From a virus (taxonomy: Duplodnaviria; Heunggongvirae; Uroviricota; Caudoviricetes): a DNA stretch of 64,000 nucleotides. The stretch's first letter is position 1. Every line of letters starts with the position of its first letter. The stretch is taken from the IMG/VR virus record IMGVR_UViG_3300018411_000017; one strand, 5' to 3'. Positions 1 through 64,000 of this stretch are shown here, one piece after another. The translations under genes were made by a program, and so were the position numbers. The notes beneath the pieces were generated by a model, which saw only the letters and a program-made list of their open reading frames with translations, searched no databases and was not told where the DNA came from.

Positions 1-243
1 AAAAGCAAGCTATATGCTTGCTTTTTATATTTCCAACAAGCGTTGGTGATACATTTGTCTATCTTATGATTTTTATGCATATACTCCATCAAACTATATC
101 TCCATATGCGTATTAATACATCTGAATCAATATAAGAAGTCGGATATGTTTTTATGCAATATTTAACTTCTTCTTTTTGTAGATGTATAATTCCTATATA
201 AATCACACAAACAAATATTAATAAAACTATTATTCCAATCATA

Positions 244-585
244 TTATTCAATTAAATCTAGTCTTATAAGATCTGTTAATATTTGCATCATAGATCCTAA
301 ATTTCCAGCCGTTAAATTGGAACCAAAAGAATATTCATCAAAGAAGTCTGAAACTTTCATTTGGCCTTTAATAAGCTTTTCTAAATCTTCGGTCATATTA
401 GATATATATTTTTTATATAAATCACTTTTTTCACCAAATTTAGCTAGTTCTAATCCTAGCGATTTTTCTACCAAATATAATACTTCCTCTTCTGAAATAC
501 TCCTTGTTAGATTAAATCCGAACGGTATACCGCTTTCGGAATATATAACTTTAAAAGGTTTTAATTCTATGGTTTTTTCTTTCAT
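244..585 (-). CDS. hypothetical protein
   Basis: 113-aa ORF at the 3' end of the long minus-strand array; no recognisable motif. Confidence 0.45.
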   Translation of the reverse strand: MKEKTIELKPFKVIYSESGIPFGFNLTRSISEEEVLYLVEKSLGLELAKFGEKSDLYKKYISNMTEDLEKLIKGQMKVSDFFDEYSFGSNLTAGNLGSMMQILTDLIRLDLIE

Positions 586-596
586 ATCTATTTATT

Positions 597-1151
597 TTAT
601 GATAATCTTCTTATCATTAAATTAAAAAAAGCTTCATTTGATGAAGCCTCTCGTGCTATATCTTTAATAACTTTTGAATTTCTACGTTTTCTTAGCTTTA
701 AAAAGTCCAACGGTATTCCGTGGTGATTAACAGAGCTTAAGAGATCTGCATTAGGCCCTATGTCGAATACAATTGATCCATTAGGTTTATCAGATACATA
801 AGATTCATCACTATAGACAACGTCATTGTCGCACAGGTTTTGCAAACAATCTATTAATTTGGCTATGGTTTGAAACTTTCGTTTTAATACGGAATGTCTC
901 TCTTCATTTAAAATTCTTAATTGTTTTTGCAATTCTATAATCATATTATCAGTTGGATCAATTTTATACATAGAATATATCAACCATCCTCCTTGACCAA
1001 GATTTAAAGATTCTCTTGTTCCTTTATCTATTGGTAATGAAAAATATCGCATAAATAAAGGATTTTTATATATAGCTATAACACATTCAGTTATATTGCC
1101 TTTAAAGAAAATAAAATCGTTTAGATTATATTCATTCTTTATTATTTTCAT
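597..1151 (-). CDS. hypothetical protein, paralog family A (1 of 3)
   Basis: 184 aa; N-terminus MKIIKNEYNLNDFIFFKG..IAIYK..FMRYFSLP is shared with the next two ORFs. Confidence 0.55.
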   Translation of the reverse strand: MKIIKNEYNLNDFIFFKGNITECVIAIYKNPLFMRYFSLPIDKGTRESLNLGQGGWLIYSMYKIDPTDNMIIELQKQLRILNEERHSVLKRKFQTIAKLIDCLQNLCDNDVVYSDESYVSDKPNGSIVFDIGPNADLLSSVNHHGIPLDFLKLRKRRNSKVIKDIAREASSNEAFFNLMIRRLS

Positions 1152-1707
1152 GATCTAATATTGTATTTAATAAATATTTAAAAACCGTAGAATCGCCTAA
1201 TGCTGTATATGCGAAATTTCTGATATATTCATTGTTCTTTATTCCCATAAAAGATTTTATTGGAATATCACCATGATTTATTTTTATAATAGATGGGCAA
1301 TAACGAGGACTATTTTCAGTAAATAAAGGTGAATCAATTTTCCCATTTGAAATATAGTCTCCGTATTTGAAAATAATATCTTTTGAAGAAAAATCGAACA
1401 ACACATCCACTAAAGAAACAAGCGCTTTAAACTCTGTATTCAACCTTGAATATGGCTCTGTTTCTATTAAACGAAGGCAAGATTTTAAAGCTGAAACCAT
1501 TTCGGGTATAGGTTTTATTTGGTCCATTCGATCTTGAACCCAATCCTTAGATCCAATTTGTAAATTGTCATATTTATTAGTCAATATTGGAAATGAAAAG
1601 AATTCCATAAAGATTTTCACTTTATATACAGCTATAATAGTCCCAGTTGATCTTCCTTTATAAAATAAAAAATCATTTACATCGTATTTACTTTTTAATA
1701 TTTTCAT
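1132..1707 (-). CDS. hypothetical protein, paralog family A (2 of 3)
   Basis: 191 aa; MKILKSKYDVNDFLFYKG..IIAVYK..FMEFFSFP. Confidence 0.55.
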   Translation of the reverse strand: MKILKSKYDVNDFLFYKGRSTGTIIAVYKVKIFMEFFSFPILTNKYDNLQIGSKDWVQDRMDQIKPIPEMVSALKSCLRLIETEPYSRLNTEFKALVSLVDVLFDFSSKDIIFKYGDYISNGKIDSPLFTENSPRYCPSIIKINHGDIPIKSFMGIKNNEYIRNFAYTALGDSTVFKYLLNTILDHENNKE

Positions 1708-2257
1708 AATTTATCATAGTCTCTAAAAGTGGGCTCATTAATCCTGGCTCTGAAAGAACATCAAATATAAGCTCTTGAGTATCTGCGCAGCTTTGAGATT
1801 CAACAAAAACCATGTCATTTGTTTGTTCTAAAAAGGCTTTAACTGAGCGATCTTCATATATATTCAAAGCAATATCAGAATCTATTTTATTGGTAATAAG
1901 GTATTTATGTGCATATGTTGTTTTGCTACATGCTAAATCACATAGAAAATCCATAAGCTTTACTAGGCTATTAAATTTTTCCACAAGTACAACATTAAGA
2001 GTTGTCTCCATTTTGTGTATTTGTCTCTTTAATTCGGATATCATTTCTTGATCTGGTTCAATGTCACTAAACCGATATATATCCCAGTCATTTCCGCCTA
2101 ATCTATCTTCCACTTCTTGCGTTATAGGCTTTTTTATAGGAAATGTAAACAAACCCAATCCAGCCATTGTACCATAGGTAGCAAGTATTCTTCCAGTTTC
2201 AATACTCCTACAAAAAAGAAAGTTGTCTAATTTATATTTAGATTTTAATATTTTCAT
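1688..2257 (-). CDS. hypothetical protein, paralog family A (3 of 3)
   Basis: 189 aa; MKILKSKYKLDNFLFCRS..ILATYG..FTFP. Confidence 0.55.
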   Translation of the reverse strand: MKILKSKYKLDNFLFCRSIETGRILATYGTMAGLGLFTFPIKKPITQEVEDRLGGNDWDIYRFSDIEPDQEMISELKRQIHKMETTLNVVLVEKFNSLVKLMDFLCDLACSKTTYAHKYLITNKIDSDIALNIYEDRSVKAFLEQTNDMVFVESQSCADTQELIFDVLSEPGLMSPLLETMINYENIKK

Positions 2258-2697
2258 AATATAAAACTTTTAAGATAAGTAATGCCATTTGGAATTTCAA
2301 AATTCAATTCATTTTTATTAAAACGCAAGGCATGCTCAAATGTATGAATTCTTTTCTCTCCTATATATTTAGTTTCACATGTTATAAAATTTTCATACAG
2401 ACGAATTTCATATTCATCTTTTAGTAACATAAATGACGGTGTTTCAAGAATGCCTAAATGAGAAAAAGCATCTTCATATGTTGTTTCTATTAATGAAATT
2501 TTTCTAATTTCTAAACGGCCTATTTGCGGGAAAAGGGCATCATATAAAAATCTATGACCATTTAATAAATTAATACCATCATCAGAAAGCTCTGACCCGT
2601 AAATAATTTTAGGCATATCTTTAAATAAAACAGGATCATCTCCATAGCTTTTAGATATAAATAAATTTATTTCAATTGGTTTCCTTGTTATTTTCAT
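2254..2697 (-). CDS. hypothetical protein
   Basis: 147-aa ORF starting MKI, tightly packed in the array. Confidence 0.5.
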   Translation of the reverse strand: MKITRKPIEINLFISKSYGDDPVLFKDMPKIIYGSELSDDGINLLNGHRFLYDALFPQIGRLEIRKISLIETTYEDAFSHLGILETPSFMLLKDEYEIRLYENFITCETKYIGEKRIHTFEHALRFNKNELNFEIPNGITYLKSFIL

Positions 2698-2701
2698 GTG
2701 T

Positions 2702-3013
2702 TTATTTATTATAATGATACCAGTCCAAGGATGCTTGTAACCAGAATTCGTGACCTTCAGGAGTGTTATCCCAGTTAAAACATCTTGTAAGAAATCCTGA
2801 TTTCATTCTTTCATCAAAAAACGAACTAAAATTATTTATTTTATTTGTTTTCTCTTTTGAAAAATTGTAAATATATTTATCTAAAAGATTATGATCGATT
2901 AAAAATTCTTTAAACGAAATTGGCATAAAATCTTCTAAACTATTTTTTCCTTTTATTTTCATATTAACAACATTTAGCCAACTGATACCATTGATAGTCA
3001 TTCTCAATTGCAC
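2702..3013 (-). CDS. family B small protein (W..T.EG..YW motif), divergent member
   Basis: 103 aa; C-terminal FNWDNTPEGHEFWLQ matches the family B motif. Confidence 0.5.
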   Translation of the reverse strand: MQLRMTINGISWLNVVNMKIKGKNSLEDFMPISFKEFLIDHNLLDKYIYNFSKEKTNKINNFSSFFDERMKSGFLTRCFNWDNTPEGHEFWLQASLDWYHYNK

Positions 3014-3209
3014 ACCAAAAGGTAAAGCCTTCTTTTGAGAGAGAAAAAGAAAAGGAATTTATTGATGTGATTTTATGTCTAACGTTACCTTTTTCAAATT
3101 TAATTACATTATCTATAAATATATCTAATATATCCCATCCCTTTAAGAATGCTAGCAAATCAGAGTCTATTCTAGATATAACTAATTCTTTATTTTTAAT
3201 TATTTTCAT
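2964..3209 (-). CDS. family B small protein
   Basis: 81 aa; LAFLKGWDILDIFIDN ... FSLSKEGFTFWCAI. Confidence 0.55.
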   Translation of the reverse strand: MKIIKNKELVISRIDSDLLAFLKGWDILDIFIDNVIKFEKGNVRHKITSINSFSFSLSKEGFTFWCAIENDYQWYQLAKCC

Positions 3210-3475
3210 CTTTTTTCAATCCAAATATTAAAGTCATCATATATTTCACTCCAATAAGCATTTCCTTCTTTTGATTGTGTCCAAATAAATCCTTGGCGTG
3301 GTGTATGTACCGATTTGTTTTTATACTCTTTAAAAGATGTATAATTAACAAGATTATCGATAAAAATATCCAAGATTCCTTTCCAATTTAAAAACAATAT
3401 AAGATTGTCATCTAATTTATTTAGGGCTTCTTTGTCTAATCTAACTATTTTCATTAGTGCATTTCCATTTACCAT
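3206..3475 (-). CDS. family B small protein
   Basis: 89 aa; internal MKIVRL is the probable start; LFLNWKGILDIFIDN ... WTQSKEGNAYWSEI. Confidence 0.55.
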   Translation of the reverse strand: MVNGNALMKIVRLDKEALNKLDDNLILFLNWKGILDIFIDNLVNYTSFKEYKNKSVHTPRQGFIWTQSKEGNAYWSEIYDDFNIWIEKR

Positions 3476-3698
3476 ATTCTAAATCAATCTGGTCCCAATA
3501 TCTATAACCTTCTCTTGTTTCACTCCAAGTAAAAGCCTCAATTGGCCTAGATATACTTTTGTGTTTTGCTACAGAAAACACAGTATCACTAATAAAATTA
3601 TATATAAATATATCTAGTAATCCTTTCTCTTTCAAAAAAAGTATCAAATGATCTGATAACTTAGATAAGGCTTCTCCGTTTTGTTTTTTAATTTTCAT
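3441..3698 (-). CDS. family B small protein
   Basis: 85 aa; LFLKEKGLLDIFIYN ... FTWSETREGYRYWDQI. Confidence 0.55.
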   Translation of the reverse strand: MKIKKQNGEALSKLSDHLILFLKEKGLLDIFIYNFISDTVFSVAKHKSISRPIEAFTWSETREGYRYWDQIDLEYGKWKCTNENS

Positions 3699-3927
3699 TT
3701 TCTAAAACTTTTAGCCATTTACTCAATATTGCACACCAAAAATCAAAGTCTTCTTCTCTCCATGAAAAAGCTGCTGCTAATAAAACTTGAGGTGATGTTG
3801 TTTCAACATATTCTCTAAGGAATTCTTCATTTTTTTGATCAAACCCACCTTCTTCAAGAAATTTATTTAAACAATCTGTTTCAAATAAAAACTCTATAAA
3901 ACGATCGTAGATTTTATTTTTATCCAT
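3688..3927 (-). CDS. family B small protein (divergent)
   Basis: 79 aa; FLFETDCLNKFLEE ... FSWREEDFDFWCAI. Confidence 0.45.
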   Translation of the reverse strand: MDKNKIYDRFIEFLFETDCLNKFLEEGGFDQKNEEFLREYVETTSPQVLLAAAFSWREEDFDFWCAILSKWLKVLENEN

Positions 3928-4183
3928 GCTTTTCTTTAAGTTTTTGAATTATATAATTATCAAAATCAATCTGTATTTTTCTCCAATAAGAAGGTCCTTC
4001 TGGAGTATCCCTGAAGACAATAGTGCCTGCTATAGAATAAAATTTCATTCTTTCACTATAGCCCATAGCCTCTATATTTTTCACAAATTTATCTAAGCAA
4101 TTATTTTTCTGTAAAAACTCTAATAATATTGGCGATATTCTATTTACTATGCTTTTGTTTAATTTAACTATTTTCATATTCAT
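3920..4183 (-). CDS. family B small protein
   Basis: 87 aa; EFLQKNNCLDKFVKN ... FRDTPEGPSYWRKI. Confidence 0.55.
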   Translation of the reverse strand: MNMKIVKLNKSIVNRISPILLEFLQKNNCLDKFVKNIEAMGYSERMKFYSIAGTIVFRDTPEGPSYWRKIQIDFDNYIIQKLKEKHG

Positions 4184-4427
4184 TCCAATAATCTACCAAT
4201 TTATCATGCAACTCTCCCCAATAAATACCACCTTCGACAGTTTCGTCCCAAGTAAAAGAAAATAATATAGAATCTTCAATTCTATATTTAGAAATTACAG
4301 ATAATGGATCTTTATGTTGACTATTAATATTATTAAGGAATTTATGCAATGCATCATGTTCTATTAAAAAAGAAACCAAATTTTCGTTTAAATCCTCTTT
4401 TCGCAGAGTTCTTTTCCCTATTTTCAT
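4164..4427 (-). CDS. family B small protein
   Basis: 87 aa; SFLIEHDALHKFLNN ... FTWDETVEGGIYWGEL. Confidence 0.55.
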   Translation of the reverse strand: MKIGKRTLRKEDLNENLVSFLIEHDALHKFLNNINSQHKDPLSVISKYRIEDSILFSFTWDETVEGGIYWGELHDKLVDYWNEYENS

Positions 4428-4429
4428 AA

Positions 4430-4675
4430 TTAAAATTCTTTTTCTATTTTTTCTTGCATTTCAGACCAATAATGAAAGCCTTCAGGAGTAATGCTCCATG
4501 CAAAAGCAGTCCATAATATTACTTTTGGTTTATATTCTTTTATTTTAGATATAGGATCTTCATGAGAGTTATTGAAATTGTCTATAAAACTGTACAAAGC
4601 TCCATTCTTTCTTAAAAAAGAAGCAAATATGCAATCTAAATCTGATTCAGTTATTTTTCTTTTAGTTATTTTCAT
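4430..4675 (-). CDS. family B small protein
   Basis: 81 aa; SFLRKNGALYSFIDN ... FAWSITPEGFHYWSEM. Confidence 0.55.
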   Translation of the reverse strand: MKITKRKITESDLDCIFASFLRKNGALYSFIDNFNNSHEDPISKIKEYKPKVILWTAFAWSITPEGFHYWSEMQEKIEKEF

Positions 4676-4998
4676 AATAAATAAATTTAGTACCCCAAAT
4701 TGGATTCAAACCAATGTTTTAACCTTGAAGAGTTACGCCCTAGATCACTAGACGATTGGGGCTTATTAATAGTAGCAAGTATAAAATACACATAGGCCAA
4801 GTTAAAAGCGAAGACAAAGACCAGCTTCTAAACTAAGGCAAAGACAAAGTATTTTTTGTTTATTTTCTTAGAAGCTGTCGGTTTTTTGTTTGCTCATATA
4901 GCGTATATATTTTCGTCGCAAAACGCGTCGATCACGGTTTTGTATTTCATACTTGCTCAAAGTATAATATTAAATCTAATTTGATTTTAATTATACAC

Positions 4999-5889
4999 CT
5001 ATTTTATTAATGAATTTAATTCATCAAACAACTTTTGGAAATCAGATGGTATAACAATCTTGAGTTCAAGAAGCTCTTTCTTTTGTTCTTCAATAAAAGC
5101 TTCAGCCTGTTTGGCATATGTAGCAATAACTCTGTCATATTCTTCTGATTGAGCAGCATATTCCCTTTTAGCTTTAAGATTATGATCATCCATGATCTGC
5201 TTAACCTTAAACTTTAAAGAATTAAGCTGCTTATTTGCCGTTCTATGAGCAGACTGTAATTGCATGAATGTTTCATTCACCTCATCGACATCTGCTGATG
5301 GGGAATAAGTGTAGACTAGAGCATCACTCCCAGATCCAACCAGTTTAATTGGTTCTTTTCTTTTCAGTTCTAATTTGCGCCTCGCTTCAGCAAATGATTT
5401 GCCAGGATGAATCCGATTGCCTATAGCCGCTGAGGTAGCTTCTAAGATAAGATATCTTATTCTTTCTTGTTGAGATAATAATGCAATAGCATCATCTTCT
5501 GTCATAAAATCAAGACTGTGCGAACTTCTAGGATCAACAATTTCAATGCCTTTAATTTTTAAGAATTTTGAAGTAGAAATTCCTTCTATATAATCCAATT
5601 CTTCTTCTTTAGCTTTGATAGCTTCACGTAAATATGCGATCAAAGCGTTGCATTCTGCAACCTTATTAATTGATAAAACAATATTTCCTAATTCATCAGT
5701 ATCATAACCTTTTTCGGTAAGTTTTGATACATCTGAGGAAATTAAGCCAACATTGCAATTAACAAATGTAATATTTTCAAGTAGTGCTCTACTCTCTTCC
5801 ATTACTTCTTTTGCTATATTTGCGATGTGATTTGCGGAAGTTGAGGTTATACCTTTTGTTCCAAAAAATATCTTATTTTTCTCTTTCAT
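4999..5889 (-). CDS. hypothetical protein
   Basis: 296-aa ORF with a coiled-coil-rich C-terminus; no motif recognised. Confidence 0.55.
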   Translation of the reverse strand: MKEKNKIFFGTKGITSTSANHIANIAKEVMEESRALLENITFVNCNVGLISSDVSKLTEKGYDTDELGNIVLSINKVAECNALIAYLREAIKAKEEELDYIEGISTSKFLKIKGIEIVDPRSSHSLDFMTEDDAIALLSQQERIRYLILEATSAAIGNRIHPGKSFAEARRKLELKRKEPIKLVGSGSDALVYTYSPSADVDEVNETFMQLQSAHRTANKQLNSLKFKVKQIMDDHNLKAKREYAAQSEEYDRVIATYAKQAEAFIEEQKKELLELKIVIPSDFQKLFDELNSLIK

Positions 5890-5960
5890 ATTTCTATAAA
5901 TAAAAAATAGAACACCTATATGTATAGATGCTCTATTTTAATATATTTATTTATTTATTC

Positions 5961-6758
5961 TTACTTTGTAATTCTTAGGAATTCAGGAACAACTCCATAT
6001 AACGGGGCAGACCCATTCCACTTGTCGATAAATTGCTTGTATAGAATTTCCTTTGTCAAACCTCGGCTTGCGATAATAGCTTGTTGGGTTTTAAGTTCTT
6101 CAAGCTCATTTCGTTTTCGCTGTTCAATAATCTGTTGTTCTAAAACTGTAACATTTGTATTAACCTCATTACGGTTGTCGATTTTAGCTTTTACTTTCTG
6201 ACTAAATTCTAACTGTGCTGAAAATGTTAACAATTCAAAGCCTCGTTTAGCAAACTCTTGCTTGACTATTGCTTCTAAACGTTTTTCAAATAATAAAGAA
6301 CCTTGGTTTGCCATAAGTGTATCTGTTGAATACTTTCGGCTTTCCTCTTTCATTAAATCATAAATTCTTGGTTCTAGTATATTATCTTCTACTGCGTCAA
6401 GAAAATCATCGCCTATGCCTATATGTTTATTATCGAATATAACATCAATAGGCTTATCCGGCATAACTTTATAAGAATAAACTGGACGAGCAGAAAACTC
6501 TGTATTATCAGCCGCTTTTAGAGTATCAGGATTATCAAACTCTCCACGTTGCTCGAACGCTGGAACTTGATATAGCTCAGTACCCCAAGCCATCACATTG
6601 ACTTTACCGGTTACAATACGAAAATCGCTTTTACCTGCCTTACCATAATTTGTCATTAAGACCCCATAATGGTTCAGTTCAACTCTTTCACAACTCTGGA
6701 AAATAAAAGTGAGCATTAGCAAACTAATTGCTAAAAAGCTCTTAAAGAAATTTTTCAT
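5961..6758 (-). CDS. putative lipoprotein with SPFH/band-7 (prohibitin-like) domain
   Basis: Signal peptide plus lipobox (..IFQSC); HYGVLMTNYGK..GTELYQVP resembles the SPFH N-terminal motif; C-terminal coiled coil (EQQIIEQRKRNELEELK). Confidence 0.45.
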   Translation of the reverse strand: MKNFFKSFLAISLLMLTFIFQSCERVELNHYGVLMTNYGKAGKSDFRIVTGKVNVMAWGTELYQVPAFEQRGEFDNPDTLKAADNTEFSARPVYSYKVMPDKPIDVIFDNKHIGIGDDFLDAVEDNILEPRIYDLMKEESRKYSTDTLMANQGSLLFEKRLEAIVKQEFAKRGFELLTFSAQLEFSQKVKAKIDNRNEVNTNVTVLEQQIIEQRKRNELEELKTQQAIIASRGLTKEILYKQFIDKWNGSAPLYGVVPEFLRITK

Positions 6759-6908
6759 AAATTTTTTGAATTAAAAAACTTGTAAATATTAATAATATAA
6801 AAAATAAAAATATAGCTAACCATGGGTCTATAAAATTAAAGAGCCATGCTATTATATTTATGTCTAAGATAATCGCAACAGCAATTATCATTATAAGCGC
6901 AAATTGTT

Positions 6909-7094
6909 TCATGTTGTTTTTGTTGTTTTAGAATCTTCCATAATAACAATCCACATTACTCCCCATAAGAAAAAAAACAATGAATCTCCAAGAGATAGTA
7001 AATTTAATTGTTCACTATCTACATATTCAGCAAATTTAAACCCACTTGCAAAAACGATTCCAATTAACAATATATAATTAAAAATTTTGCTCAT
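6909..7094 (-). CDS. small membrane protein
   Basis: 61 aa, two hydrophobic segments. Confidence 0.4.
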   Translation of the reverse strand: MSKIFNYILLIGIVFASGFKFAEYVDSEQLNLLSLGDSLFFFLWGVMWIVIMEDSKTTKTT

Positions 7095-7303
7095 TTGAAT
7101 ATGTTATTTATAAAATTGTAAAATAAATTTTTAATCTGGTTCATATATATAACTAATATTATTAATGATATACATGAGATTAGAAAAATAAAAGCGTTTT
7201 CTCCATGTGATTTTGTTACTATTACAAAACAAAGCAACAGCAATGCTATATGAATAACATTGACTATTATTGTAATTAATAGTTTTTTAAGGTTTTCTTT
7301 CAT
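7091..7303 (-). CDS. small membrane protein
   Basis: 70 aa, highly hydrophobic. Confidence 0.4.
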   Translation of the reverse strand: MKENLKKLLITIIVNVIHIALLLLCFVIVTKSHGENAFIFLISCISLIILVIYMNQIKNLFYNFINNIFK

Positions 7304-7312
7304 AATACTAAA

Positions 7313-7714
7313 TTATTTGATTTCTTCCATCCATTGTTGGATGGTAATTTCCATTGAGCTAGTTCTTTTTGCTAGTTTCGGGAAAATACCGCTATAAACA
7401 GATTCAACTTCTACTTCTTCTCCTTTTATAAATAATGCCAGATCTGTTTCATCTTTAACATAAGCCTCTTCAGATATATCAACGACGACTGTCCTCGTTA
7501 AAGGGTTTTCAGAACTAACGGTCATGGTCCTTTTAATCTTATTTTTTGTAATGATTTTAGATTTATTCGCTACAGGAATACTTGTAGCCGTTTCAAATAG
7601 AATATCTAAAGCAGATTCATGTTGTTCTTCCGGTAAAAATGAAATTAAATTTGCAACGGCAGAATTTTCAATTTTAGCAGTTTCTAATATTTTTTTAATT
7701 AGTTTTGAATTCAT
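7313..7714 (-). CDS. hypothetical protein
   Basis: 133-aa ORF. Confidence 0.5.
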   Translation of the reverse strand: MNSKLIKKILETAKIENSAVANLISFLPEEQHESALDILFETATSIPVANKSKIITKNKIKRTMTVSSENPLTRTVVVDISEEAYVKDETDLALFIKGEEVEVESVYSGIFPKLAKRTSSMEITIQQWMEEIK

Positions 7715-8067
7715 AATTCTTTATTTTTAATATAATTATTTATTTTTTCTTTCAGATTTTCAAGATCATTTGTATAATCTTTTAGATATACTATCTCAAT
7801 ACGAGATCCTTTAATTGAGCTTTCGCCTATTTGTTCGGTATAATATTTTATATTATTAATTCTTTTAGCAGACAATCTAAACCCGGCAACTGAGGAGACA
7901 ACTTGATCTTTTAATGATTTCTCCATACGCTCATGGGTTGAGTGAGCAAACACGCATCTCACATCTTTAAGTATTCTCATTAAAATCTCAACTTCTGTTC
8001 CGTTTTGTACGGCAATAACAACATCATGATCAAGATTAAAATGTTCAATTTGTTTTGTTATCTTCAT
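7711..8067 (-). CDS. hypothetical protein
   Basis: 118-aa ORF starting MKI. Confidence 0.5.
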   Translation of the reverse strand: MKITKQIEHFNLDHDVVIAVQNGTEVEILMRILKDVRCVFAHSTHERMEKSLKDQVVSSVAGFRLSAKRINNIKYYTEQIGESSIKGSRIEIVYLKDYTNDLENLKEKINNYIKNKEL

Positions 8068-8254
8068 TTGTTATTTCTTTAGCGTATTTCCATTTTTCAG
8101 TTGTTTCACTCCATGCGGCTTCTTCAAATGTTTCCGCTCCATGCCAAGCTTCATATCCACCCGTTATTTCCTGAATAACAACTCTTTTAAAGCCCTTATT
8201 TTCCGATGTTATTTCTTGATTAGAAACCATCATAATTTTTGGATATTCATTCAT
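8045..8254 (-). CDS. hypothetical protein
   Basis: 69-aa ORF. Confidence 0.4.
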   Translation of the reverse strand: MNEYPKIMMVSNQEITSENKGFKRVVIQEITGGYEAWHGAETFEEAAWSETTEKWKYAKEITNEDNKTN

Positions 8255-8282
8255 AATGTTTAAGTTTTTTAGTTAATAGTAG

Positions 8283-8351
8283 TTCCCCTTATAGGATTCA
8301 AACCTATGAAATAAACATTTGTTTATTGTTTTATCTCTAAACTAAAGAGGA
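8283..8351 (-). ncRNA. tRNA-like element with miniaturised anticodon arm
   Basis: Minus-strand fold: acceptor TCCTCTT/AAGGGGA, D-arm GTTT-AGAGATA-AAAC, T-arm ATAGG-TTTGAAT-CCTAT, but only a 4-bp/4-nt hairpin (AAAC-AAAT-GTTT) where the anticodon arm should be. Confidence 0.45.
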
Positions 8352-8647
8352 TTCCGATTTCTTTAAACATAAATTAGCATTCTATGCAAGCGCATTTTAC
8401 GTTTTGGATGAAATCAATCCAGCAAATTAAGTTAGATTAACCGTATTCTGGTCATGTAACTTATCTTAGGCTATTTGCAAGCCTATGTAGATAACCAAGT
8501 CTACCGCTTGCCTATTGATCAGATAGGTTTTTTCAAAGCACATGATAAGACAATATATAATCTTATAATCGGCTTTTAGAGATATGTCATCAACGTACGC
8601 GCTATTCATTTATTGTCCGTTTTTGTTTGCATATCTCTATTCTTTAT

Positions 8648-9061
8648 TTAAATTTCATATTTAAAATATACGAAATTATCACTTTGTTTAATTATCTTAA
8701 AGTCATTTTTTAAATGCCAATTAATAGATGGAGTATTTGATACTTCTGCTATACTATATAAATCCATTGGAAAATTCATTATAAAACTTTTAAATAACAT
8801 TGTCGCCAACCCTATCCGTTTTATATTAGAACTCAAGTCACATAGCATATATGAATTTGGTTTTAACCAATCTAAATAATCGTCCAATTCTGGTTCTTCA
8901 AATTTTATAGTATAAATTAATTTAACTTCAAATTTGCTTCGTGGTGCGTGAATACCTAGATTAAGATGGCTTTTAATTGCTGAATAACATTTAAAAGTTT
9001 CATCATTTATATCAAAACAAAAATCAAATGTTTCATTACTGTTTTTATCAAAGCATTTCAT
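8648..9061 (-). CDS. hypothetical protein (weak GNAT-like RxxGxA motif)
   Basis: 137 aa; KRIGLATMLF resembles GNAT motif A, but this is weak. Confidence 0.4.
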   Translation of the reverse strand: MKCFDKNSNETFDFCFDINDETFKCYSAIKSHLNLGIHAPRSKFEVKLIYTIKFEEPELDDYLDWLKPNSYMLCDLSSNIKRIGLATMLFKSFIMNFPMDLYSIAEVSNTPSINWHLKNDFKIIKQSDNFVYFKYEI

Positions 9062-9065
9062 GATA

Positions 9066-9485
9066 TTATGGTTTTACAAATAAAACTCCATGTTTTGCAT
9101 TGTCTCTAAATCTAACCAATCTAACAAATCCCCTAAGTATTACCAAGCAAGGAATTTCTCTTTTTTGTTTTTTTGATTTAGACCAAAAAAAAGCGGATTG
9201 ACCTACTCCGTTAGTGATTGATTCAAAACAATATCCAGATAACGGAAGCTTTAGGCATTTATTTTCATCATTTAAATCTATTAAATTATTTGCAAAATAA
9301 CAGTATTCATTTTTAATAACATATGGGGATTTGCTTAATAATTCAAGTTCTGATTCAGTTGGCAATCTTTTAATTCCTGTATTCTCCATGAGCATAGCAT
9401 CCTTATAAAAATATAAATCTTTTCCAACATCTTTATAGAAATCAATGCCAGCTATATTTATTATATAACAATATCCTATTTTCAT
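9066..9485 (-). CDS. family C: FISUMP-like domain protein (no signal peptide)
   Basis: GIKRLPTESELELL ; LKLPLSGYCF ; AFFWSKS ; C-terminal VRLVRF. Confidence 0.55.
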   Translation of the reverse strand: MKIGYCYIINIAGIDFYKDVGKDLYFYKDAMLMENTGIKRLPTESELELLSKSPYVIKNEYCYFANNLIDLNDENKCLKLPLSGYCFESITNGVGQSAFFWSKSKKQKREIPCLVILRGFVRLVRFRDNAKHGVLFVKP

Positions 9486-9901
9486 AACTTATTCATTAAT
9501 AGAAAAGACAATTCAACGTCATAAGCTGCTGCCTGTACTCTTAATTCACGTTTATTTGAAAACGTAAAACATTTATCTCCATCCCCAAATCTATAAAATC
9601 CAGTATCATCGTGAACAATTGAGCTGGCTAACCATCTAAACCCCGTTGGAGGTAGTATTAATCTTTGGCTTGGTATATCAAGATTTTCTAAAGATTCAGC
9701 TATAAGTAAATGATTCTCGCTTATTTTGTGAGGTAATTTCAACAAAGCATTAAAAGCTTCTTCTGTTAATAATTGCATATTATGAGACTTTGCCATCTCT
9801 AAAGTTTCTTCGTAAGAAGATAATCTAAATGCTGTTTTATGGATAAAGAATCCTCCTAATTTAATTGAATTTGGATTTGGATTTTTAGCTTCTATTTTCA
9901 T
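9482..9901 (-). CDS. family C: FISUMP-like domain protein (divergent)
   Basis: QLLTEEAFNALLKL ; LILPPTGFRW. Confidence 0.45.
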   Translation of the reverse strand: MKIEAKNPNPNSIKLGGFFIHKTAFRLSSYEETLEMAKSHNMQLLTEEAFNALLKLPHKISENHLLIAESLENLDIPSQRLILPPTGFRWLASSIVHDDTGFYRFGDGDKCFTFSNKRELRVQAAAYDVELSFLLMNKL

Positions 9902-10332
9902 GGCGTTTTTAATAATATAGGTTGTCCATAAGATGAATCCGAATAAAATATTCTAATTCTATTATCTTTATTAAAACATAAATATGGCTGATTCTCCGTT
10001 GGATTTGGATTAGTGTTTTGTAACCAATAATAGCCGCCTATGTTTTTTCCAATAAATCGTTTTTGATTCAAATGATTATTATAATATCCCAATCTAGGGA
10101 ATTCAATCCTTCTATTTTCATCATCTAACCAAATACCTTGTTCTGCTATATAAAGACTAGTTGAGTCGTGTTTCCTTGGAAGAGTTAAAAGCAGTTCCAT
10201 TTCATGTTTACTAATCAATACTTTTCCAACAGACTCGGCGTACTCAATAGCTTGCTTATAGTTGAAATAGCCATTAATGGGTTTTTGATCAAACTTAATC
10301 CCTTTTATCTCAAATTGTTTTCTTATTTTCAT
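9898..10332 (-). CDS. family C: FISUMP-like domain protein
   Basis: EFPRLGYYNNH ; GGYYWLQN. Confidence 0.5.
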   Translation of the reverse strand: MKIRKQFEIKGIKFDQKPINGYFNYKQAIEYAESVGKVLISKHEMELLLTLPRKHDSTSLYIAEQGIWLDDENRRIEFPRLGYYNNHLNQKRFIGKNIGGYYWLQNTNPNPTENQPYLCFNKDNRIRIFYSDSSYGQPILLKTP

Positions 10333-10346
10333 AATTATTGTTGGTT

Positions 10347-10793
10347 TTATAAATCTGAAACAAAACGAACTGTAAATTTATATTCGCGAAAATACCTATC
10401 TACACCAGGGATTGAATCGCTATCAAAATATAGATGAGTTGCATTGTCTTCTGATAAAGAAGAATCAGCCCAATATATTCCAATGTCATAAACGCCATAA
10501 TTAGGCGTAATACTTTTGGGAGGGCAATACCCGCCAGAAGGTAAAAACAATGAATAGTTTGTTTTTAAATCTCTAACATCATTTGCATACCAAATTCCAC
10601 GATTATCTTTATCATATAAATAATGTAATTTATTAAGATTGCGAAATTCTTCTGGAGTTGGCAGTCTCTTATTTCTTATATAAGCTTGATGCATCGCATC
10701 TTTATGAGTGAAATGAGCTATATCTCCATCTTTAAAATTAGATATATCCCATTTCAATCCATTTAATATAACATAATCACCTCCTATCTTCAT
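10347..10793 (-). CDS. family C: FISUMP-like domain protein
   Basis: ILNGLKWDISNF ; KRLPTPEEFRNL ; SLFLPSGGY ; IYWADSS ; C-terminal FTVRFVSDL. Confidence 0.6.
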   Translation of the reverse strand: MKIGGDYVILNGLKWDISNFKDGDIAHFTHKDAMHQAYIRNKRLPTPEEFRNLNKLHYLYDKDNRGIWYANDVRDLKTNYSLFLPSGGYCPPKSITPNYGVYDIGIYWADSSLSEDNATHLYFDSDSIPGVDRYFREYKFTVRFVSDL

Positions 10794-11053
10794 AATCTAT
10801 AATAATTGTTTTCACTTTTATAAAAGAAGAATGTAGGATTCCCTTTAATTTGACATATCTGCAACCATTCCGTTTGGAATAAAGTGTAAGAATAAGCCAC
10901 AGACACATATGTATTGTCAGTTATATCATATAAAAAAACTTCTTTACTAGGAATATTTACCATTAGAAACATTACCTCATGTTTTTCTATGGTTTCCTGT
11001 TTTACGCAACTAGTTAATAAAACAAGTAATAATAATATGACTAAATGTTTCAT
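10790..11053 (-). CDS. small lipoprotein
   Basis: 87 aa; signal peptide with lipobox LLTSC. Confidence 0.45.
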   Translation of the reverse strand: MKHLVILLLLVLLTSCVKQETIEKHEVMFLMVNIPSKEVFLYDITDNTYVSVAYSYTLFQTEWLQICQIKGNPTFFFYKSENNYYRL

Positions 11054-11065
11054 GTTTTTAATATT

Positions 11066-11482
11066 TTAATAAATTGATTTTATTATAAAATTACGATCGT
11101 TACCTTTTGGTATAAGTTTATTTAACTTTTCTTTATCTTCTATATCACAAACGCTTGTTTGGCTTCTTTTAAGATTGTTAATAGATGAATTAATTTCTAA
11201 AACTATTCTGCTTTCATTATCATCATATACAGATCTATATATATTTAATAGCAAATAATCCGAATTGGAAATAGAAAAAGGTTTATTTACTATTTCTAAC
11301 AACGCAACTTTATAAGTTCCATATGGAATATCTAATCTATGAAAATATTGGAATAAACAACCTGCGCTATATGGATCATGAGCAATTCCGAATTCAGGTT
11401 TGCAAAACTTAATTCTTAACATTTTAAAATGGTCATAATATATATAAGCTTTTATGCAATTATTTGAATTTATTATTTTCAT
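11066..11482 (-). CDS. hypothetical protein, family G (1 of 2)
   Basis: 138 aa; KAYIYYDHFKMLRIKFCKPE resembles the N-terminus of the neighbouring ORF. Confidence 0.5.
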   Translation of the reverse strand: MKIINSNNCIKAYIYYDHFKMLRIKFCKPEFGIAHDPYSAGCLFQYFHRLDIPYGTYKVALLEIVNKPFSISNSDYLLLNIYRSVYDDNESRIVLEINSSINNLKRSQTSVCDIEDKEKLNKLIPKGNDRNFIIKSIY

Positions 11483-11880
11483 AAAACAATTTTAAATCTA
11501 TAATATTTTCCTGTCTTAAATCCGAATTCATCGTATATATCAAAATAAGTAGTCCAATTAGAAAATAGAGAAAAAGCATTTCTGGCTTGAAATTTTATCC
11601 GATTAAGAGATGCACTAAAAATAGATATCATAAATTCCGTTTCTATAAGAAATGTCAAATCGTCCATTTCAATTAACAATACCTCTCTACATTCTCCTGG
11701 CAAAATTTGAGGGAAAAAGTAATTATCAATACTCTGATATGGACCGTTATAACAATGGTATACTATTTGACCTTCGCCAACCGATCTACATTCCGGTTTA
11801 TAATAAGATATACTTAGATTATTATTTGAATTTCTATATAAATACATCTTTAACCCATTACCTTTTGATGATATTTTCAT
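11479..11880 (-). CDS. hypothetical protein, family G (2 of 2)
   Basis: 133 aa; KMYLYRNSNNNLSISYYKPE. Confidence 0.5.
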   Translation of the reverse strand: MKISSKGNGLKMYLYRNSNNNLSISYYKPECRSVGEGQIVYHCYNGPYQSIDNYFFPQILPGECREVLLIEMDDLTFLIETEFMISIFSASLNRIKFQARNAFSLFSNWTTYFDIYDEFGFKTGKYYRFKIVL

Positions 11881-12317
11881 AACTTTATTAATTTTAAAGA
11901 CAATTGATATTCCATATTAAAGGATGGAGCAGAATCGGCATGAATAAATCCGTTTGATAACATAATAAAGCAACATTTTCCTTCTTCTTTTTCTTTTGCC
12001 CAATAAAATCCACTTCCTAATGCTATTGGAGGCCTATTTTGTTGCCTATAACCTTGTATTGTGTTAAACCTCAAACATTTGTTAGGATCAGATAAATATT
12101 CTTTTTTTGGAGATAGATGACACCATCCATCTTCATATATTCTTTGCAGCTTAATAAGACCTGAAAAATCCTCCTTATCTGGTATTCTGGCATCAAATCT
12201 TTCGGCTAGAAATAAAGCTTCTTCATAAAGCATATGAGGACATCCTTTTAATGTAATGTCTTCTTTAATCCAAAAAAAACCATTTATTTCAATTGTCTCA
12301 ACTTTTTTTATTTTCAT
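11877..12317 (-). CDS. family C: FISUMP-like domain protein
   Basis: INGFFWIKEDI ; ARIPDKEDFSGL ; GFYWAKE ; C-terminal LSLKLIKL. Confidence 0.55.
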   Translation of the reverse strand: MKIKKVETIEINGFFWIKEDITLKGCPHMLYEEALFLAERFDARIPDKEDFSGLIKLQRIYEDGWCHLSPKKEYLSDPNKCLRFNTIQGYRQQNRPPIALGSGFYWAKEKEEGKCCFIMLSNGFIHADSAPSFNMEYQLSLKLIKL

Positions 12318-12757
12318 AATTTAATTAGCTTTAAACTAAATAAAAAATCCTGTACTCGAATATTTGATGGTGATTGGACTTTGGATTCATTGAAAAATAA
12401 ATAAGATCCATATTCATTTTCTATATCATCCAAATCGCACCAATAACAGGCTGTTGTTGCATTACTATCATCCGATTTTACATATATCCATCCATTAAAT
12501 TTAAATCTTAAAACATTGAATCCTTTTTTGAGTTCCTCATTTGTTTCAGCAAAAATCCATTCGCTTGTTTCTGGAATAAATTTATGAGATAATTTTAATA
12601 GTTTTTTATAATCGTCTGAATTCGGAATTCTTGCTTTATACTTTTTAGCCAAATGTAAAGCTTCTATATTAGAAACATTAACTCGCCCTTCAAATGATAT
12701 GTCTTCTTTAATCCACGTAATACCATTTAAGGTTATACAACTTTGTCCTATTTTCAT
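12314..12757 (-). CDS. family C: FISUMP-like domain protein
   Basis: LNGITWIKEDI ; ARIPNSDDYKKL ; CYWCD ; C-terminal FSLKLIKL. Confidence 0.55.
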   Translation of the reverse strand: MKIGQSCITLNGITWIKEDISFEGRVNVSNIEALHLAKKYKARIPNSDDYKKLLKLSHKFIPETSEWIFAETNEELKKGFNVLRFKFNGWIYVKSDDSNATTACYWCDLDDIENEYGSYLFFNESKVQSPSNIRVQDFLFSLKLIKL

Positions 12758-12837
12758 TACTTTTCTTTATTAAAAACCCCTCAAGCTATTACTAGCATTG
12801 AAGGGTTAAACAATTTATATAATAGAATTGAAGTTTT

Positions 12838-13065
12838 TTATTCACTTATATATGCCATAGATTTGATATCTTTCAAAAATCCTATTTCAATGCCATATAC
12901 GCCATCTTCTGTTATTTCCGATACATCTTCTATTAAGCTTTCCGAATCATCCTCATACAGCCTATAAATAGGCTCTACGTTTAAACTGTATATCTTTCTA
13001 GCGCAATCAGTGTTTATGACTTTCCAAACAAACTCATCGTCTTTAGTTATTTTTAAATTCAACAT
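12838..13065 (-). CDS. hypothetical protein
   Basis: 75-aa acidic ORF. Confidence 0.4.
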   Translation of the reverse strand: MLNLKITKDDEFVWKVINTDCARKIYSLNVEPIYRLYEDDSESLIEDVSEITEDGVYGIEIGFLKDIKSMAYISE

Positions 13066-13070
13066 AATAA

Positions 13071-13358
13071 TTATTTTATAGTATCACCAACAGATATTGA
13101 ATTATATTCGTAATCTGTAATAATTAAATGTACATAAGTAAAGTTATTACCCAATGTTATTGCACCGGATTGCTTTTTACTTAATACGACGAATCCAGTA
13201 AAACAAGCCAAAGGTCTATTCTTTATTATTCTTATAGTATCAGTCTCAATTTTTGTAGATTTTATTGGTTTTTTACCTTCTTGAAATCCAATATAATAGC
13301 TTATTCCAGCTATCATAGATGTCAATATTAAAATTGTTATTAATATTCCTGTTTTCAT
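13071..13358 (-). CDS. membrane-anchored small protein
   Basis: 95 aa; N-terminal TM or signal segment. Confidence 0.45.
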   Translation of the reverse strand: MKTGILITILILTSMIAGISYYIGFQEGKKPIKSTKIETDTIRIIKNRPLACFTGFVVLSKKQSGAITLGNNFTYVHLIITDYEYNSISVGDTIK

Positions 13359-13359
13359 A

Positions 13360-13560
13360 TTATGTAAATAAATTTATTCTATTTTTTAAACATTCAAGAT
13401 AAATCCCCATAGCACCGGATTGCATGGTTAACAAGCTTTTATAAATTGGATCTATTTGATTTGATTTTTCACATATTAAAAAATCATTCAATTCATTTAA
13501 TTTCAATTCCAACTCATATGCTTCATTTATTAAATCTTTTTTGATAATAAATTTTTCCAT
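13360..13560 (-). CDS. hypothetical protein
   Basis: 66-aa ORF. Confidence 0.4.
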   Translation of the reverse strand: MEKFIIKKDLINEAYELELKLNELNDFLICEKSNQIDPIYKSLLTMQSGAMGIYLECLKNRINLFT

Positions 13561-13582
13561 ATTTTATTATTTTAAAATAACC

Positions 13583-13686
13583 AGTGGAGAGAGTAGGAAT
13601 CGAACCTACATAAGTTGTCAAGCTTAATACATCTAGGGTTGACAATCCCATCATTGAGTATTTGCGTTTCCACTCCGCCATCTCCC
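13583..13686 (-). tRNA. atypical long tRNA-like gene (about 104 nt, class-II-like, anticodon unresolved)
   Basis: Minus strand: acceptor GGGGAGA/TCTCTCC (Ser-like), D-arm GCG-GAGTGGAAA-CGC, T-arm GTAGG-TTCGATT-CCTAC. The central region carries a perfect 7-bp hairpin TTGTCAA(17 nt)TTGACAA and is too long for a standard tRNA. Confidence 0.4.
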
Positions 13687-13761
13687 CTTTAAAACACTTT
13701 TTAATTATAATGGCAAAAAGTGCAAAATCCTTAGTCGAAAACGCAAAAGAAGGTTTATCGA

Positions 13762-13947
13762 CTAATAATTATCTGTAATAGATTTTTCTAATTCACGTTT
13801 TAGATAAACTCTAAGCTTTTTGGATATTATCTTTCTAATTCGTTTCTTGCGATCAGATTGATAATCTCGTGTGCCCCATGTTTTCGTACGAAAAACAGCT
13901 AATCCAGAATTATCTATTGTACTAATTAACTTTTTACCGGTTGCCAT
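13762..13947 (-). CDS. small basic protein, possibly ribosomal protein bL33-like
   Basis: 61 aa; MATGKK..FRTKT..R....KLRVYLKRELEK has the same residue spacing as bL33 (MAKG..FYTTTKN.R..KLEL.K..HVIYKE.K); call is tentative. Confidence 0.3.
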   Translation of the reverse strand: MATGKKLISTIDNSGLAVFRTKTWGTRDYQSDRKKRIRKIISKKLRVYLKRELEKSITDNY

Positions 13948-13973
13948 AATTTAAATTGAGTGTTTTTTGTAAA

Positions 13974-14228
13974 TTAATTATAGTCAATTATACGAACCCA
14001 GAGATAAAAAGGCTTATCAAAGCTGATATGTTCTCCATATTCGTTAACCGTCCCAGGCGCATAGTGAGCGTGTCCAAAGTCCACTTCTATAGTGTAATAA
14101 TCAATTTCATAATATCCTTTTTTATATCCAACAATTGGATAAAATTTGCCATTAAACTCGAATTTAATTGAGTCTCCTATTTTATATTTAAAATAATCAT
14201 CGATTCTTTTTTTTTTCAGTATTTTCAT
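13974..14228 (-). CDS. family E small protein (1 of 2)
   Basis: 84 aa; MKILKKKRIDDYFKYKIGD...IVGYKKGYY, paralog of 23562..23813. Confidence 0.5.
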   Translation of the reverse strand: MKILKKKRIDDYFKYKIGDSIKFEFNGKFYPIVGYKKGYYEIDYYTIEVDFGHAHYAPGTVNEYGEHISFDKPFYLWVRIIDYN

Positions 14229-14514
14229 CAGTTAGTATTTCAAAATGCACACATTTTCCATCAGATCTTTCTAAACAACTACATTGGCCTCTAACTTCTT
14301 TTATTTTTTCTATAGTACAATTGTATAATATGTTATTTATTTTAAAATAGCATTTATCACAAGATAAACCAGGAGATTCTAAACAAATAAATGGAAGCCC
14401 ATCATAAGTAAAAACTTCTCCTATTTCTCTTTCTTCTTTGAACATTTTTAATATTTTCATATCATATTTTTTCAACAAAACATACAAACATGAAATCTTC
14501 TCTTCCACCGGCAT
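14197..14514 (-). CDS. family D Cys-rich mini-protein
   Basis: Internal MKILKMFKEEREIGEVF is the probable start; Cys pattern C..C..C..C. Confidence 0.5.
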   Translation of the reverse strand: MPVEEKISCLYVLLKKYDMKILKMFKEEREIGEVFTYDGLPFICLESPGLSCDKCYFKINNILYNCTIEKIKEVRGQCSCLERSDGKCVHFEILTDENTEKKKNR

Positions 14515-14689
14515 AGCATGATCCAGTTATATCTTCATCTCTATTTCCACAGTCTAAACTATAAGATGTATTAAAAATGCACATTTCACATGATGAGGAA
14601 TCCGCTTGAACACATTCCAATAATTTTCCTTTATGATAAAAAGTCTCTCCGATTTTTCTTTCCTGAACTTTTTTTTGTTCTATTTTCAT
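14462..14689 (-). CDS. family D Cys-rich mini-protein
   Basis: 75 aa; IGETFYHKGKLLECV...CEMCIF...C...GSC...FMFV. Confidence 0.55.
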   Translation of the reverse strand: MKIEQKKVQERKIGETFYHKGKLLECVQADSSSCEMCIFNTSYSLDCGNRDEDITGSCYAGGREDFMFVCFVEKI

Positions 14690-14910
14690 AATATTTTTTT
14701 ATATATTATATAGCACTTATCGTCTCTAAAAGTTTCACTGCAAGAGTGAAAAAAAGGAAGCCAAGGCTTTGCACAACTAGCACGCATAGACCCTTCATTT
14801 CTTTGAAAGCAACATCCATTACATCTATTTTCTTTCGATGCTCTATCTAATACTCCATATCTATCGCCTTGAAATCTTATTACTTCTTTATATTTAGGAA
14901 GTATTTTCAT
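14686..14910 (-). CDS. family D Cys-rich mini-protein
   Basis: 74 aa; Cys-rich (CNGCCF..C..C). Confidence 0.5.
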   Translation of the reverse strand: MKILPKYKEVIRFQGDRYGVLDRASKENRCNGCCFQRNEGSMRASCAKPWLPFFHSCSETFRDDKCYIIYKKIL

Positions 14911-15146
14911 TCTGTTACTTCTTTAAAAATAACATTCTCTTTATCTCCTCTGGAAGTCCCAACGCAAGAACCTAATACTTTTCTTCCTGGTTTAAGACAC
15001 ACTATGCCTTTACTATAAAAACAACACCCAGAGCATACATAAGTATTAGGATTGTACTTTTGACATGTATATTTTTTTCCGCGATATTCAATGGTATCTC
15101 CTATTCTAATATAATAATCTTCTAAAGGTATTTTTTCTATTTTCAT
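14907..15146 (-). CDS. family D Cys-rich mini-protein
   Basis: 79 aa; IGDTIEYRGKKYTC...CSGCCF..C...GSC...VIF. Confidence 0.55.
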   Translation of the reverse strand: MKIEKIPLEDYYIRIGDTIEYRGKKYTCQKYNPNTYVCSGCCFYSKGIVCLKPGRKVLGSCVGTSRGDKENVIFKEVTE

Positions 15147-15367
15147 TATCTTACTTTTTTAAAAATAACTCCTGTTAAATCATATCTACTTATATTAGAG
15201 CAATATCCAGTTATATGTTTAATATTATTGCAATTTATTTCCATATCAGAGAAGTAACAGTCGATACAGCTATACGCTTCTTCGACACATTCTAATTGGG
15301 TCCCATCTTCTAATGTAAACCTATCTCCAATAGAATGCTTGTCTTTATTTATTTTAGATATTTTCAT
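15146..15367 (-). CDS. family D Cys-rich mini-protein
   Basis: 73 aa; IGDRFTLEDGTQLECV..CIDCYF..C...GYC...VIF. Confidence 0.55.
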   Translation of the reverse strand: MKISKINKDKHSIGDRFTLEDGTQLECVEEAYSCIDCYFSDMEINCNNIKHITGYCSNISRYDLTGVIFKKVR

Positions 15368-15560
15368 ATTGTTTCTTTTTTTTACTGTTTTTCCAAGATC
15401 TAAAACCTGTTTTAAAGCGAATTCTTTTAGGCCTATTACATCCTCTATGTAACTTACATATAGTACAAAAAAATTCTTTTTGTTTTATGTAAGTCTTATA
15501 ACAAACATTAAAAACGTGTCTATTATCAGTTGTTTCATAATTGTATTTTAGTCTATGCAT
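15354..15560 (-). CDS. small basic Cys-containing protein
   Basis: 68 aa; FCTICKLHRGCNRPKR; lysine/arginine-rich. Confidence 0.4.
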   Translation of the reverse strand: MHRLKYNYETTDNRHVFNVCYKTYIKQKEFFCTICKLHRGCNRPKRIRFKTGFRSWKNSKKKKQYENI

Positions 15561-15675
15561 AATATTTTGTTTTAGATAAAATAAATAAAGAGTGATACAT
15601 TGTGTACCACTCTTTTCACATATTAGTCTTCACAGATTTGTATGCGACTAAACTTATAAAATATGAAAAATATAG

Positions 15676-15747
15676 TACCGCGTAGAGGAGTCAAACCTCT
15701 TTTCTGCATTTGAGAGATGCAAGTCCTAATCGGTAGACGAACGCGGC
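15676..15747 (-). tRNA. tRNA, anticodon CTC (Glu-type), non-canonical D/T loops
   Basis: Manual fold on minus strand: acceptor GCCGCGT/ACGCGGT (6 WC pairs plus G-U); D-stem GTCT/GGAC with D-loop ACCGATTA (no GG); anticodon stem TGCAT/ATGCA with loop CTCTCAA; 4-nt variable loop; T-arm AGAGG-TTTGACT-CCTCT (U in place of C56). Confidence 0.55.
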
Positions 15748-15774
15748 GGAGGGCTAACGACGTAGCCCATATCG

Positions 15775-16194
15775 TTAAACAAGTTCTTTTACAACTCGTT
15801 TCTTTACAATTTTATATTGAATATCAATCCAATCCATTATATCTTTTGATGTTTTAAAAACGTCATGAGAAGTATAATCCATTGGACTTTTTTCCTTCTT
15901 TAAATACAGTGCAGAGTTATGAGCGATATTATATCCAACTTGTATGATAACATTTTTGTATTTAAAGCCTTCAAAAGACCTTAATGCGTCACATAAATCA
16001 AGGCATGTTTTGTAGTCATCAAAATAAAGTATTTCGTCTTTAAAATATGTTTTATTTAAGGCATTTACATGATTAGTACATTTAATTGGATAATCATACC
16101 ATTTGAAGAATCCTCTTTTTTGTATATTATATTTGTTTTGAGTTTTCCCTAATCCATTTATTATTGAGGTTTCTATAATTCTGAATTTCTTCAT
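15775..16194 (-). CDS. hypothetical protein, family F (1 of 2)
   Basis: 139 aa; MKKFRIIET... is a distant paralog of 25344..25757 (MKMKRYRIVEIV..., shared ..IIQVGY/IIIGYD and C-terminal K..V.KE). Confidence 0.5.
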   Translation of the reverse strand: MKKFRIIETSIINGLGKTQNKYNIQKRGFFKWYDYPIKCTNHVNALNKTYFKDEILYFDDYKTCLDLCDALRSFEGFKYKNVIIQVGYNIAHNSALYLKKEKSPMDYTSHDVFKTSKDIMDWIDIQYKIVKKRVVKELV

Positions 16195-16195
16195 G

Positions 16196-16387
16196 TTATT
16201 CTTTTAAGTCATTTTCGGATTCTTCTTTGGAATCTTTTTTTATTTGATTATTTACATTAATACATTTATAAACTATAAATACAGCTCCTATTACCTCTAT
16301 AATTATTACCATAGAAATAATTGCGAATATCCAAATTGCAATCATATTTTTTCCTTTTTTTTTACATTGTTCTATATTATCTTTCAA
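16196..16387 (-). CDS. small membrane protein
   Basis: 63 aa with one TM segment. Confidence 0.4.
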   Translation of the reverse strand: MKDNIEQCKKKGKNMIAIWIFAIISMVIIIEVIGAVFIVYKCINVNNQIKKDSKEESENDLKE

Positions 16388-16620
16388 ATTTAAAAAGGTA
16401 TTTCTAAAATAGTAGAATTAACTACTCAAAACTAAATACCAAGACTCTTAGAGTTAGTTTTCTATGAAAGCATATCTAATTACGTATATAGTCTTCCTGT
16501 GCTTATCCTCTTTATATATTCACATACTTAAAGATTGGAAGCGTACCCATTATGACTATCATGTATTCAAAATAACTTATTGGGATATTTTGTTTTTACA
16601 ATGTATATTAATTTATTTAA

Positions 16621-16821
16621 TTATTTCTTTAGCACCGGTATCTCCATCCAATGTGTGACACCTATAAGTTCATAATCTTCAGCCCAATTAGAATACCATT
16701 TATTATCAGACTTATCGTAATAACCAACAGTAGACGCGTGATTAAATACTAATACATCTTCTGACCAAACCTGACCATCAACACATTCAGGTAATCTTTC
16801 ATTTACAGGTATCCAATTCAT
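16621..16821 (-). CDS. DUF551-like phage protein
   Basis: 66 aa; MNWIPVNERLPE...VTHWMEIP matches the DUF551 signature (WI.V.ERLPE ... THWMPLP). Confidence 0.5.
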   Translation of the reverse strand: MNWIPVNERLPECVDGQVWSEDVLVFNHASTVGYYDKSDNKWYSNWAEDYELIGVTHWMEIPVLKK

Positions 16822-17212
16822 TTTCGTCTGTTTTAGTTTTATCGACTTTAACGCTATCTTTAAAACAAAAATCAGGAACCTTAATTATTGGCCTATCAAA
16901 CACTTTAGAATGAAAAGCTCCAACAAACCAGTTACTTTTTAATTCTGACTGATCTTCGAGAATCCGATTGACTTCATATAAATTCTTAACATCTTTTAGA
17001 GAAAGATGATTGTTGGATATTTTATAATTTAAATCGTCATAATTATCTTTGATAAATGTACGATTATCATTAGTGACGCTAAACGTTCCTACTATTATAA
17101 AGAAAAATATAATAGTTAATGCCAAAAACAATAAACCAAAGCAATCGTTATCTGTTATTGTACAAATTATAAATAAACAAAGGCATACTGTAAATATAAT
17201 TATTATTCCCAT
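16799..17212 (-). CDS. membrane protein
   Basis: 137 aa with two N-terminal TM segments. Confidence 0.45.
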   Translation of the reverse strand: MGIIIIFTVCLCLFIICTITDNDCFGLLFLALTIIFFFIIVGTFSVTNDNRTFIKDNYDDLNYKISNNHLSLKDVKNLYEVNRILEDQSELKSNWFVGAFHSKVFDRPIIKVPDFCFKDSVKVDKTKTDENELDTCK

Positions 17213-17241
17213 ATCTGTTTTAATTATTATTTTTTTATATT

Positions 17242-17700
17242 TTAAACATCTTGAACAAGTCTAATGCTTAACATTTGACTAAAACTCCCATATTCTAAAT
17301 CATGGTTTTTATCTCTAAACCATAAATAATATGGAGTATTTCCTTTATTAGTGCTAGCAGACCAATATCGGCCTTTAAAGCCTATATCAAACCCTTCATT
17401 TGGTGCAAGTATCGAAGAACTCCCCATGGCTGGAAGAAATAAAGACTTACTAGTACCTAATTCGTTATGTTTATTAGCGAACCATACGCCTTTTCGCTCT
17501 CCGTCCCATTGATGGCACAAGTCAAATAAATCTGATAATTCTTCGTTCGTAGGTAATCTCTTATTCTTATGATTGATTAATTCTACAGCTTCATCTCGAG
17601 TGAAATAAATTTTATTTAAATAAAGTTTATTGTTTATAGAGAAATTTTCAGTATCCCATAAAATTCCATTTAATTCTATCCTTCTATCACCTATTTTCAT
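17242..17700 (-). CDS. family C: FISUMP-like domain protein
   Basis: ELNGILWDTENF ; KRLPTNEELSDLF ; SLFLPAMG ; RYWSAST ; C-terminal LSIRLVQDV. Confidence 0.6.
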   Translation of the reverse strand: MKIGDRRIELNGILWDTENFSINNKLYLNKIYFTRDEAVELINHKNKRLPTNEELSDLFDLCHQWDGERKGVWFANKHNELGTSKSLFLPAMGSSSILAPNEGFDIGFKGRYWSASTNKGNTPYYLWFRDKNHDLEYGSFSQMLSIRLVQDV

Positions 17701-18062
17701 ACTTTAAAATTTGAAATTTTCGAATATTCATTATTTTGTCTTTCTATAGACACTTTAACGTGGTCCCAACAAAGGGTTAGTGCTTTTAGGTATTTAATAT
17801 CATATTCTGGTAGTTTCTTTTTACCACTTAAATAATTATCAAACTTATAATCATCAGAACTTCTTTCTTCTGTTATAACTTTATAGAATCCAGGGTGCCA
17901 TTCTGTTAACATTATTTTATTTTCATTCGCTTTTATTGTTAGATATAAATCATCTTCTACTTTGATTTTTAAATTCCAATAAAAGTGATAATGTGATTTA
18001 ATCCATTTACAAATAGACATCCAATTCTCGATTAAACATATATCTATTTCTTTACCTTTCAT
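17697..18062 (-). CDS. hypothetical protein
   Basis: 121-aa ORF. Confidence 0.45.
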   Translation of the reverse strand: MKGKEIDICLIENWMSICKWIKSHYHFYWNLKIKVEDDLYLTIKANENKIMLTEWHPGFYKVITEERSSDDYKFDNYLSGKKKLPEYDIKYLKALTLCWDHVKVSIERQNNEYSKISNFKV

Positions 18063-18073
18063 TTCTTTATGTT

Positions 18074-18565
18074 TTAAATGTCTTTCACCAACCTAAGAGG
18101 AAACTTTAATCCAGCTACATACATGACATTACTCATATTTACTTTATTAAACCAAAAGCAATTTTTTTCACCAAATGGATAAATATTCGCAATTCTCCAA
18201 TATATACCGATATTGTATTTTGAATGTATTTTATTATCGCAACAATCGAACCACCCTTCAAATGGCATATGTATAAACATATTCTCATCTAAATCTTTAT
18301 CAATATAAAATTTAGCTCCATTATTTAGTCCTTTATTGTTGTCTGCGACCATTTCTAGTTCAAATAAATCTTTTACATCATCCTTATTCGGCAGTCTTTT
18401 ACCTAAACTATTAGCTATTTCCATAGCCTCCTCATAAGTAAAATACTTATGATCTCCTACAATGGTATTTGTTAAATCCCATATTGTATTATTGATTCTA
18501 ATCCCTTTAGATATTTTCATCGACAAATTTATTTGTAATATTAAAATAAGCTTTAATTTTATCAA
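18074..18565 (-). CDS. family C: FISUMP-like domain protein
   Basis: Internal MKISKGIRINNTIWDL is the probable start; KRLPNKDDVKDLF ; IYWRIAN ; C-terminal PLRLVKDI. Confidence 0.55.
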   Translation of the reverse strand: MIKLKLILILQINLSMKISKGIRINNTIWDLTNTIVGDHKYFTYEEAMEIANSLGKRLPNKDDVKDLFELEMVADNNKGLNNGAKFYIDKDLDENMFIHMPFEGWFDCCDNKIHSKYNIGIYWRIANIYPFGEKNCFWFNKVNMSNVMYVAGLKFPLRLVKDI

Positions 18566-18836
18566 AGTCAGGAAATCCTGAAGCTCTTATCCTACTACCT
18601 ACTATAGTATCGGCTGAAATATTATTATATAAATAATCTATTAATTTTGAAAAAGCTTCTTCTTCGGAGTCACCCGTAAATATTTCACTATATTTAAGGC
18701 CTACCAACCAATTACTAGATATATACCATTTTTTATTATATTTATCAAAATAAGTACATGGATAAATCTTAGAATTAGCTTCTTCAATAAAACTTAAAAA
18801 ATCATTTAATGCTATTTTCTTCTTTAATATTTTCAT
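18507..18836 (-). CDS. hypothetical protein
   Basis: 109-aa ORF starting MKILKKK. Confidence 0.45.
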   Translation of the reverse strand: MKILKKKIALNDFLSFIEEANSKIYPCTYFDKYNKKWYISSNWLVGLKYSEIFTGDSEEEAFSKLIDYLYNNISADTIVGSRIRASGFPDFDKIKAYFNITNKFVDENI

Positions 18837-19052
18837 AATATAAAAATTAAATAATAAAAGGCGTGTTGTTAAACCAAAAGATGCTTTACTAGCAATTATG
18901 AAGATAATTTACCCACTACTAATAATACATTATACAATTATTTATTCTGTCTTTTTCAACTTATAATTGCGTGATTGTATAACTATATTAGTTCTTCTAC
19001 GTGTTCTACTCTTTAAACGATGGACACTTCCAATCCTACGTACCTTTTATTA

Positions 19053-19529
19053 TTAAATTAAATTACACATTTCTTGTAATGCATCATTCAAAGCTTCTTC
19101 ATAAGATGAAAAATCTTTTCCGCATACACCATCATAAGGAGGTCGCTCTATTTCATTTTGTGGATCTAATTGCACATCTATGATCTTATAAGTATAACCC
19201 GCAAATGTTGGTATAATGGCTGGATGTAACTTATGTTTGTCTCTGAACCATTTCTGAGCTACGTGTAATTCTAGCAATGGAACGACAATCTGTCTTTTAA
19301 TGGCTCCATTATCTAGTTTTTCTTCATAGCTATCACAGAAAGGGTCATAAGACTCTATTTCTTCCCATTCAGTCCAATTGGTTGGATCTTTTCTTTCTTC
19401 AGGATTCATTGATTCACAATGAAAGTTGATTCTACGTAGAATCATTTTGCAAGGTTTATTATAACCTTTTGCTTTAATTCTTTTTGCAGTTTCAAAGCTT
19501 GCATAACCATTAAATGTCAAGTTTGTCAT
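19053..19529 (-). CDS. hypothetical protein
   Basis: 158-aa ORF. Confidence 0.5.
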   Translation of the reverse strand: MTNLTFNGYASFETAKRIKAKGYNKPCKMILRRINFHCESMNPEERKDPTNWTEWEEIESYDPFCDSYEEKLDNGAIKRQIVVPLLELHVAQKWFRDKHKLHPAIIPTFAGYTYKIIDVQLDPQNEIERPPYDGVCGKDFSSYEEALNDALQEMCNLI

Positions 19530-19555
19530 AAGTGTTTATTTTATAAATTATTAAG

Positions 19556-19627
19556 TACTCAAACCAGGAGTTGAACCTGGGCTTCATGGATATAAGCCGT
19601 GCGTGCTAACCGTTACACCATTTGAGC
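19556..19627 (-). tRNA. tRNA, anticodon TAT (Ile-type, AUA decoder)
   Basis: Manual fold on minus strand: acceptor GCTCAAA/TTTGAGT; D-arm GTGT-AACGGTTA-GCAC; anticodon stem CACGG/CCATG (one C-A mismatch) with loop CTTATAT (U33, A37); 4-nt variable loop; T-arm CCAGG-TTCAACT-CCTGG. Confidence 0.55.
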
Positions 19628-20010
19628 GTTTGCCTTTTACACCTAAAACTAATTATACACCGTACGCCTACATAGTAGATTACGATTAATCAGAAACTGG
19701 TGTTCTCGAGGTCTTGAAAAGTTATTGAGTTTTTTAACCTAAAAACAGCTTACGAATATAGTATAAATGGGATTTAATATTATTTAATATTATTACCAAA
19801 CACATCAAGTATGTTACTATACTTAAGCTGAAAAAACTGACATTAATTATTAGTTTTTACTCCCTTAGTCATGCCCCTAAGCAGGCTTTGTAATCATAGG
19901 TCTTCGTAAGCCTATAATTGGTTTCATGCACAATATAGTATTTCAACTATATTTACTAAATAGATAGCTTTAAGCCTCTATTCACTCCAGTGCACTAGAA
20001 CATTATATAA

Positions 20011-20049
20011 CCATGTTTCTCAATAGTCCAAGAAACATGGGCGTTTTTA
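20011..20049 (+). terminator. strong hairpin followed by T-run (intrinsic-terminator-like, plus-strand orientation)
   Basis: CCATGTTTCT-caatagtcca-AGAAACATGG then GCGTTTTTA; lies in an ORF-free gap inside the minus-strand gene block. Confidence 0.4.
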
Positions 20050-20272
20050 CAATATATCATGAACACAACGGTCTAGATGTTTGATCATTGTGTTTAATCC
20101 ATAATATAGAAAAACTATACTTTTCTTTTATTCTCCAGAGCTTTAATGATGTTTGCAACCATTACTAAAGATGTTGGATAAGAGGATCTATCTCTTGCCA
20201 GGACTTTATATCCACACTATTATCCTAACTTTAATAGTGTGAATCTAGTTTTAAAGGATCTAGAAACCTAAT

Positions 20273-20620
20273 CTATAAATCTAATCGCTCTAATATCGGA
20301 GTTAATTTATCTTTCAACTCAGGATAATAGCGATACATGGTCGTTCTTGCATTCAATGATTTATCAGGTTTTGTTAAAGAACTGCACTCCCAATCTATTA
20401 TCATTGAAGTATAGTTTTTCCAAACAATGCTTTCAGGATGATGAGAGCTGAATTTGCGGTGAATCTTTTGTACGTATTTATATGGCATAATTAATCTAAG
20501 CCAAGGCTTATACCAATCATGAAATAAATGATACGGTTTCCAAACACCTAACAACACAGCGGTCATATTAAAAGCCAACCAATGAGCAAACCAATAAGAA
20601 AAAGACGATTTTTTATACAT
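20273..20620 (-). CDS. hypothetical protein
   Basis: 115 aa, Trp/Tyr-rich. Confidence 0.45.
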   Translation of the reverse strand: MYKKSSFSYWFAHWLAFNMTAVLLGVWKPYHLFHDWYKPWLRLIMPYKYVQKIHRKFSSHHPESIVWKNYTSMIIDWECSSLTKPDKSLNARTTMYRYYPELKDKLTPILERLDL

Positions 20621-20625
20621 AACAG

Positions 20626-21087
20626 TTATTCTAAATCTTTAACACAGCGAACTGTAAATTGATAATCGCCACTAATATAACCTTTTGAGATATAATCTCT
20701 AGCTCCACAAAAATAAAAACGATTACCTCTGATTGCTTCATCTCTTCCAGATCCCCAAAATTGAAAAGAATTAGGTTCATCTATAATATCACATTCATAA
20801 CGGCTTTTATAGCCTAAAAATGGTAAAAATAAAGATTGATCTGTTTTTAAAAGTTTTTTCTTTTCAGCAAACCATATTCCACGTAACTCCTTGTCTTCAA
20901 TTCTATATAAATTTCGTAATTGATCAATATCAAAACGATCTGGAAGTCTTTTCCCTTCTTGCAAAGCCAATCTTGTGGCTTCTTCATGCGTAAAATGGAC
21001 TTGACCAGAAACAGTTAAATTAGATCTGTCCCAAGCTGTGCCATTTAATATGATAATATCGTTTTCGGGTTTTTTAACAATCTTCAT
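20626..21087 (-). CDS. family C: FISUMP-like domain protein
   Basis: ILNGTAWDRSNL ; KRLPDRFDIDQL ; SLFLPFLGY ; C-terminal FTVRCVKDLE (canonical FISUMP end motif). Confidence 0.65.
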   Translation of the reverse strand: MKIVKKPENDIIILNGTAWDRSNLTVSGQVHFTHEEATRLALQEGKRLPDRFDIDQLRNLYRIEDKELRGIWFAEKKKLLKTDQSLFLPFLGYKSRYECDIIDEPNSFQFWGSGRDEAIRGNRFYFCGARDYISKGYISGDYQFTVRCVKDLE

Positions 21088-21405
21088 TTAAGGTAACCTT
21101 TCAATTATAACATTCGACTTAGCCCACTCCCATGTATCATAGCTAATAAAACCCCAATTTGGATTGTCTTCATCTGGATCAAATGTGTAATATTCAAACG
21201 TATAATTTTTATGCATACCCCAGTCACAAGATTCATATATTTCTTGAGCTAATTTCGTATCAATAGCTTGTCCAAAGTTATTAAGCAAAGTAACTCGATA
21301 TATTGGCTTGCCATGATTTCTATCAAAATCAACTTTTCGATCACATCCATGACAACTGCAAATTAAAAGGACAAGCGTTATTAACAATAATATCTTTTTT
21401 ATCAT
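21088..21405 (-). CDS. lipoprotein
   Basis: 105 aa; signal peptide with lipobox LLICSC. Confidence 0.5.
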   Translation of the reverse strand: MIKKILLLITLVLLICSCHGCDRKVDFDRNHGKPIYRVTLLNNFGQAIDTKLAQEIYESCDWGMHKNYTFEYYTFDPDEDNPNWGFISYDTWEWAKSNVIIERLP

Positions 21406-21731
21406 TTTTCTTTCATGTTTTTAAGAATGTTATAGACTTTAATCTTGTTATATATTCTAGACACTAAAATATATATCAGACAAAACATTATAAATATAGA
21501 TTCAATGGTTATAGCAAACCAAGAGAATAAACCAGATAGTATAACCAATATCCATTGAATATGGCTAGTGTAATACAAATCTTTGATTCCTAATAGACTT
21601 ACCATAATACTCATGGAAATGATAGAACCAATTCCATAAAGTAATATGCCAAATAAAATTAACATTATCATACTATAATCTCCATAAAAGATATAACATG
21701 TAAATAAGAAATATCGTAGCAAAAATGCCAA
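21402..21731 (-). CDS. membrane protein
   Basis: 109 aa, multi-TM. Confidence 0.4.
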   Translation of the reverse strand: MAFLLRYFLFTCYIFYGDYSMIMLILFGILLYGIGSIISMSIMVSLLGIKDLYYTSHIQWILVILSGLFSWFAITIESIFIMFCLIYILVSRIYNKIKVYNILKNMKEK

Positions 21732-22032
21732 AAGAAACGAAGAATCCTATTGAAAGTATTGTATCTATAACAGGATAAACTTTTATTTCTGGAATTTGGC
21801 ATATTACAAATGGTACAAATAATGTTGCGGCTATTTTAGCTGACACGACAGCTATACGTAAAAAGAATTCAGCTATTTTAGTCATAAAGCTTATCAATAT
21901 CATAGTCAAATAAATAATCAAATAAATTACCGATCTTATGAAACCAATTCTTTTTGGGTTTAAATCGGAAGTATTTATTTGGATCTTCTTCAGGATATGG
22001 ATATACTCTTCGAACTTTCCAACCTTTTTCAC
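21673..22032 (-). CDS. membrane protein (overlaps next ORF; one of the two is probably shorter)
   Basis: 119 aa, multi-TM; 155-nt overlap with 21878..22267. Confidence 0.35.
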   Translation of the reverse strand: MKKVGKFEEYIHILKKIQINTSDLNPKRIGFIRSVIYLIIYLTMILISFMTKIAEFFLRIAVVSAKIAATLFVPFVICQIPEIKVYPVIDTILSIGFFVSFGIFATIFLIYMLYLLWRL

Positions 22033-22267
22033 TGTAAATCTTCATTAACTCTGATACAACATCTTCAGACATATCTTTTTCAATACTTATAAAATCTGGA
22101 GATTTTTTAGCTAAATCCAATATTTCATAATCATAAATGTCAACCCATCCTTTTTTATATTTTCTTACTAGTAAAAGGTTGATAGTTTCAATTATCAGGC
22201 TAGGATCAGTTTTTTTAAGCGACTTAACCTCATCAGGTGTTAACGCTTGAGATCTACTAATTTTCAT
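21878..22267 (-). CDS. hypothetical protein
   Basis: 129 aa starting MKISRSQ. Confidence 0.45.
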   Translation of the reverse strand: MKISRSQALTPDEVKSLKKTDPSLIIETINLLLVRKYKKGWVDIYDYEILDLAKKSPDFISIEKDMSEDVVSELMKIYSEKGWKVRRVYPYPEEDPNKYFRFKPKKNWFHKIGNLFDYLFDYDIDKLYD

Positions 22268-22273
22268 AATAAT

Positions 22274-22645
22274 TTATCTTATTTCTTCAAAATCAACACC
22301 AACAGAATAATAACCATTTGACTCTCCGTACCATCTGATTGTTACATCTCCTTTAAAGGTAGACAATTTATAAAAAGTCCAGCAATAAAGATCATCGTGG
22401 TATTCTTTGTTAACATCTATAGGATCTTCGTCGCTCGTTTCTTTTTCAGCTAATAATATAGGAGAGTTTAGTAAGTCGTTAATATCTCCACAGACATCTT
22501 CTATAGAAACTCTTTCGCAACAGTCTTGGCTATGTTTCATCTCAAATCTACGTCCTTCAGACGTCGTGAAAATGACTTCAGCAGAGTCGTCTTCCAATCC
22601 ATCAATAGATGTAATCGTAAGTCCTTTTAATATACTAAAATTCAT
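22274..22645 (-). CDS. hypothetical protein
   Basis: 123-aa acidic ORF. Confidence 0.45.
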   Translation of the reverse strand: MNFSILKGLTITSIDGLEDDSAEVIFTTSEGRRFEMKHSQDCCERVSIEDVCGDINDLLNSPILLAEKETSDEDPIDVNKEYHDDLYCWTFYKLSTFKGDVTIRWYGESNGYYSVGVDFEEIR

Positions 22646-22648
22646 AAT

Positions 22649-22873
22649 TCATTTTTGTTTAAGTTCAACAAATATAATATCTTGTTTATCCGATCGACTC
22701 TCCCGGCCACATGGCCCAGTGAAATTATTTGGGCACTCATCCATATTTTGATCTGTAAAAATACATTTTTCACAACTGTAATTTTCTGATTCTACAGAAA
22801 CACATTGCAGCATCTTTAACCCAAAAGCAAACACCTCTCCAATGTTATATTCTGTTTTCTGTTTTATTTTCAT
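22649..22873 (-). CDS. family D Cys-rich mini-protein
   Basis: 74 aa; IGEVFAFGLKMLQCV..CEKCIF..C...GPC...IIFV. Confidence 0.55.
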   Translation of the reverse strand: MKIKQKTEYNIGEVFAFGLKMLQCVSVESENYSCEKCIFTDQNMDECPNNFTGPCGRESRSDKQDIIFVELKQK

Positions 22874-22880
22874 ATTATTT

Positions 22881-23099
22881 TTACTCTTCTGATTTCACAA
22901 AAATAACATCAGTTTTATCATCTCTTTTCCGCTTACCACATAATCCAATAACTTCCGTATATTTTTCATGGCAATTAATATCACAAAAAAAACAACCAAC
23001 ACAAAAATTCTCTTTTTCACTAGTAACGCATTTTAATCTTATTAGTCCAAACTGAAATGTTTCTCCAATTTGAAACTGATTTTTCTTATTTATCTTCAT
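22881..23099 (-). CDS. family D Cys-rich mini-protein
   Basis: 72 aa; IGETFQFGLIRLKCV..CVGCFFC..C...GLC...VIFV. Confidence 0.55.
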   Translation of the reverse strand: MKINKKNQFQIGETFQFGLIRLKCVTSEKENFCVGCFFCDINCHEKYTEVIGLCGKRKRDDKTDVIFVKSEE

Positions 23100-23105
23100 A
23101 ACCCA

Positions 23106-23543
23106 TTATTCTAATATACATATTACACTGTGCCCGTATTTTATATTATAGTCATGAGTGAATAGCCGGTGTTTGCCAAAGGTTAAAGAAGTCTTATAAT
23201 ATTCATATTTGTCAGAAGAACTCCAATAATATCCATATTGATTAAATTCTTTTATTATCGTAGAAGGAGGATCTATAAAACCATCAGCAGGTAAAAATAA
23301 AGACTTATCAGATGCAATATCTTCTGGATTTTCTGCGAACCACATACCATTTTTTGTATCGTCCCATAAGTTCGGAAGATTAATCAAATCCTCAAACTCC
23401 TCTTTAGTAGGGAGACGTCTATTTGAACTATTGAGAATGTCAATCGCTTGTTGATATGTGAAATAAGTTTGCCCATGAACCTCAAGAGCTATTGTGCTCC
23501 ATTTTAAACCATTTAAGATAACATGTGTTTTTTTTATTTTCAT
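23106..23543 (-). CDS. family C: FISUMP-like domain protein
   Basis: ILNGLKWSTIAL ; RRLPTKEEFEDLINL ; SLFLPADGF ; YYWSSS. Confidence 0.65.
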   Translation of the reverse strand: MKIKKTHVILNGLKWSTIALEVHGQTYFTYQQAIDILNSSNRRLPTKEEFEDLINLPNLWDDTKNGMWFAENPEDIASDKSLFLPADGFIDPPSTIIKEFNQYGYYWSSSDKYEYYKTSLTFGKHRLFTHDYNIKYGHSVICILE

Positions 23544-23561
23544 ATTAAATTCTCCATGTTT

Positions 23562-23813
23562 TTATTTTTTATAATATTTTGCTGAAACGAACCAACAATT
23601 AAATTTACTACAATCAATCGGATCGCCATATTCATCTATAGATCCCTCGCCATTATGCCCTCGAGTAGGAATTTGGATGCAATAATAAAGCCCATAACCA
23701 GATTTCGTGTGATATCCTATAATACAACAACGATCTCCATCATGATAAATATAATCTCCGATCTTATATTTAAAATCACCATCTATACGCTTTCTTTTAC
23801 CTATTATTTTCAT
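23562..23813 (-). CDS. family E small protein (2 of 2)
   Basis: 83 aa; MKIIGKRKRIDGDFKYKIGDYIY...IIGYHTKSGY. Confidence 0.5.
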   Translation of the reverse strand: MKIIGKRKRIDGDFKYKIGDYIYHDGDRCCIIGYHTKSGYGLYYCIQIPTRGHNGEGSIDEYGDPIDCSKFNCWFVSAKYYKK

Positions 23814-23874
23814 GATTTGTCAGTTTAATAAAAATAGCTTATAGTACTTTGTAATCATACTATAAGCCAATTAT

Positions 23875-24219
23875 TTATTTCAATACAAAATGACGAGTTT
23901 TTTGCTCAATTGATAATCCAGACAGTTTTAATAAATCTATTGGTATATCGTAAATATAGGCAGTGTAAAAGGTTTCGGATATTTTTTTATATGATCCATT
24001 AAAACCTCTTACTCTTTTTGCATTTTTCTTTTCTATATTATATACCCTTATAGTATTTTCGCTTCTAAATGAAGCCAAACCAGAAAAACTTATGTGTTTA
24101 CCTGAATTAATGTTTATAACACCTCGAGTATAAACATGATCTAATGCAATTCTTTTTTTTAGATTAACAATAGAAGCTCCGCAAAGAATCTGTTTGTTAA
24201 CTTTTATTCTTATTTCCAT
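23875..24219 (-). CDS. hypothetical protein
   Basis: 114-aa ORF. Confidence 0.45.
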   Translation of the reverse strand: MEIRIKVNKQILCGASIVNLKKRIALDHVYTRGVININSGKHISFSGLASFRSENTIRVYNIEKKNAKRVRGFNGSYKKISETFYTAYIYDIPIDLLKLSGLSIEQKTRHFVLK

Positions 24220-24234
24220 ATCTTTATTTTTTAT

Positions 24235-24696
24235 TTATTTCTTTAAAAGACATCCAGCCCATTTATCGTAATAATTATCAAGTTTAAAATCAATTGGATT
24301 TTCATTCTCAATCTCTTTCAAATAAAAAGTATCTTCCATTGAAATCCTTGTTAAATAATAAGGGATCTGATGCTTATCACAATAATCATAAATGAGCTTT
24401 TTCAACCTCTTAAACCTTTTATTAAAAGGAGAATTAGCTTTGAATAAGCCATAATCACTTGGAATAGATCCAAAATAACAATAGTTTAACTTACAAACCA
24501 ATGAGTTAGTATCACATCCGTTAGAAGTTAAATGAGAACAACGAGCGCAACATAATCCTGCTCTGTTTTTAAAACAACCATTGCACGTAACAGAATCATC
24601 TACTTTTCTTATATCACATGGATTATACAACTCGTTATATAAATCCAAAATTCTACAAGCTTGCAAATACTTGCGTTTCTTCTTTTCTATATCCAT
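24235..24696 (-). CDS. Cys-rich protein (putative zinc-binding)
   Basis: 153 aa; CNGCF..CCARCSH..C..C..C cluster. Confidence 0.45.
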   Translation of the reverse strand: MDIEKKKRKYLQACRILDLYNELYNPCDIRKVDDSVTCNGCFKNRAGLCCARCSHLTSNGCDTNSLVCKLNYCYFGSIPSDYGLFKANSPFNKRFKRLKKLIYDYCDKHQIPYYLTRISMEDTFYLKEIENENPIDFKLDNYYDKWAGCLLKK

Positions 24697-24715
24697 ATCT
24701 TATAAGTTTAAATTT

Positions 24716-24779
24716 GTCCGCTTGCAAGAATCGAACTTGCATTCCTTAAACTAAGGTTCTACCATTGAAATAAAGCGGG
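24716..24779 (-). ncRNA. tRNA-like element with miniaturised anticodon arm
   Basis: Minus strand: acceptor CCCGCTT/AAGCGGA (C1-A72 mismatch), D-arm TTTC-AATGGTA-GAA(C), T-arm GCAAG-TTCGATT-CTTGC; the anticodon position is only CCTTA-GTT-TAAGG, giving 64 nt total. Confidence 0.45.
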
Positions 24780-24957
24780 TGCCACTCCATCACTTAATTT
24801 AATAAATAATATATTAAAACATAAGCGATTATAGGAGTAAAAGGACTAAATCACCAGTTAATGCAATATTTATAATCTGGATAAGAGCTCGTCACCAATC
24901 TATAAATCTATGCGCGATTGTTTAGATTTAATCCTTATATTGTAATACTGTAATACA

Positions 24958-25338
24958 TCAACAGCAAGATGCCAGTTGAATGTTTTTTTGTAATTCCGTA
25001 ACCAATTTCTGTTTATTGTATATTAAAAATCCGATTCTTTCAATCTCATCCAAAATTCCAAGTGGGACAGGAACGGTTGGCTCTTGCCAAAATACACTAT
25101 TATCTTTTTCTTTTATAGGAAATTTGCGACTTAAACGTAAAGTCAAGTTACGTTTACCATCATAAAAGGTAACTACTGAACTGCTAACAAAATAATCAGG
25201 ACATTCAGCAAAAGCCTCCATAATCTTTGTTGGAATGGAACTTATAACGAAAGGAATTAAAATAGATTCTTTCTCTTTAGATAAATGAGAAATCTCATCC
25301 ATAAGAGACTTAAGCGTTTGTTTATTACCCGTTTTCAT
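24958..25338 (-). CDS. hypothetical protein
   Basis: 126-aa ORF. Confidence 0.45.
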   Translation of the reverse strand: MKTGNKQTLKSLMDEISHLSKEKESILIPFVISSIPTKIMEAFAECPDYFVSSSVVTFYDGKRNLTLRLSRKFPIKEKDNSVFWQEPTVPVPLGILDEIERIGFLIYNKQKLVTELQKNIQLASCC

Positions 25339-25343
25339 AATTA

Positions 25344-25757
25344 TTAAAATTCTTTTATAACAGAAATTTTAGAAGTTTTAATGGATTTATCTATAAAATC
25401 ATACAAACTCTTCAAATTGTCAAAAGATCTTTCACAAGAATAGTCTCCATATGAATCTTCCATCAAATAAATAATGCAATTCTTAATAGTGTCATACCCA
25501 ATGATAATTGAAATTCCTCTATATTTAAGATCTTTAAGATATTCTTGCAAAAATAAATGAGCTTCTTTATAACTTCTAAATTGATATTTCTTTCTTTCAA
25601 AACTGTTTAAACGCCCATTCAGATGATAAAAAGTACAAAGAATTGACCATTCATACCACCAAAACCAAACTCTTTCCTGAATAGCATAAGTGACTTCTTT
25701 ATTATTTAATAAATCAGTTGAAACAATTTCAACTATCCTATATCTCTTCATCTTCAA
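25344..25757 (-). CDS. hypothetical protein, family F (2 of 2)
   Basis: 137 aa; distant paralog of 15775..16194. Confidence 0.5.
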   Translation of the reverse strand: MKMKRYRIVEIVSTDLLNNKEVTYAIQERVWFWWYEWSILCTFYHLNGRLNSFERKKYQFRSYKEAHLFLQEYLKDLKYRGISIIIGYDTIKNCIIYLMEDSYGDYSCERSFDNLKSLYDFIDKSIKTSKISVIKEF

Positions 25758-26094
25758 TTACTATTCTGGTAATCTCCTTAAACAATTTACAAGGAAGACT
25801 TATCAATTCGGCAGATCCGTTACCATAAGCTATTACTATCTCATGATGTTTCTTAACATAGTCAAGCTCGGTGAAATCTTCCGGATATTGAGCTTTGGTA
25901 ATATTCCACATAGCTATATATGGATGATCAACCCTTTCATGCTTAGATTCTTTACCGTAGCTTTCATATAACCTTGTTATATGTTTATTTGGAACAGTTC
26001 TAATCTCAATCTTCTTACTAGTAGGAATAATTTCACCATATTTATTCTTATACGGTGAAATCAACTGAGCATAATACCTTATCTTCGTTTTCAT
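25738..26094 (-). CDS. hypothetical protein
   Basis: 118-aa ORF. Confidence 0.45.
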   Translation of the reverse strand: MKTKIRYYAQLISPYKNKYGEIIPTSKKIEIRTVPNKHITRLYESYGKESKHERVDHPYIAMWNITKAQYPEDFTELDYVKKHHEIVIAYGNGSAELISLPCKLFKEITRIVIEDEEI

Positions 26095-26100
26095 AATCTC

Positions 26101-26616
26101 TTATTTTCTTTTTTTTAAACAATCCATAGCGAATGGATAAGCTTCAGGATATAACTCTTTAATATCTTCAAGAATATCACAATCCAATAATTTAGATATA
26201 ATAGAAGAATGAGTACAAGTCATCTCTTCTGCATTAAGAGCCATAGCATTATTAAAACTTCTAAGAGAAGTCAATTCTTCTAAGCTTACTTCAAACTCAG
26301 GTTTGGACGGATTTATAGGATATCTTACAGTACCTTCATATTGAAACCTGTGATCTCCATTGACAAAAATTGCAGTAGTAGAAAATTTAGCCATAATTGG
26401 ATTAATACGAATTACATTGAGAATATCGTTATTTGACATTCCCTTAGTAATCGAATCGCTTAAAAGAGCTTTACGGAAAAAATCTTCATCTATTTTACTT
26501 AAAATTAAACCGTTAACAAAAGATCTACATTTATTTTTCAACCGATTATCCTTAATCATAAAAGATTTAGTCATATCATCAGCGATTTGAACCGCCAAAC
26601 TCATTGTCATTTTCAT
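26101..26616 (-). CDS. hypothetical protein
   Basis: 171-aa ORF. Confidence 0.5.
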   Translation of the reverse strand: MKMTMSLAVQIADDMTKSFMIKDNRLKNKCRSFVNGLILSKIDEDFFRKALLSDSITKGMSNNDILNVIRINPIMAKFSTTAIFVNGDHRFQYEGTVRYPINPSKPEFEVSLEELTSLRSFNNAMALNAEEMTCTHSSIISKLLDCDILEDIKELYPEAYPFAMDCLKKRK

Positions 26617-26647
26617 ATCTTAAAAGTTTTAATTGCTATAACAAATA

Positions 26648-27163
26648 CTAACTGTTTTTAGCCAAAGCCAATATGTTCTTAATCTCCATAACAGAAGGAG
26701 ACTCAACAGGAACACTAGCTCTTGCCATTTCCAAATATTTATAAGCTTCAGGAAACTCAGACTGAACCCTTTTATAAGTACCAAGCTTCAATAAGGTAGA
26801 CTCAATCTTATTAATTAAATCCATCTTAACCTTATAAAGAGCTTTTAACTCATCATGCAATGCCTTGATCTGAGCGAAAACTTTAGGAGAAACAGTAATT
26901 ACGGCCTGCTCACTAGGAAGCCTTCTACATTTTATATAGTTCAATCTGTTAACTCCATCTGATAAATTAACCTCACTCCTAGTAATAAAATACTTCGGAT
27001 ATTTCTTACTTATTTCCAATACTTCTATCGGAGTATTAGCAATAACTTCATCAGATACCATATCCAATAATTTAGACTCCAAAGGAGCAATCTTTGAATC
27101 ATATGCCGAATTAGACATCTCCTTAGAGATAATCTCGGCGATCTTTATTGTTATCTTTGACAT
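26648..27163 (-). CDS. hypothetical protein
   Basis: 171-aa ORF. Confidence 0.5.
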   Translation of the reverse strand: MSKITIKIAEIISKEMSNSAYDSKIAPLESKLLDMVSDEVIANTPIEVLEISKKYPKYFITRSEVNLSDGVNRLNYIKCRRLPSEQAVITVSPKVFAQIKALHDELKALYKVKMDLINKIESTLLKLGTYKRVQSEFPEAYKYLEMARASVPVESPSVMEIKNILALAKNS

Positions 27164-27182
27164 AATATTTATTTTAACTGTT

Positions 27183-27473
27183 TTACATAACTAAAAAATC
27201 GAAGCCTATCTCAATGTTAATCTCAGAGAAGTTTTTAATTACCTCATCCTGTATAGAAGTGATAACCAATGCCTCTCTGTCTTTAATCATCAAAGACCTA
27301 ATAATACCCTCTCTCGGAATGTTATCTGAGTTGTTGAAATAAAAACATTTTATACCATTTTTCTTAGAAACACAACGGTTCAAAGCATCCAATATCCTCT
27401 CGTCAATAATCTGCTCTAACGATATTAAGAAAAACTCTGTATGTAATGATTTCTGTTCGTGAAAACTTTCCAT
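27183..27473 (-). CDS. hypothetical protein
   Basis: 96-aa ORF. Confidence 0.45.
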   Translation of the reverse strand: MESFHEQKSLHTEFFLISLEQIIDERILDALNRCVSKKNGIKCFYFNNSDNIPREGIIRSLMIKDREALVITSIQDEVIKNFSEINIEIGFDFLVM

Positions 27474-27668
27474 TATTCTTTTTTTTTATACTTAATCATT
27501 CTTATCTATATCATAGGGCTCGCGCCGAAACCCGCACTAGCAAAGGGCTTGAGCGATTTTTGAGCTTGTTTTTGAAGCGGAAAAGTTGGGAGATGGTGAT
27601 AGCCACCATCCCTCAACCTCCCATTAAATTAACACAAATTAACTTAATGTAACTAATTAAAAACAAAC

Positions 27669-27851
27669 CTACTTATGAACTATTTCTGCCTCTATTATGA
27701 ATTTAATTGTTTCGAACGCAATGTCCGGATTTTGTTCGGCCTCCATAACAGATTTTATTAATTCCTTTTTAATATTGAAGTCATCGAGTTTAACTTGTTT
27801 GATTATTATTTTGTTATTCTCGACTTCGACTTGTAATGTTTCTATTTTCAT
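27669..27851 (-). CDS. hypothetical protein
   Basis: 60-aa ORF starting MKI; first gene of the minus-strand block. Confidence 0.4.
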   Translation of the reverse strand: MKIETLQVEVENNKIIIKQVKLDDFNIKKELIKSVMEAEQNPDIAFETIKFIIEAEIVHK

Positions 27852-27918
27852 ATTTATATTGGTTTTATTTTTTTTCTATTACGTATAGTTCTAGTACGTA
27901 TAGGTAAGTATAGTTAGT

Positions 27919-27967
27919 GTGTATCTGTTGCACTCGCTATCAATTATTGATGTATCTGTTGCACTCG
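27919..27967. repeat. two perfect 18-bp direct repeats TGTATCTGTTGCACTCGC
   Basis: Copies at 27919..27936 and 27950..27967 (31-bp spacing) in the divergent intergenic region; adjacent TACGTATAG x2 at 27879..27902. Confidence 0.8.
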
Positions 27968-28073
27968 CATTTTTTTTACAAATTTAATTCAGTATAAAAT
28001 AGCAGTCAAAAGATTCTTCTTTTGATGGGTATACTTCTGTATATTTGTATATTGTATACTTTAGTATCATGGA

Positions 28074-28142
28074 TGATATTTCGGTGTGCATAACTGATAT
28101 GTCATGTATCACAATTGATATTTCATGTATCATAACTGATAT
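28074..28142. repeat. iteron-like array: TGATAT hexamer four times at exact 21-bp spacing within TCATGTATCAnAAnTGATAT units
   Basis: TGATAT at 28074, 28095, 28116 and 28137; lies directly upstream of the wHTH gene 28240..28959. Confidence 0.75.
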
Positions 28143-28203
28143 GTTGTATTATATTTTATGTTTTATTAACATAATATATGAACGGTATATGAACAATAAT
28201 TAT

Positions 28204-28211
28204 TATATTTG
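28204..28211 (+). promoter_or_regulatory. Bacteroidetes-type -7 promoter element (TATATTTG)
   Basis: TAnnTTTG motif about 30 bp upstream of the ATG at 28240. Confidence 0.45.
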
Positions 28212-28239
28212 TATATTATTAATTCAAATATAATTTATT

Positions 28240-28959
28240 ATGGACGAACAAGAAGTAAAACAAAAGCCGAAATTCTTTTTACAACCAAATAAAAGCGCGC
28301 TATTACAATCTGGACTGCAATACCGTGACGTATTAACCTACGGAACGTTATTGTCTTTTTGCAATAAAAATTTAGAATGTTATCCCTCATTAAGATCTTT
28401 AGCTGAAAGATCTAAACTATCGGTTGGATTTCTATCTTCTTCAGTTGAAAGGTTGAAAAAAGCCAATTGGATAACTATTGAAAAGAAGTTAAACGGAAAA
28501 AGATCTTTTAATTATTATAAATGCAAACCGTTTGATGATTTTAAGATGGTTCCAATAGAAATCTTTGAGTCTGATTTACAAGCTGAAGATTTAGCAATAT
28601 TATTATGCATAAGGCAATTTTATTATGACGAAACGTTGATAACAGATATTAATATTGTAGAAATGTCTGATATACTTGGAGTATCTTATCCTACATTCTA
28701 TAGAAGATATGATATTCTTAAGAAGAAAGGATATATAACTATCAAAGTAAAAAATAATACATCTTTATCTAAATTAGAAGATAAAGACTTTGAGTGGAGG
28801 GTTAACATTGAGAAGAAGCTTAATGATACATATGATATGACTAAGAGAAATTCCGAAGAGATAGAGATGCTTAAAAATTTATTATATAAAACCATTAAAG
28901 CTGATAAGAAAGGTTCTAAGGAAGAATACTTTAAGTCACTGAAAAATAAGTCTGAATAA
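28240..28959 (+). CDS. DNA-binding protein with two wHTH-like domains (putative replication initiator or regulator)
   Basis: 239 aa; the two wHTH-like segments are SLRSLAERSKLSVGFLSSSVERLKKANWI and MSDILGVSYPTFYRRYDILKKKGYI; N-terminus is related to the N-terminus of the HNH protein at 32694; iterons lie upstream. Confidence 0.5.
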   Translation: MDEQEVKQKPKFFLQPNKSALLQSGLQYRDVLTYGTLLSFCNKNLECYPSLRSLAERSKLSVGFLSSSVERLKKANWITIEKKLNGKRSFNYYKCKPFDDFKMVPIEIFESDLQAEDLAILLCIRQFYYDETLITDINIVEMSDILGVSYPTFYRRYDILKKKGYITIKVKNNTSLSKLEDKDFEWRVNIEKKLNDTYDMTKRNSEEIEMLKNLLYKTIKADKKGSKEEYFKSLKNKSE

Positions 28960-29024
28960 TATCAAAAAGCGATGGGTCTCTTTATAAGAATATAGAACAT
29001 ATTACTTATCCCATCGCTTTTCTC

Positions 29025-29255
29025 CTATTTGTCATTGATATATAAATAAGCTAGATAGCCAGACATACAAACCGGTATTCCTATCCATACTATTAACAGA
29101 ATAACCATTAATGTATGGAATACAATCTCTCCAATGTTATTAAAATCCGCATGTGATATATATAATGAGACAAATAAATATCCCAAGTATATTAATCCTA
29201 CTGATATGATAAAGAATATTGCAGATAGTATCTTGCTAAAGATTCTCTGTTTCAT
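29025..29255 (-). CDS. small membrane protein (two TM)
   Basis: 76 aa, hydrophobic. Confidence 0.45.
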   Translation of the reverse strand: MKQRIFSKILSAIFFIISVGLIYLGYLFVSLYISHADFNNIGEIVFHTLMVILLIVWIGIPVCMSGYLAYLYINDK

Positions 29256-29524
29256 AGCTTATTCAGTTGATCCTTAACGGTGATAATTATCATACCAATC
29301 AGAAATGCTATACCCATTAGGTATAAAGCTATAATGATTGAGTAGAATAATATGAATCCTGCTAAGGTATCATAGAACTCGTTATTGGCAAGATCTACCT
29401 GAAGTAATGCTGGATTACTAATGATATGATCTATGTCAATACATGTAGTTATAAGAGCGACTGCAATGCTTATCGCACTTACCGCCATCCACGCGATGGC
29501 TATTATTCTGATCACATGTTTCAT
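29252..29524 (-). CDS. small membrane protein (three TM)
   Basis: 90 aa, hydrophobic. Confidence 0.45.
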   Translation of the reverse strand: MKHVIRIIAIAWMAVSAISIAVALITTCIDIDHIISNPALLQVDLANNEFYDTLAGFILFYSIIIALYLMGIAFLIGMIIITVKDQLNKL

Positions 29525-29739
29525 AACCTTTCTTTTTTCGTTTTCAGTTCTCTTAACCGATTAATTAGACTATCAGTAGGATAAACGCCATCGTTATACA
29601 ATAAAGCCTTCTCAGTGACATCTATGTCGATATCTAGCTGAACCTTATCCTTATAAGCTTTGACATCATCCTTGCTATTGCAAGATCCCACAACGCTAAC
29701 AATGCATAGGATTGTGATGAATAATAGTATATACCTCAT
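29521..29739 (-). CDS. small lipoprotein (paralog pair)
   Basis: 72 aa; lipobox VVGSC; C-terminal DSLINRLRELK is shared with the next ORF. Confidence 0.5.
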   Translation of the reverse strand: MRYILLFITILCIVSVVGSCNSKDDVKAYKDKVQLDIDIDVTEKALLYNDGVYPTDSLINRLRELKTKKERL

Positions 29740-29741
29740 AA

Positions 29742-29966
29742 TTATCTTATCTCTTTAAAGTATATACGATTTAATTCGTGCAATCTATCCATTAGACTAT
29801 CCTTTGGCAACGTGTTTAGCGTATCTGTCAGATAATACTCAGTCATCGCCATATCGGCGGTGATTTTCTCAAAGTAAAACTTTTTATACTTCTTCTGCTC
29901 TCTTGTCTCGCAAGAGGATAAAACAGCCATCATTAAGACAGCTATTACCAATGCAATGTATTTCAT
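29742..29966 (-). CDS. small lipoprotein (paralog pair)
   Basis: 74 aa; lipobox VLSSC; C-terminal DSLMDRLHELN. Confidence 0.5.
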   Translation of the reverse strand: MKYIALVIAVLMMAVLSSCETREQKKYKKFYFEKITADMAMTEYYLTDTLNTLPKDSLMDRLHELNRIYFKEIR

Positions 29967-30013
29967 ATCTTAAAAGTTAAAGTCAGCCCGAATTAACGGA
30001 CTGACATATGTTA

Positions 30014-30451
30014 TTAATCTATTACTACCACGTTACCACACTGATACTTCGCCCATCGTTCATATGAGCAGCAATCAGTCAAGATTTCATCAGATACACG
30101 ATCAAGAGCATTATTCTTGAATTCTTCAGCTAGTCCCTTTCTTTCAGCGTCCCACTTAGTTAGGAATTCTCCTTTGTGCTCAAGAGTTCTTACAACTCTT
30201 TGATAAGTGTAGCAAACTCTCATCTTAACCTTATTAAATGATTTAAAGGTTAAATTAATTTGGTCTCCGCTGAAAGGTTTTGCACTCTCTTTTATGACTG
30301 GTGTTGTATAAACTCCAGCTAATAAGGCAACGATATTATCAAACTCCTCTGAAGAGAAAGCTTCAGATTCTGACAATACTTCAACTACTGTAGCAACGTT
30401 GTTTTGGTCAACCATTTTGCTAACCAAAGCTTTAAATAATTCTTTGTTCAT
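30014..30451 (-). CDS. hypothetical protein
   Basis: 145-aa ORF. Confidence 0.5.
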   Translation of the reverse strand: MNKELFKALVSKMVDQNNVATVVEVLSESEAFSSEEFDNIVALLAGVYTTPVIKESAKPFSGDQINLTFKSFNKVKMRVCYTYQRVVRTLEHKGEFLTKWDAERKGLAEEFKNNALDRVSDEILTDCCSYERWAKYQCGNVVVID

Positions 30452-30541
30452 ATCTTATAAATTTTTAATTAGTTAATTTAAAAGTCGAGACCAGAGTGTA
30501 TCACTACAGTCTGATCCATAATGATTAATCAACATAATATT

Positions 30542-30814
30542 TTATCTAACTTTCTTTAGCTCGTTGAAAGCCTTCCTAGCGGCAATACCGCAAGGATATG
30601 GAAAGCTAGTGTCTTTATTTTTATCTTGGATAATAACATTATAACCGAACGCATGTTGCCCGGTTAAGGTAATGGTTCTACCCCATTTGTCTGTGAAAGA
30701 GTCTCTGACTCTTCGCTCACATCTCACTGGATTATATGTTCTCATATCTGTATTATTTAGAAGGGGAAAAAAGAAACCTAGAACTACAAGATAAATCTTG
30801 CTCTTATCCGACAA
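30542..30814 (-). CDS. hypothetical protein
   Basis: 90-aa ORF. Confidence 0.4.
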   Translation of the reverse strand: MSDKSKIYLVVLGFFFPLLNNTDMRTYNPVRCERRVRDSFTDKWGRTITLTGQHAFGYNVIIQDKNKDTSFPYPCGIAARKAFNELKKVR

Positions 30815-30919
30815 TTATTCTAGAATCATCCAGTGACGTGTTTATTTATACTCTATAACTGGACTAAGAGTTTAAAAGAGAGACTTTAATATTCGCCTCT
30901 CTCTATATTGTGTAATACT

Positions 30920-31099
30920 GCTATAAGTCGCAGTATTTTATTGTCTTTACCATCCTTTGAATTGGGCTTCTTTTGTCGCGATACACGACCTTTAGACCTT
31001 CAATTGTAGGATCAATTCCTACAACCTCGATGTCCCAATCTGAATGCGCAGGGATAGCCTGCAACATTTCTGTTATCTTAACGACTAATTCTTTTTGCA
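30920..31099 (-). CDS. small hypothetical protein (59 aa, below ORF-track threshold)
   Basis: ATG at 31099 (MQKELVVKITEMLQAIP...). On the minus strand it is followed by two hairpins: AATACTGC-tataagtc-GCAGTATT and AGAGAGAG..CTCTCT then TTTT. Confidence 0.35.
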
Positions 31100-32027
31100 T
31101 ATCTATAAGTTTTAATTAATTAATCTAAAAAAAATGAGTATCTCTAACACATATCGCCACTAAATAGAAAAGATTATACAGTTCTTATTTGCTTTGTATA
31201 TACCAACTTAATACTCTGAAGTTTAGGACAATTCTTACTAGTCCCTTTAGCCGAAACCCTTCTACGATTACAGAAACGGATTTCGTTGAATTCCTGTAAA
31301 AGAATTAATAGTAGATTCCACATCTTTAACACGTTTTGGGCATTAGCCCCACGCCAACTTGATGATATTCTACTACAGTTTATAAATTGTTGGATCTTCT
31401 TGATCCATGTCACCAGTCATCCTCTCAACTGGAGCAGTCATTTTTTTTATTACTACCAAAAATGACGGAAACTTAGCTAGACTAATCACTCCTGTCTAGG
31501 TTAATAGAGTGTTGCTTCGTTATTTATACTCTGAGCCAACCTGGAGCTTCAAGATAAACTTTTTAGGATTATCATGATATGTTTAAATGAGTATCTCTAA
31601 TTTAGCGCCTACAATTAGTAAGCGGTTATAACTTGATACTCTAAAGTTTAAGATGACAGTCATGACCACTGTCTAGATCCCAATCATTATCATAGGTTCA
31701 CTTTAATACGCAAACGATGTGGATAAACCATATTAAAGCTATACAATCTCTAACCCATAACCTTCCTAGGTGTTATAGCAACTTGATTGTCAATAGTTAA
31801 TTGATCTCTATACCTAAACAAATAAGTACAGAGAGATGACCTTTGGGTAGTCATCGTGAGGCCTATGCCAACCGGAAAACTTATTTATATGCCTGGGTAA
31901 AGACACGCTTATACCAGACTCCGTTGATCTTTTTCATAACTGTTCTTAATTATACTTGGTTATTCTTGGCCGGTTTCATACGGGAAGAACTATCAACAGC
32001 GTTAGCTGTTGACAGTCCTTAGACCGA

Positions 32028-32474
32028 TTACACGATAGTGTAATCAATCTTAATGATGCTACGGTCGTTAGCATCCCTTCCAAGGTTCTCGTACTGAGAA
32101 ACCTTGATAGTTTTGCCTACAAGAGAATTCTTAATAGTTCCGTAAGTCCCAAGGAGACCTCCTCTTTGCGCGGCCGACATATTCCTTTTCAAAGTTCCGA
32201 GGAAGATTCTCACAGGTAATCCAGTAGACGCCTCAGCAGCGTCAATCCAGATTACGTTTGCGTCAATCTTTTGTTTGACATTGTTTCTGGTTGTTTCAAT
32301 CTTACCCGCTTGAGACCCAAATCCAAGGATCTCGTAATCTTTTCCTGCCTCGATTTGGGCAAGACTAGTGGTGTTAAAGTCTTCCTTGACTTCTCCAGTA
32401 ACATCCTGGAGGAATGTTGGCTTAATACCAGCCAATAATGCCTTAGCGGCATCTTTTTTACCTTGTTCTAACAT
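32028..32474 (-). CDS. hypothetical protein
   Basis: 148-aa ORF. Confidence 0.5.
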   Translation of the reverse strand: MLEQGKKDAAKALLAGIKPTFLQDVTGEVKEDFNTTSLAQIEAGKDYEILGFGSQAGKIETTRNNVKQKIDANVIWIDAAEASTGLPVRIFLGTLKRNMSAAQRGGLLGTYGTIKNSLVGKTIKVSQYENLGRDANDRSIIKIDYTIV

Positions 32475-32651
32475 AATCTTTTTATTTAATTGTTAAAAAT
32501 CCTGGAGGAAAACTCTAAAATATTTTGGTTTCCAATCTCCAAAGTAGGGAGGGGGTGAAATACAAACAACCTCCACGGGTGTACTACAAACATGTTTTAC
32601 GCAATTAATTAATCTCTGGCATGATTTATTCTTTTATAAAAACATATTGCG

Positions 32652-32659
32652 TATATTTG
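32652..32659 (+). promoter_or_regulatory. Bacteroidetes-type -7 promoter element (TATATTTG)
   Basis: 34 bp upstream of the ATG at 32694. Confidence 0.45.
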
Positions 32660-32693
32660 CATTTAAAATTATTAATTAACAATAAGAAATATT

Positions 32694-33638
32694 ATGGGTA
32701 TTATAAAAAACAAACGGTTTAGTAATTTATTTATGTTATCGGCTTTAAGTTATTTTAAAGAAGATGATGGGTTCTGTTATTTTAGCAAAAAAGGCTTAAT
32801 AGAGACTTTTTGTTATAGTAAAAAAGATATTGTTTCAAGTAATTTAAAACATTTACAGAATATTGGTTTAATAGAAAATCATACAGTTAATGGATATTAT
32901 AACAAAATAAAGATACTTGATGATTCTATAGTTTGCTATGATTTTATGTTAAATAAAGATCTAACAATATATCAAAGGGGGTTTTTATATGCAATAAAAG
33001 ATCTAGATGTTCCATATGGCAAAAATAAATATCCTATTAAATATATATCGAGAAATCTGTCTACGGAAATTAAGCATACTGAATCTTATTTAAGTAGAAT
33101 AAGAAAAATTATAAATATTGAAGATTCTTTATTAAACAAAAAAATAGCTCATGGTATCATAAAGACAGATGCAGGTAATTTAGTAAAAAACGAATGCGGA
33201 TATAGGCTTTCATTTAAAGAATTAAAAGTTTGTAAATACTGCGGAGAGACTAATCAAGAGTCATTTTTTTATTTAACAAAAAATGTATGTAATAAATGCA
33301 TTGGATCTTATTCTATTGCGAGAGATGAATCTTATGCTGATTTATTGTATAAGAAATCAAAGTCAAGTCTTAAAAATAAGACATTTAATTACACGTTGAC
33401 CAGAGAATACATAATTGAGGTGTTAAAATCTCAAAATGGGAGATGTGCTTATTCTGGTATGGAGTTTAGTTTGCATGATAAAAGGTCCGCTCCAACTATC
33501 GATCGTATAGATTCGAGTAAGGGTTATGAGATTGGTAATATCGCAATTGTTAGATTAGATGTAAATATAATGAAGTCGAATTTAAGTTTTAGTGATTTTA
33601 AAATTTTAATAGATAACTTATTCCACAATCTATCATAA
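32694..33638 (+). CDS. HNH endonuclease with N-terminal wHTH domain (free-standing homing-endonuclease-like)
   Basis: C-terminal NGRCAYSGMEF...PTIDRIDSSKGYEIGNIAIV..VNIMKSN is an HNH motif; N-terminal FCYFSKKGLIETFCYSKKDIVSSNLKHLQNIGLI is wHTH-like and related to the 28240 protein. Confidence 0.65.
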   Translation: MGIIKNKRFSNLFMLSALSYFKEDDGFCYFSKKGLIETFCYSKKDIVSSNLKHLQNIGLIENHTVNGYYNKIKILDDSIVCYDFMLNKDLTIYQRGFLYAIKDLDVPYGKNKYPIKYISRNLSTEIKHTESYLSRIRKIINIEDSLLNKKIAHGIIKTDAGNLVKNECGYRLSFKELKVCKYCGETNQESFFYLTKNVCNKCIGSYSIARDESYADLLYKKSKSSLKNKTFNYTLTREYIIEVLKSQNGRCAYSGMEFSLHDKRSAPTIDRIDSSKGYEIGNIAIVRLDVNIMKSNLSFSDFKILIDNLFHNLS

Positions 33639-33783
33639 CCCCATTCTAATCCACTCTATCAAGTTTGAATTAATTCCTAATACAATTTACCCACAAAAAA
33701 TTATCATCTCTTAAATCGCTTTAAAATAAGCAATAGGGGGGTATATATTTTTATGTTTTATTTTATATAAAAAAATAAAATAT

Positions 33784-33791
33784 TATCTTTG
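33784..33791 (+). promoter_or_regulatory. Bacteroidetes-type -7 promoter element (TATCTTTG)
   Basis: 38 bp upstream of the ATG at 33830. Confidence 0.45.
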
Positions 33792-33829
33792 CATAATCAC
33801 GATGTTGTGATGTTTTAAAAGTTTACGTT

Positions 33830-34423
33830 ATGTATTTGAGTCAAATAAATAAGTTATTAAAGTTCTGTGGTCCATTTGGATTTGATGTTGTTTATGACGG
33901 TAATGTCATAGTATTTTCAAGAGAGTTAAGTGTTTTGTTGTTAGTCCCTGGTGTTAATGAGTATATATTGGATGATGGTAGTATATATGGCATTAATGAT
34001 ATTTACGACTTATTATATTTGTTGCGCCTTTTAGGCATTATAGATGACAATGACTACTCGTATTTATTATTTAGATCAGAGTTATTGTTTAAGGAGTCTG
34101 GTTATGTTTATTATATGGTTCAAAAGAGGTTGCCCGGTTTTTTTGTTAAGGAATTTTCTCTGGAGGAAATTTGTTCTGGTGAGACGTTTATTTATAAGTC
34201 AGAGGAGGGGGTTATGTTGCCGGCGTTTGATTATGAAGATTGGAATGGTGCTAATGCTCTTACGTTTGAGTTGGATGATTTTGATGGTGAGTATCAGGAT
34301 GGTCATATCGAGAGATATTTGAAAGAGTTCTTTTGTGGTAATATAGTTAAGGGATTAGCTGTTATTACTGGTTACGATGAAAGTTTTTTAATAAAAAGAT
34401 TAAGTTTCTTTTGGAGAGATTAA
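33830..34423 (+). CDS. hypothetical protein (compositionally atypical, GT-rich coding strand)
   Basis: 197-aa ORF; DNA is strikingly G+T-rich and C-poor compared with its neighbours. Confidence 0.5.
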   Translation: MYLSQINKLLKFCGPFGFDVVYDGNVIVFSRELSVLLLVPGVNEYILDDGSIYGINDIYDLLYLLRLLGIIDDNDYSYLLFRSELLFKESGYVYYMVQKRLPGFFVKEFSLEEICSGETFIYKSEEGVMLPAFDYEDWNGANALTFELDDFDGEYQDGHIERYLKEFFCGNIVKGLAVITGYDESFLIKRLSFFWRD

Positions 34424-34535
34424 AAAATGTATTATCTTTGTGAAGGTCATCTGATCGATTTCTTTTAATAGATGGGAGGTTGTTCATGTTGTTTTTCTTT
34501 TCATTGGTCAGATGGCCTATTGTTTTTTCTTTTCT

Positions 34536-34558
34536 CGCATCGGCGGATGCGATCTTTT
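34536..34558 (+). terminator. intrinsic terminator
   Basis: CGCATC-ggcg-GATGCG followed by ATCTTTTC. Confidence 0.5.
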
Positions 34559-34575
34559 CATAAATAAATAAATAA

Positions 34576-34613
34576 ACCCGGTCATGATAGCGTTCATGCC
34601 GGGTTTTCTTTTT
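34576..34613. terminator. bidirectional intrinsic terminator between convergent genes
   Basis: ACCCGG-(17-nt loop)-CCGGGT followed by TTTTCTTTTT on plus; A/T-rich run on the other side. Confidence 0.5.
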
Positions 34614-34908
34614 ATATATACTGTTTCCAGTTATTTTTTGGTCTTGTTTTAATATAGGTTTTATCTGATTGATTTAGATAAGCTTCTTTTTCAAATGGGT
34701 TATTTCTATATCCATATAAGCTATAGTAGTATAGGTATTTTATATAGAATGGTATATAGAATAGTTCTCTCATTTGTTTAGAGTGTATTGTTTCGTGTGT
34801 AATTATCTTTTCGGATAGTTTCACGTTTTTCCTTACGAATAATACTCCAAATAGATTTATCGCCGAGAATCCTTTGAATGGTATTATATTGTTTCTTATA
34901 ATAATCAC
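34612..34908 (-). CDS. small HExxH zincin-like protein (DUF4157-like motif)
   Basis: 98 aa; ITHETIHSKQ (HExxH) with a downstream FEKEAY glutamate. Confidence 0.4.
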   Translation of the reverse strand: MIIIRNNIIPFKGFSAINLFGVLFVRKNVKLSEKIITHETIHSKQMRELFYIPFYIKYLYYYSLYGYRNNPFEKEAYLNQSDKTYIKTRPKNNWKQYI

Positions 34909-35400
34909 TTATGGTTTATTTTTGATATCATTTATTGCTCCTATCTGTCCATTTATTCCATAGTAAGAAGTTGCCATATCCCATCCTCTGTTTATTGTTC
35001 TCATTGCTGGTCTTTTCAGTGGTTCTGGTAATCGTTTCACTACTTCTTTACTCGTCTTGATTACTATGGCTTTTGCTGAGTTTCTTACCGCGTCATTTAT
35101 TGTCTCGCCTGTATTTGACGCTTGCTCAAGTCCTTTGGTTAGTTTATCTTTTATTTGTCTGGATGTTATTCCATTTGCTGTTGATATGGCTGAGTCTTTA
35201 AAAGAAGGTAATGCTCCGGTTAATCCAGCTCTAACAAATCCTGTTAAGGCCATTTCTGGGTATACATTTTTCAGGCCTTGTTCAAGCGGTCTTCCATCTG
35301 GCGAGCGATTTGTGAGTGCAAATAGTTGAGATTTAAAAGACCCTCCTGATTGGTATTTAGATCTTTGTTCTATACCAGTTTTTGTTCGGGTTATATCCAT
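34909..35400 (-). CDS. hypothetical protein
   Basis: 163-aa ORF. Confidence 0.45.
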   Translation of the reverse strand: MDITRTKTGIEQRSKYQSGGSFKSQLFALTNRSPDGRPLEQGLKNVYPEMALTGFVRAGLTGALPSFKDSAISTANGITSRQIKDKLTKGLEQASNTGETINDAVRNSAKAIVIKTSKEVVKRLPEPLKRPAMRTINRGWDMATSYYGINGQIGAINDIKNKP

Positions 35401-35845
35401 ATTTCTTTTGTGTTAATGAATCAGTCATTGCTCTATTTACTTTATCTACAAAAGCGTTTTTCTTTTCCTCGCTTGAGAATCCATATTCCTTGCCGCCTAT
35501 ATTAGCTACATATCTTTTGGCTACTACTTCTACTCCTGGTAGATTTACTGTTGCAACTGGAGTATTATCATCTATGGGCTTGTTTGATTCTCTTATGTTT
35601 CCTTGCTTAGTTTTTACTCCTGCAACTATTCCTTTGCCCATTGCTTCTGTTTCTCCTTTTAGTTGTGTGCCATACTTCTTCCCTTTATAATCAAATACTT
35701 TTACTCCAGCTTTTCTTGCAGCAGAAAAGGCTTGCGCAAATGTTTGCGGAGTTGTTGTGATCGGTTGAATAATGCTTGGAGTCACTGGTGTTGACTCGGG
35801 AATAAGGTTTAATGGTGATACTGGTTTGTTTAATAGATTGTCCAT
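35357..35845 (-). CDS. hypothetical protein
   Basis: 162 aa; overlaps the previous ORF by 44 nt in another frame. Confidence 0.45.
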   Translation of the reverse strand: MDNLLNKPVSPLNLIPESTPVTPSIIQPITTTPQTFAQAFSAARKAGVKVFDYKGKKYGTQLKGETEAMGKGIVAGVKTKQGNIRESNKPIDDNTPVATVNLPGVEVVAKRYVANIGGKEYGFSSEEKKNAFVDKVNRAMTDSLTQKKYGYNPNKNWYRTKI

Positions 35846-35846
35846 A

Positions 35847-36551
35847 TTATAAATTATTGTCTCTAAGAATTTGCAAGATTGCTGGAATCTTTTTATTTCT
35901 AACGCAATCCTCGTCCGTTAATTCTACTATCTTAACATTTTCATTATCTTTAAATATTTCGCATATCTTTTTAAGGCAAGACGTTTTCTTATCTTTTAAG
36001 TCTATCTGTTCTATATCTCCAAGAAATATCATTTTAGAATTATCACCTAATCTTGATATAATTGTTTTAAACAAATCAGTTGAAAAATTTTGTGATTCGT
36101 CTATAATTATGATAGCATTCTCTATATTAATTCCTCTAATAAATGCTAGAGGAAGAACTTCTATTACACCATCACTTATAAGTTTGCTAGCTTTGCCTTT
36201 TTTCTCAAATATCTTGTCTAAAAGATAAGTAAACGAATACATATAAGGAGCCATTTTTTCATCTACTGTCCCAGGAATAAAACCAATCGATTCCTCTTTT
36301 ACAGAGGTGACTGATTTGACTAATATGATTTGTTTAAATTGATCTTCCTTTTTTAGAAGATGTAAGGATTGCAATAAAGATACATGAGTTTTCCCTGTCC
36401 CTGCCGGTCCTGTACATATAACTATTTCATGCTCTTTAATAGCTTTGCATAATAGTTTTTGGTTTGGTGTTTTACAATTAATTTTAGGTAATTTATCAAG
36501 AGGTTTATAGTCTAAAACTTCTTTAGCTTGGAGTTCTTTGCCTTTTTTCAT
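35847..36551 (-). CDS. phoH: PhoH-like ATPase
   Basis: Walker A ICTGPAGTGKTHV; IIIIDESQN (Walker B); GDIEQIDL; length about 234 aa, typical of PhoH. Confidence 0.8.
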   Translation of the reverse strand: MKKGKELQAKEVLDYKPLDKLPKINCKTPNQKLLCKAIKEHEIVICTGPAGTGKTHVSLLQSLHLLKKEDQFKQIILVKSVTSVKEESIGFIPGTVDEKMAPYMYSFTYLLDKIFEKKGKASKLISDGVIEVLPLAFIRGINIENAIIIIDESQNFSTDLFKTIISRLGDNSKMIFLGDIEQIDLKDKKTSCLKKICEIFKDNENVKIVELTDEDCVRNKKIPAILQILRDNNL

Positions 36552-36557
36552 AATTGA

Positions 36558-36971
36558 TTATTTTTGTTCAAGTTCAATCTTGTCTTCTTCATCTTTTATA
36601 TTCTTAATAGTTTCTTTTGCTATTGCTTCATAGCATTTGTCTACTATCCATCCAAGTAAATATTCAAATGTCTCATGCGCTGATGGTTCAGCTCCGATAT
36701 ATTCAAATAAATCTTTTGCTGCGTGAGAAGCTTCGTGTGCAACAACCCCAGGCTTTAGATGGTCAGGATGTAGTATGATTAGAGAAGCGCTTTCTCCTAC
36801 ATCCGACAAAGGATAGCACAATCCTTTATATCCGCAAGTTATTTTCTCAAGACTTTGAGAATCTATCTGTTTTAGTTGATTCAATATACTATCCGGATCA
36901 TCGGATATAGCTACATAAAACGTATAAGAATATATCTCTGTTTTATATTTATAGATTTTTGTTTTTGCCAT
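36558..36971 (-). CDS. putative zinc metallopeptidase-like protein (HExxH)
   Basis: 137 aa; VVAHEASHAAKD and a second HETFEYL. Confidence 0.4.
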   Translation of the reverse strand: MAKTKIYKYKTEIYSYTFYVAISDDPDSILNQLKQIDSQSLEKITCGYKGLCYPLSDVGESASLIILHPDHLKPGVVAHEASHAAKDLFEYIGAEPSAHETFEYLLGWIVDKCYEAIAKETIKNIKDEEDKIELEQK

Positions 36972-37197
36972 TATTCCATATATTGGTTATTGTTTCCAGT
37001 CCTAATAGAGCTGAAGAGCATATTGCTAATGTATCAGCCATTAATGGAGCTTGAGTCTCTTGTATGGTGCAATATATTATCACCCATATAAAAGATATCC
37101 ATCCTATTATTCCTGCGACTCTTTTTGAGCTGACTCCAGATCCTGAAGTTAGCATTTGTTTTAAGAACTCAATTGCTTTATTAAAAAACGTTTTCAT
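36949..37197 (-). CDS. small membrane protein (holin-like)
   Basis: 82 aa with two TM segments; immediately upstream of the SLT-like gene. Confidence 0.4.
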   Translation of the reverse strand: MKTFFNKAIEFLKQMLTSGSGVSSKRVAGIIGWISFIWVIIYCTIQETQAPLMADTLAICSSALLGLETITNIWNNGKNKNL

Positions 37198-37814
37198 TTC
37201 ATACCCTTTAATATGTGATTAATATAGTTAGCGAAATATACTCTTTGTTGCATATCTGGTTTACCAGGTCTTAGAAATTTCTCTGTAAATGTTACTGTAG
37301 CTTGTGACGGTGAGTCTGATTTTAAGAATGACTGTCTATTCTTTTCACCAAGCCATGCGTTGCTTAATATGGAAGAATCGTTTGAGAACATTTCTTCTGC
37401 TAAATGGTTTGCTTGAAACGTTAAATCATTTATATTTGATTTATTTTGTTTGGCTGAATTTATCAGGTGTTTATATCTTTCAGACCCTTTTGTGTATTGA
37501 GGTAGGCCATATCCTTGTCCTCCTGATTGATGTATTGCAGGGTTTAATTTAGACTCTTGATATAGAGATCCGATAACTCCTGCTATAGCTGTATTGTTTA
37601 ATCCTTTTGAGGCTAAAGCATCTTTTATTGTTTTGATCTGAGGTTTTAGTTTGTCAAGATTTTCTCTATGTCTTAAATCTATTAAGCCTCTATATTCTTC
37701 TGTTTTTGGTTTAAACTGAAGAGATTCATTTAAGTCTATTAGTGGATTACTATTTGGTCGTGGCATTATTATTGAATTTAAAATAATGTAAATGCATAAT
37801 AGCATCTGCTGCAT
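37194..37814 (-). CDS. lysozyme-like / lytic transglycosylase (SLT-like) domain protein
   Basis: AGVIGSLYQESKLNPAI..GGQGYGLPQYT resembles the SLT catalytic ES...GLMQ region. Confidence 0.45.
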   Translation of the reverse strand: MQQMLLCIYIILNSIIMPRPNSNPLIDLNESLQFKPKTEEYRGLIDLRHRENLDKLKPQIKTIKDALASKGLNNTAIAGVIGSLYQESKLNPAIHQSGGQGYGLPQYTKGSERYKHLINSAKQNKSNINDLTFQANHLAEEMFSNDSSILSNAWLGEKNRQSFLKSDSPSQATVTFTEKFLRPGKPDMQQRVYFANYINHILKGMK

Positions 37815-38247
37815 CGTTATCTTTTTTTGTTAACTGGATCTTATATATGTTATTTATAACATTGATCGTTCTGGTTTTCACATCTAATTCTTTGTCTGGA
37901 TCGTCTTTTAAGGTCCATGCTCGGACTCTATTTACATTCTGATGGATTATAGGTTTATCATATTTAGATCTTAGCATAGAGCTTATAATAGTGTTTATGA
38001 TTATAAGTTTGTTCACTGTTGATCTGTTAGAAGAATTAAGTAATGGTTCTTCTATTACAATAGTATCTATATTGATATCTGGTATTGTTTTAATTAATTC
38101 TTCTGCTATTCTATAATACGAATTAAAAGTTGAATCAGATGATGTTTCTGCTTTTATCTTCTTTGTATTAAAACTATAATAAATAAGTTTCGGAGCGTCT
38201 ATTGCTACTCCGATCATGCTTGTTGATATATCCAATGATAAAATCAT
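37750..38247 (-). CDS. ruvC: RuvC-like Holliday junction resolvase
   Basis: N-terminal ILSLDISTSMIGVAI (RuvC motif I with catalytic D) and C-terminal DAADAIMHLHY (RuvC DAADA motif). Confidence 0.65.
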   Translation of the reverse strand: MILSLDISTSMIGVAIDAPKLIYYSFNTKKIKAETSSDSTFNSYYRIAEELIKTIPDINIDTIVIEEPLLNSSNRSTVNKLIIINTIISSMLRSKYDKPIIHQNVNRVRAWTLKDDPDKELDVKTRTINVINNIYKIQLTKKDNDAADAIMHLHYFKFNNNATTK

Positions 38248-38321
38248 AATAATTTATTTTAATATTAGAATGCAAATATATTGTTTTTTATCCGATTTAT
38301 TTGTATGGCCCATCGTTTTTT

Positions 38322-38329
38322 CTTACTTT
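38322..38329 (+). promoter_or_regulatory. Bacteroidetes-type -7 promoter element (TACTTTTG)
   Basis: About 30 bp upstream of the in-frame ATG at 38360. Confidence 0.4.
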
Positions 38330-38359
38330 TGCAAGAAAATATTAATTAAATTTTATATT

Positions 38360-38692
38360 ATGATTACAAGTGTTATTGAGAATGAAAAAATGTATTATGA
38401 CTTTAAGTCATTATGTAATGTGTTAGATATCAAACCGGCGAATAGAACAAGATTAGGTAGATTGGTAAAGAGTTCTTCTATTCGGATTATAGAAGTAAAT
38501 CAAACCGGTAAAGAATTATCTTATGCTTATACGAGTAATGAGGGTATATCTATCATGTTAAATGAATTTAAAGGTTTAACTAAGATATTAAAAGCTTTTA
38601 AATTAAGAAAAGCTATTTATGACAAATGTTTGTTTAAAGGCTTTTTCAAGATGATTCTAACCGGGGAAATCCCATTAACTTATTTTAATTAA
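38360..38692 (+). CDS. hypothetical protein (first gene of plus-strand late block)
   Basis: The track ORF 38216..38692 runs back into the RuvC gene; the in-frame ATG at 38360 (MITSVIENEK..) has a promoter motif upstream. Confidence 0.45.
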   Translation: MITSVIENEKMYYDFKSLCNVLDIKPANRTRLGRLVKSSSIRIIEVNQTGKELSYAYTSNEGISIMLNEFKGLTKILKAFKLRKAIYDKCLFKGFFKMILTGEIPLTYFN

Positions 38693-38694
38693 CT

Positions 38695-39087
38695 ATGGCA
38701 AATATTCCAGTCCCAAACATCTCCCAGGTTTTAAATGGAGATAATTTCAAGCATTATATTACTATTGGAGATATAGTAGATGGCGTGAAACAAATATTAG
38801 ATTTAAGTGACATTGACATAACAGTTACTTACTTGACATTGAATTCTGTTAAGACATATGTAGCTTCAAAAGTTGGTTCAGTATATACAAATTGCTCATT
38901 AGATGTAACATTGAAAAAGCTAAAAGTTGTATTTGATAATTATGATTTAGACAATGGTGTTGTCCATTGTAGAGTAACTATTAAGATTGCTGACTCTGAT
39001 TATCCTGATGGCTTTGCTACTTTTAATAGATATATATGTACAGGTGTTGAGTTGGTAAGTGATACCTATTTTACTGATGGAATTTAA
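38695..39087 (+). CDS. hypothetical protein (possible virion or fiber-associated)
   Basis: 130-aa ORF immediately upstream of the tail fiber gene. Confidence 0.45.
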   Translation: MANIPVPNISQVLNGDNFKHYITIGDIVDGVKQILDLSDIDITVTYLTLNSVKTYVASKVGSVYTNCSLDVTLKKLKVVFDNYDLDNGVVHCRVTIKIADSDYPDGFATFNRYICTGVELVSDTYFTDGI

Positions 39088-39625
39088 TACTGAGTTAATA
39101 TTGTTATCGGATAATATTTCAACATCAGTTATATTACCTTTGGATAACACTAGCTATTCTAATATAAATTATTGTTATTATAACAATGTGTATTTATCTT
39201 GGGATAGCTATTTTAGTTTAAATGACAATATTCTGTTTTCTTATATAGAAAATATAGAATCAAATAATGCTATTTTAAATATAGTTAAAACTATTAGATC
39301 AAATATTGCTTTATCTTTTATAAGCGATTTGATTATTTCTGCAAAAACAGTAAGTTCTCATATAGAATTATTAACAGTAATCCTTTCTTCTTTAAAAGTT
39401 TGGAATGCTATAATCCTATCAAGGGTTTATTTGTTAAGCAATATAAGCAGTAATATTATATTTAAAAGTTCCTTTTTAAAAGGATGTACAATACCAAGAT
39501 TAGATATTAGAAACAGTTTACTTATAAAATATTACGGTGTAATTCCTAGACTGGCATATAAACTTATAAGTATTGGTAAGCGTTTCTTTTTCTTTAATAA
39601 CAAATTCTTATCAATGAAAAAATGA
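39059..39625 (+). CDS. hypothetical protein
   Basis: 188-aa ORF, Ser/Ile/Leu-rich. Confidence 0.45.
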   Translation: MIPILLMEFNTELILLSDNISTSVILPLDNTSYSNINYCYYNNVYLSWDSYFSLNDNILFSYIENIESNNAILNIVKTIRSNIALSFISDLIISAKTVSSHIELLTVILSSLKVWNAIILSRVYLLSNISSNIIFKSSFLKGCTIPRLDIRNSLLIKYYGVIPRLAYKLISIGKRFFFFNNKFLSMKK

Positions 39626-42600
39626 CAGAAGAAGAAAAAACACTTTTAATAAATGAGATTGTAGACTATTTAATCTCTCATTCTCAATCAGTGGAAGGCA
39701 TTCCTATTCAAGAGAATTTGGATGGCGTTAGTTCTTTCCCGGCTATAAAAGAAATATTAAACGAAGAGTCTCAAGTTGTTAGAGTGTCTTTAGACTCTAT
39801 ATTACCTGAGTTTAGATATTACAACGGACATGTACAGTATCGTTTTTCAAGTGGAAATTGGATAAATCTATTTCAAGTATCCACATCATTAGACGGTTAC
39901 GCTACAAAAGATTATGTGGATTTAAAAGTTAACGAGGTTATATCAAATGCGCCTGTAACTTTGAACACATTAAATAAGATTGCGGCTGCTTTAAATTATG
40001 ATCCCAGTTTTTATCAGAATATATATCAAGCTATTAATACCAAATGGACTACCAACCCTGTTAAGATAGCTAATTGGGATCAGGCTTTTGCGGATAGGCA
40101 TGCTCATGATAATATGTCTTCCTTAAATCTTATAACAGATATTTTAGTAGGGAAATGGAATGAAGCTTATTCTTGGGGTGATCACTCTGAGGCTGGGTAT
40201 GAACATGGATTAGGTAATCCATCGTCTAATGGTCAAATATTATCTTCTAATACAGATGGCACTAGGTCTTGGGTTGATCAATATACTCATCCTCAATCAA
40301 CTGTCGTTCCTGGAATTTATACAAAAGTAACTGTTGATTTGAACGGACATGTTACTTATGGAAATGGATTATCTCAAACTGACATACCTGGTATTAGCTG
40401 GAATCAAGTTCCTTTTGACAGACCAACTACTTTATTAGGTTATGGTATCACAGATGCTTATACTAAAAATTATATCGATAAGTATTTGCAGAGGAAATAC
40501 TCTGGCGTTGTTGATATAAGTGAAATTTTACTAAATGAAAACACTGTTACTGTACCTGCTTCTAAAGTAAATTTATATTCCAATTCAAAGTTTGAAGGGT
40601 ATGTCTCTGAGTATGAAATAGCCGAAAAAACATTTACTATTACAGGTATAGATGTCAAGTATATAGTTGTTTCTTATAATAACGGTTCTCCAGAATATAT
40701 AATCACCCAAGAAAGAGGTATGATTAATTATTCAAATGTAATTCCTATTATTACTCTCATTTATGATGGCGTAAAAATTCATTCCGTGAACTGGGATGAA
40801 CAAGCAAATGGATTATCAGAACGATTATTAAAAAGACTAAATAGGACTCAAAGATTCCAAAGAGATGGAGGTTTACTTATTAATGTTGACGGCAGTAGAA
40901 CTATAACAATTAGTCAGTCTACGATATATTTTGGAGCATCTGAGGTTGTTTATCCGTCGTCATCTAGCTCTACAAATTTGATATACCAATATCATCATAG
41001 TGATGGAGTGTGGACATATACAAGAAGTCAGTTCTTGAATAATTTAGAATATGATAATGGAACTAGTTTAGTTTCATTAAGCAGCGATAACAGATATACT
41101 GTAAATTGGGTTTATGCTGGCGTTGGAGATGATGGAGATATTATCACTGTACTTGGAACTGGTGATTATAAATTGGATGAAGTCGTTAATGCTCAACCGC
41201 CGTCAATATTACCAGATATAATTAGGTTTCACGGTATATTGGTTGGCAAAGTTATATATCAAAAAGGGTTAAATACTCCATATCAAGTAATTAGCATATC
41301 TGAACAATCTATTTCATCAGGAGGATCTGTAGTAGAACATAATAATTTAAATGGATTACAAGGAGGCAATCTAGAAGAGTTTTATCATTTGAGCCACAGC
41401 GAATATTTAAATGCTCAAGACTCTTTGTCTTTTAGTTCTACTCCTGGAACTTATAGATCCGTTACAACAGATTTAAAAGGGAGAATTATTTCTGGTACAA
41501 ATCCAACCACGCTATCAGAATACGGTATATCTGATGAAGATGTTACAAATAGCTTGCTGACTGGATATGTGCCAGGTCCTAATTCCGAAGTTTCATCTAC
41601 TGATAATATAATAGAAGCTATTGGTAAATTACAAGCTTACATTAACGCCAGACAAGGAACCGTTACCTCTGTTGGAATTAGTGTTCCATTAGGCTTTACA
41701 GTGTTAAACTCTCCTATTACAACAAATGGGATTATTGGACTTGGGTATGCCGAAGGGTATTCATTGCCTTCCAATTCCATACAATCTAATTGGTCATCGG
41801 CTTATGATTATTCCTTAATAGGACATCTTCCATTAACAGGAGGAAATCTATCTGGAAATTTAGGGATAACTGGCGATCTTAATATATCTGGGAATATCTA
41901 TCAATCTGGTTCTGTTTATGAGACTCATGCTGAAAATATATATTCTAAAAACGATTATATATACATGAGAGATGGATCTTCTACTGGATTGCTAGATGGT
42001 TATTACTCCGGATTGGAGTTCGTTAAGTACGATGGTGTAAATAACGGAAGATTAGCTATTGATTCATATGGAGTCGCTAGAGTTGGCGACGTTGGTGATG
42101 AACAGCCATTGGCCACAAGAGAGGAAACTCCTTTATCAAATGGGTATGCTTATTGGGATGGATTAAATAAAAGATTTGGCACAAAGCTGATACCGTTTTT
42201 TGAAATAGTAAATAGGCCTACAACTTTAACTGGATATGGCATTACAGATGGACAACCATTAGATGCCGATTTATCTGCGATAGCCAACTTAAGTGACACT
42301 AGTGGTTTACTTAGAAAAACATCTATCAATACCTGGGTGTTAGATACTAATATATATTTAACTGCAATAACAAAAGCACAAGTTGAAGCTGTATTAACAG
42401 GTGATATTGCAACTCATACTCATAGTCAATACTTAACAGGAAACCAAACTATTACAGTATCAGGTGATGCAACAGGTAGTGGAATCACTTCTATAGCTCT
42501 AACATTAGCAAACAGTGGAGTAGCAGCCGGAACATATAATAATGTTGCTACTCAAGTTAGACCTTTTACCGTTGATTCTAAAGGACGGATAACTAGTATT

Positions 42601-45600
42601 GGTACTGCCGTTACAATTACACCTGATTGGGTTAATATAACAAGCAAACCTACAACTTTAGCAGGTTACGGTATCACTGATGCTTATACAACATCTTCTG
42701 CCGATAATACATTCTTGAAATTGGCTGGTGGTACATTAACCGACAGTCTTACCATCGAAGGTAATGGTGAATATCGACTTTTAACTATTGGCGATAGTGA
42801 CGGTATAAATATTAAATTGCATAATGCTTATTGGCTAGGGATCGGCACTGGTAGATGCGCATCTTTAAGCACTTATAACAATACAACGCATTTAGGTTCT
42901 ATTAGTGTTTATGAGTATCCTTTCTTTACAAATGGAGCTGGTACGAACTATACTATTTGGCACGCTGGTAATATGGGTTCAGGTAGCGGATTGGATGCTG
43001 ATTTACTAGATGGATTAAATAGCTCTTTCTTTTTTAGAACAAATGGAGGTGTAAAAGGGAATTTTAATGACGCATCTACTTTAGTAGACAATTCGACTTG
43101 TTATTGGACACCAACAACTGTTGGTAGTCCAAATGGTGCGTATGGAGTTTTAATGAGTGTTTCGGATAATATAGGATGGTATAATCAACTTGGCTTTGGA
43201 ACTGATACTCGTATTTATTTTAGACAATCTATTAATAGTCCTACAAATTTTGGAGGTTGGAATACCTTAGCATTTACTACTGATAATGTTGCATCTGCTA
43301 CAAAACTTGCTACAACTAGAAGTATTTGGGGGCAAAATTTTGATGGTAGTGGGAATGTTAGTGGTGCAATGACTGGGGTGAGCACAATTTCAGCTAGCGG
43401 AAATATCACAACAAGTGGAATTGTTTATACAAACGGAAAAGCTAACACTGGTGATCAAGATTTATCTAATTTATCTACTTATGATTATGTAGATAATACA
43501 TTCTTGAAATTGGCTGGTGGAACAATGACAGGAACTCTTGATTTTTCAGTAGCAGGAAATAATGTTGCTAATTTTAAATCTAGCAGTTCTATTGGCGTTG
43601 TAACACTTGCTGGTAATGGTACTTATGGTACAAGATTAGATATAAAAAATGCAACAAATACAGCAAATGTAATACAACTTAATTTTGATGGTAGTGGTTA
43701 TTTTGCGTCAAATGTTACTGCCGCTAATTATCTAAGAGCCGATGGTGCTACTGTTTGGCATTCAGGCAACGATGGTGCTGGTAGTGGATTAGATGCTGAT
43801 TTACTAGATAATATGGATTCAACTTATTTTGACCATCGTTATTATATAGGATCACATCCTGATTATAGAAATATAGTCATATTACTTTTTGATATTAATG
43901 CGTGGAATCAGCATCGTATTAATGGAAGATTTTATTCAGAATCAGGTGGAGGTGGTCGTTATATATCCACCGATGTAGATATATGGTATTCACGATGGAA
44001 CGTTGATACAAATTATGATAAAAGTATTAATATAGTTAATAAAAGTATTTTTGGTTCTTTGGATTTAGTTACTTGTGTATATAATGGGATTACTTATTTG
44101 GCTTTAAAATATGATGATAACGATCAGGCAAAATCTTGGCATTTCAGTGGAACTGGAACAGAATCTTTTACTATGGTGGAATACTATAATCGTCAAACTA
44201 GTACTGCTATTAATAGTGAGATATATAATAGCTTGACTGACGTAAATAGTTGGAATACTTATAGTATAAGACACGGAGCAAAATCATTTGCTTATACTGA
44301 TTCAAACGTTGCTTCTGCTACTAAACTACAAACAGGTAGATATTTATTTGGTCAATATTTCGATGGAACAAGTGATGTAAATGGTGATTGCGTTATTAAT
44401 CGTAATGGTGCAGATACAGGTATTAAAATTTATAATGATAGTGACACATATAGTTCTATTAGATTTAATGATACATCAGGTCTTTTTGCAACTATACACG
44501 CCTTTACACAATCAGCACATATATATAATGGAGAAAAATCAATTAACCTTGATGCAGCAGCAATAACATTTGGGTATTGGGACGATCCAACTTTATATAT
44601 TAAAAGACCTGCTAAGAGAGTAGGTATTAATACAACTAATCCTCAATCAGCTTTAGATATAGCAAGCGGTTCTTTAACCTTGAGATCATTTGTTAGCCGT
44701 GACGCTAATACTGGTGAAGGTTTTGAAATTGGATATTCAAACGGTGGCGTATTGCAAGCTTATGATAGAACAGCATCTGCTTATAAACCGATTACTTACA
44801 ATGCTTCACAGCATACATTTAATATTGGTAATGTATTAATCGGTACTGAAATTGATTCAGGTTATAAATTAGATGTTGCTGGCACATTAAGAACAACAGG
44901 TGCTGCTACTTTTAATTCTTTAGGAATCGCAAATACAAGTTCCACTTCGGGAAATGGCATATCTCTATATGGTGGAGCTAATTCTGGTAAACCAACATAC
45001 GGACTATTTTTTGGAGGAACATCAACTTTTGGAACTCACGGAGGTGTTAGTGCAGATTGGGCAACATATTTTACTATGGATAATACTCCAGCTAGAGGTT
45101 GGATATTTAAAAGAGATACTGTAAACGTTGCTTCTATTAGTGCAGGAGGCAATGCTAACTTTAATGGCATTTTAAGAGTTGGTAGTTATATTTCTACTGG
45201 CGAAGCCGCCGATGATTCTTATGGGTGGATTAATGTTACAAGAAGCGCCTCGATTGAAAATGCATCTTATTTTTCAATGGTAAGAGCTGGAAGTTATGCG
45301 GTAGGATTTGGTATAGCGACTGATAATAGTATTATTATTGGAGGTGCTGCTAATGATAGAACTATTGTAGATACTTATTTAAAATTAAGTAGTCAGCACG
45401 TATCAACAACTAAGCCATTTAGTTCTAGTAATAGAATATTTACAGGCTATGACTCAGGCGTAGCAAATTCAATAAGTTGTTCAGGGTGGTTCAGAAGTGA
45501 AAGTACGACAGGGTGGTACAATGCAACTTATGGTGGTGGCATTTGGATGAATGGCAATACGTATGTAGAAGTATATGGTAATAAAGCTTTTAAAGTTACT

Positions 45601-46089
45601 TCAACGGCTAGTGATAGTATTAATACGGATGGGGGAATAGACGCATCCGGTTCAATAACCACCGATTCTGGATTTATAAATACTAGCTATCCAGCAGACG
45701 CAATATTATTAGCTGGTGGTGGTGCTACAGCTCAATCTGCTTTACCATTTAAAACTGGAACTCTTATAAACGCTGGAACTGTATATTTAACTAATCCATC
45801 TCCATCTGCATCGACTGGATTGGTAATAAATTCATTTGCAATAGGTCCATATGAGTCGCAAGATGGAATTGACTATGATATAACATTTAATGTTAACTCA
45901 GGATATTCAAGTTTTGATGAAACAGCTTTAAAGAATGGGAAATATGTTATAAGTATAACATCGTTAGCTACTGGCCAAAATAGTTATTTACCTAACGTCC
46001 CTAATATATCTTATATTAACACTAATAATTTTACTGTTACAGCATATTACAACGGACCATATATTGTTAATATATTATATAGAGTTTAA
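39622..46089 (+). CDS. giant tail fiber protein (2155 aa) with phage-fiber GYGITDA repeats
   Basis: Four copies of the tail-fiber repeat (PTTLLGYGITDAYTK, PTTLTGYGITDGQP, PTTLAGYGITDAYTT, NTFLKLAGGT..); GSGLDADLLDG x2; internal duplicated module NVASATKL.T.R...GQ.FDG x2. Confidence 0.8.
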   Translation: MTEEEKTLLINEIVDYLISHSQSVEGIPIQENLDGVSSFPAIKEILNEESQVVRVSLDSILPEFRYYNGHVQYRFSSGNWINLFQVSTSLDGYATKDYVDLKVNEVISNAPVTLNTLNKIAAALNYDPSFYQNIYQAINTKWTTNPVKIANWDQAFADRHAHDNMSSLNLITDILVGKWNEAYSWGDHSEAGYEHGLGNPSSNGQILSSNTDGTRSWVDQYTHPQSTVVPGIYTKVTVDLNGHVTYGNGLSQTDIPGISWNQVPFDRPTTLLGYGITDAYTKNYIDKYLQRKYSGVVDISEILLNENTVTVPASKVNLYSNSKFEGYVSEYEIAEKTFTITGIDVKYIVVSYNNGSPEYIITQERGMINYSNVIPIITLIYDGVKIHSVNWDEQANGLSERLLKRLNRTQRFQRDGGLLINVDGSRTITISQSTIYFGASEVVYPSSSSSTNLIYQYHHSDGVWTYTRSQFLNNLEYDNGTSLVSLSSDNRYTVNWVYAGVGDDGDIITVLGTGDYKLDEVVNAQPPSILPDIIRFHGILVGKVIYQKGLNTPYQVISISEQSISSGGSVVEHNNLNGLQGGNLEEFYHLSHSEYLNAQDSLSFSSTPGTYRSVTTDLKGRIISGTNPTTLSEYGISDEDVTNSLLTGYVPGPNSEVSSTDNIIEAIGKLQAYINARQGTVTSVGISVPLGFTVLNSPITTNGIIGLGYAEGYSLPSNSIQSNWSSAYDYSLIGHLPLTGGNLSGNLGITGDLNISGNIYQSGSVYETHAENIYSKNDYIYMRDGSSTGLLDGYYSGLEFVKYDGVNNGRLAIDSYGVARVGDVGDEQPLATREETPLSNGYAYWDGLNKRFGTKLIPFFEIVNRPTTLTGYGITDGQPLDADLSAIANLSDTSGLLRKTSINTWVLDTNIYLTAITKAQVEAVLTGDIATHTHSQYLTGNQTITVSGDATGSGITSIALTLANSGVAAGTYNNVATQVRPFTVDSKGRITSIGTAVTITPDWVNITSKPTTLAGYGITDAYTTSSADNTFLKLAGGTLTDSLTIEGNGEYRLLTIGDSDGINIKLHNAYWLGIGTGRCASLSTYNNTTHLGSISVYEYPFFTNGAGTNYTIWHAGNMGSGSGLDADLLDGLNSSFFFRTNGGVKGNFNDASTLVDNSTCYWTPTTVGSPNGAYGVLMSVSDNIGWYNQLGFGTDTRIYFRQSINSPTNFGGWNTLAFTTDNVASATKLATTRSIWGQNFDGSGNVSGAMTGVSTISASGNITTSGIVYTNGKANTGDQDLSNLSTYDYVDNTFLKLAGGTMTGTLDFSVAGNNVANFKSSSSIGVVTLAGNGTYGTRLDIKNATNTANVIQLNFDGSGYFASNVTAANYLRADGATVWHSGNDGAGSGLDADLLDNMDSTYFDHRYYIGSHPDYRNIVILLFDINAWNQHRINGRFYSESGGGGRYISTDVDIWYSRWNVDTNYDKSINIVNKSIFGSLDLVTCVYNGITYLALKYDDNDQAKSWHFSGTGTESFTMVEYYNRQTSTAINSEIYNSLTDVNSWNTYSIRHGAKSFAYTDSNVASATKLQTGRYLFGQYFDGTSDVNGDCVINRNGADTGIKIYNDSDTYSSIRFNDTSGLFATIHAFTQSAHIYNGEKSINLDAAAITFGYWDDPTLYIKRPAKRVGINTTNPQSALDIASGSLTLRSFVSRDANTGEGFEIGYSNGGVLQAYDRTASAYKPITYNASQHTFNIGNVLIGTEIDSGYKLDVAGTLRTTGAATFNSLGIANTSSTSGNGISLYGGANSGKPTYGLFFGGTSTFGTHGGVSADWATYFTMDNTPARGWIFKRDTVNVASISAGGNANFNGILRVGSYISTGEAADDSYGWINVTRSASIENASYFSMVRAGSYAVGFGIATDNSIIIGGAANDRTIVDTYLKLSSQHVSTTKPFSSSNRIFTGYDSGVANSISCSGWFRSESTTGWYNATYGGGIWMNGNTYVEVYGNKAFKVTSTASDSINTDGGIDASGSITTDSGFINTSYPADAILLAGGGATAQSALPFKTGTLINAGTVYLTNPSPSASTGLVINSFAIGPYESQDGIDYDITFNVNSGYSSFDETALKNGKYVISITSLATGQNSYLPNVPNISYINTNNFTVTAYYNGPYIVNILYRV

Positions 46090-46119
46090 TTAAAATTTTA
46101 TTATTATTGATATTTTTTA

Positions 46120-46127
46120 TATCTTTG
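46120..46127 (+). promoter_or_regulatory. Bacteroidetes-type -7 promoter element (TATCTTTG)
   Basis: About 34 bp upstream of the ATG at 46162. Confidence 0.45.
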
Positions 46128-46161
46128 CAAAAAATAGATTTGATTTTTATATTTAAATATT

Positions 46162-46611
46162 ATGATTATGAATTTGAACGATGTTTTAATGAGACAAAGC
46201 TTTTTTGTTAATTTAGCTTTAAAAAATGGGAGTAAAGAACTTAGTAAAGAGCTAAAATTTAAGATTATAAACAATAGGACCAAGTTGAATAAATACAGAA
46301 AAGAGTTTGAAGAATTTATTCAGGAGTCTATTGAAGAGTTTAAGACTGATGAATACAAAGAGTTATCAGCTAAAGAAGGTAAGACCGAGAAAGAATCGGA
46401 AGAATTAAAAGGTATGACAAATAAACTTCAAAGCGAAGTAGATGGATTTATAAACAAAGTGTTATCTGAAGAGAAAGATTTTGAATTAAAGTTTACAGAT
46501 GAAGAATTGAGTGAATTAATTGATGTTAACTCCGGGATTGATGCTTCAGTAAATGGAGTTAAACTTAAATCAGAAGACTTTTTGGAACAGGTATATATAA
46601 TGTTTTCTTAA
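46162..46611 (+). CDS. hypothetical coiled-coil protein
   Basis: 149 aa; Glu/Lys-rich predicted coiled coil. Confidence 0.5.
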   Translation: MIMNLNDVLMRQSFFVNLALKNGSKELSKELKFKIINNRTKLNKYRKEFEEFIQESIEEFKTDEYKELSAKEGKTEKESEELKGMTNKLQSEVDGFINKVLSEEKDFELKFTDEELSELIDVNSGIDASVNGVKLKSEDFLEQVYIMFS

Positions 46612-46842
46612 TATTAGATTATAAAATAGTTGTATGTCAAAATATATATGTTATTCATTGGTGGTTCTTGGATAAACATAAATTCAGATAGCTTTGGTGG
46701 TTCTAGCTATTCTTCTATTTATAGAAAAAATACTTTTTAAATATACAAGAATGAACTGTTTTGATGAATTTGCTATTAAACTACAATTATATAGCCCGAT
46801 TCTTTTTAATGGTATTTAATAATATAATAAACTTTAAATAAC

Positions 46843-47103
46843 ATGAAAAAGGAAAATGTGATAGGGTGGATTTTAACTGTTTTAATTTCTATAGCTGGCG
46901 CATGGTATGCTATAGATTCACGTGTTTACTCTGTTGAAAAGAAAATTGAATTACTGCAAATGCAGATAGATAATTCGAATAAAGTTCTTGACAAACAGCA
47001 AAGGGACATGGAGGATGTTAAAGATATGTTCAATAGAATCGATAAAAATATTGTAGAAATTAGAGGTGTGTTAAACACAAAAGCCGATAAAAGTTATCGG
47101 TAA
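46843..47103 (+). CDS. small TM plus coiled-coil protein (holin/XhlA/spanin-like)
   Basis: 86 aa; N-terminal TM VIGWILTVLISIAGAWYAI followed by a coiled coil. Confidence 0.45.
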   Translation: MKKENVIGWILTVLISIAGAWYAIDSRVYSVEKKIELLQMQIDNSNKVLDKQQRDMEDVKDMFNRIDKNIVEIRGVLNTKADKSYR

Positions 47104-47114
47104 TAAAAAAAAAA

Positions 47115-47140
47115 GGGAGCACAATCGTGTTCCCTTTTTC
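47115..47140 (+). terminator. intrinsic terminator
   Basis: GGGAGCAC-aatc-GTGTTCCC followed by TTTTTCTG. Confidence 0.6.
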
Positions 47141-47293
47141 TGTTTAATGTTTAAAAGACTTTGCGTTCTTAGCAAAAGATCCACACTTAGGTCTTTTTAT
47201 GAATACACCACTGTTTGCAGGCTTTTTAATTAAAAGATTTAGATTTAATGCCATAATAACTTAGTTTGATTTGTTTTGTTGTTAAAATTGTGT

Positions 47294-47301
47294 TATTTTT
47301 G
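47294..47301 (+). promoter_or_regulatory. Bacteroidetes-type -7 promoter element (TATTTTTG)
   Basis: About 28 bp upstream of the ATG at 47330. Confidence 0.45.
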
Positions 47302-47329
47302 CAGCAAATATAATTAAAAAATAATTAAT

Positions 47330-48256
47330 ATGAATATGAACAATGAATTGTCTTATGATAAAATAAATGGAGATGTTTATTTTATAGAAGAATCTCATAA
47401 GTATGGGAACGTGAAATATCCAAATATAGAATACTTATCTGTTACAACTGCTATAGGAAAATATCATGAGAAGTTTGATGATGACTTTTGGTCTTCTTAT
47501 AAGGCTATAGAAAAAATATTTGGAATAAAAACCTTTAAAAACAGTGGAATAAGAAAAACTCTATTAAACACTAAAAAATGGAAAGATGATTATTTGGATT
47601 TAGTTGATATAGACAAGAATCTATTCTTTGATATAAAAAGAGGAATACTATTAGAATATGAAACAAATAGAAGAGAGTCTTGTGAGATAGGTACTGCTTA
47701 TCATTTAAAACGTGAGTTGGAATTTTATAATAAACCAACCATTAAAATACCTAATCTAATAGGTGACGAGACCGAATTCCAATGTGAAAAACATAATTGG
47801 GATTTATCAAGAGAAAATGCTATATTGCCAGAGTATTTAGTTTATTATCATTCTGATGATGGGTTGCTAAATATTGCAGGCCAAGTAGATTTGCTTATTA
47901 AAAAAGGCAATGAGATATCAATATATGATTATAAAAGTAATAAAAACGGTATTGATAAGAAAGCTTATTTTAATAAGTCGACTAATAGAACTAAAAGGAT
48001 GTTTTATCCTTTGACTCACATAGATGATACCACATATAATCACTATGAATTACAGCTTTCTTTTTACGCTTGGATGTTAAAAAAGGTTAATCCTAATTTT
48101 GAAATAAAACAATTAGTGTTATTACATAACCCAAGAGGAGAAGGTGAAGAAACTAGATTCGATTTGGTTTATAGAGAAAAAGAAATCGAAGCTTTAGTTC
48201 ATGATTTATGGAAACAAAAATATTTAGATAAACAAAAAAATGTTATTATGATGTAA
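47330..48256 (+). CDS. PD-(D/E)xK family exonuclease (Cas4/RecB/lambda-exo-like)
   Basis: ISIYDYKSNK (hhDYK core) and YELQLSFYAWML (QxxxY motif III). Confidence 0.6.
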   Translation: MNMNNELSYDKINGDVYFIEESHKYGNVKYPNIEYLSVTTAIGKYHEKFDDDFWSSYKAIEKIFGIKTFKNSGIRKTLLNTKKWKDDYLDLVDIDKNLFFDIKRGILLEYETNRRESCEIGTAYHLKRELEFYNKPTIKIPNLIGDETEFQCEKHNWDLSRENAILPEYLVYYHSDDGLLNIAGQVDLLIKKGNEISIYDYKSNKNGIDKKAYFNKSTNRTKRMFYPLTHIDDTTYNHYELQLSFYAWMLKKVNPNFEIKQLVLLHNPRGEGEETRFDLVYREKEIEALVHDLWKQKYLDKQKNVIMM

Positions 48257-48263
48257 AATGTAA

Positions 48264-49853
48264 ATGTATATGATTAATGAAAATGTATTATTTGGTTTAA
48301 ATGCCAAAAAAGAGATTAAGATTGGTATTGATATTGTATCAGATGCCGTTAAAAGCACTTTAGGGCCTCAAGGTAAGAACGTTATTATAGATAAATATAA
48401 TGGGTCTCCCCATATCACTAAAGACGGTGTAACGGTCGCTAAAGAGATTATATTAAAAGAAAAGTACCAATCTATGGGAGCTAGACTTATACAGGATGTA
48501 GCTGATAAAACCTGTCAAGAAGTCGGAGACGCTACAACTACATCAGTTGTTTTAGCTCAAGCTATTATAAAAGAGGGGTTGAATGTTTTGCAGAATGGAT
48601 CTGTTAATCCAACTGATCTAAGAAAAGGGATAGAAAAAGCGTCTCAAATAGTAACCGATTTTATATCTAAATCGTCTATCAGTTTAGATGATGATATTAA
48701 AATGGTAAAAGACGTAGCCACTATTTCTGCTAATAATGATGAATATCTTGGTGATATTATTAGCAATGCTATTTCAATGGTTGGTAAATATGGAGCAGTT
48801 AGAGTAGAGTCTTCTAATAATAATGAGACTTATTTAAAAACTGTTGAAGGTTTCAATATTAAAGAGCGAGGATATTTATCTCCTTATTTTATAACAAATG
48901 ACGCTACTCAGGAATGCATCCTAGAAGGAGTTGTTATTTATATCACTGACGATAAAATAGAAAAGTCTATTGATGCTATTTCTATATTAAACAACTTCGC
49001 TGCATTAATGAAAAACAACAAGAATATTAAATCATTATTAGTTATTGCTGAAGATGTAACTGGAGAAGCGTTTTCTACATTTGTCATTAACAAAGTACAG
49101 GGTGATCTTAACTTATGTGTTATAAAAGGTCCCGAATTTGGACAGAATAGGAAAGACTCCATGGAAGATATCGCTATTCTTACCAATGGAGGCGTTGATA
49201 GTATTATAAAGAAAGAAGGCAAATTTGGTTATGCTGAAAAGGTTATTGTCGGTAAGGATTCGACAATTGTATATTGTAAAAACCAAAACGATAGAGTTTT
49301 GCAACGGATTAATATTCTTAAAAGTTTAATTTCCGCTTCAAAGAATGAGTTTGATAGCAATCTATTAAAGGAAAGATTATCTCGTTTCTCTGATGGAGTG
49401 GCTACTATATATGTTGGGGCTAAAACGGAGATAGAGCTTAAAGAAAAAATGGATAGAATTGATGATGCCTTGTGTGCTACTCGTGCAGCATTAGAGGATG
49501 GAGTCGTTCCTGGCGGAGGCGTTGTGTTCTTAAAAGCTAAAGTGGAACTGTTAAAGAATAAGACTTTATTCTCTGATAACGAAAAAGCCGGATGGAATGT
49601 TATAAATGAAGCTTTACAAGCTCCTATTAGTCAACTTCTAATTAATGCTGATTTACCGGCTACTGAGATTGTAGAGGAAATACTTTCAAAAAGAACGCTT
49701 AATTATGGGTATAATGCCAAGAGTGGCAGATATGGAAATTTAATAAAGTTTGGAGTAATTGATCCTGCTAAGTCATTGAAGGTTTCATTCCAAAATGCAG
49801 TATCTATTTCTACTTTATTTTTAACTACCGAATGCGCTATAAGCTGTGTTTAA
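48264..49853 (+). CDS. groL: chaperonin GroEL (Cpn60) homolog
   Basis: 529 aa; AVKSTLGPQGKNVIIDKYNGSPHITKDGVTVAKEI closely parallels the GroEL N-terminus; GGG..VVPGGG-type C-terminal region. Confidence 0.9.
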   Translation: MYMINENVLFGLNAKKEIKIGIDIVSDAVKSTLGPQGKNVIIDKYNGSPHITKDGVTVAKEIILKEKYQSMGARLIQDVADKTCQEVGDATTTSVVLAQAIIKEGLNVLQNGSVNPTDLRKGIEKASQIVTDFISKSSISLDDDIKMVKDVATISANNDEYLGDIISNAISMVGKYGAVRVESSNNNETYLKTVEGFNIKERGYLSPYFITNDATQECILEGVVIYITDDKIEKSIDAISILNNFAALMKNNKNIKSLLVIAEDVTGEAFSTFVINKVQGDLNLCVIKGPEFGQNRKDSMEDIAILTNGGVDSIIKKEGKFGYAEKVIVGKDSTIVYCKNQNDRVLQRINILKSLISASKNEFDSNLLKERLSRFSDGVATIYVGAKTEIELKEKMDRIDDALCATRAALEDGVVPGGGVVFLKAKVELLKNKTLFSDNEKAGWNVINEALQAPISQLLINADLPATEIVEEILSKRTLNYGYNAKSGRYGNLIKFGVIDPAKSLKVSFQNAVSISTLFLTTECAISCV

Positions 49854-50082
49854 TATTATTAAAGGTCATATAAATGAAGTCTTAAAAAAAGAACAAGATT
49901 TATATTTATATAGAATAGGAATATGTAAAGAGTGTCCATTGTATACAAACACAAAAATAGGACATTTATGTGACAAAGCTAAGTATATCAATAAAGATGA
50001 TAAAATAATCCACGGTTGTGGATGTAGATTAGATGCTAAAGCAAGATTGTTTGATGAGAAATGTATATTAAATAAATGGTAA
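49846..50082 (+). CDS. small Cys-rich protein
   Basis: 78 aa; CKEC..C..HGCGC..C; sits between groEL and groES. Confidence 0.4.
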   Translation: MFNIIKGHINEVLKKEQDLYLYRIGICKECPLYTNTKIGHLCDKAKYINKDDKIIHGCGCRLDAKARLFDEKCILNKW

Positions 50083-50447
50083 TGATTATGAAAAATTTAG
50101 TAAAAGGTAAAAAGGTTACTCCATTGTATAACCACGTAGTAGTAAGAGATTTGAATGATAGCTCTAGATATTTTCCAGTTAAAAATGAAGCTGGTATCAT
50201 AAGAGCTAATGGATCATCTTTTGATGATGGAATTGAAGAGTACAATGTAGCTTCTAGTATAATGGGAATTGGAGAGGTTATTGCGGTTGGGCCAGAAGTT
50301 AAAATGGTTAAACCCGGAGATGAGGTTATGTATGATATCCGATCTATGTTGCCAATGCCAATTAAATTTGATGAAGATGAAGAACTTATGCCAAGGGTAA
50401 GACATATTAGTGAACAGAATATTAAATGTATATTTATTGATGAATAA
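50076..50447 (+). CDS. groS: co-chaperonin GroES (Cpn10)-like
   Basis: PLYNHVVVRDL ... GEVIAVGPEVKMVKPGDEV mirrors GroES (PL.DRVLVK ... GKVVAVGPG..VKVGDKV). Confidence 0.7.
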   Translation: MVMIMKNLVKGKKVTPLYNHVVVRDLNDSSRYFPVKNEAGIIRANGSSFDDGIEEYNVASSIMGIGEVIAVGPEVKMVKPGDEVMYDIRSMLPMPIKFDEDEELMPRVRHISEQNIKCIFIDE

Positions 50448-50449
50448 CT

Positions 50450-50668
50450 ATGGAAGATAAGAAGTTTTTTTCGCCTGGAGACATTGTTATGTTGAACAAG
50501 AGTCTTTCTAATCAACCTTTGCGAATGATGATTATAGGTAAAGAGGTTGATAGTTGTGGCATGCTTCTTGGCTTTAGATGTTTATTTTTTGATTATACAG
50601 GCGCACCTCACGAGTGCGTCTTTAATACGAAAGACTTAATACTGGAGGATATAGAATATGCTAAATAA
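50450..50668 (+). CDS. hypothetical protein
   Basis: 72-aa ORF. Confidence 0.4.
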   Translation: MEDKKFFSPGDIVMLNKSLSNQPLRMMIIGKEVDSCGMLLGFRCLFFDYTGAPHECVFNTKDLILEDIEYAK

Positions 50669-51230
50669 ATACTTCGTTTACGAAGATTTTAAAATTGATC
50701 TAAATAGACCAGAGCTCCTTCTAGTGAAGGAGTTCGAGTCTTTAATGGATATTAAATATAATAAATGTGATGAAGATAAGACTGGAAAGTTAAGATTGAA
50801 AGCGTTTAATATATTCAAATATCTTTTTTTGTTTCATGACAGTAGCTCACCTTATTCGGATGAACCGAGAGAGAAGAGAATGGAATATTCTCTTGCTGAT
50901 GCAGGTTTAACGAATAAGATATTGTTAGACCCTATTTTTAAAGCTGCTGAACAGAAATATGAACAACTCACAAAAACTAGATTAATGAAAACTCTTGAAG
51001 CTGCACAAGTTGCAGTGGATAAGTTTTCTATGTATTTTCATATGGTTGATTATACTGAAATAGATCCTGAGACTGGTAAAGCTAGATATAATATTAAAGA
51101 CGGCATAGCTGCTGTTTCAAACTTAGACAAATTAGTATCTGGACTTAATAAATTAGAAGAACAAGTAAAGAAAGAATCTGAAGGCGAAAGCGGAATACGC
51201 GGAGACGCTGAAAGAGGATTAATGGATTAA
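50658..51230 (+). CDS. hypothetical protein (positional candidate terminase small subunit)
   Basis: 190-aa helical protein immediately upstream of terL; no diagnostic motif. Confidence 0.3.
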   Translation: MLNKYFVYEDFKIDLNRPELLLVKEFESLMDIKYNKCDEDKTGKLRLKAFNIFKYLFLFHDSSSPYSDEPREKRMEYSLADAGLTNKILLDPIFKAAEQKYEQLTKTRLMKTLEAAQVAVDKFSMYFHMVDYTEIDPETGKARYNIKDGIAAVSNLDKLVSGLNKLEEQVKKESEGESGIRGDAERGLMD

Positions 51231-51234
51231 TATT

Positions 51235-52128
51235 ATGAATGAATTTAAAGATTGGGACGTAAAGATTGATGATCAGATAGACTTTTTTGACCCTAGTCTA
51301 TCTTATGAATTAACTGGGTATAGACCAATAACAGAAACGGAAGGATTAGACTTTGACCCTTCATGGTTTATGGAGGTTGTTGATTATAAAAATAAAAAAG
51401 GAGTACATTGTCCTAACCCTCCTGGCTCTTATGCTTTTAAAAACTTTTGGCTTGGAGAATATGATAAATGCAAAAATGGCTATAGCGTTAACGGTTATAG
51501 GATAACAGGCCATCATTATTTCTTTTTAAACTTTTATAAGCTTCTTAATGCGAATAATGTTGGCAAAGCAGGTTCTGGCCGTGAATATAGCAATCCTAAT
51601 TTTTGGGCTAAACACTATGAGTATTTTCATTATTTAGAAATGTGCGAATTGTTAGAAAAAGATGCTTGCGCTCTGAAAAGTCGTGGAGTCGGTTTTTCGG
51701 AGATTGGAGCTAGCATAGGGGCCTGCACATACTCAGTTGTGCAAAACTCAAAAACAATGTATATTGCCTCTGCTGAGAATTACTTATTGAAAAATGGTGT
51801 ATTACAGAAAGTATGGGATTGCCTTGAAACTCTTAACCAAGAAACAGAAGGAGGCTTAAGGCATTTGACGCAAAAGAAAAAAGAGCCAATGTGGAGAAGA
51901 GCTTCTGTGCTAGATAAACAAGGTCAGGAGTCTGGATGGATGTCTGAGGTATTTGGACAGGTTGTAGACAATTCAAGAAAATTAAGAGGTGTTCGTTTGG
52001 AATATTTACTATTCGAAGAATCAGGTTCTTTTAATGGATTAGTCACTGTGTATAATAAATCTGAAGCGCTAGTAAATTTGCTTGGGAAAAAGATCGGAAC
52101 AAGAATACTCTGGGGAACCGGTGAATAA
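51235..52128 (+). CDS. terL: terminase large subunit, N-terminal ATPase segment (upstream part of split gene)
   Basis: Walker-A-like KSRGVGFSEIGAS and Walker-B-like LEYLLFEESGS; ends with a stop just before the 1.1 kb insert. Confidence 0.6.
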   Translation: MNEFKDWDVKIDDQIDFFDPSLSYELTGYRPITETEGLDFDPSWFMEVVDYKNKKGVHCPNPPGSYAFKNFWLGEYDKCKNGYSVNGYRITGHHYFFLNFYKLLNANNVGKAGSGREYSNPNFWAKHYEYFHYLEMCELLEKDACALKSRGVGFSEIGASIGACTYSVVQNSKTMYIASAENYLLKNGVLQKVWDCLETLNQETEGGLRHLTQKKKEPMWRRASVLDKQGQESGWMSEVFGQVVDNSRKLRGVRLEYLLFEESGSFNGLVTVYNKSEALVNLLGKKIGTRILWGTGE

Positions 52129-52169
52129 CATTTTCTCCACCTGTTTGTTTTTTTTTATAATATTTTTTG

Positions 52170-52177
52170 TATATTTG
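52170..52177 (+). promoter_or_regulatory. Bacteroidetes-type -7 promoter element (TATATTTG) for the homing endonuclease
   Basis: 15 bp upstream of the ATG at 52192. Confidence 0.4.
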
Positions 52178-52191
52178 CATCTTAATATTAA

Positions 52192-53052
52192 ATGCGTAAT
52201 AAAATGGAAAATGTACAAAAACTGGAGATGGCTTTAATTGCGGCTGAAGAATATATAAATTCTAAAAAAGGAAGCATTAGTCTTACTCAATTGCAAAACA
52301 AATATGGTGTTAGAAGACAAGTTATTTCTAAAATTTTAAAAAATAAAGGAATTGAAGTTATAAATTATCAAAATCTGTCAAGAATAAATGAAAATATTTT
52401 TGACAATATTGATACAGAAGAAAAAGCCTATTGGCTTGGATTCATATATGCGGATGGATGTATATCCAATAATGGATATCGCTTTGAAGTTAGGTTGTCA
52501 AAAAAAGATGAAGATCATTTAATGAAATTGACTAGTTTTTTTAATGATGAAGGCAATTATAGATATGCAGAATCAAATGGGCATCAAGCTGTTCATTATT
52601 CTGTAAGAAATAAGCATTTGTGGGAAACATTAAATAATTATGGATGTACCCCAAGAAAGTCATTAACTGTCGTATTCCCTGATGAATCTATATTCTCAAG
52701 AAAAGAATTTATAAAAGACTTTATTCGAGGATATTGCGATGGGGATGGTTCATTAGGTGTTTATTTAGTTAAAAATAAAAATAGGATGCTAGAGCATTTA
52801 AGCTTTTGTGGTTCTGAAATGTTTTTAAACAAAATGGATGAATATCTTCCACGTCATTCTTCTGTATATGAAAAGAAAGACAATAAAATACATGTGATAA
52901 AATATTCAGCTTTTAAGGCAAGACTAAACGCTAGATTTATATACGAAAATTCCAATATTTACATGAATAGGAAATATAATGTTTTTGAAAATTTTTGCCG
53001 TCTTGAATTGGAAAATTCAAGATTACGACAGAGCAAAAACGGTGAAAGCTGA
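52192..53052 (+). CDS. LAGLIDADG homing endonuclease (double-motif) with N-terminal HTH
   Basis: KAYWLGFIYADGCIS (motif 1) and FIRGYCDGDGSLG (motif 2). Confidence 0.8.
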   Translation: MRNKMENVQKLEMALIAAEEYINSKKGSISLTQLQNKYGVRRQVISKILKNKGIEVINYQNLSRINENIFDNIDTEEKAYWLGFIYADGCISNNGYRFEVRLSKKDEDHLMKLTSFFNDEGNYRYAESNGHQAVHYSVRNKHLWETLNNYGCTPRKSLTVVFPDESIFSRKEFIKDFIRGYCDGDGSLGVYLVKNKNRMLEHLSFCGSEMFLNKMDEYLPRHSSVYEKKDNKIHVIKYSAFKARLNARFIYENSNIYMNRKYNVFENFCRLELENSRLRQSKNGES

Positions 53053-53235
53053 GATGCTGATACCGTGCTAAATCTTTCTATTTCGAAAGGAGAAAGATCA
53101 GTGTAACGCATAGATGCTGAATAAATATAATGCATCCACGAGTGCTCTGCACCCAGGACGGGTGAAAATATATGCTGAACTTATATGAATTCAAATATAA
53201 GAACATATGGATAAAAAGCCATATGGGTAACACAA

Positions 53236-54444
53236 TTGGGAGACTCGGGACCGGCCTTGGCGGGTCTTGAAAAAATATTTTTAAATCCTCAAAACTTTAA
53301 CATACTCCCTTATTATCATAATCATTTTGAGAATGGAGAGTATAGATTAACTGGATTTTTTATTCCTGCTTATAGCTGTCTACCTCCTTTAATGGATAGT
53401 AGAGGCGTTACTAATCAGGAAAAAGCTAAAGAGCATTATAATAAGATTAGAGCTCAAAAAGTAAGCACACCACAAAACTGGCTAGAATATTGTTCTGAGT
53501 TTTGTTTTTATCCGGAAGAGGCATTGTCTAAACAAGGAGAGAATCAATTTGATCAGGTAAAAATAACAGAACAGATAACAGAAGTTAAGATATTAAAAAA
53601 TACACCAAAAACGTTAAAGGTAGGGAAACTGACATGGAATTATAAAGATAATTCTGAAGAGATAATCGGAGTTACATTTAGACCTGATCCTAGTGGTAAT
53701 ATCATTGTATTAGAGGAGCCATTAACAGATGACATAGGAAAACCTTTTGAAGGGTTGTATGTCGGAGGAATCGACTCTATTGACCACGCAGAAGGAGACT
53801 CCGTTGTAGGTTCTGATGGTTCTAAATTTGCTATAACAATTAAGAAAAGGACATTTGGTAATGAAGGCAACAAGTATGTTTGTATGTATATAGAAAGACC
53901 AAAGGATGTAAGAACAGCGTACGAAAATGCAGCTAAAATATTATGGTGGTATGGATGTAAAGCAAACTTAGAAGATACTAAGATCGGATTTAGAATGTAT
54001 TTACAAGAGCGAAAATTACTTTATAAAATGTTAATGAAAAGACCTGTTTCAGCTCAATCATCTATCAAGCGTTCTTCTACATTATGGGGTACTCCAGGGT
54101 CTGAGAAGATGATACAACACGGATTAGATCTCGTTGCTCAATATGTTGATGACTTTTATTTTAATATATGGTTTATAGATATGTTAGAGCAATTACAAAA
54201 GTTTTCATATGAAGCAAAAGGTCGATTTGATATTATATTGGCTATGGTTTATACGGAAATAGCAGATGAAGATATGATGGGAATTGTAGTTAAAAAAGAT
54301 AATCCGATGCAATCAGACTGGGAAGAGTATGGCGAGATTGGTTGGTTTACAGATAGTAGAGGTTATAAATATTTTGGCTACGAAAAGCAATATGACAATT
54401 ACTCAAGCGAACGAAATCCGAGAATTCATTCTAACATATTTTAG
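53236..54444 (+). CDS. terL: terminase large subunit, C-terminal nuclease segment (downstream part of split gene)
   Basis: Frame is open from 53215; the first possible start is TTG at 53236 and there is no in-frame ATG; LYVGGIDSIDHAEGDS is an RNase-H-like nuclease Asp motif. Confidence 0.6.
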   Translation: MGDSGPALAGLEKIFLNPQNFNILPYYHNHFENGEYRLTGFFIPAYSCLPPLMDSRGVTNQEKAKEHYNKIRAQKVSTPQNWLEYCSEFCFYPEEALSKQGENQFDQVKITEQITEVKILKNTPKTLKVGKLTWNYKDNSEEIIGVTFRPDPSGNIIVLEEPLTDDIGKPFEGLYVGGIDSIDHAEGDSVVGSDGSKFAITIKKRTFGNEGNKYVCMYIERPKDVRTAYENAAKILWWYGCKANLEDTKIGFRMYLQERKLLYKMLMKRPVSAQSSIKRSSTLWGTPGSEKMIQHGLDLVAQYVDDFYFNIWFIDMLEQLQKFSYEAKGRFDIILAMVYTEIADEDMMGIVVKKDNPMQSDWEEYGEIGWFTDSRGYKYFGYEKQYDNYSSERNPRIHSNIF

Positions 54445-54658
54445 AAATATAGAAGAAGAAGAATATATAGGTAAGATGGAACTAGATGAAGTTAATGGGG
54501 TTTACATGATTTCATTGGCTCAAGGAAACCCAGACAGACCTGTGAAAATGTTTATAGAGGCTGAAACGATGGGAGAATTATATATAAAAATAGAATCGGA
54601 ATTAAGAAGTCGAGTATTCCCTCGTGTAAGATATGGTACATTATATAAATACAAATAA
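54329..54658 (+). CDS. hypothetical small protein
   Basis: 109-aa ORF overlapping the terL 3' end; the true start is probably the internal Met. Confidence 0.35.
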   Translation: MARLVGLQIVEVINILATKSNMTITQANEIREFILTYFRNIEEEEYIGKMELDEVNGVYMISLAQGNPDRPVKMFIEAETMGELYIKIESELRSRVFPRVRYGTLYKYK

Positions 54659-54663
54659 ATAGA

Positions 54664-56919
54664 ATGGAAGATAATACGACCAATATATTTGCAGAACTGA
54701 TTCCTGAAAAAAATAAAGAAGACGAAAAATATATTCAGAGAAAGGCTGACCAGATAATATCTGCATTAGTATACGATAAAGATCATTTAAGAAAAGCTTA
54801 CAACTATTACAATGGAGTAATGGATAAAGATCAATATCGCTATATAGAAGAAAACTACGGAATTGGGTCTCCAACATCTGTTCAGTTTATTCCTTTGATA
54901 AGAAGACACGTAGATGCTCTTGTTGGTAGGCATTTGCAAACAAAGGTAAAACCAAAAGTAACCTGCAAAGATTCAAAAACTCTCACTAATATATTTAGAG
55001 AGAAGCAATTAAAAATAAATGAAGAAGTTCATAAAAGATATATGGATCAGTTAAATAATAACTTGATGTATGCTTTTATGGATGAATCAGAAAAGAAATC
55101 AAAACAGCCTCCTGTAGATAAAGCCACTGAGCTTGAAATACAAAAGCTTCGAGACGATATAGATAAAAATTTTATATCAGAATATGAGTTGTCAGTACAG
55201 AATGTACTTACTTTTATAGATCAAAATAAGCATGTTGATTTATATAACAAGAAAAAGATCTTATATCTTGATTTGTTAATCGCTGGACAATGTTATTACC
55301 GAACAACTCTTAAAAGAAAAGGAGAGACTCCGGAGATAGAGATATTAAATCCAATGGATGTTTTTTATGAAAAGAATGCGAATTCTCCATATGTAAAAAA
55401 TTCTACGAGAGCTGTTGTCAGAAAGTACATGAACAAACAGCAGATTATTACGAAATATGGTCATTTATTATCAAAAGAAGAACTGGAGAAACTGGATTCA
55501 AGACTTGAAACTACTACTGATTATAATAGCAATATTGTATATGTAAGAACAAGTGAAGGTTCTCTTGTATCTAATTTAGGCGTTACAACTGTTGATTCGC
55601 TACAAGATTCTGACAAGACAAATCTGTTTAACAACTATTACGCAGTTTATGAAGTCGAGTGGATTTCTAATAATAAGTATAAAAATGATAAGGGAGAGGA
55701 CTGTTTTAGAGCTGATAGATACGAAGCGGTTAGAATAGGTAATGATATTTATATAGAGCTTGGTAAATCAGAAAACACTATTAGAAGTGCAGAACATCCT
55801 GATGAATGTTGTTTATCTATTAACGGTATAGCTTATTCCGATAGAAATGGAGCTCCATATTCTTTAGTATTAGCTACAGCAAGTTTGCAGGATAAATATA
55901 ACTTATTATTTTATTATAGAGATGCTTTGATCGCAAGCTCAGGTATTAGAGGAGACTTTTTGGATGTATCTAGGCTTCCTGAATGGCTTGGTAAAACTCC
56001 ACAAGAAAGGATATTAAAATATCATGCTTATAAAAAGAAAGTTGGAATAGCTTTAATAGACACGAATCAGCCAGGAGATGGTCAGCTAAATACTATATAT
56101 CATGGATATGATGATACTGTAGATGGAAACGCTATTAATGCAATACAACAAGCAATATCTCAAATAGAGGATACTTGTTCATCTATAACGGGAGTGTATA
56201 GGGAACAGCTTGGTGGGATCGAACAGAGAGATGCTGTTACAAATGTGCAAGTTGGAATTAATCAATCTACTATAGTCACAAAGCAGTATCATCAAATGAT
56301 GGACAATATTACAACTGAGATCTTAATTGATATGGTTAACATGTGTAAGATTGCTTATTCTGAGGGAATGATTGGATCTGTGATACTTGGTGATAAACTT
56401 CAAAAAGTATTTTCTATTGATCCGTTATATTTTTCATTTACTGATTATGATATACATATAGCTGATAGCGGAGACATTATACAGCAAATGACAGAGATAA
56501 AGCAAATATCATATGAGTTAATAAAATCTGGACAAGTTGATATAGATGTTGTGTTTGAAGCTATTACCGCTGAAAGTTTAGGCGAAATGAAATCTGATAT
56601 ATTAAAAGCTTATAAAAAGCGTAGAGAAGAGAATAATCAATTGGAACAAGCTACTCAAGCTGTTCAACAATATGAAAATCAGATTAAGCAATTGCAGGAT
56701 GAACTTAATAAAACTAAAAACGATTTCGATCAATATAAAGCTAAAGAGATAGAGCTTAAAGCTACAAAGATTCAACGTGATTATGAAATCGCAAAAGAAG
56801 CAAATGCTATTAAAAACACGACAGATTCTAAAAAGATGGAGAATGACGCCAAGAAAGTAGAGCTTGAAATGGCTCAACTGTTTGACCAAAATCCTTATAA
56901 CAATAAAATAAAAGACTAA
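54664..56919 (+). CDS. putative portal protein
   Basis: 751 aa immediately downstream of terL; call rests on size and position; C-terminal coiled-coil tail. Confidence 0.5.
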   Translation: MEDNTTNIFAELIPEKNKEDEKYIQRKADQIISALVYDKDHLRKAYNYYNGVMDKDQYRYIEENYGIGSPTSVQFIPLIRRHVDALVGRHLQTKVKPKVTCKDSKTLTNIFREKQLKINEEVHKRYMDQLNNNLMYAFMDESEKKSKQPPVDKATELEIQKLRDDIDKNFISEYELSVQNVLTFIDQNKHVDLYNKKKILYLDLLIAGQCYYRTTLKRKGETPEIEILNPMDVFYEKNANSPYVKNSTRAVVRKYMNKQQIITKYGHLLSKEELEKLDSRLETTTDYNSNIVYVRTSEGSLVSNLGVTTVDSLQDSDKTNLFNNYYAVYEVEWISNNKYKNDKGEDCFRADRYEAVRIGNDIYIELGKSENTIRSAEHPDECCLSINGIAYSDRNGAPYSLVLATASLQDKYNLLFYYRDALIASSGIRGDFLDVSRLPEWLGKTPQERILKYHAYKKKVGIALIDTNQPGDGQLNTIYHGYDDTVDGNAINAIQQAISQIEDTCSSITGVYREQLGGIEQRDAVTNVQVGINQSTIVTKQYHQMMDNITTEILIDMVNMCKIAYSEGMIGSVILGDKLQKVFSIDPLYFSFTDYDIHIADSGDIIQQMTEIKQISYELIKSGQVDIDVVFEAITAESLGEMKSDILKAYKKRREENNQLEQATQAVQQYENQIKQLQDELNKTKNDFDQYKAKEIELKATKIQRDYEIAKEANAIKNTTDSKKMENDAKKVELEMAQLFDQNPYNNKIKD

Positions 56920-57368
56920 TGAATACACCTAAATATATTATTATACATTGTTCTGCGACTAAGGTTACTTCTAATTTTACAGTAGAACAGATTATCGATA
57001 TGCATAAACAGCGAGGATTTAACACCATTGGATATCATTATTATATAACTAAAGACGGAGTTATTCATAAAGGAAGAGATGAATCTATCAATGGAGCGCA
57101 CTGTTTAGGGTATAATTCAAAATCTATAGGCGTTTGTTACGAGGGTGGGCTTGATAAAAACGGAAAGGCAAAAGATACTAGAACTGACGCGCAAAAAGAA
57201 TCTCTCATTAGTTTGATTAAGCAATTAAAAGGTAAATATAAAATAGATAAAGTAATGGGACATAGAGATACTTCGCCTGATAAAGACGGTGACGGTATTG
57301 TAGAACCTCATGAATGGATAAAGCAATGTCCTTGTTTTAATGCTATAGATGAATATAAAACTATTTAG
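56919..57368 (+). CDS. N-acetylmuramoyl-L-alanine amidase (Amidase_2 / T7 lysozyme family)
   Basis: IIIHCSAT..GYHYYI..GAHC..NSKSIGVCYEGG..GHRD..CPCF aligns with the Zn ligands and catalytic residues of T7 lysozyme. Confidence 0.9.
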   Translation: MNTPKYIIIHCSATKVTSNFTVEQIIDMHKQRGFNTIGYHYYITKDGVIHKGRDESINGAHCLGYNSKSIGVCYEGGLDKNGKAKDTRTDAQKESLISLIKQLKGKYKIDKVMGHRDTSPDKDGDGIVEPHEWIKQCPCFNAIDEYKTI

Positions 57369-57370
57369 AT

Positions 57371-60300
57371 ATGTCAACAATAAACATAGAATCAGGAGGC
57401 AAATCAATCCCTATCGCAAAGGTAGGGATTATTGACTCCCAAGAAAAGATATTATTAGGTAGCCTTGAAAGAGATTTAGTATTGCAAACATTAGGCAATA
57501 TATCAATTCAAGCTGGTAATATGTTCTATAAGCTATCATTTGATAGTTCTGGGAATATTTCTACTTCTAACAATAATATGGTAGAGTTACAGAGTCTTGA
57601 TAATTTCTCTATATCGTCTTATGATAATGGCACTTTTATATTTGATTTATCAACTGAATCATTGTATTTAGTATATAGCAAAGACCTAATCCCTATTGCA
57701 GGAGTCAGTGCATCTGACTATATTTATTTATCATTTATAAATGAACAGACATTAACAGGCGAACAAAAACAAAGACTTGTATTAAATTCAGGTGCTTATG
57801 TTAAGTCATTAAACGATGTCGCCTATTTTTCTCGTGCTGATGTTTATGAGAATCAGATCATATTTGTAGAAGACGAAAAACAGCATTATATATTAACCGA
57901 TATAAACAATCCAAACGGTAAGTCCGCTTGGACTACATTTTATATAGGAATGAATGGAGGTATAATATATAATGGTCTTGAAATACAAAATACAAATAGA
58001 GAGAATCTATTGCATTTAAATGGAGTAGATGATTTTACCCCAGGACGATTTAATGGGTTAAAAATAGGAAATTCTGAAAAAAGCGTAAAGCTATCTGTCA
58101 ATACGAAAAATCAAACAGTAATAGATTCTAATACAGAATCATTAATTATAAAAACTGCTAAAGCCGATATATTATATTATCACGATGGAAATCTTGGTAT
58201 ATATGGAGAGCCAGCAACATCAGATAAATACAAAATAGCCATTAATGGTACAACCAAGTTCAGTGATTCAGTATTTTTAGAAAGACGATTAACGTCGACT
58301 GACTTTATAACTACTAATATAACTCATTGGGATGGCGGGCAAGGATTTGGGTTGATAAAGACTGTTAATAATAAGTGGTTCTTTGAATGCGATGATATGG
58401 TAGTTAGAGGATCGTTAGTTGCCAATAAATTAAAACTTAAGGAATTAGAAGTTGAAAGGGCTTACGCTACAGGCGGGCATATGCTTATAACAGATGGTGC
58501 GGATGTAGATGCTGTTTATTATAGGTTGCCAACTGCTGAAGAATTGGAAACTGCTAATATTGCTAATAATGGCAATTACGGGACTTTGGATGCTAATACC
58601 TATTATTACTTTATAACATTTAAAGACTCCACAGAGAAAGACGATAGTAATGCTTATGTAGCTTTAGATACAACACCAAATGCTACGACTTCAACATCTG
58701 GAGAAGGATCTAGTATAGAAGAGGATACATTAGATGCAGAAAACTATTGTCCATTTATCAATGGAGATGTACTTCTTTGTCAAACAGCGTCTGGCAAATC
58801 GGCTAAAAAATACTATTGTTTAGTAACTTATTCTACTAATAAATACGCTGTTGTTAAAGCTAATGATTTTAGAAATAACATTATATATCAATATAATGAA
58901 CTCGGTGAAATCGTAAATGTTGATACAAGATTTTTGGTTGAATCAGGAGATACATTAATAAGAGTTACTAATATATTATATAAGAATGGTATTTATGAAT
59001 ATAAAAATAGGCGCAGATTCATAGATATAGACGGTACTAGAAATCAAATAACGATGTATGATAATTTAGGTGATCCAAATCTGTTTACTAGTACACCTAC
59101 AGAATTTAATACATACGATGATATAAATATAATTACCGGCATAGGTCCCAATGGAGCTTTGAGGCTAAGAATGGGCGAATTATCCGATTTAAACATACCC
59201 GGTTTAACAGGTTATGGGTTATATGGAGATAATGTCTATTTGAAAGGTAGGCTAATAGTAAAAACTGATGATTATGAAGAGATCGTAGGAGCTAATAGAG
59301 GGTCTTGGGTTTTTGGTAATCTAAATAAATATTATATTAATGATTTAGTCACTTATAATGGATCTGTTTATAGATGCATTGTAGAACATCAAAATACGAT
59401 TTCATCTAGCTCAATACCTGGCGTTTCTGATTTTTGGGAGATATGGGTTCAAAAAGGAACAGACGGTACTCCTGGGTCTAACTTTAGTTACGTTGATATT
59501 GTTGGAGATCAAGTATTTATATACAATTCAGGTTCTGGGACATATGATAAAACTGTGATTCCATTGACTTGTACGGCTTTTAATGTCGATTACGATAGCT
59601 TAATTAATATAAAATTTGAATGGGTTATATCAGGAGCTGTAATATACTCTCATACTTATTTAAAATCAGAAGTTACAGCAGGTTCTATTTCTGATTCTAA
59701 AAATATATATGTTACTGGTATAAACGAAGGAATGGATTGGTCTAGCTTGTGGAATGGAGATTCGTCTTTAACGGTTTCTTGTAGGGTTTATATAAATGAT
59801 TCAACGGATTATAATTCAGATGTGTTTTCTGTTTACAAAGTTCAAAATGGTGCAGACGGAGAAACTCCATTGACTGGTTATATCACAAATGACGCTATAT
59901 CTTTGAGCGCTGATACTAACAATAATGTTATTAGCTATTCTTATGCGAATGGATATTTCAAAGTATTTTATGGATTAACTGATGTAACTAGTGGTTGTAC
60001 GTTTTCGTCTACATCTATAAATTGCACAGGGTCTATTAATACGTCTGGATATTATAATGTAACGGATATGACTCAAGCTGCTACTATTGCTACATTAACA
60101 TTAACAGCGACGTACAACGGAACTACTATTACAAAAGAATTTTCATTGTCTAAGTCAAGAACAGGATCTTCTGCTATTTTATATGAGGTTAAACCAAGTG
60201 TTTATACTGTGACCAAAAGTATAACAAATACTTTTACTCCTACGAGCGTTGTTTTCTCATTCTATAAAACAGAAGGATCTTCTACCGTTTCTTATTCAGG

Positions 60301-63300
60301 ATATTATAGAACTTATTCGTCAACAGATGGGACCGTATATAGCTTGATAACAAGTTCAAGTGGCACTTCGGCGTCTGTAACGCCTAATTCTACTTATAGA
60401 TCATTTAAATGTGAATTATATACAGACTCGAGTTATACAACAAAGGTTGATGAACAGTCGGTTTTAGTGGTTAGCGATGGAGCAACTGGATTAAACTCTG
60501 TAAATGGAGTATTGACAAATGATGCTGTTACGGTTTTTGCGGCAACTGATGGAACCGTGTCAGACTTTTCATATGCTGCTGGGACTTTTAAAATGTATTA
60601 TGGGACTACAGATGTAACGGCTTCTTCTACTTTTAGTTCTACTGCGACTAATTGTACTGGATCGATTGCGTCTAATGGAGTCTATTCTATTACGGCATTC
60701 CCTGCTGCTAATAACAATGGATATCTAAATTTAACTGGAACATATAATGGAGTTTCTATTACACGAATATTTTCTATATCAAAATCAAAAACTGGATCGA
60801 CTGGAGCAGATGCTGTTATATATGAAATACAATCAAGTACTTCTACAATAGCTAAAAATATAAGCAATGTATTTTCTCCTACATCAGTAACTTTTACATT
60901 TTATAGAAGATATGGTTCAGGAAATAGGTCTTTATTTACGGGATATTATAAAACGTTTTATTCTACTGATGGGGTTAATTACACCCAGATATCTTCAACA
61001 TCTGGTTCCTCTGTGTCTGTAACACCTGGAACATCGTATAGATCAATTAAGTGCGATCTTTACTCTGATTCTGGTTACGTAAATCTTGTAGATTCTCAAA
61101 CCTGTTTAATTGTTTCTGATGGAAATACTGGGGCTGCTGGCCAAGATGCATTCACTGTAATATTAAGCAATGAGGCTATGACTGTGCCGGCTATGTATTC
61201 CGGTGCTTTCCCTGCAAATATATTCTCTGATTATGACTACAGTTCTAATGTTGTAGTATATAGAGGGTCTACCAAATTAAATTATGCAGCCACATCAGGA
61301 TATAGCTATACAGTTGGTTTATTGACTGGTTCTAGGTTTAGTACAACCATTTCAACATCAGGCACAGAATGTAAAATTAGAATAAACAATATTACTCAAG
61401 ATTTATCTGGTGGATTATATATCCCAGATTATATGGTTGCTAATTTTTACGTTTCCATATTATATAATAACGTAGCTACTGGCACTGCTTTCACTAAAAC
61501 AATAGCTGTTTCCAAAGCAAAACAAGGTCCATTGTTGGATTGGATAAAAGAATGGGATAGCAATTCAACTTTAGTAGGTTCTCAATATGTTATATCTCCT
61601 AAGATATTTGCTGGTACAAATAATGGCGGATCTCCTACTGGTGTTATAGTTGGTAGAAATGCATTTAATTTAACAGAGATTGGAGTTGCTGGATATTATA
61701 ATGGAAATAATACGTTCTATTTAAGCGCTCTAGACGGATCTTTTAAATTCGGACAAGGCAATAGTTCTATTGTTTATAATCCTTCAGCTAATACTGTTAC
61801 GTTTGGCTCTAACGTATCTTTGAATTGGACTAATTATACAGATACTGCTGTTAATAATGTCCAAGTTGGCGGGAAAAATATAATAAGAAATTCCTTTAAT
61901 TGGCAGGATTTTAGCTACTGGGAAGGCAATGGGTCCACGATGTCTATAGTCGGTATAGATGGCTCTAATTGCATGAGATTGACAGGTGTTTATGGTGTCG
62001 GTCAATATATTGGCAAGCAATTAAAACCAAATACATATTACACCTTTAGCGCATATGCAAGATCTTCTGTTGATCTACCAGGTGGAGCTGATCAACAGTT
62101 GCATATCCAGATATGGAGAGTTGAAGATACTGGAAATGTACACCAAGATAGCGCCGTTAATTCAGATACCAATTTCTCTGCTAATGTATGGAAAAAAGCT
62201 TGGTATACATTTAAAACTCCTGCTAGTTCGGAATTGTGTTATTGTCGACTATATTTTTATCCATTATCATCTGGTACATTTGATGTTAGATATTGCCAAT
62301 TAGAAGAAGGTAATAAACCTACAGATTGGTCTCCATGTCCTGATGACGTATCTAATTCCATTCTTATAGCAAAAAATGCTGCTGATGCTGCTCAGATTGA
62401 TGCTGATCAAGCGCAATATGATGCCAATATAGCTAATGGCAAGCTAAGTGATTTGGCAAATGACAATAAGCTTACTGCTGTCGAAAAACAACAGACTAAG
62501 ACAGAATGGGATATAATCGCGTCTGAGTATAGTAAAATAACTAGTCAAGCATCTACCTATGGAGTTGATTATAGTTCTTATACGAACGCTTATAATGCGC
62601 TGTCTTCTTACATAACTCCTTTATTAGGCGATTTAACAACTACATCTGATATAGCGGGATCTACCTTCAGATCAAATTTTAAATCTTATTACGACGCTCG
62701 AACTGATCTTTTAAATGTTATTGCTATAAAAGCAAAGACATTAGCTGGTAATGCTCAAGACGCTGCGGATAACGCTCAAACTTCTGCGAATAATGCAAAC
62801 TCGTTATTATCAGATATGTCAAATGACGGAAAGCTGACTTCTGTTGAAAAGCAACAAATCAAATTAGAATGGGATGGAATTAATGCTGAATATCAAAAGA
62901 ATGCAAATCAAGCATATGCATTTGGACAAGATTATACAGCTTATTACAATGCCTATAACGGGTTAAATGGATATTTGAGTCCATTATTAAGCAATTTAGC
63001 TTCAACATCAGATATCAATGGTACAACTTTTAGAAGTTATTTTAGTTCTTATTATGCCGCTAGAACTGATTTATTAAATGCTATTTCAATTGCGGCAAAA
63101 TCTCAAGCTATTAGTACAGCTTCGGATGACGCTACTGATAAGTCTAATACAGCTTATACTAATGCTAAAAATTATGTAGATGCTAATTATGTAAACAATA
63201 CGACATATTCTAACGGAATTGCTGGGGCTGTTAATAAAGCAGACGACGCTAGGGAGACTGCATTAGCAATGGCTTTTGGCAGAATGGTATATAGAGATCC

Positions 63301-64000
63301 AATGTTTATAGATGGGTTAAATGGATTAAGTGTTTATAATAATAATGGTGGTAGCGCCGTGACGTTAACGAGAATAGGGAGCTTATCAGGATGCCCTAAC
63401 CCATATGGATATGCAGTTCAAATACATTACGATGGCGGGTCTGTTAGCCCTGGTCTTGGAGGTTTCACATTCCAAACCCAATCAAGAGCTGGCGCTATTT
63501 TTATTACTAGATTTATAGCGAAAATACCGGTTGGATATTCTTTGGTATTTGCTTCAAATCCATTTGGAGATGGTGGCTCTTCTAAATGGTTGTCAAATAG
63601 TGTTGGAACTGGAGTTTGGACTGAATATGCATACAAAGTAACTTGTGGTTCTAGCGGTACGTTTTCATCTACAAATTTCTTTTACCTAAATGGTTCAGGA
63701 GCTGTAACTTGGTATTTGGCTTATGCAACTGTATTTGATATAACAGCAGGAGAAAAATATACAACAACTATAGATGAGAATGGAATTTATACTGGTACAT
63801 TAACAGCTTTACAAGTTAATGCTGTAGCTATTAACGCTAATTCTATTACCACTGGAACACTGAGCGCTGATAGAATAGCCGCCAATTCATTAACTGCCAA
63901 TCACATTCAAACTAATACAATTACAACATTAGGGAATGTTACTGCTGGATCATTTAATCTTGGTAATGGCAAGTTTATTGTTGATTCTAATGGCAATTTG
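57371..64000 (+). CDS. giant tail/adhesin-like structural protein, partial (>2200 aa, continues beyond window)
   Basis: ATG at 57371; frame is open to the window end; three tandem repeats of about 209 aa (about 59880..61530) and two of about 123 aa (about 62400..63130). Confidence 0.7.
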   Translation, partial: MSTINIESGGKSIPIAKVGIIDSQEKILLGSLERDLVLQTLGNISIQAGNMFYKLSFDSSGNISTSNNNMVELQSLDNFSISSYDNGTFIFDLSTESLYLVYSKDLIPIAGVSASDYIYLSFINEQTLTGEQKQRLVLNSGAYVKSLNDVAYFSRADVYENQIIFVEDEKQHYILTDINNPNGKSAWTTFYIGMNGGIIYNGLEIQNTNRENLLHLNGVDDFTPGRFNGLKIGNSEKSVKLSVNTKNQTVIDSNTESLIIKTAKADILYYHDGNLGIYGEPATSDKYKIAINGTTKFSDSVFLERRLTSTDFITTNITHWDGGQGFGLIKTVNNKWFFECDDMVVRGSLVANKLKLKELEVERAYATGGHMLITDGADVDAVYYRLPTAEELETANIANNGNYGTLDANTYYYFITFKDSTEKDDSNAYVALDTTPNATTSTSGEGSSIEEDTLDAENYCPFINGDVLLCQTASGKSAKKYYCLVTYSTNKYAVVKANDFRNNIIYQYNELGEIVNVDTRFLVESGDTLIRVTNILYKNGIYEYKNRRRFIDIDGTRNQITMYDNLGDPNLFTSTPTEFNTYDDINIITGIGPNGALRLRMGELSDLNIPGLTGYGLYGDNVYLKGRLIVKTDDYEEIVGANRGSWVFGNLNKYYINDLVTYNGSVYRCIVEHQNTISSSSIPGVSDFWEIWVQKGTDGTPGSNFSYVDIVGDQVFIYNSGSGTYDKTVIPLTCTAFNVDYDSLINIKFEWVISGAVIYSHTYLKSEVTAGSISDSKNIYVTGINEGMDWSSLWNGDSSLTVSCRVYINDSTDYNSDVFSVYKVQNGADGETPLTGYITNDAISLSADTNNNVISYSYANGYFKVFYGLTDVTSGCTFSSTSINCTGSINTSGYYNVTDMTQAATIATLTLTATYNGTTITKEFSLSKSRTGSSAILYEVKPSVYTVTKSITNTFTPTSVVFSFYKTEGSSTVSYSGYYRTYSSTDGTVYSLITSSSGTSASVTPNSTYRSFKCELYTDSSYTTKVDEQSVLVVSDGATGLNSVNGVLTNDAVTVFAATDGTVSDFSYAAGTFKMYYGTTDVTASSTFSSTATNCTGSIASNGVYSITAFPAANNNGYLNLTGTYNGVSITRIFSISKSKTGSTGADAVIYEIQSSTSTIAKNISNVFSPTSVTFTFYRRYGSGNRSLFTGYYKTFYSTDGVNYTQISSTSGSSVSVTPGTSYRSIKCDLYSDSGYVNLVDSQTCLIVSDGNTGAAGQDAFTVILSNEAMTVPAMYSGAFPANIFSDYDYSSNVVVYRGSTKLNYAATSGYSYTVGLLTGSRFSTTISTSGTECKIRINNITQDLSGGLYIPDYMVANFYVSILYNNVATGTAFTKTIAVSKAKQGPLLDWIKEWDSNSTLVGSQYVISPKIFAGTNNGGSPTGVIVGRNAFNLTEIGVAGYYNGNNTFYLSALDGSFKFGQGNSSIVYNPSANTVTFGSNVSLNWTNYTDTAVNNVQVGGKNIIRNSFNWQDFSYWEGNGSTMSIVGIDGSNCMRLTGVYGVGQYIGKQLKPNTYYTFSAYARSSVDLPGGADQQLHIQIWRVEDTGNVHQDSAVNSDTNFSANVWKKAWYTFKTPASSELCYCRLYFYPLSSGTFDVRYCQLEEGNKPTDWSPCPDDVSNSILIAKNAADAAQIDADQAQYDANIANGKLSDLANDNKLTAVEKQQTKTEWDIIASEYSKITSQASTYGVDYSSYTNAYNALSSYITPLLGDLTTTSDIAGSTFRSNFKSYYDARTDLLNVIAIKAKTLAGNAQDAADNAQTSANNANSLLSDMSNDGKLTSVEKQQIKLEWDGINAEYQKNANQAYAFGQDYTAYYNAYNGLNGYLSPLLSNLASTSDINGTTFRSYFSSYYAARTDLLNAISIAAKSQAISTASDDATDKSNTAYTNAKNYVDANYVNNTTYSNGIAGAVNKADDARETALAMAFGRMVYRDPMFIDGLNGLSVYNNNGGSAVTLTRIGSLSGCPNPYGYAVQIHYDGGSVSPGLGGFTFQTQSRAGAIFITRFIAKIPVGYSLVFASNPFGDGGSSKWLSNSVGTGVWTEYAYKVTCGSSGTFSSTNFFYLNGSGAVTWYLAYATVFDITAGEKYTTTIDENGIYTGTLTALQVNAVAINANSITTGTLSADRIAANSLTANHIQTNTITTLGNVTAGSFNLGNGKFIVDSNGNL

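Follow-up and report, generated by a model that had tools for sequence, protein, structure and literature searches.

The introns of phage T4 in td, nrdB and sunY are compact IA-type elements with extra helices of the P7.1/P7.2 type; a peripheral loop holds their endonuclease ORF, which has a promoter of its own, and they are inserted where essential genes encode conserved catalytic regions. Their endonucleases are GIY-YIG or HNH enzymes encoded in P6a or P9.1 loops, whereas the locus described here, an insert in the terminase large subunit gene (terL), encodes its LAGLIDADG enzyme within the P1 loop, in a reading frame that overlaps the RNA from the guide sequence to P5. A LAGLIDADG gene in the P1 loop is known from fungal mitochondrial IA1-like introns (PMC4964425), which resemble our element in this placement and in being of IA type; the host there is organellar, and that report offers no evidence of a systematic overlap between ORF and core, which here is seen in 78 of 80 loci. 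The Bacillus cereus-group nrdF intron (PMC2248736) is likewise a group IA intron of bacterial or phage type that has R and S elements, P7.1/P7.2 and P9.1 and can carry an endonuclease ORF, but it differs in its GIY-YIG endonuclease, its host gene and the position of its ORF.

In gut phages, group I introns are known from the large crAss-like genomes of 145-192 kb described by Yutin et al. 2021 (PMC7886860), where as many as 14 of them interrupt core genes of a single Zeta-group genome and where intron ORFs of LAGLIDADG type occur. Those introns were found through their endonuclease domains, inteins were typical of Delta-group TerL, and RNA structure, exact junctions and ORF-core overlap, all given below, are not described there. 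The Jug (jumbo gut) phages of Bacteroides/Phocaeicola, with genomes of 360-402 kb, possess an intron-split terL, and further essential genes of theirs are interrupted by group I introns as well, with splicing confirmed by metatranscriptome reads; these introns, found with subtype-specific covariance models, have a mean length of ~206 nt and mostly lack an ORF, and the homing endonucleases of these phages include LAGLIDADG enzymes (PMC12880540). The present insert shares with the Jug terL introns its group I type, its location in terL, an essential gene, and a gut Bacteroidota phage as host, but it is 1116 nt long, holds an endonuclease in its P1 loop, interrupts a crAss-like TerL and belongs to another phage clade. 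It is a further instance of introns in terL and other core genes, already published for crAss-like and Jug phages, and the picture of introns in Bacteroidota phages is unchanged by it; the remark in the first-pass annotation that such introns are rarely documented is outdated by these two reports.

In the window, a 64,000-nt stretch (IMG/VR record IMGVR_UViG_3300018411_000017), terL is interrupted: its first part spans 51235-52122 and its second 53239-54444, with an insert at 52123-53238 between them. All features given here lie on the plus strand. We consider the insert to be, very probably, a mobile group I intron of IA type in the terL of a distant crAss-like gut phage. The N-half ORF (51235-52128, 297 aa, stop TAA at 52126-52128) matches positions 79-333 of the PHROG profile phrog_6681 (terminase large subunit; E 3e-30) and the C half matches positions 341-731 (E 4e-40), the two being adjoining parts of one TerL profile. 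Both this ORF and a double-motif LAGLIDADG ORF are as the first-pass annotation had described them. It had also called for uninterrupted terL genes in related phages and for an alignment of the joined exon translation; such genes were found, and the alignment with their products fixed the junction. Across the site uninterrupted relatives read GTRxxWGTG-GD-xGPxLAGLE, and the window reads WGTG followed by E and a stop on one side and QL followed by GDSGPALAGLE on the other. Exon 1 (51235-52122), the ATPase part, terminates in GTRILWGTG with the final codon GGT, and exon 2 (53239-54444), the nuclease part, starts with GDSGPALAGLE, both assigned by phrog_6681 and by this alignment. The GGT/GGA junction restores the conserved WGTG/GDSGP with no residue lost or gained; in the predicted spliced terL, CTGGGGAACCGGT is joined to GGAGACTCGGGACC at 52122/53239, and an intron-less site, exemplified by L003, reads TGGGGAACTGGAGGTGATGTTGG.

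The joined 697-aa protein is collinear with its uninterrupted relatives and is 70% identical to the 691-aa P0001 across 98% of its length, while identity to crAss-like terminases is 26-27%. The contigs that carry TerL relatives measure 130-185 kb, matching the 145-192 kb genomes of PMC7886860. Megablast with the locus found no match among 50,697 phage records, and this phage is therefore absent from that collection. The WGTGGD site may be an ATPase motif, a label that we only infer because PDB searches were unhelpful, the sequence search with TerL having returned nothing useful.

The intron (52123-53238, 1116 nt) is delimited by protein alignment, by a jump in sequence identity and by covariation; it begins after U52122 and ends in G53238, its last base and omega-G. 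The 5' splice site lies within the P1 5' strand CGGU/GAA (52119-52125), which forms 7/7 pairs with 52994-53000 and places a U52122.G52997 wobble at the cleavage position inside the 7-bp helix. Across five loci that share this terL site the U.G is invariant, and the -4 pair varies as C-G, U.G, U-A or G-C, so that P1 is supported by covariation. The internal guide sequence (52992-53000), which lies within endonuclease codons F-C-R, comprises the P1 3' strand (52994-53000) and a P10 partner (52992-52996) that could pair with 53239-53243, although all 5 bp of this possible P10 are weak G.U and A-U pairs. P1 must close across an 867-nt loop. Candidate P1 helices that use the insert's 5' segment, one pairing UUCUCCA with UGGGGAA and the other ACCUGU with ACCGGU, were rejected because they leave the splice site unpaired or lack the U.G, and because family copies have the guide sequence immediately 5' of P2. 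A start farther upstream was considered as well, since 52113-52127 (GGGGAACCGGTGAAT) resembles the J3/4-P4 motif of the family, and was rejected on two grounds: the real motif occupies 53033-53047, and homology at the protein level continues to 52122.

Downstream of the guide sequence, a complete group I core was identified. The P2 hairpin (53002-53021), capped by a GGAA (GNRA) loop, has 8/8 pairs covarying in the family and is found in the minimum free energy (MFE) fold. P3 pairs CAGAGC (53029-53034) with GCUCUG (53144-53149), is 100% paired with 6/6 pairs covarying, and crosses P7 to form a pseudoknot. P4 (53039-43/53062-66) surrounds P5 (53047-49/53056-58) within 53039-53066, supported by covariation, and the endonuclease stop TGA (53050-52) sits in the P5 loop. 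The P6 hairpin (53067-53102) covaries at 9/11 pairs. J6/7 and the P7 5' strand, GUAAC GCAUA (53103-53112), are family-invariant and align with the Rfam R element; the strand pairs with 53171-53175, and in the protein-ascertained set the middle pair covaries, being AU in 16 sequences and GC in 55. J8/7 and the P7 3' strand, GAAAAUA UAUGC UGAA (53165-53179), align with the Rfam S element and are backed by covariation, as is the P8 hairpin (53150-53164), which also appears in the MFE fold. The region 53180-53225 contains P9 (53180-85/53196-201) and P9.1 (53204-10/53219-25), the latter with 7/7 pairs covarying. Between the P7 5' and P3 3' strands lies the hairpin P7.1, GAUGC...GCAUC (53113-53136), whose variable pairs covary at 4/4; this extra helix is a 35-nt insertion relative to RF00028 in the Rfam alignment and occupies the position that defines subgroup IA.

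These assignments were further strengthened across the family. Among 24 sequences, 95.2% of cells are paired, against 72.5% in shuffled and 32-42% in slid controls, and compensatory changes occur in 41 of 61 pairs; the fold was confirmed on 73 sequences gathered through the endonuclease protein rather than the RNA. In the MFE fold of 52990-53240 (z = -5.5), nine helices reappear. A group I intron of IA type is strongly supported by these observations. Three copies of GATGCTGA had been noticed downstream of the endonuclease ORF; the string is exact only twice in the insert (53053 and 53113), the third occurrence (53172) being TATGCTGA, and these strings are not repeats but strands of the helices P5, P7.1 and P7.

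The standard covariance model does not recover this structure. RF00028, with a gathering score of 50 bits, gave no intron match on the window at the gathering threshold and none over 51900-53500 at E <= 10. Family member L081, however, is matched over the full length of the same model (56 bits, E 1e-13), with an alignment that agrees with the helix labels assigned by covariation. L081 is the one detected among six compact family members, the other five being missed, and the family's own profile finds the window copy at E 6e-59. Because RF00028 passes on L081, we treat the empty result on the window as a failure of sensitivity. The first-pass annotation had proposed this very search of the insert and would have taken a missing intron core as evidence against an intron, a rule under which the empty result would have counted wrongly. 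An nhmmer scan of the window found no further copies of the intron family and none of a second intron type known from L001/L002.

The ORF in the P1 loop (52192-53052, 286 aa; the start common with L071 is ATG 52204) encodes a LAGLIDADG homing endonuclease, matching Pfam LAGLIDADG_3 (PF14528) at 25.4 bits (cut-off 22.5) and phrog_4645 at E 9e-58, with the double motif LGFIYADG (aa 82) and GYCDGDG (aa 180). A PDB sequence search returned only a weak match to 2dch (E 0.4). Comparison with the L071 orthologue (dN/dS 0.15, no indels) points to purifying selection on this ORF. Upstream lies TATATTTG (52170-52177), which resembles a Bacteroidota -7-type promoter (TAnnTTTG); the related endonuclease ORFs of L111, L113 and L030 are likewise preceded by TATATTTGCA, and L062 has TATCTTTGCAT.

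The final ~20 codons of the endonuclease have a second role as guide sequence, P2, P3, P4 and P5, and in 78 of 80 related loci the same core follows the endonuclease and overlaps the end of its ORF. Ribosomes translating this ORF, whose codons extend across the guide sequence as far as P5, could disturb folding. A comparable conflict between translation and splicing has been described for I-TevI and the T4 td intron. Since a ribosome finishing the endonuclease would have to unwind the substrate-binding and core helices, it is conceivable that endonuclease translation and terL splicing exclude each other on each transcript and act as a timer for TerL, a speculation that we regard as doubtful. 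If it were true, retargeting of the intron to a new site would require recoding of the endonuclease tail.

The insert belongs to a large mobile family. A 22-mer at 53164-53185 has 106 exact matches in IMG/VR and 68 variants, set in ~35 different downstream (insertion) contexts, the endonuclease has 438 relatives, and the hundreds of family copies carry endonuclease ORFs in different loops. Mobility is evident in the identity profile: when the window is compared with L071, identity is 63% and 68% over the two exons, rises to 91-99% over the insert and reaches 99.2% over its core, with the jump falling at the intron boundaries 52123/53238.

Taken as a mechanism, transcription of terL would pass through the insert, and P1 would form between the exon end CGGU/GAA and the guide sequence ~870 nt downstream, the P3-P9 core being the last ~210 nt. 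The intron would then remove itself in a two-step, guanosine-initiated reaction that joins GGT (52122) to GGA (53239), and the predicted splicing of terL would yield the 697-aa TerL with its conserved WGTGGDSGP. The endonuclease would probably be made from its own putative TAnnTTTG promoter; presumed active, it should, in co-infected cells, cleave terL alleles that lack the intron at this site, so that the intron is copied in (homing), an activity to which purifying selection on the ORF and the identity profile lend indirect support.

The first-pass annotation had left the choice between an intron and a split gene, of which the group I intron is strongly supported and the split into two polypeptides is not. 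The latter reading, which we judge very improbable, holds that a free-standing endonuclease cassette has divided the gene, that the halves are made as separate polypeptides, with TTG 53236 starting the C half, and that these assemble afterwards. A split of this type has been reported for nrdA of phage Aeh1, divided by mobE; a possible stop (TAA 52126) and start (TTG 53236) lie exactly at the junction, and the window is without an intron match in Rfam. Against this, the insert has a complete group I core backed by covariation, the pairings at its splice sites are correct, and the core is its most conserved part (that 99.2% against L071), which is unexpected for a passive spacer. The C-half frame is indeed open from 53215 to 54444 with TTG 53236 as its first candidate start and no earlier in-frame ATG, as had been noted, but 53215-53238, that TTG included, is intron sequence outside the terL coding region; the TTG is the end of a conserved AAUUG 3' terminus common to family copies in unrelated genes.

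That the element is instead a decayed, non-splicing intron in a terL pseudogene of a defective or mis-assembled genome is very unlikely, although splicing is here a prediction from sequence and the long P1 loop and ORF-core overlap could impede folding. TerL is essential in tailed phages, the window copy has lost none of its helices, the arrangement recurs in the independent assemblies L071/L110, L111, L112 and L113, and both exons, like the endonuclease, are open and under purifying selection.

An intein or a group II intron is extremely unlikely. For an intein it might be argued that the terL halves and the endonuclease ORF share one frame, and that some relatives' TerLs contain inteins (P0030, P0032 and P0081, with PF14890); the shared frame, however, follows from the insert length of 1116 = 3 x 372 nt, in-frame stops occur at 52126 and at several further positions between the pieces, and a Pfam search found no Hint/intein domain. 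For group II, the window has no match to RF00029, no reverse transcriptase is present, and the ORF encodes a LAGLIDADG enzyme. Read-through of stop codons is excluded by the multiple TAA/TGA stops and by the domain content.

With the group I intron as the preferred reading, the locus illustrates how gene callers render an essential terL as two orphan fragments and an endonuclease while the intron escapes the standard Rfam model. The junction at 52122/53239, together with the structural alignment of the family, allows correct reassembly of terL and of many other genes of crAss-like gut phages, and the family constitutes an abundant and compact natural set for studying the retargeting of introns and their endonucleases.

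The three-part layout described in the first-pass annotation is present, with ORFs and profile matches in agreement: an N-terminal half of terL (51235..52128, + strand, 297 aa), a LAGLIDADG ORF (52192..53052, +, 286 aa), and a C-terminal half (53236..54444, +), which starts at TTG in a frame open from 53215. The first and third ORFs match positions 79-333 and 341-731 of phrog_6681 (PHROG, terminase large subunit) and therefore represent adjoining stretches of a single TerL, which together leave about 7 profile positions uncovered. A protein search returned 1930 TerL relatives at E <= 1e-10, on contigs of up to ~180 kb; the majority, at 680-740 aa, carry the uninterrupted terL that the annotation had proposed seeking in related phages. 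In the protein alignment these read ...GTRxxWGTG-GD-xGPxLAGLE..., where the window has ...GTRILWGTG, E and a stop, then ...Q-L and GDSGPALAGLE. Joining GGT (52120-52122) to GGA (53239-53241) regains the conserved TerL sequence, neither losing nor adding a residue, and sets the insert at 1116 nt (52123-53238), preceded by U and ending in G; all three ORFs share one frame because this length is a multiple of three. The insertion site, between WGTG and GD, follows the Walker-B-like LLFEESG and may be an ATPase coupling motif; a sequence search detected no solved relative of this TerL.

Reading the order of elements off related copies in IMG/VR yielded exon-U, P1 loop, guide sequence, P2 (GNRA loop), P3, AAAA, P4 ((A/U)CGGU), GAA, P5, P4' (ACCG(A/U)), P6, GUAAC-GCAUA (P7), P7.1, CCACGAGU, P3', P8, GAAAAUA-UAUGC (P7'), P9, P9.1, and GAUAACAnAAUUG before the exon, with P3 crossing P7 as the group I pseudoknot. 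Across 24 aligned compact copies, 95.2% of cells were paired; shuffling the columns lowered this to 72.5% and sliding the partners to 32-42%. Of the 61 pairs, 41 had compensatory changes, and in the long-range P3, which was 100% paired, every pair covaried (6/6). P7 and P9 were invariant in this set, in part because the 22-mer used in the search (53164-53185) covers both. A further set, comprising 73 distinct sequences ascertained through the endonuclease protein instead, revealed covariation in P7 (middle pair A-U in 16, G-C in 55) and confirmed the remaining helices. The minimum free energy fold of 52990-53240 alone recovered P2, P3, P4, P5, P6, P7.1, P8, P9, and P9.1 (z = -5.5; 0/200 shuffles fold as well). 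The string GATGCTGA, previously counted three times downstream of the endonuclease ORF, occurs exactly twice in the insert (53053 and 53113), the third instance (53172) being a 7/8 copy.

The RF00028 search proposed earlier did not report the window copy. The same model matched a family copy on contig L081 at full length (56 bits, gathering score 50, E 1e-13) and missed five other compact copies, so the negative result probably reflects a sensitivity limit of the model, worsened by the 867-nt P1 loop. The L081 alignment matches our labels for P1 to P6 and places the R element on GUGUAACGCAUA and the S element on GAAAAUAUAUGCU, with a 35-nt insertion at P7.1 followed by P3', P8, the S element, and P9. 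A helix between P7 and P3' is an IA-type feature; the group IA nrdF intron has P7.1/P7.2 (PMC2248736), comparable to the P7.1 described here.

Immediately 5' of P2, the position it also takes in ORF-less copies, is the guide sequence UUUGCCG (52994-53000), which pairs 7/7 with CGGU|GAA (52119-52125) and puts U52122.G52997 at the cleavage site; the entire endonuclease ORF is thus inside the P1 loop. A weak P10 is possible between the opening five bases of the 3' exon and 52992-52996. Comparison of five loci with the endonuclease-intron unit at this terL site (endonucleases 46-92% identical) lends P1 independent support: the exon -4 to guide pair is C-G, U.G, U-A, or G-C, the intron +2 pair changes from A-U to G-C in two loci (L111 and L112), and the cleavage-site U.G is invariant. 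The last ~20 endonuclease codons double as ribozyme sequence, from the guide through P2, P3, and P4 to half of P5, with the J3/4-P4 motif GCAAAAACGGTGAAA (53033-53047) in the final codons and the stop codon within the P5 loop. Among the 80 best endonuclease-relative loci, 78 have this core on the strand of the ORF, beginning 35-147 nt ahead of its stop, making the overlap a conserved design.

Fold, junction, and mobility signature thus agree with the self-splicing option of the first-pass annotation, and we consider it very probable that the insert represents a group I intron of the IA type, which would splice itself out of the terL transcript, while its LAGLIDADG enzyme would drive homing into intron-less terL alleles. 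Three rivals are disfavoured: the annotation's other option, a terL truly split into two separately translated proteins; a dead intron; and an intein or group II intron. Against them stand a core that is intact and highly conserved, the in-frame stops, and the domain content.

The middle ORF scores above the Pfam LAGLIDADG_3 cut-off, matches phrog_4645 (endonuclease, E 9e-58), and carries two motifs, LGFIYADG and GYCDGDG; it has 438 relatives in IMG/VR, and a PDB sequence search found no close solved structure. Against its orthologue in L071, a diverged phage, it shows no indels and a dN/dS of 0.15, evidence of selection on the ORF, with the 20 ribozyme-overlapping codons identical; the first ATG is absent there, so the start common to both is ATG 52204. 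The Bacteroidetes-type element noted before the ORF was found as TATATTTG (TAnnTTTG) at 52170, a putative promoter only, given 58 TAnnTTTG occurrences on this strand of the window. TATATTTGCA also precedes related ORFs in L111, L113, and L030 (L062 has TATCTTTGCAT), a recurrence that fits a Bacteroidota -7 element.

The 22-mer has 106 exact matches in IMG/VR. They represent 68 sequence variants, and the sequence downstream of them falls into ~35 unrelated contexts, among them other TerL sites as well as RNR-like and tail genes. L071 holds the element at the identical terL site: exon identities are 63% and 68%, whereas the insert is 91% (5' part), 92.6% (ORF), and 99.2% (core) identical, switching at the predicted junctions, a pattern characteristic of a discrete element that has moved laterally. 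A terL fragment of a relative (L002) has the 3' ~77 nt of the element at another terL site, before GFSEIGAS. This second family site, between PRGV and G(F/W)SE in a P-loop-like region, is occupied in L113, L002, L088, L018, and L004; the L113 terL is broken into three exons by two family introns (family copies at 1738-2005 and 3313-3569), one ORF-less and one with the endonuclease. The inserted ORF follows P4/P5 in L030, L038, L062, and L087 and occupies a still further downstream loop in L022 and L025, so endonuclease genes appear to have colonised one ribozyme scaffold several times.

A second insert type, unrelated to the family (~250 nt, ORF-less, containing AAGATATAGTC and ending ...CTTACCG), lies between ILWG and TGGD in L001 (1-70) and L002 (503-755), 6 nt ahead of the site that the intron occupies in the window, and had no Rfam match at E <= 1. 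Exon 2 of L001 matches that of the window at 96.7% identity, yet L001 carries this type instead, placing two different introns at near-adjacent sites in near-identical phages; the adjoining exon sequence differs sharply, as co-conversion would produce. Contigs with family copies also hold other-type RF00028 introns (L016, 9234-9510, +, 79 bits; L037, 11089-11320, -, 37 bits), fitting the high intron density reported for such phages. Inteins (PF14890, with or without PF14528) occur in TerL relatives P0030, P0032, and P0081 (992-1081 aa), in place of introns or alongside them. In L112 (~2405-2420), TGA stands at the conserved Trp of WGTG (gtagtt-tga-ggaactggt), which suggests TGA-to-Trp recoding, as reported for some crAss-like groups.

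Elsewhere in the window, the only tRNA called by both Rfam and ARAGORN is tRNA-Ile(tat) (19555-19627). The two disagree at 4691-4762 (-, Rfam only) and at tRNA-Glu(ctc) (15675-15747, -, ARAGORN only, outside the Rfam gathering list). A 103-nt tRNA-like gene (13585-13687, -, Rfam 44.4 bits, no ARAGORN call) resembles a tRNA with a long variable arm whose anticodon may be CAA; its ~20-nt extra hairpin (GGGAUUGUCAACCC) follows the anticodon, at the point in the anticodon loop where tRNA introns canonically lie, and is far too short for a group I intron.

The window TerL shares 26-27% identity with terminases of crAss-like phages and 41% with unannotated contigs of human-gut phages. Neighbouring genes encode portal, the phage's own GroEL (529 aa, phrog_5725, E 6e-130), and a weak GroES-like match (123 aa); the last two (48264-50447, +) lie directly upstream of the packaging module. 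CrAss-like Zeta-group genomes of 145-192 kb contain up to 14 group I introns with LAGLIDADG intron ORFs (Yutin et al. 2021, PMC7886860), Jug-phage terL is split by group I introns whose splicing is verified by metatranscriptomes (PMC12880540), and IA-type introns with a LAGLIDADG gene inside the P1 loop are known from fungal mitochondria (PMC4964425); the intron is therefore of a kind already known. What goes beyond the literature consulted is how poorly the standard Rfam model detects this abundant family, together with the exact junction, the family-level structure, and the conserved ORF-core overlap.
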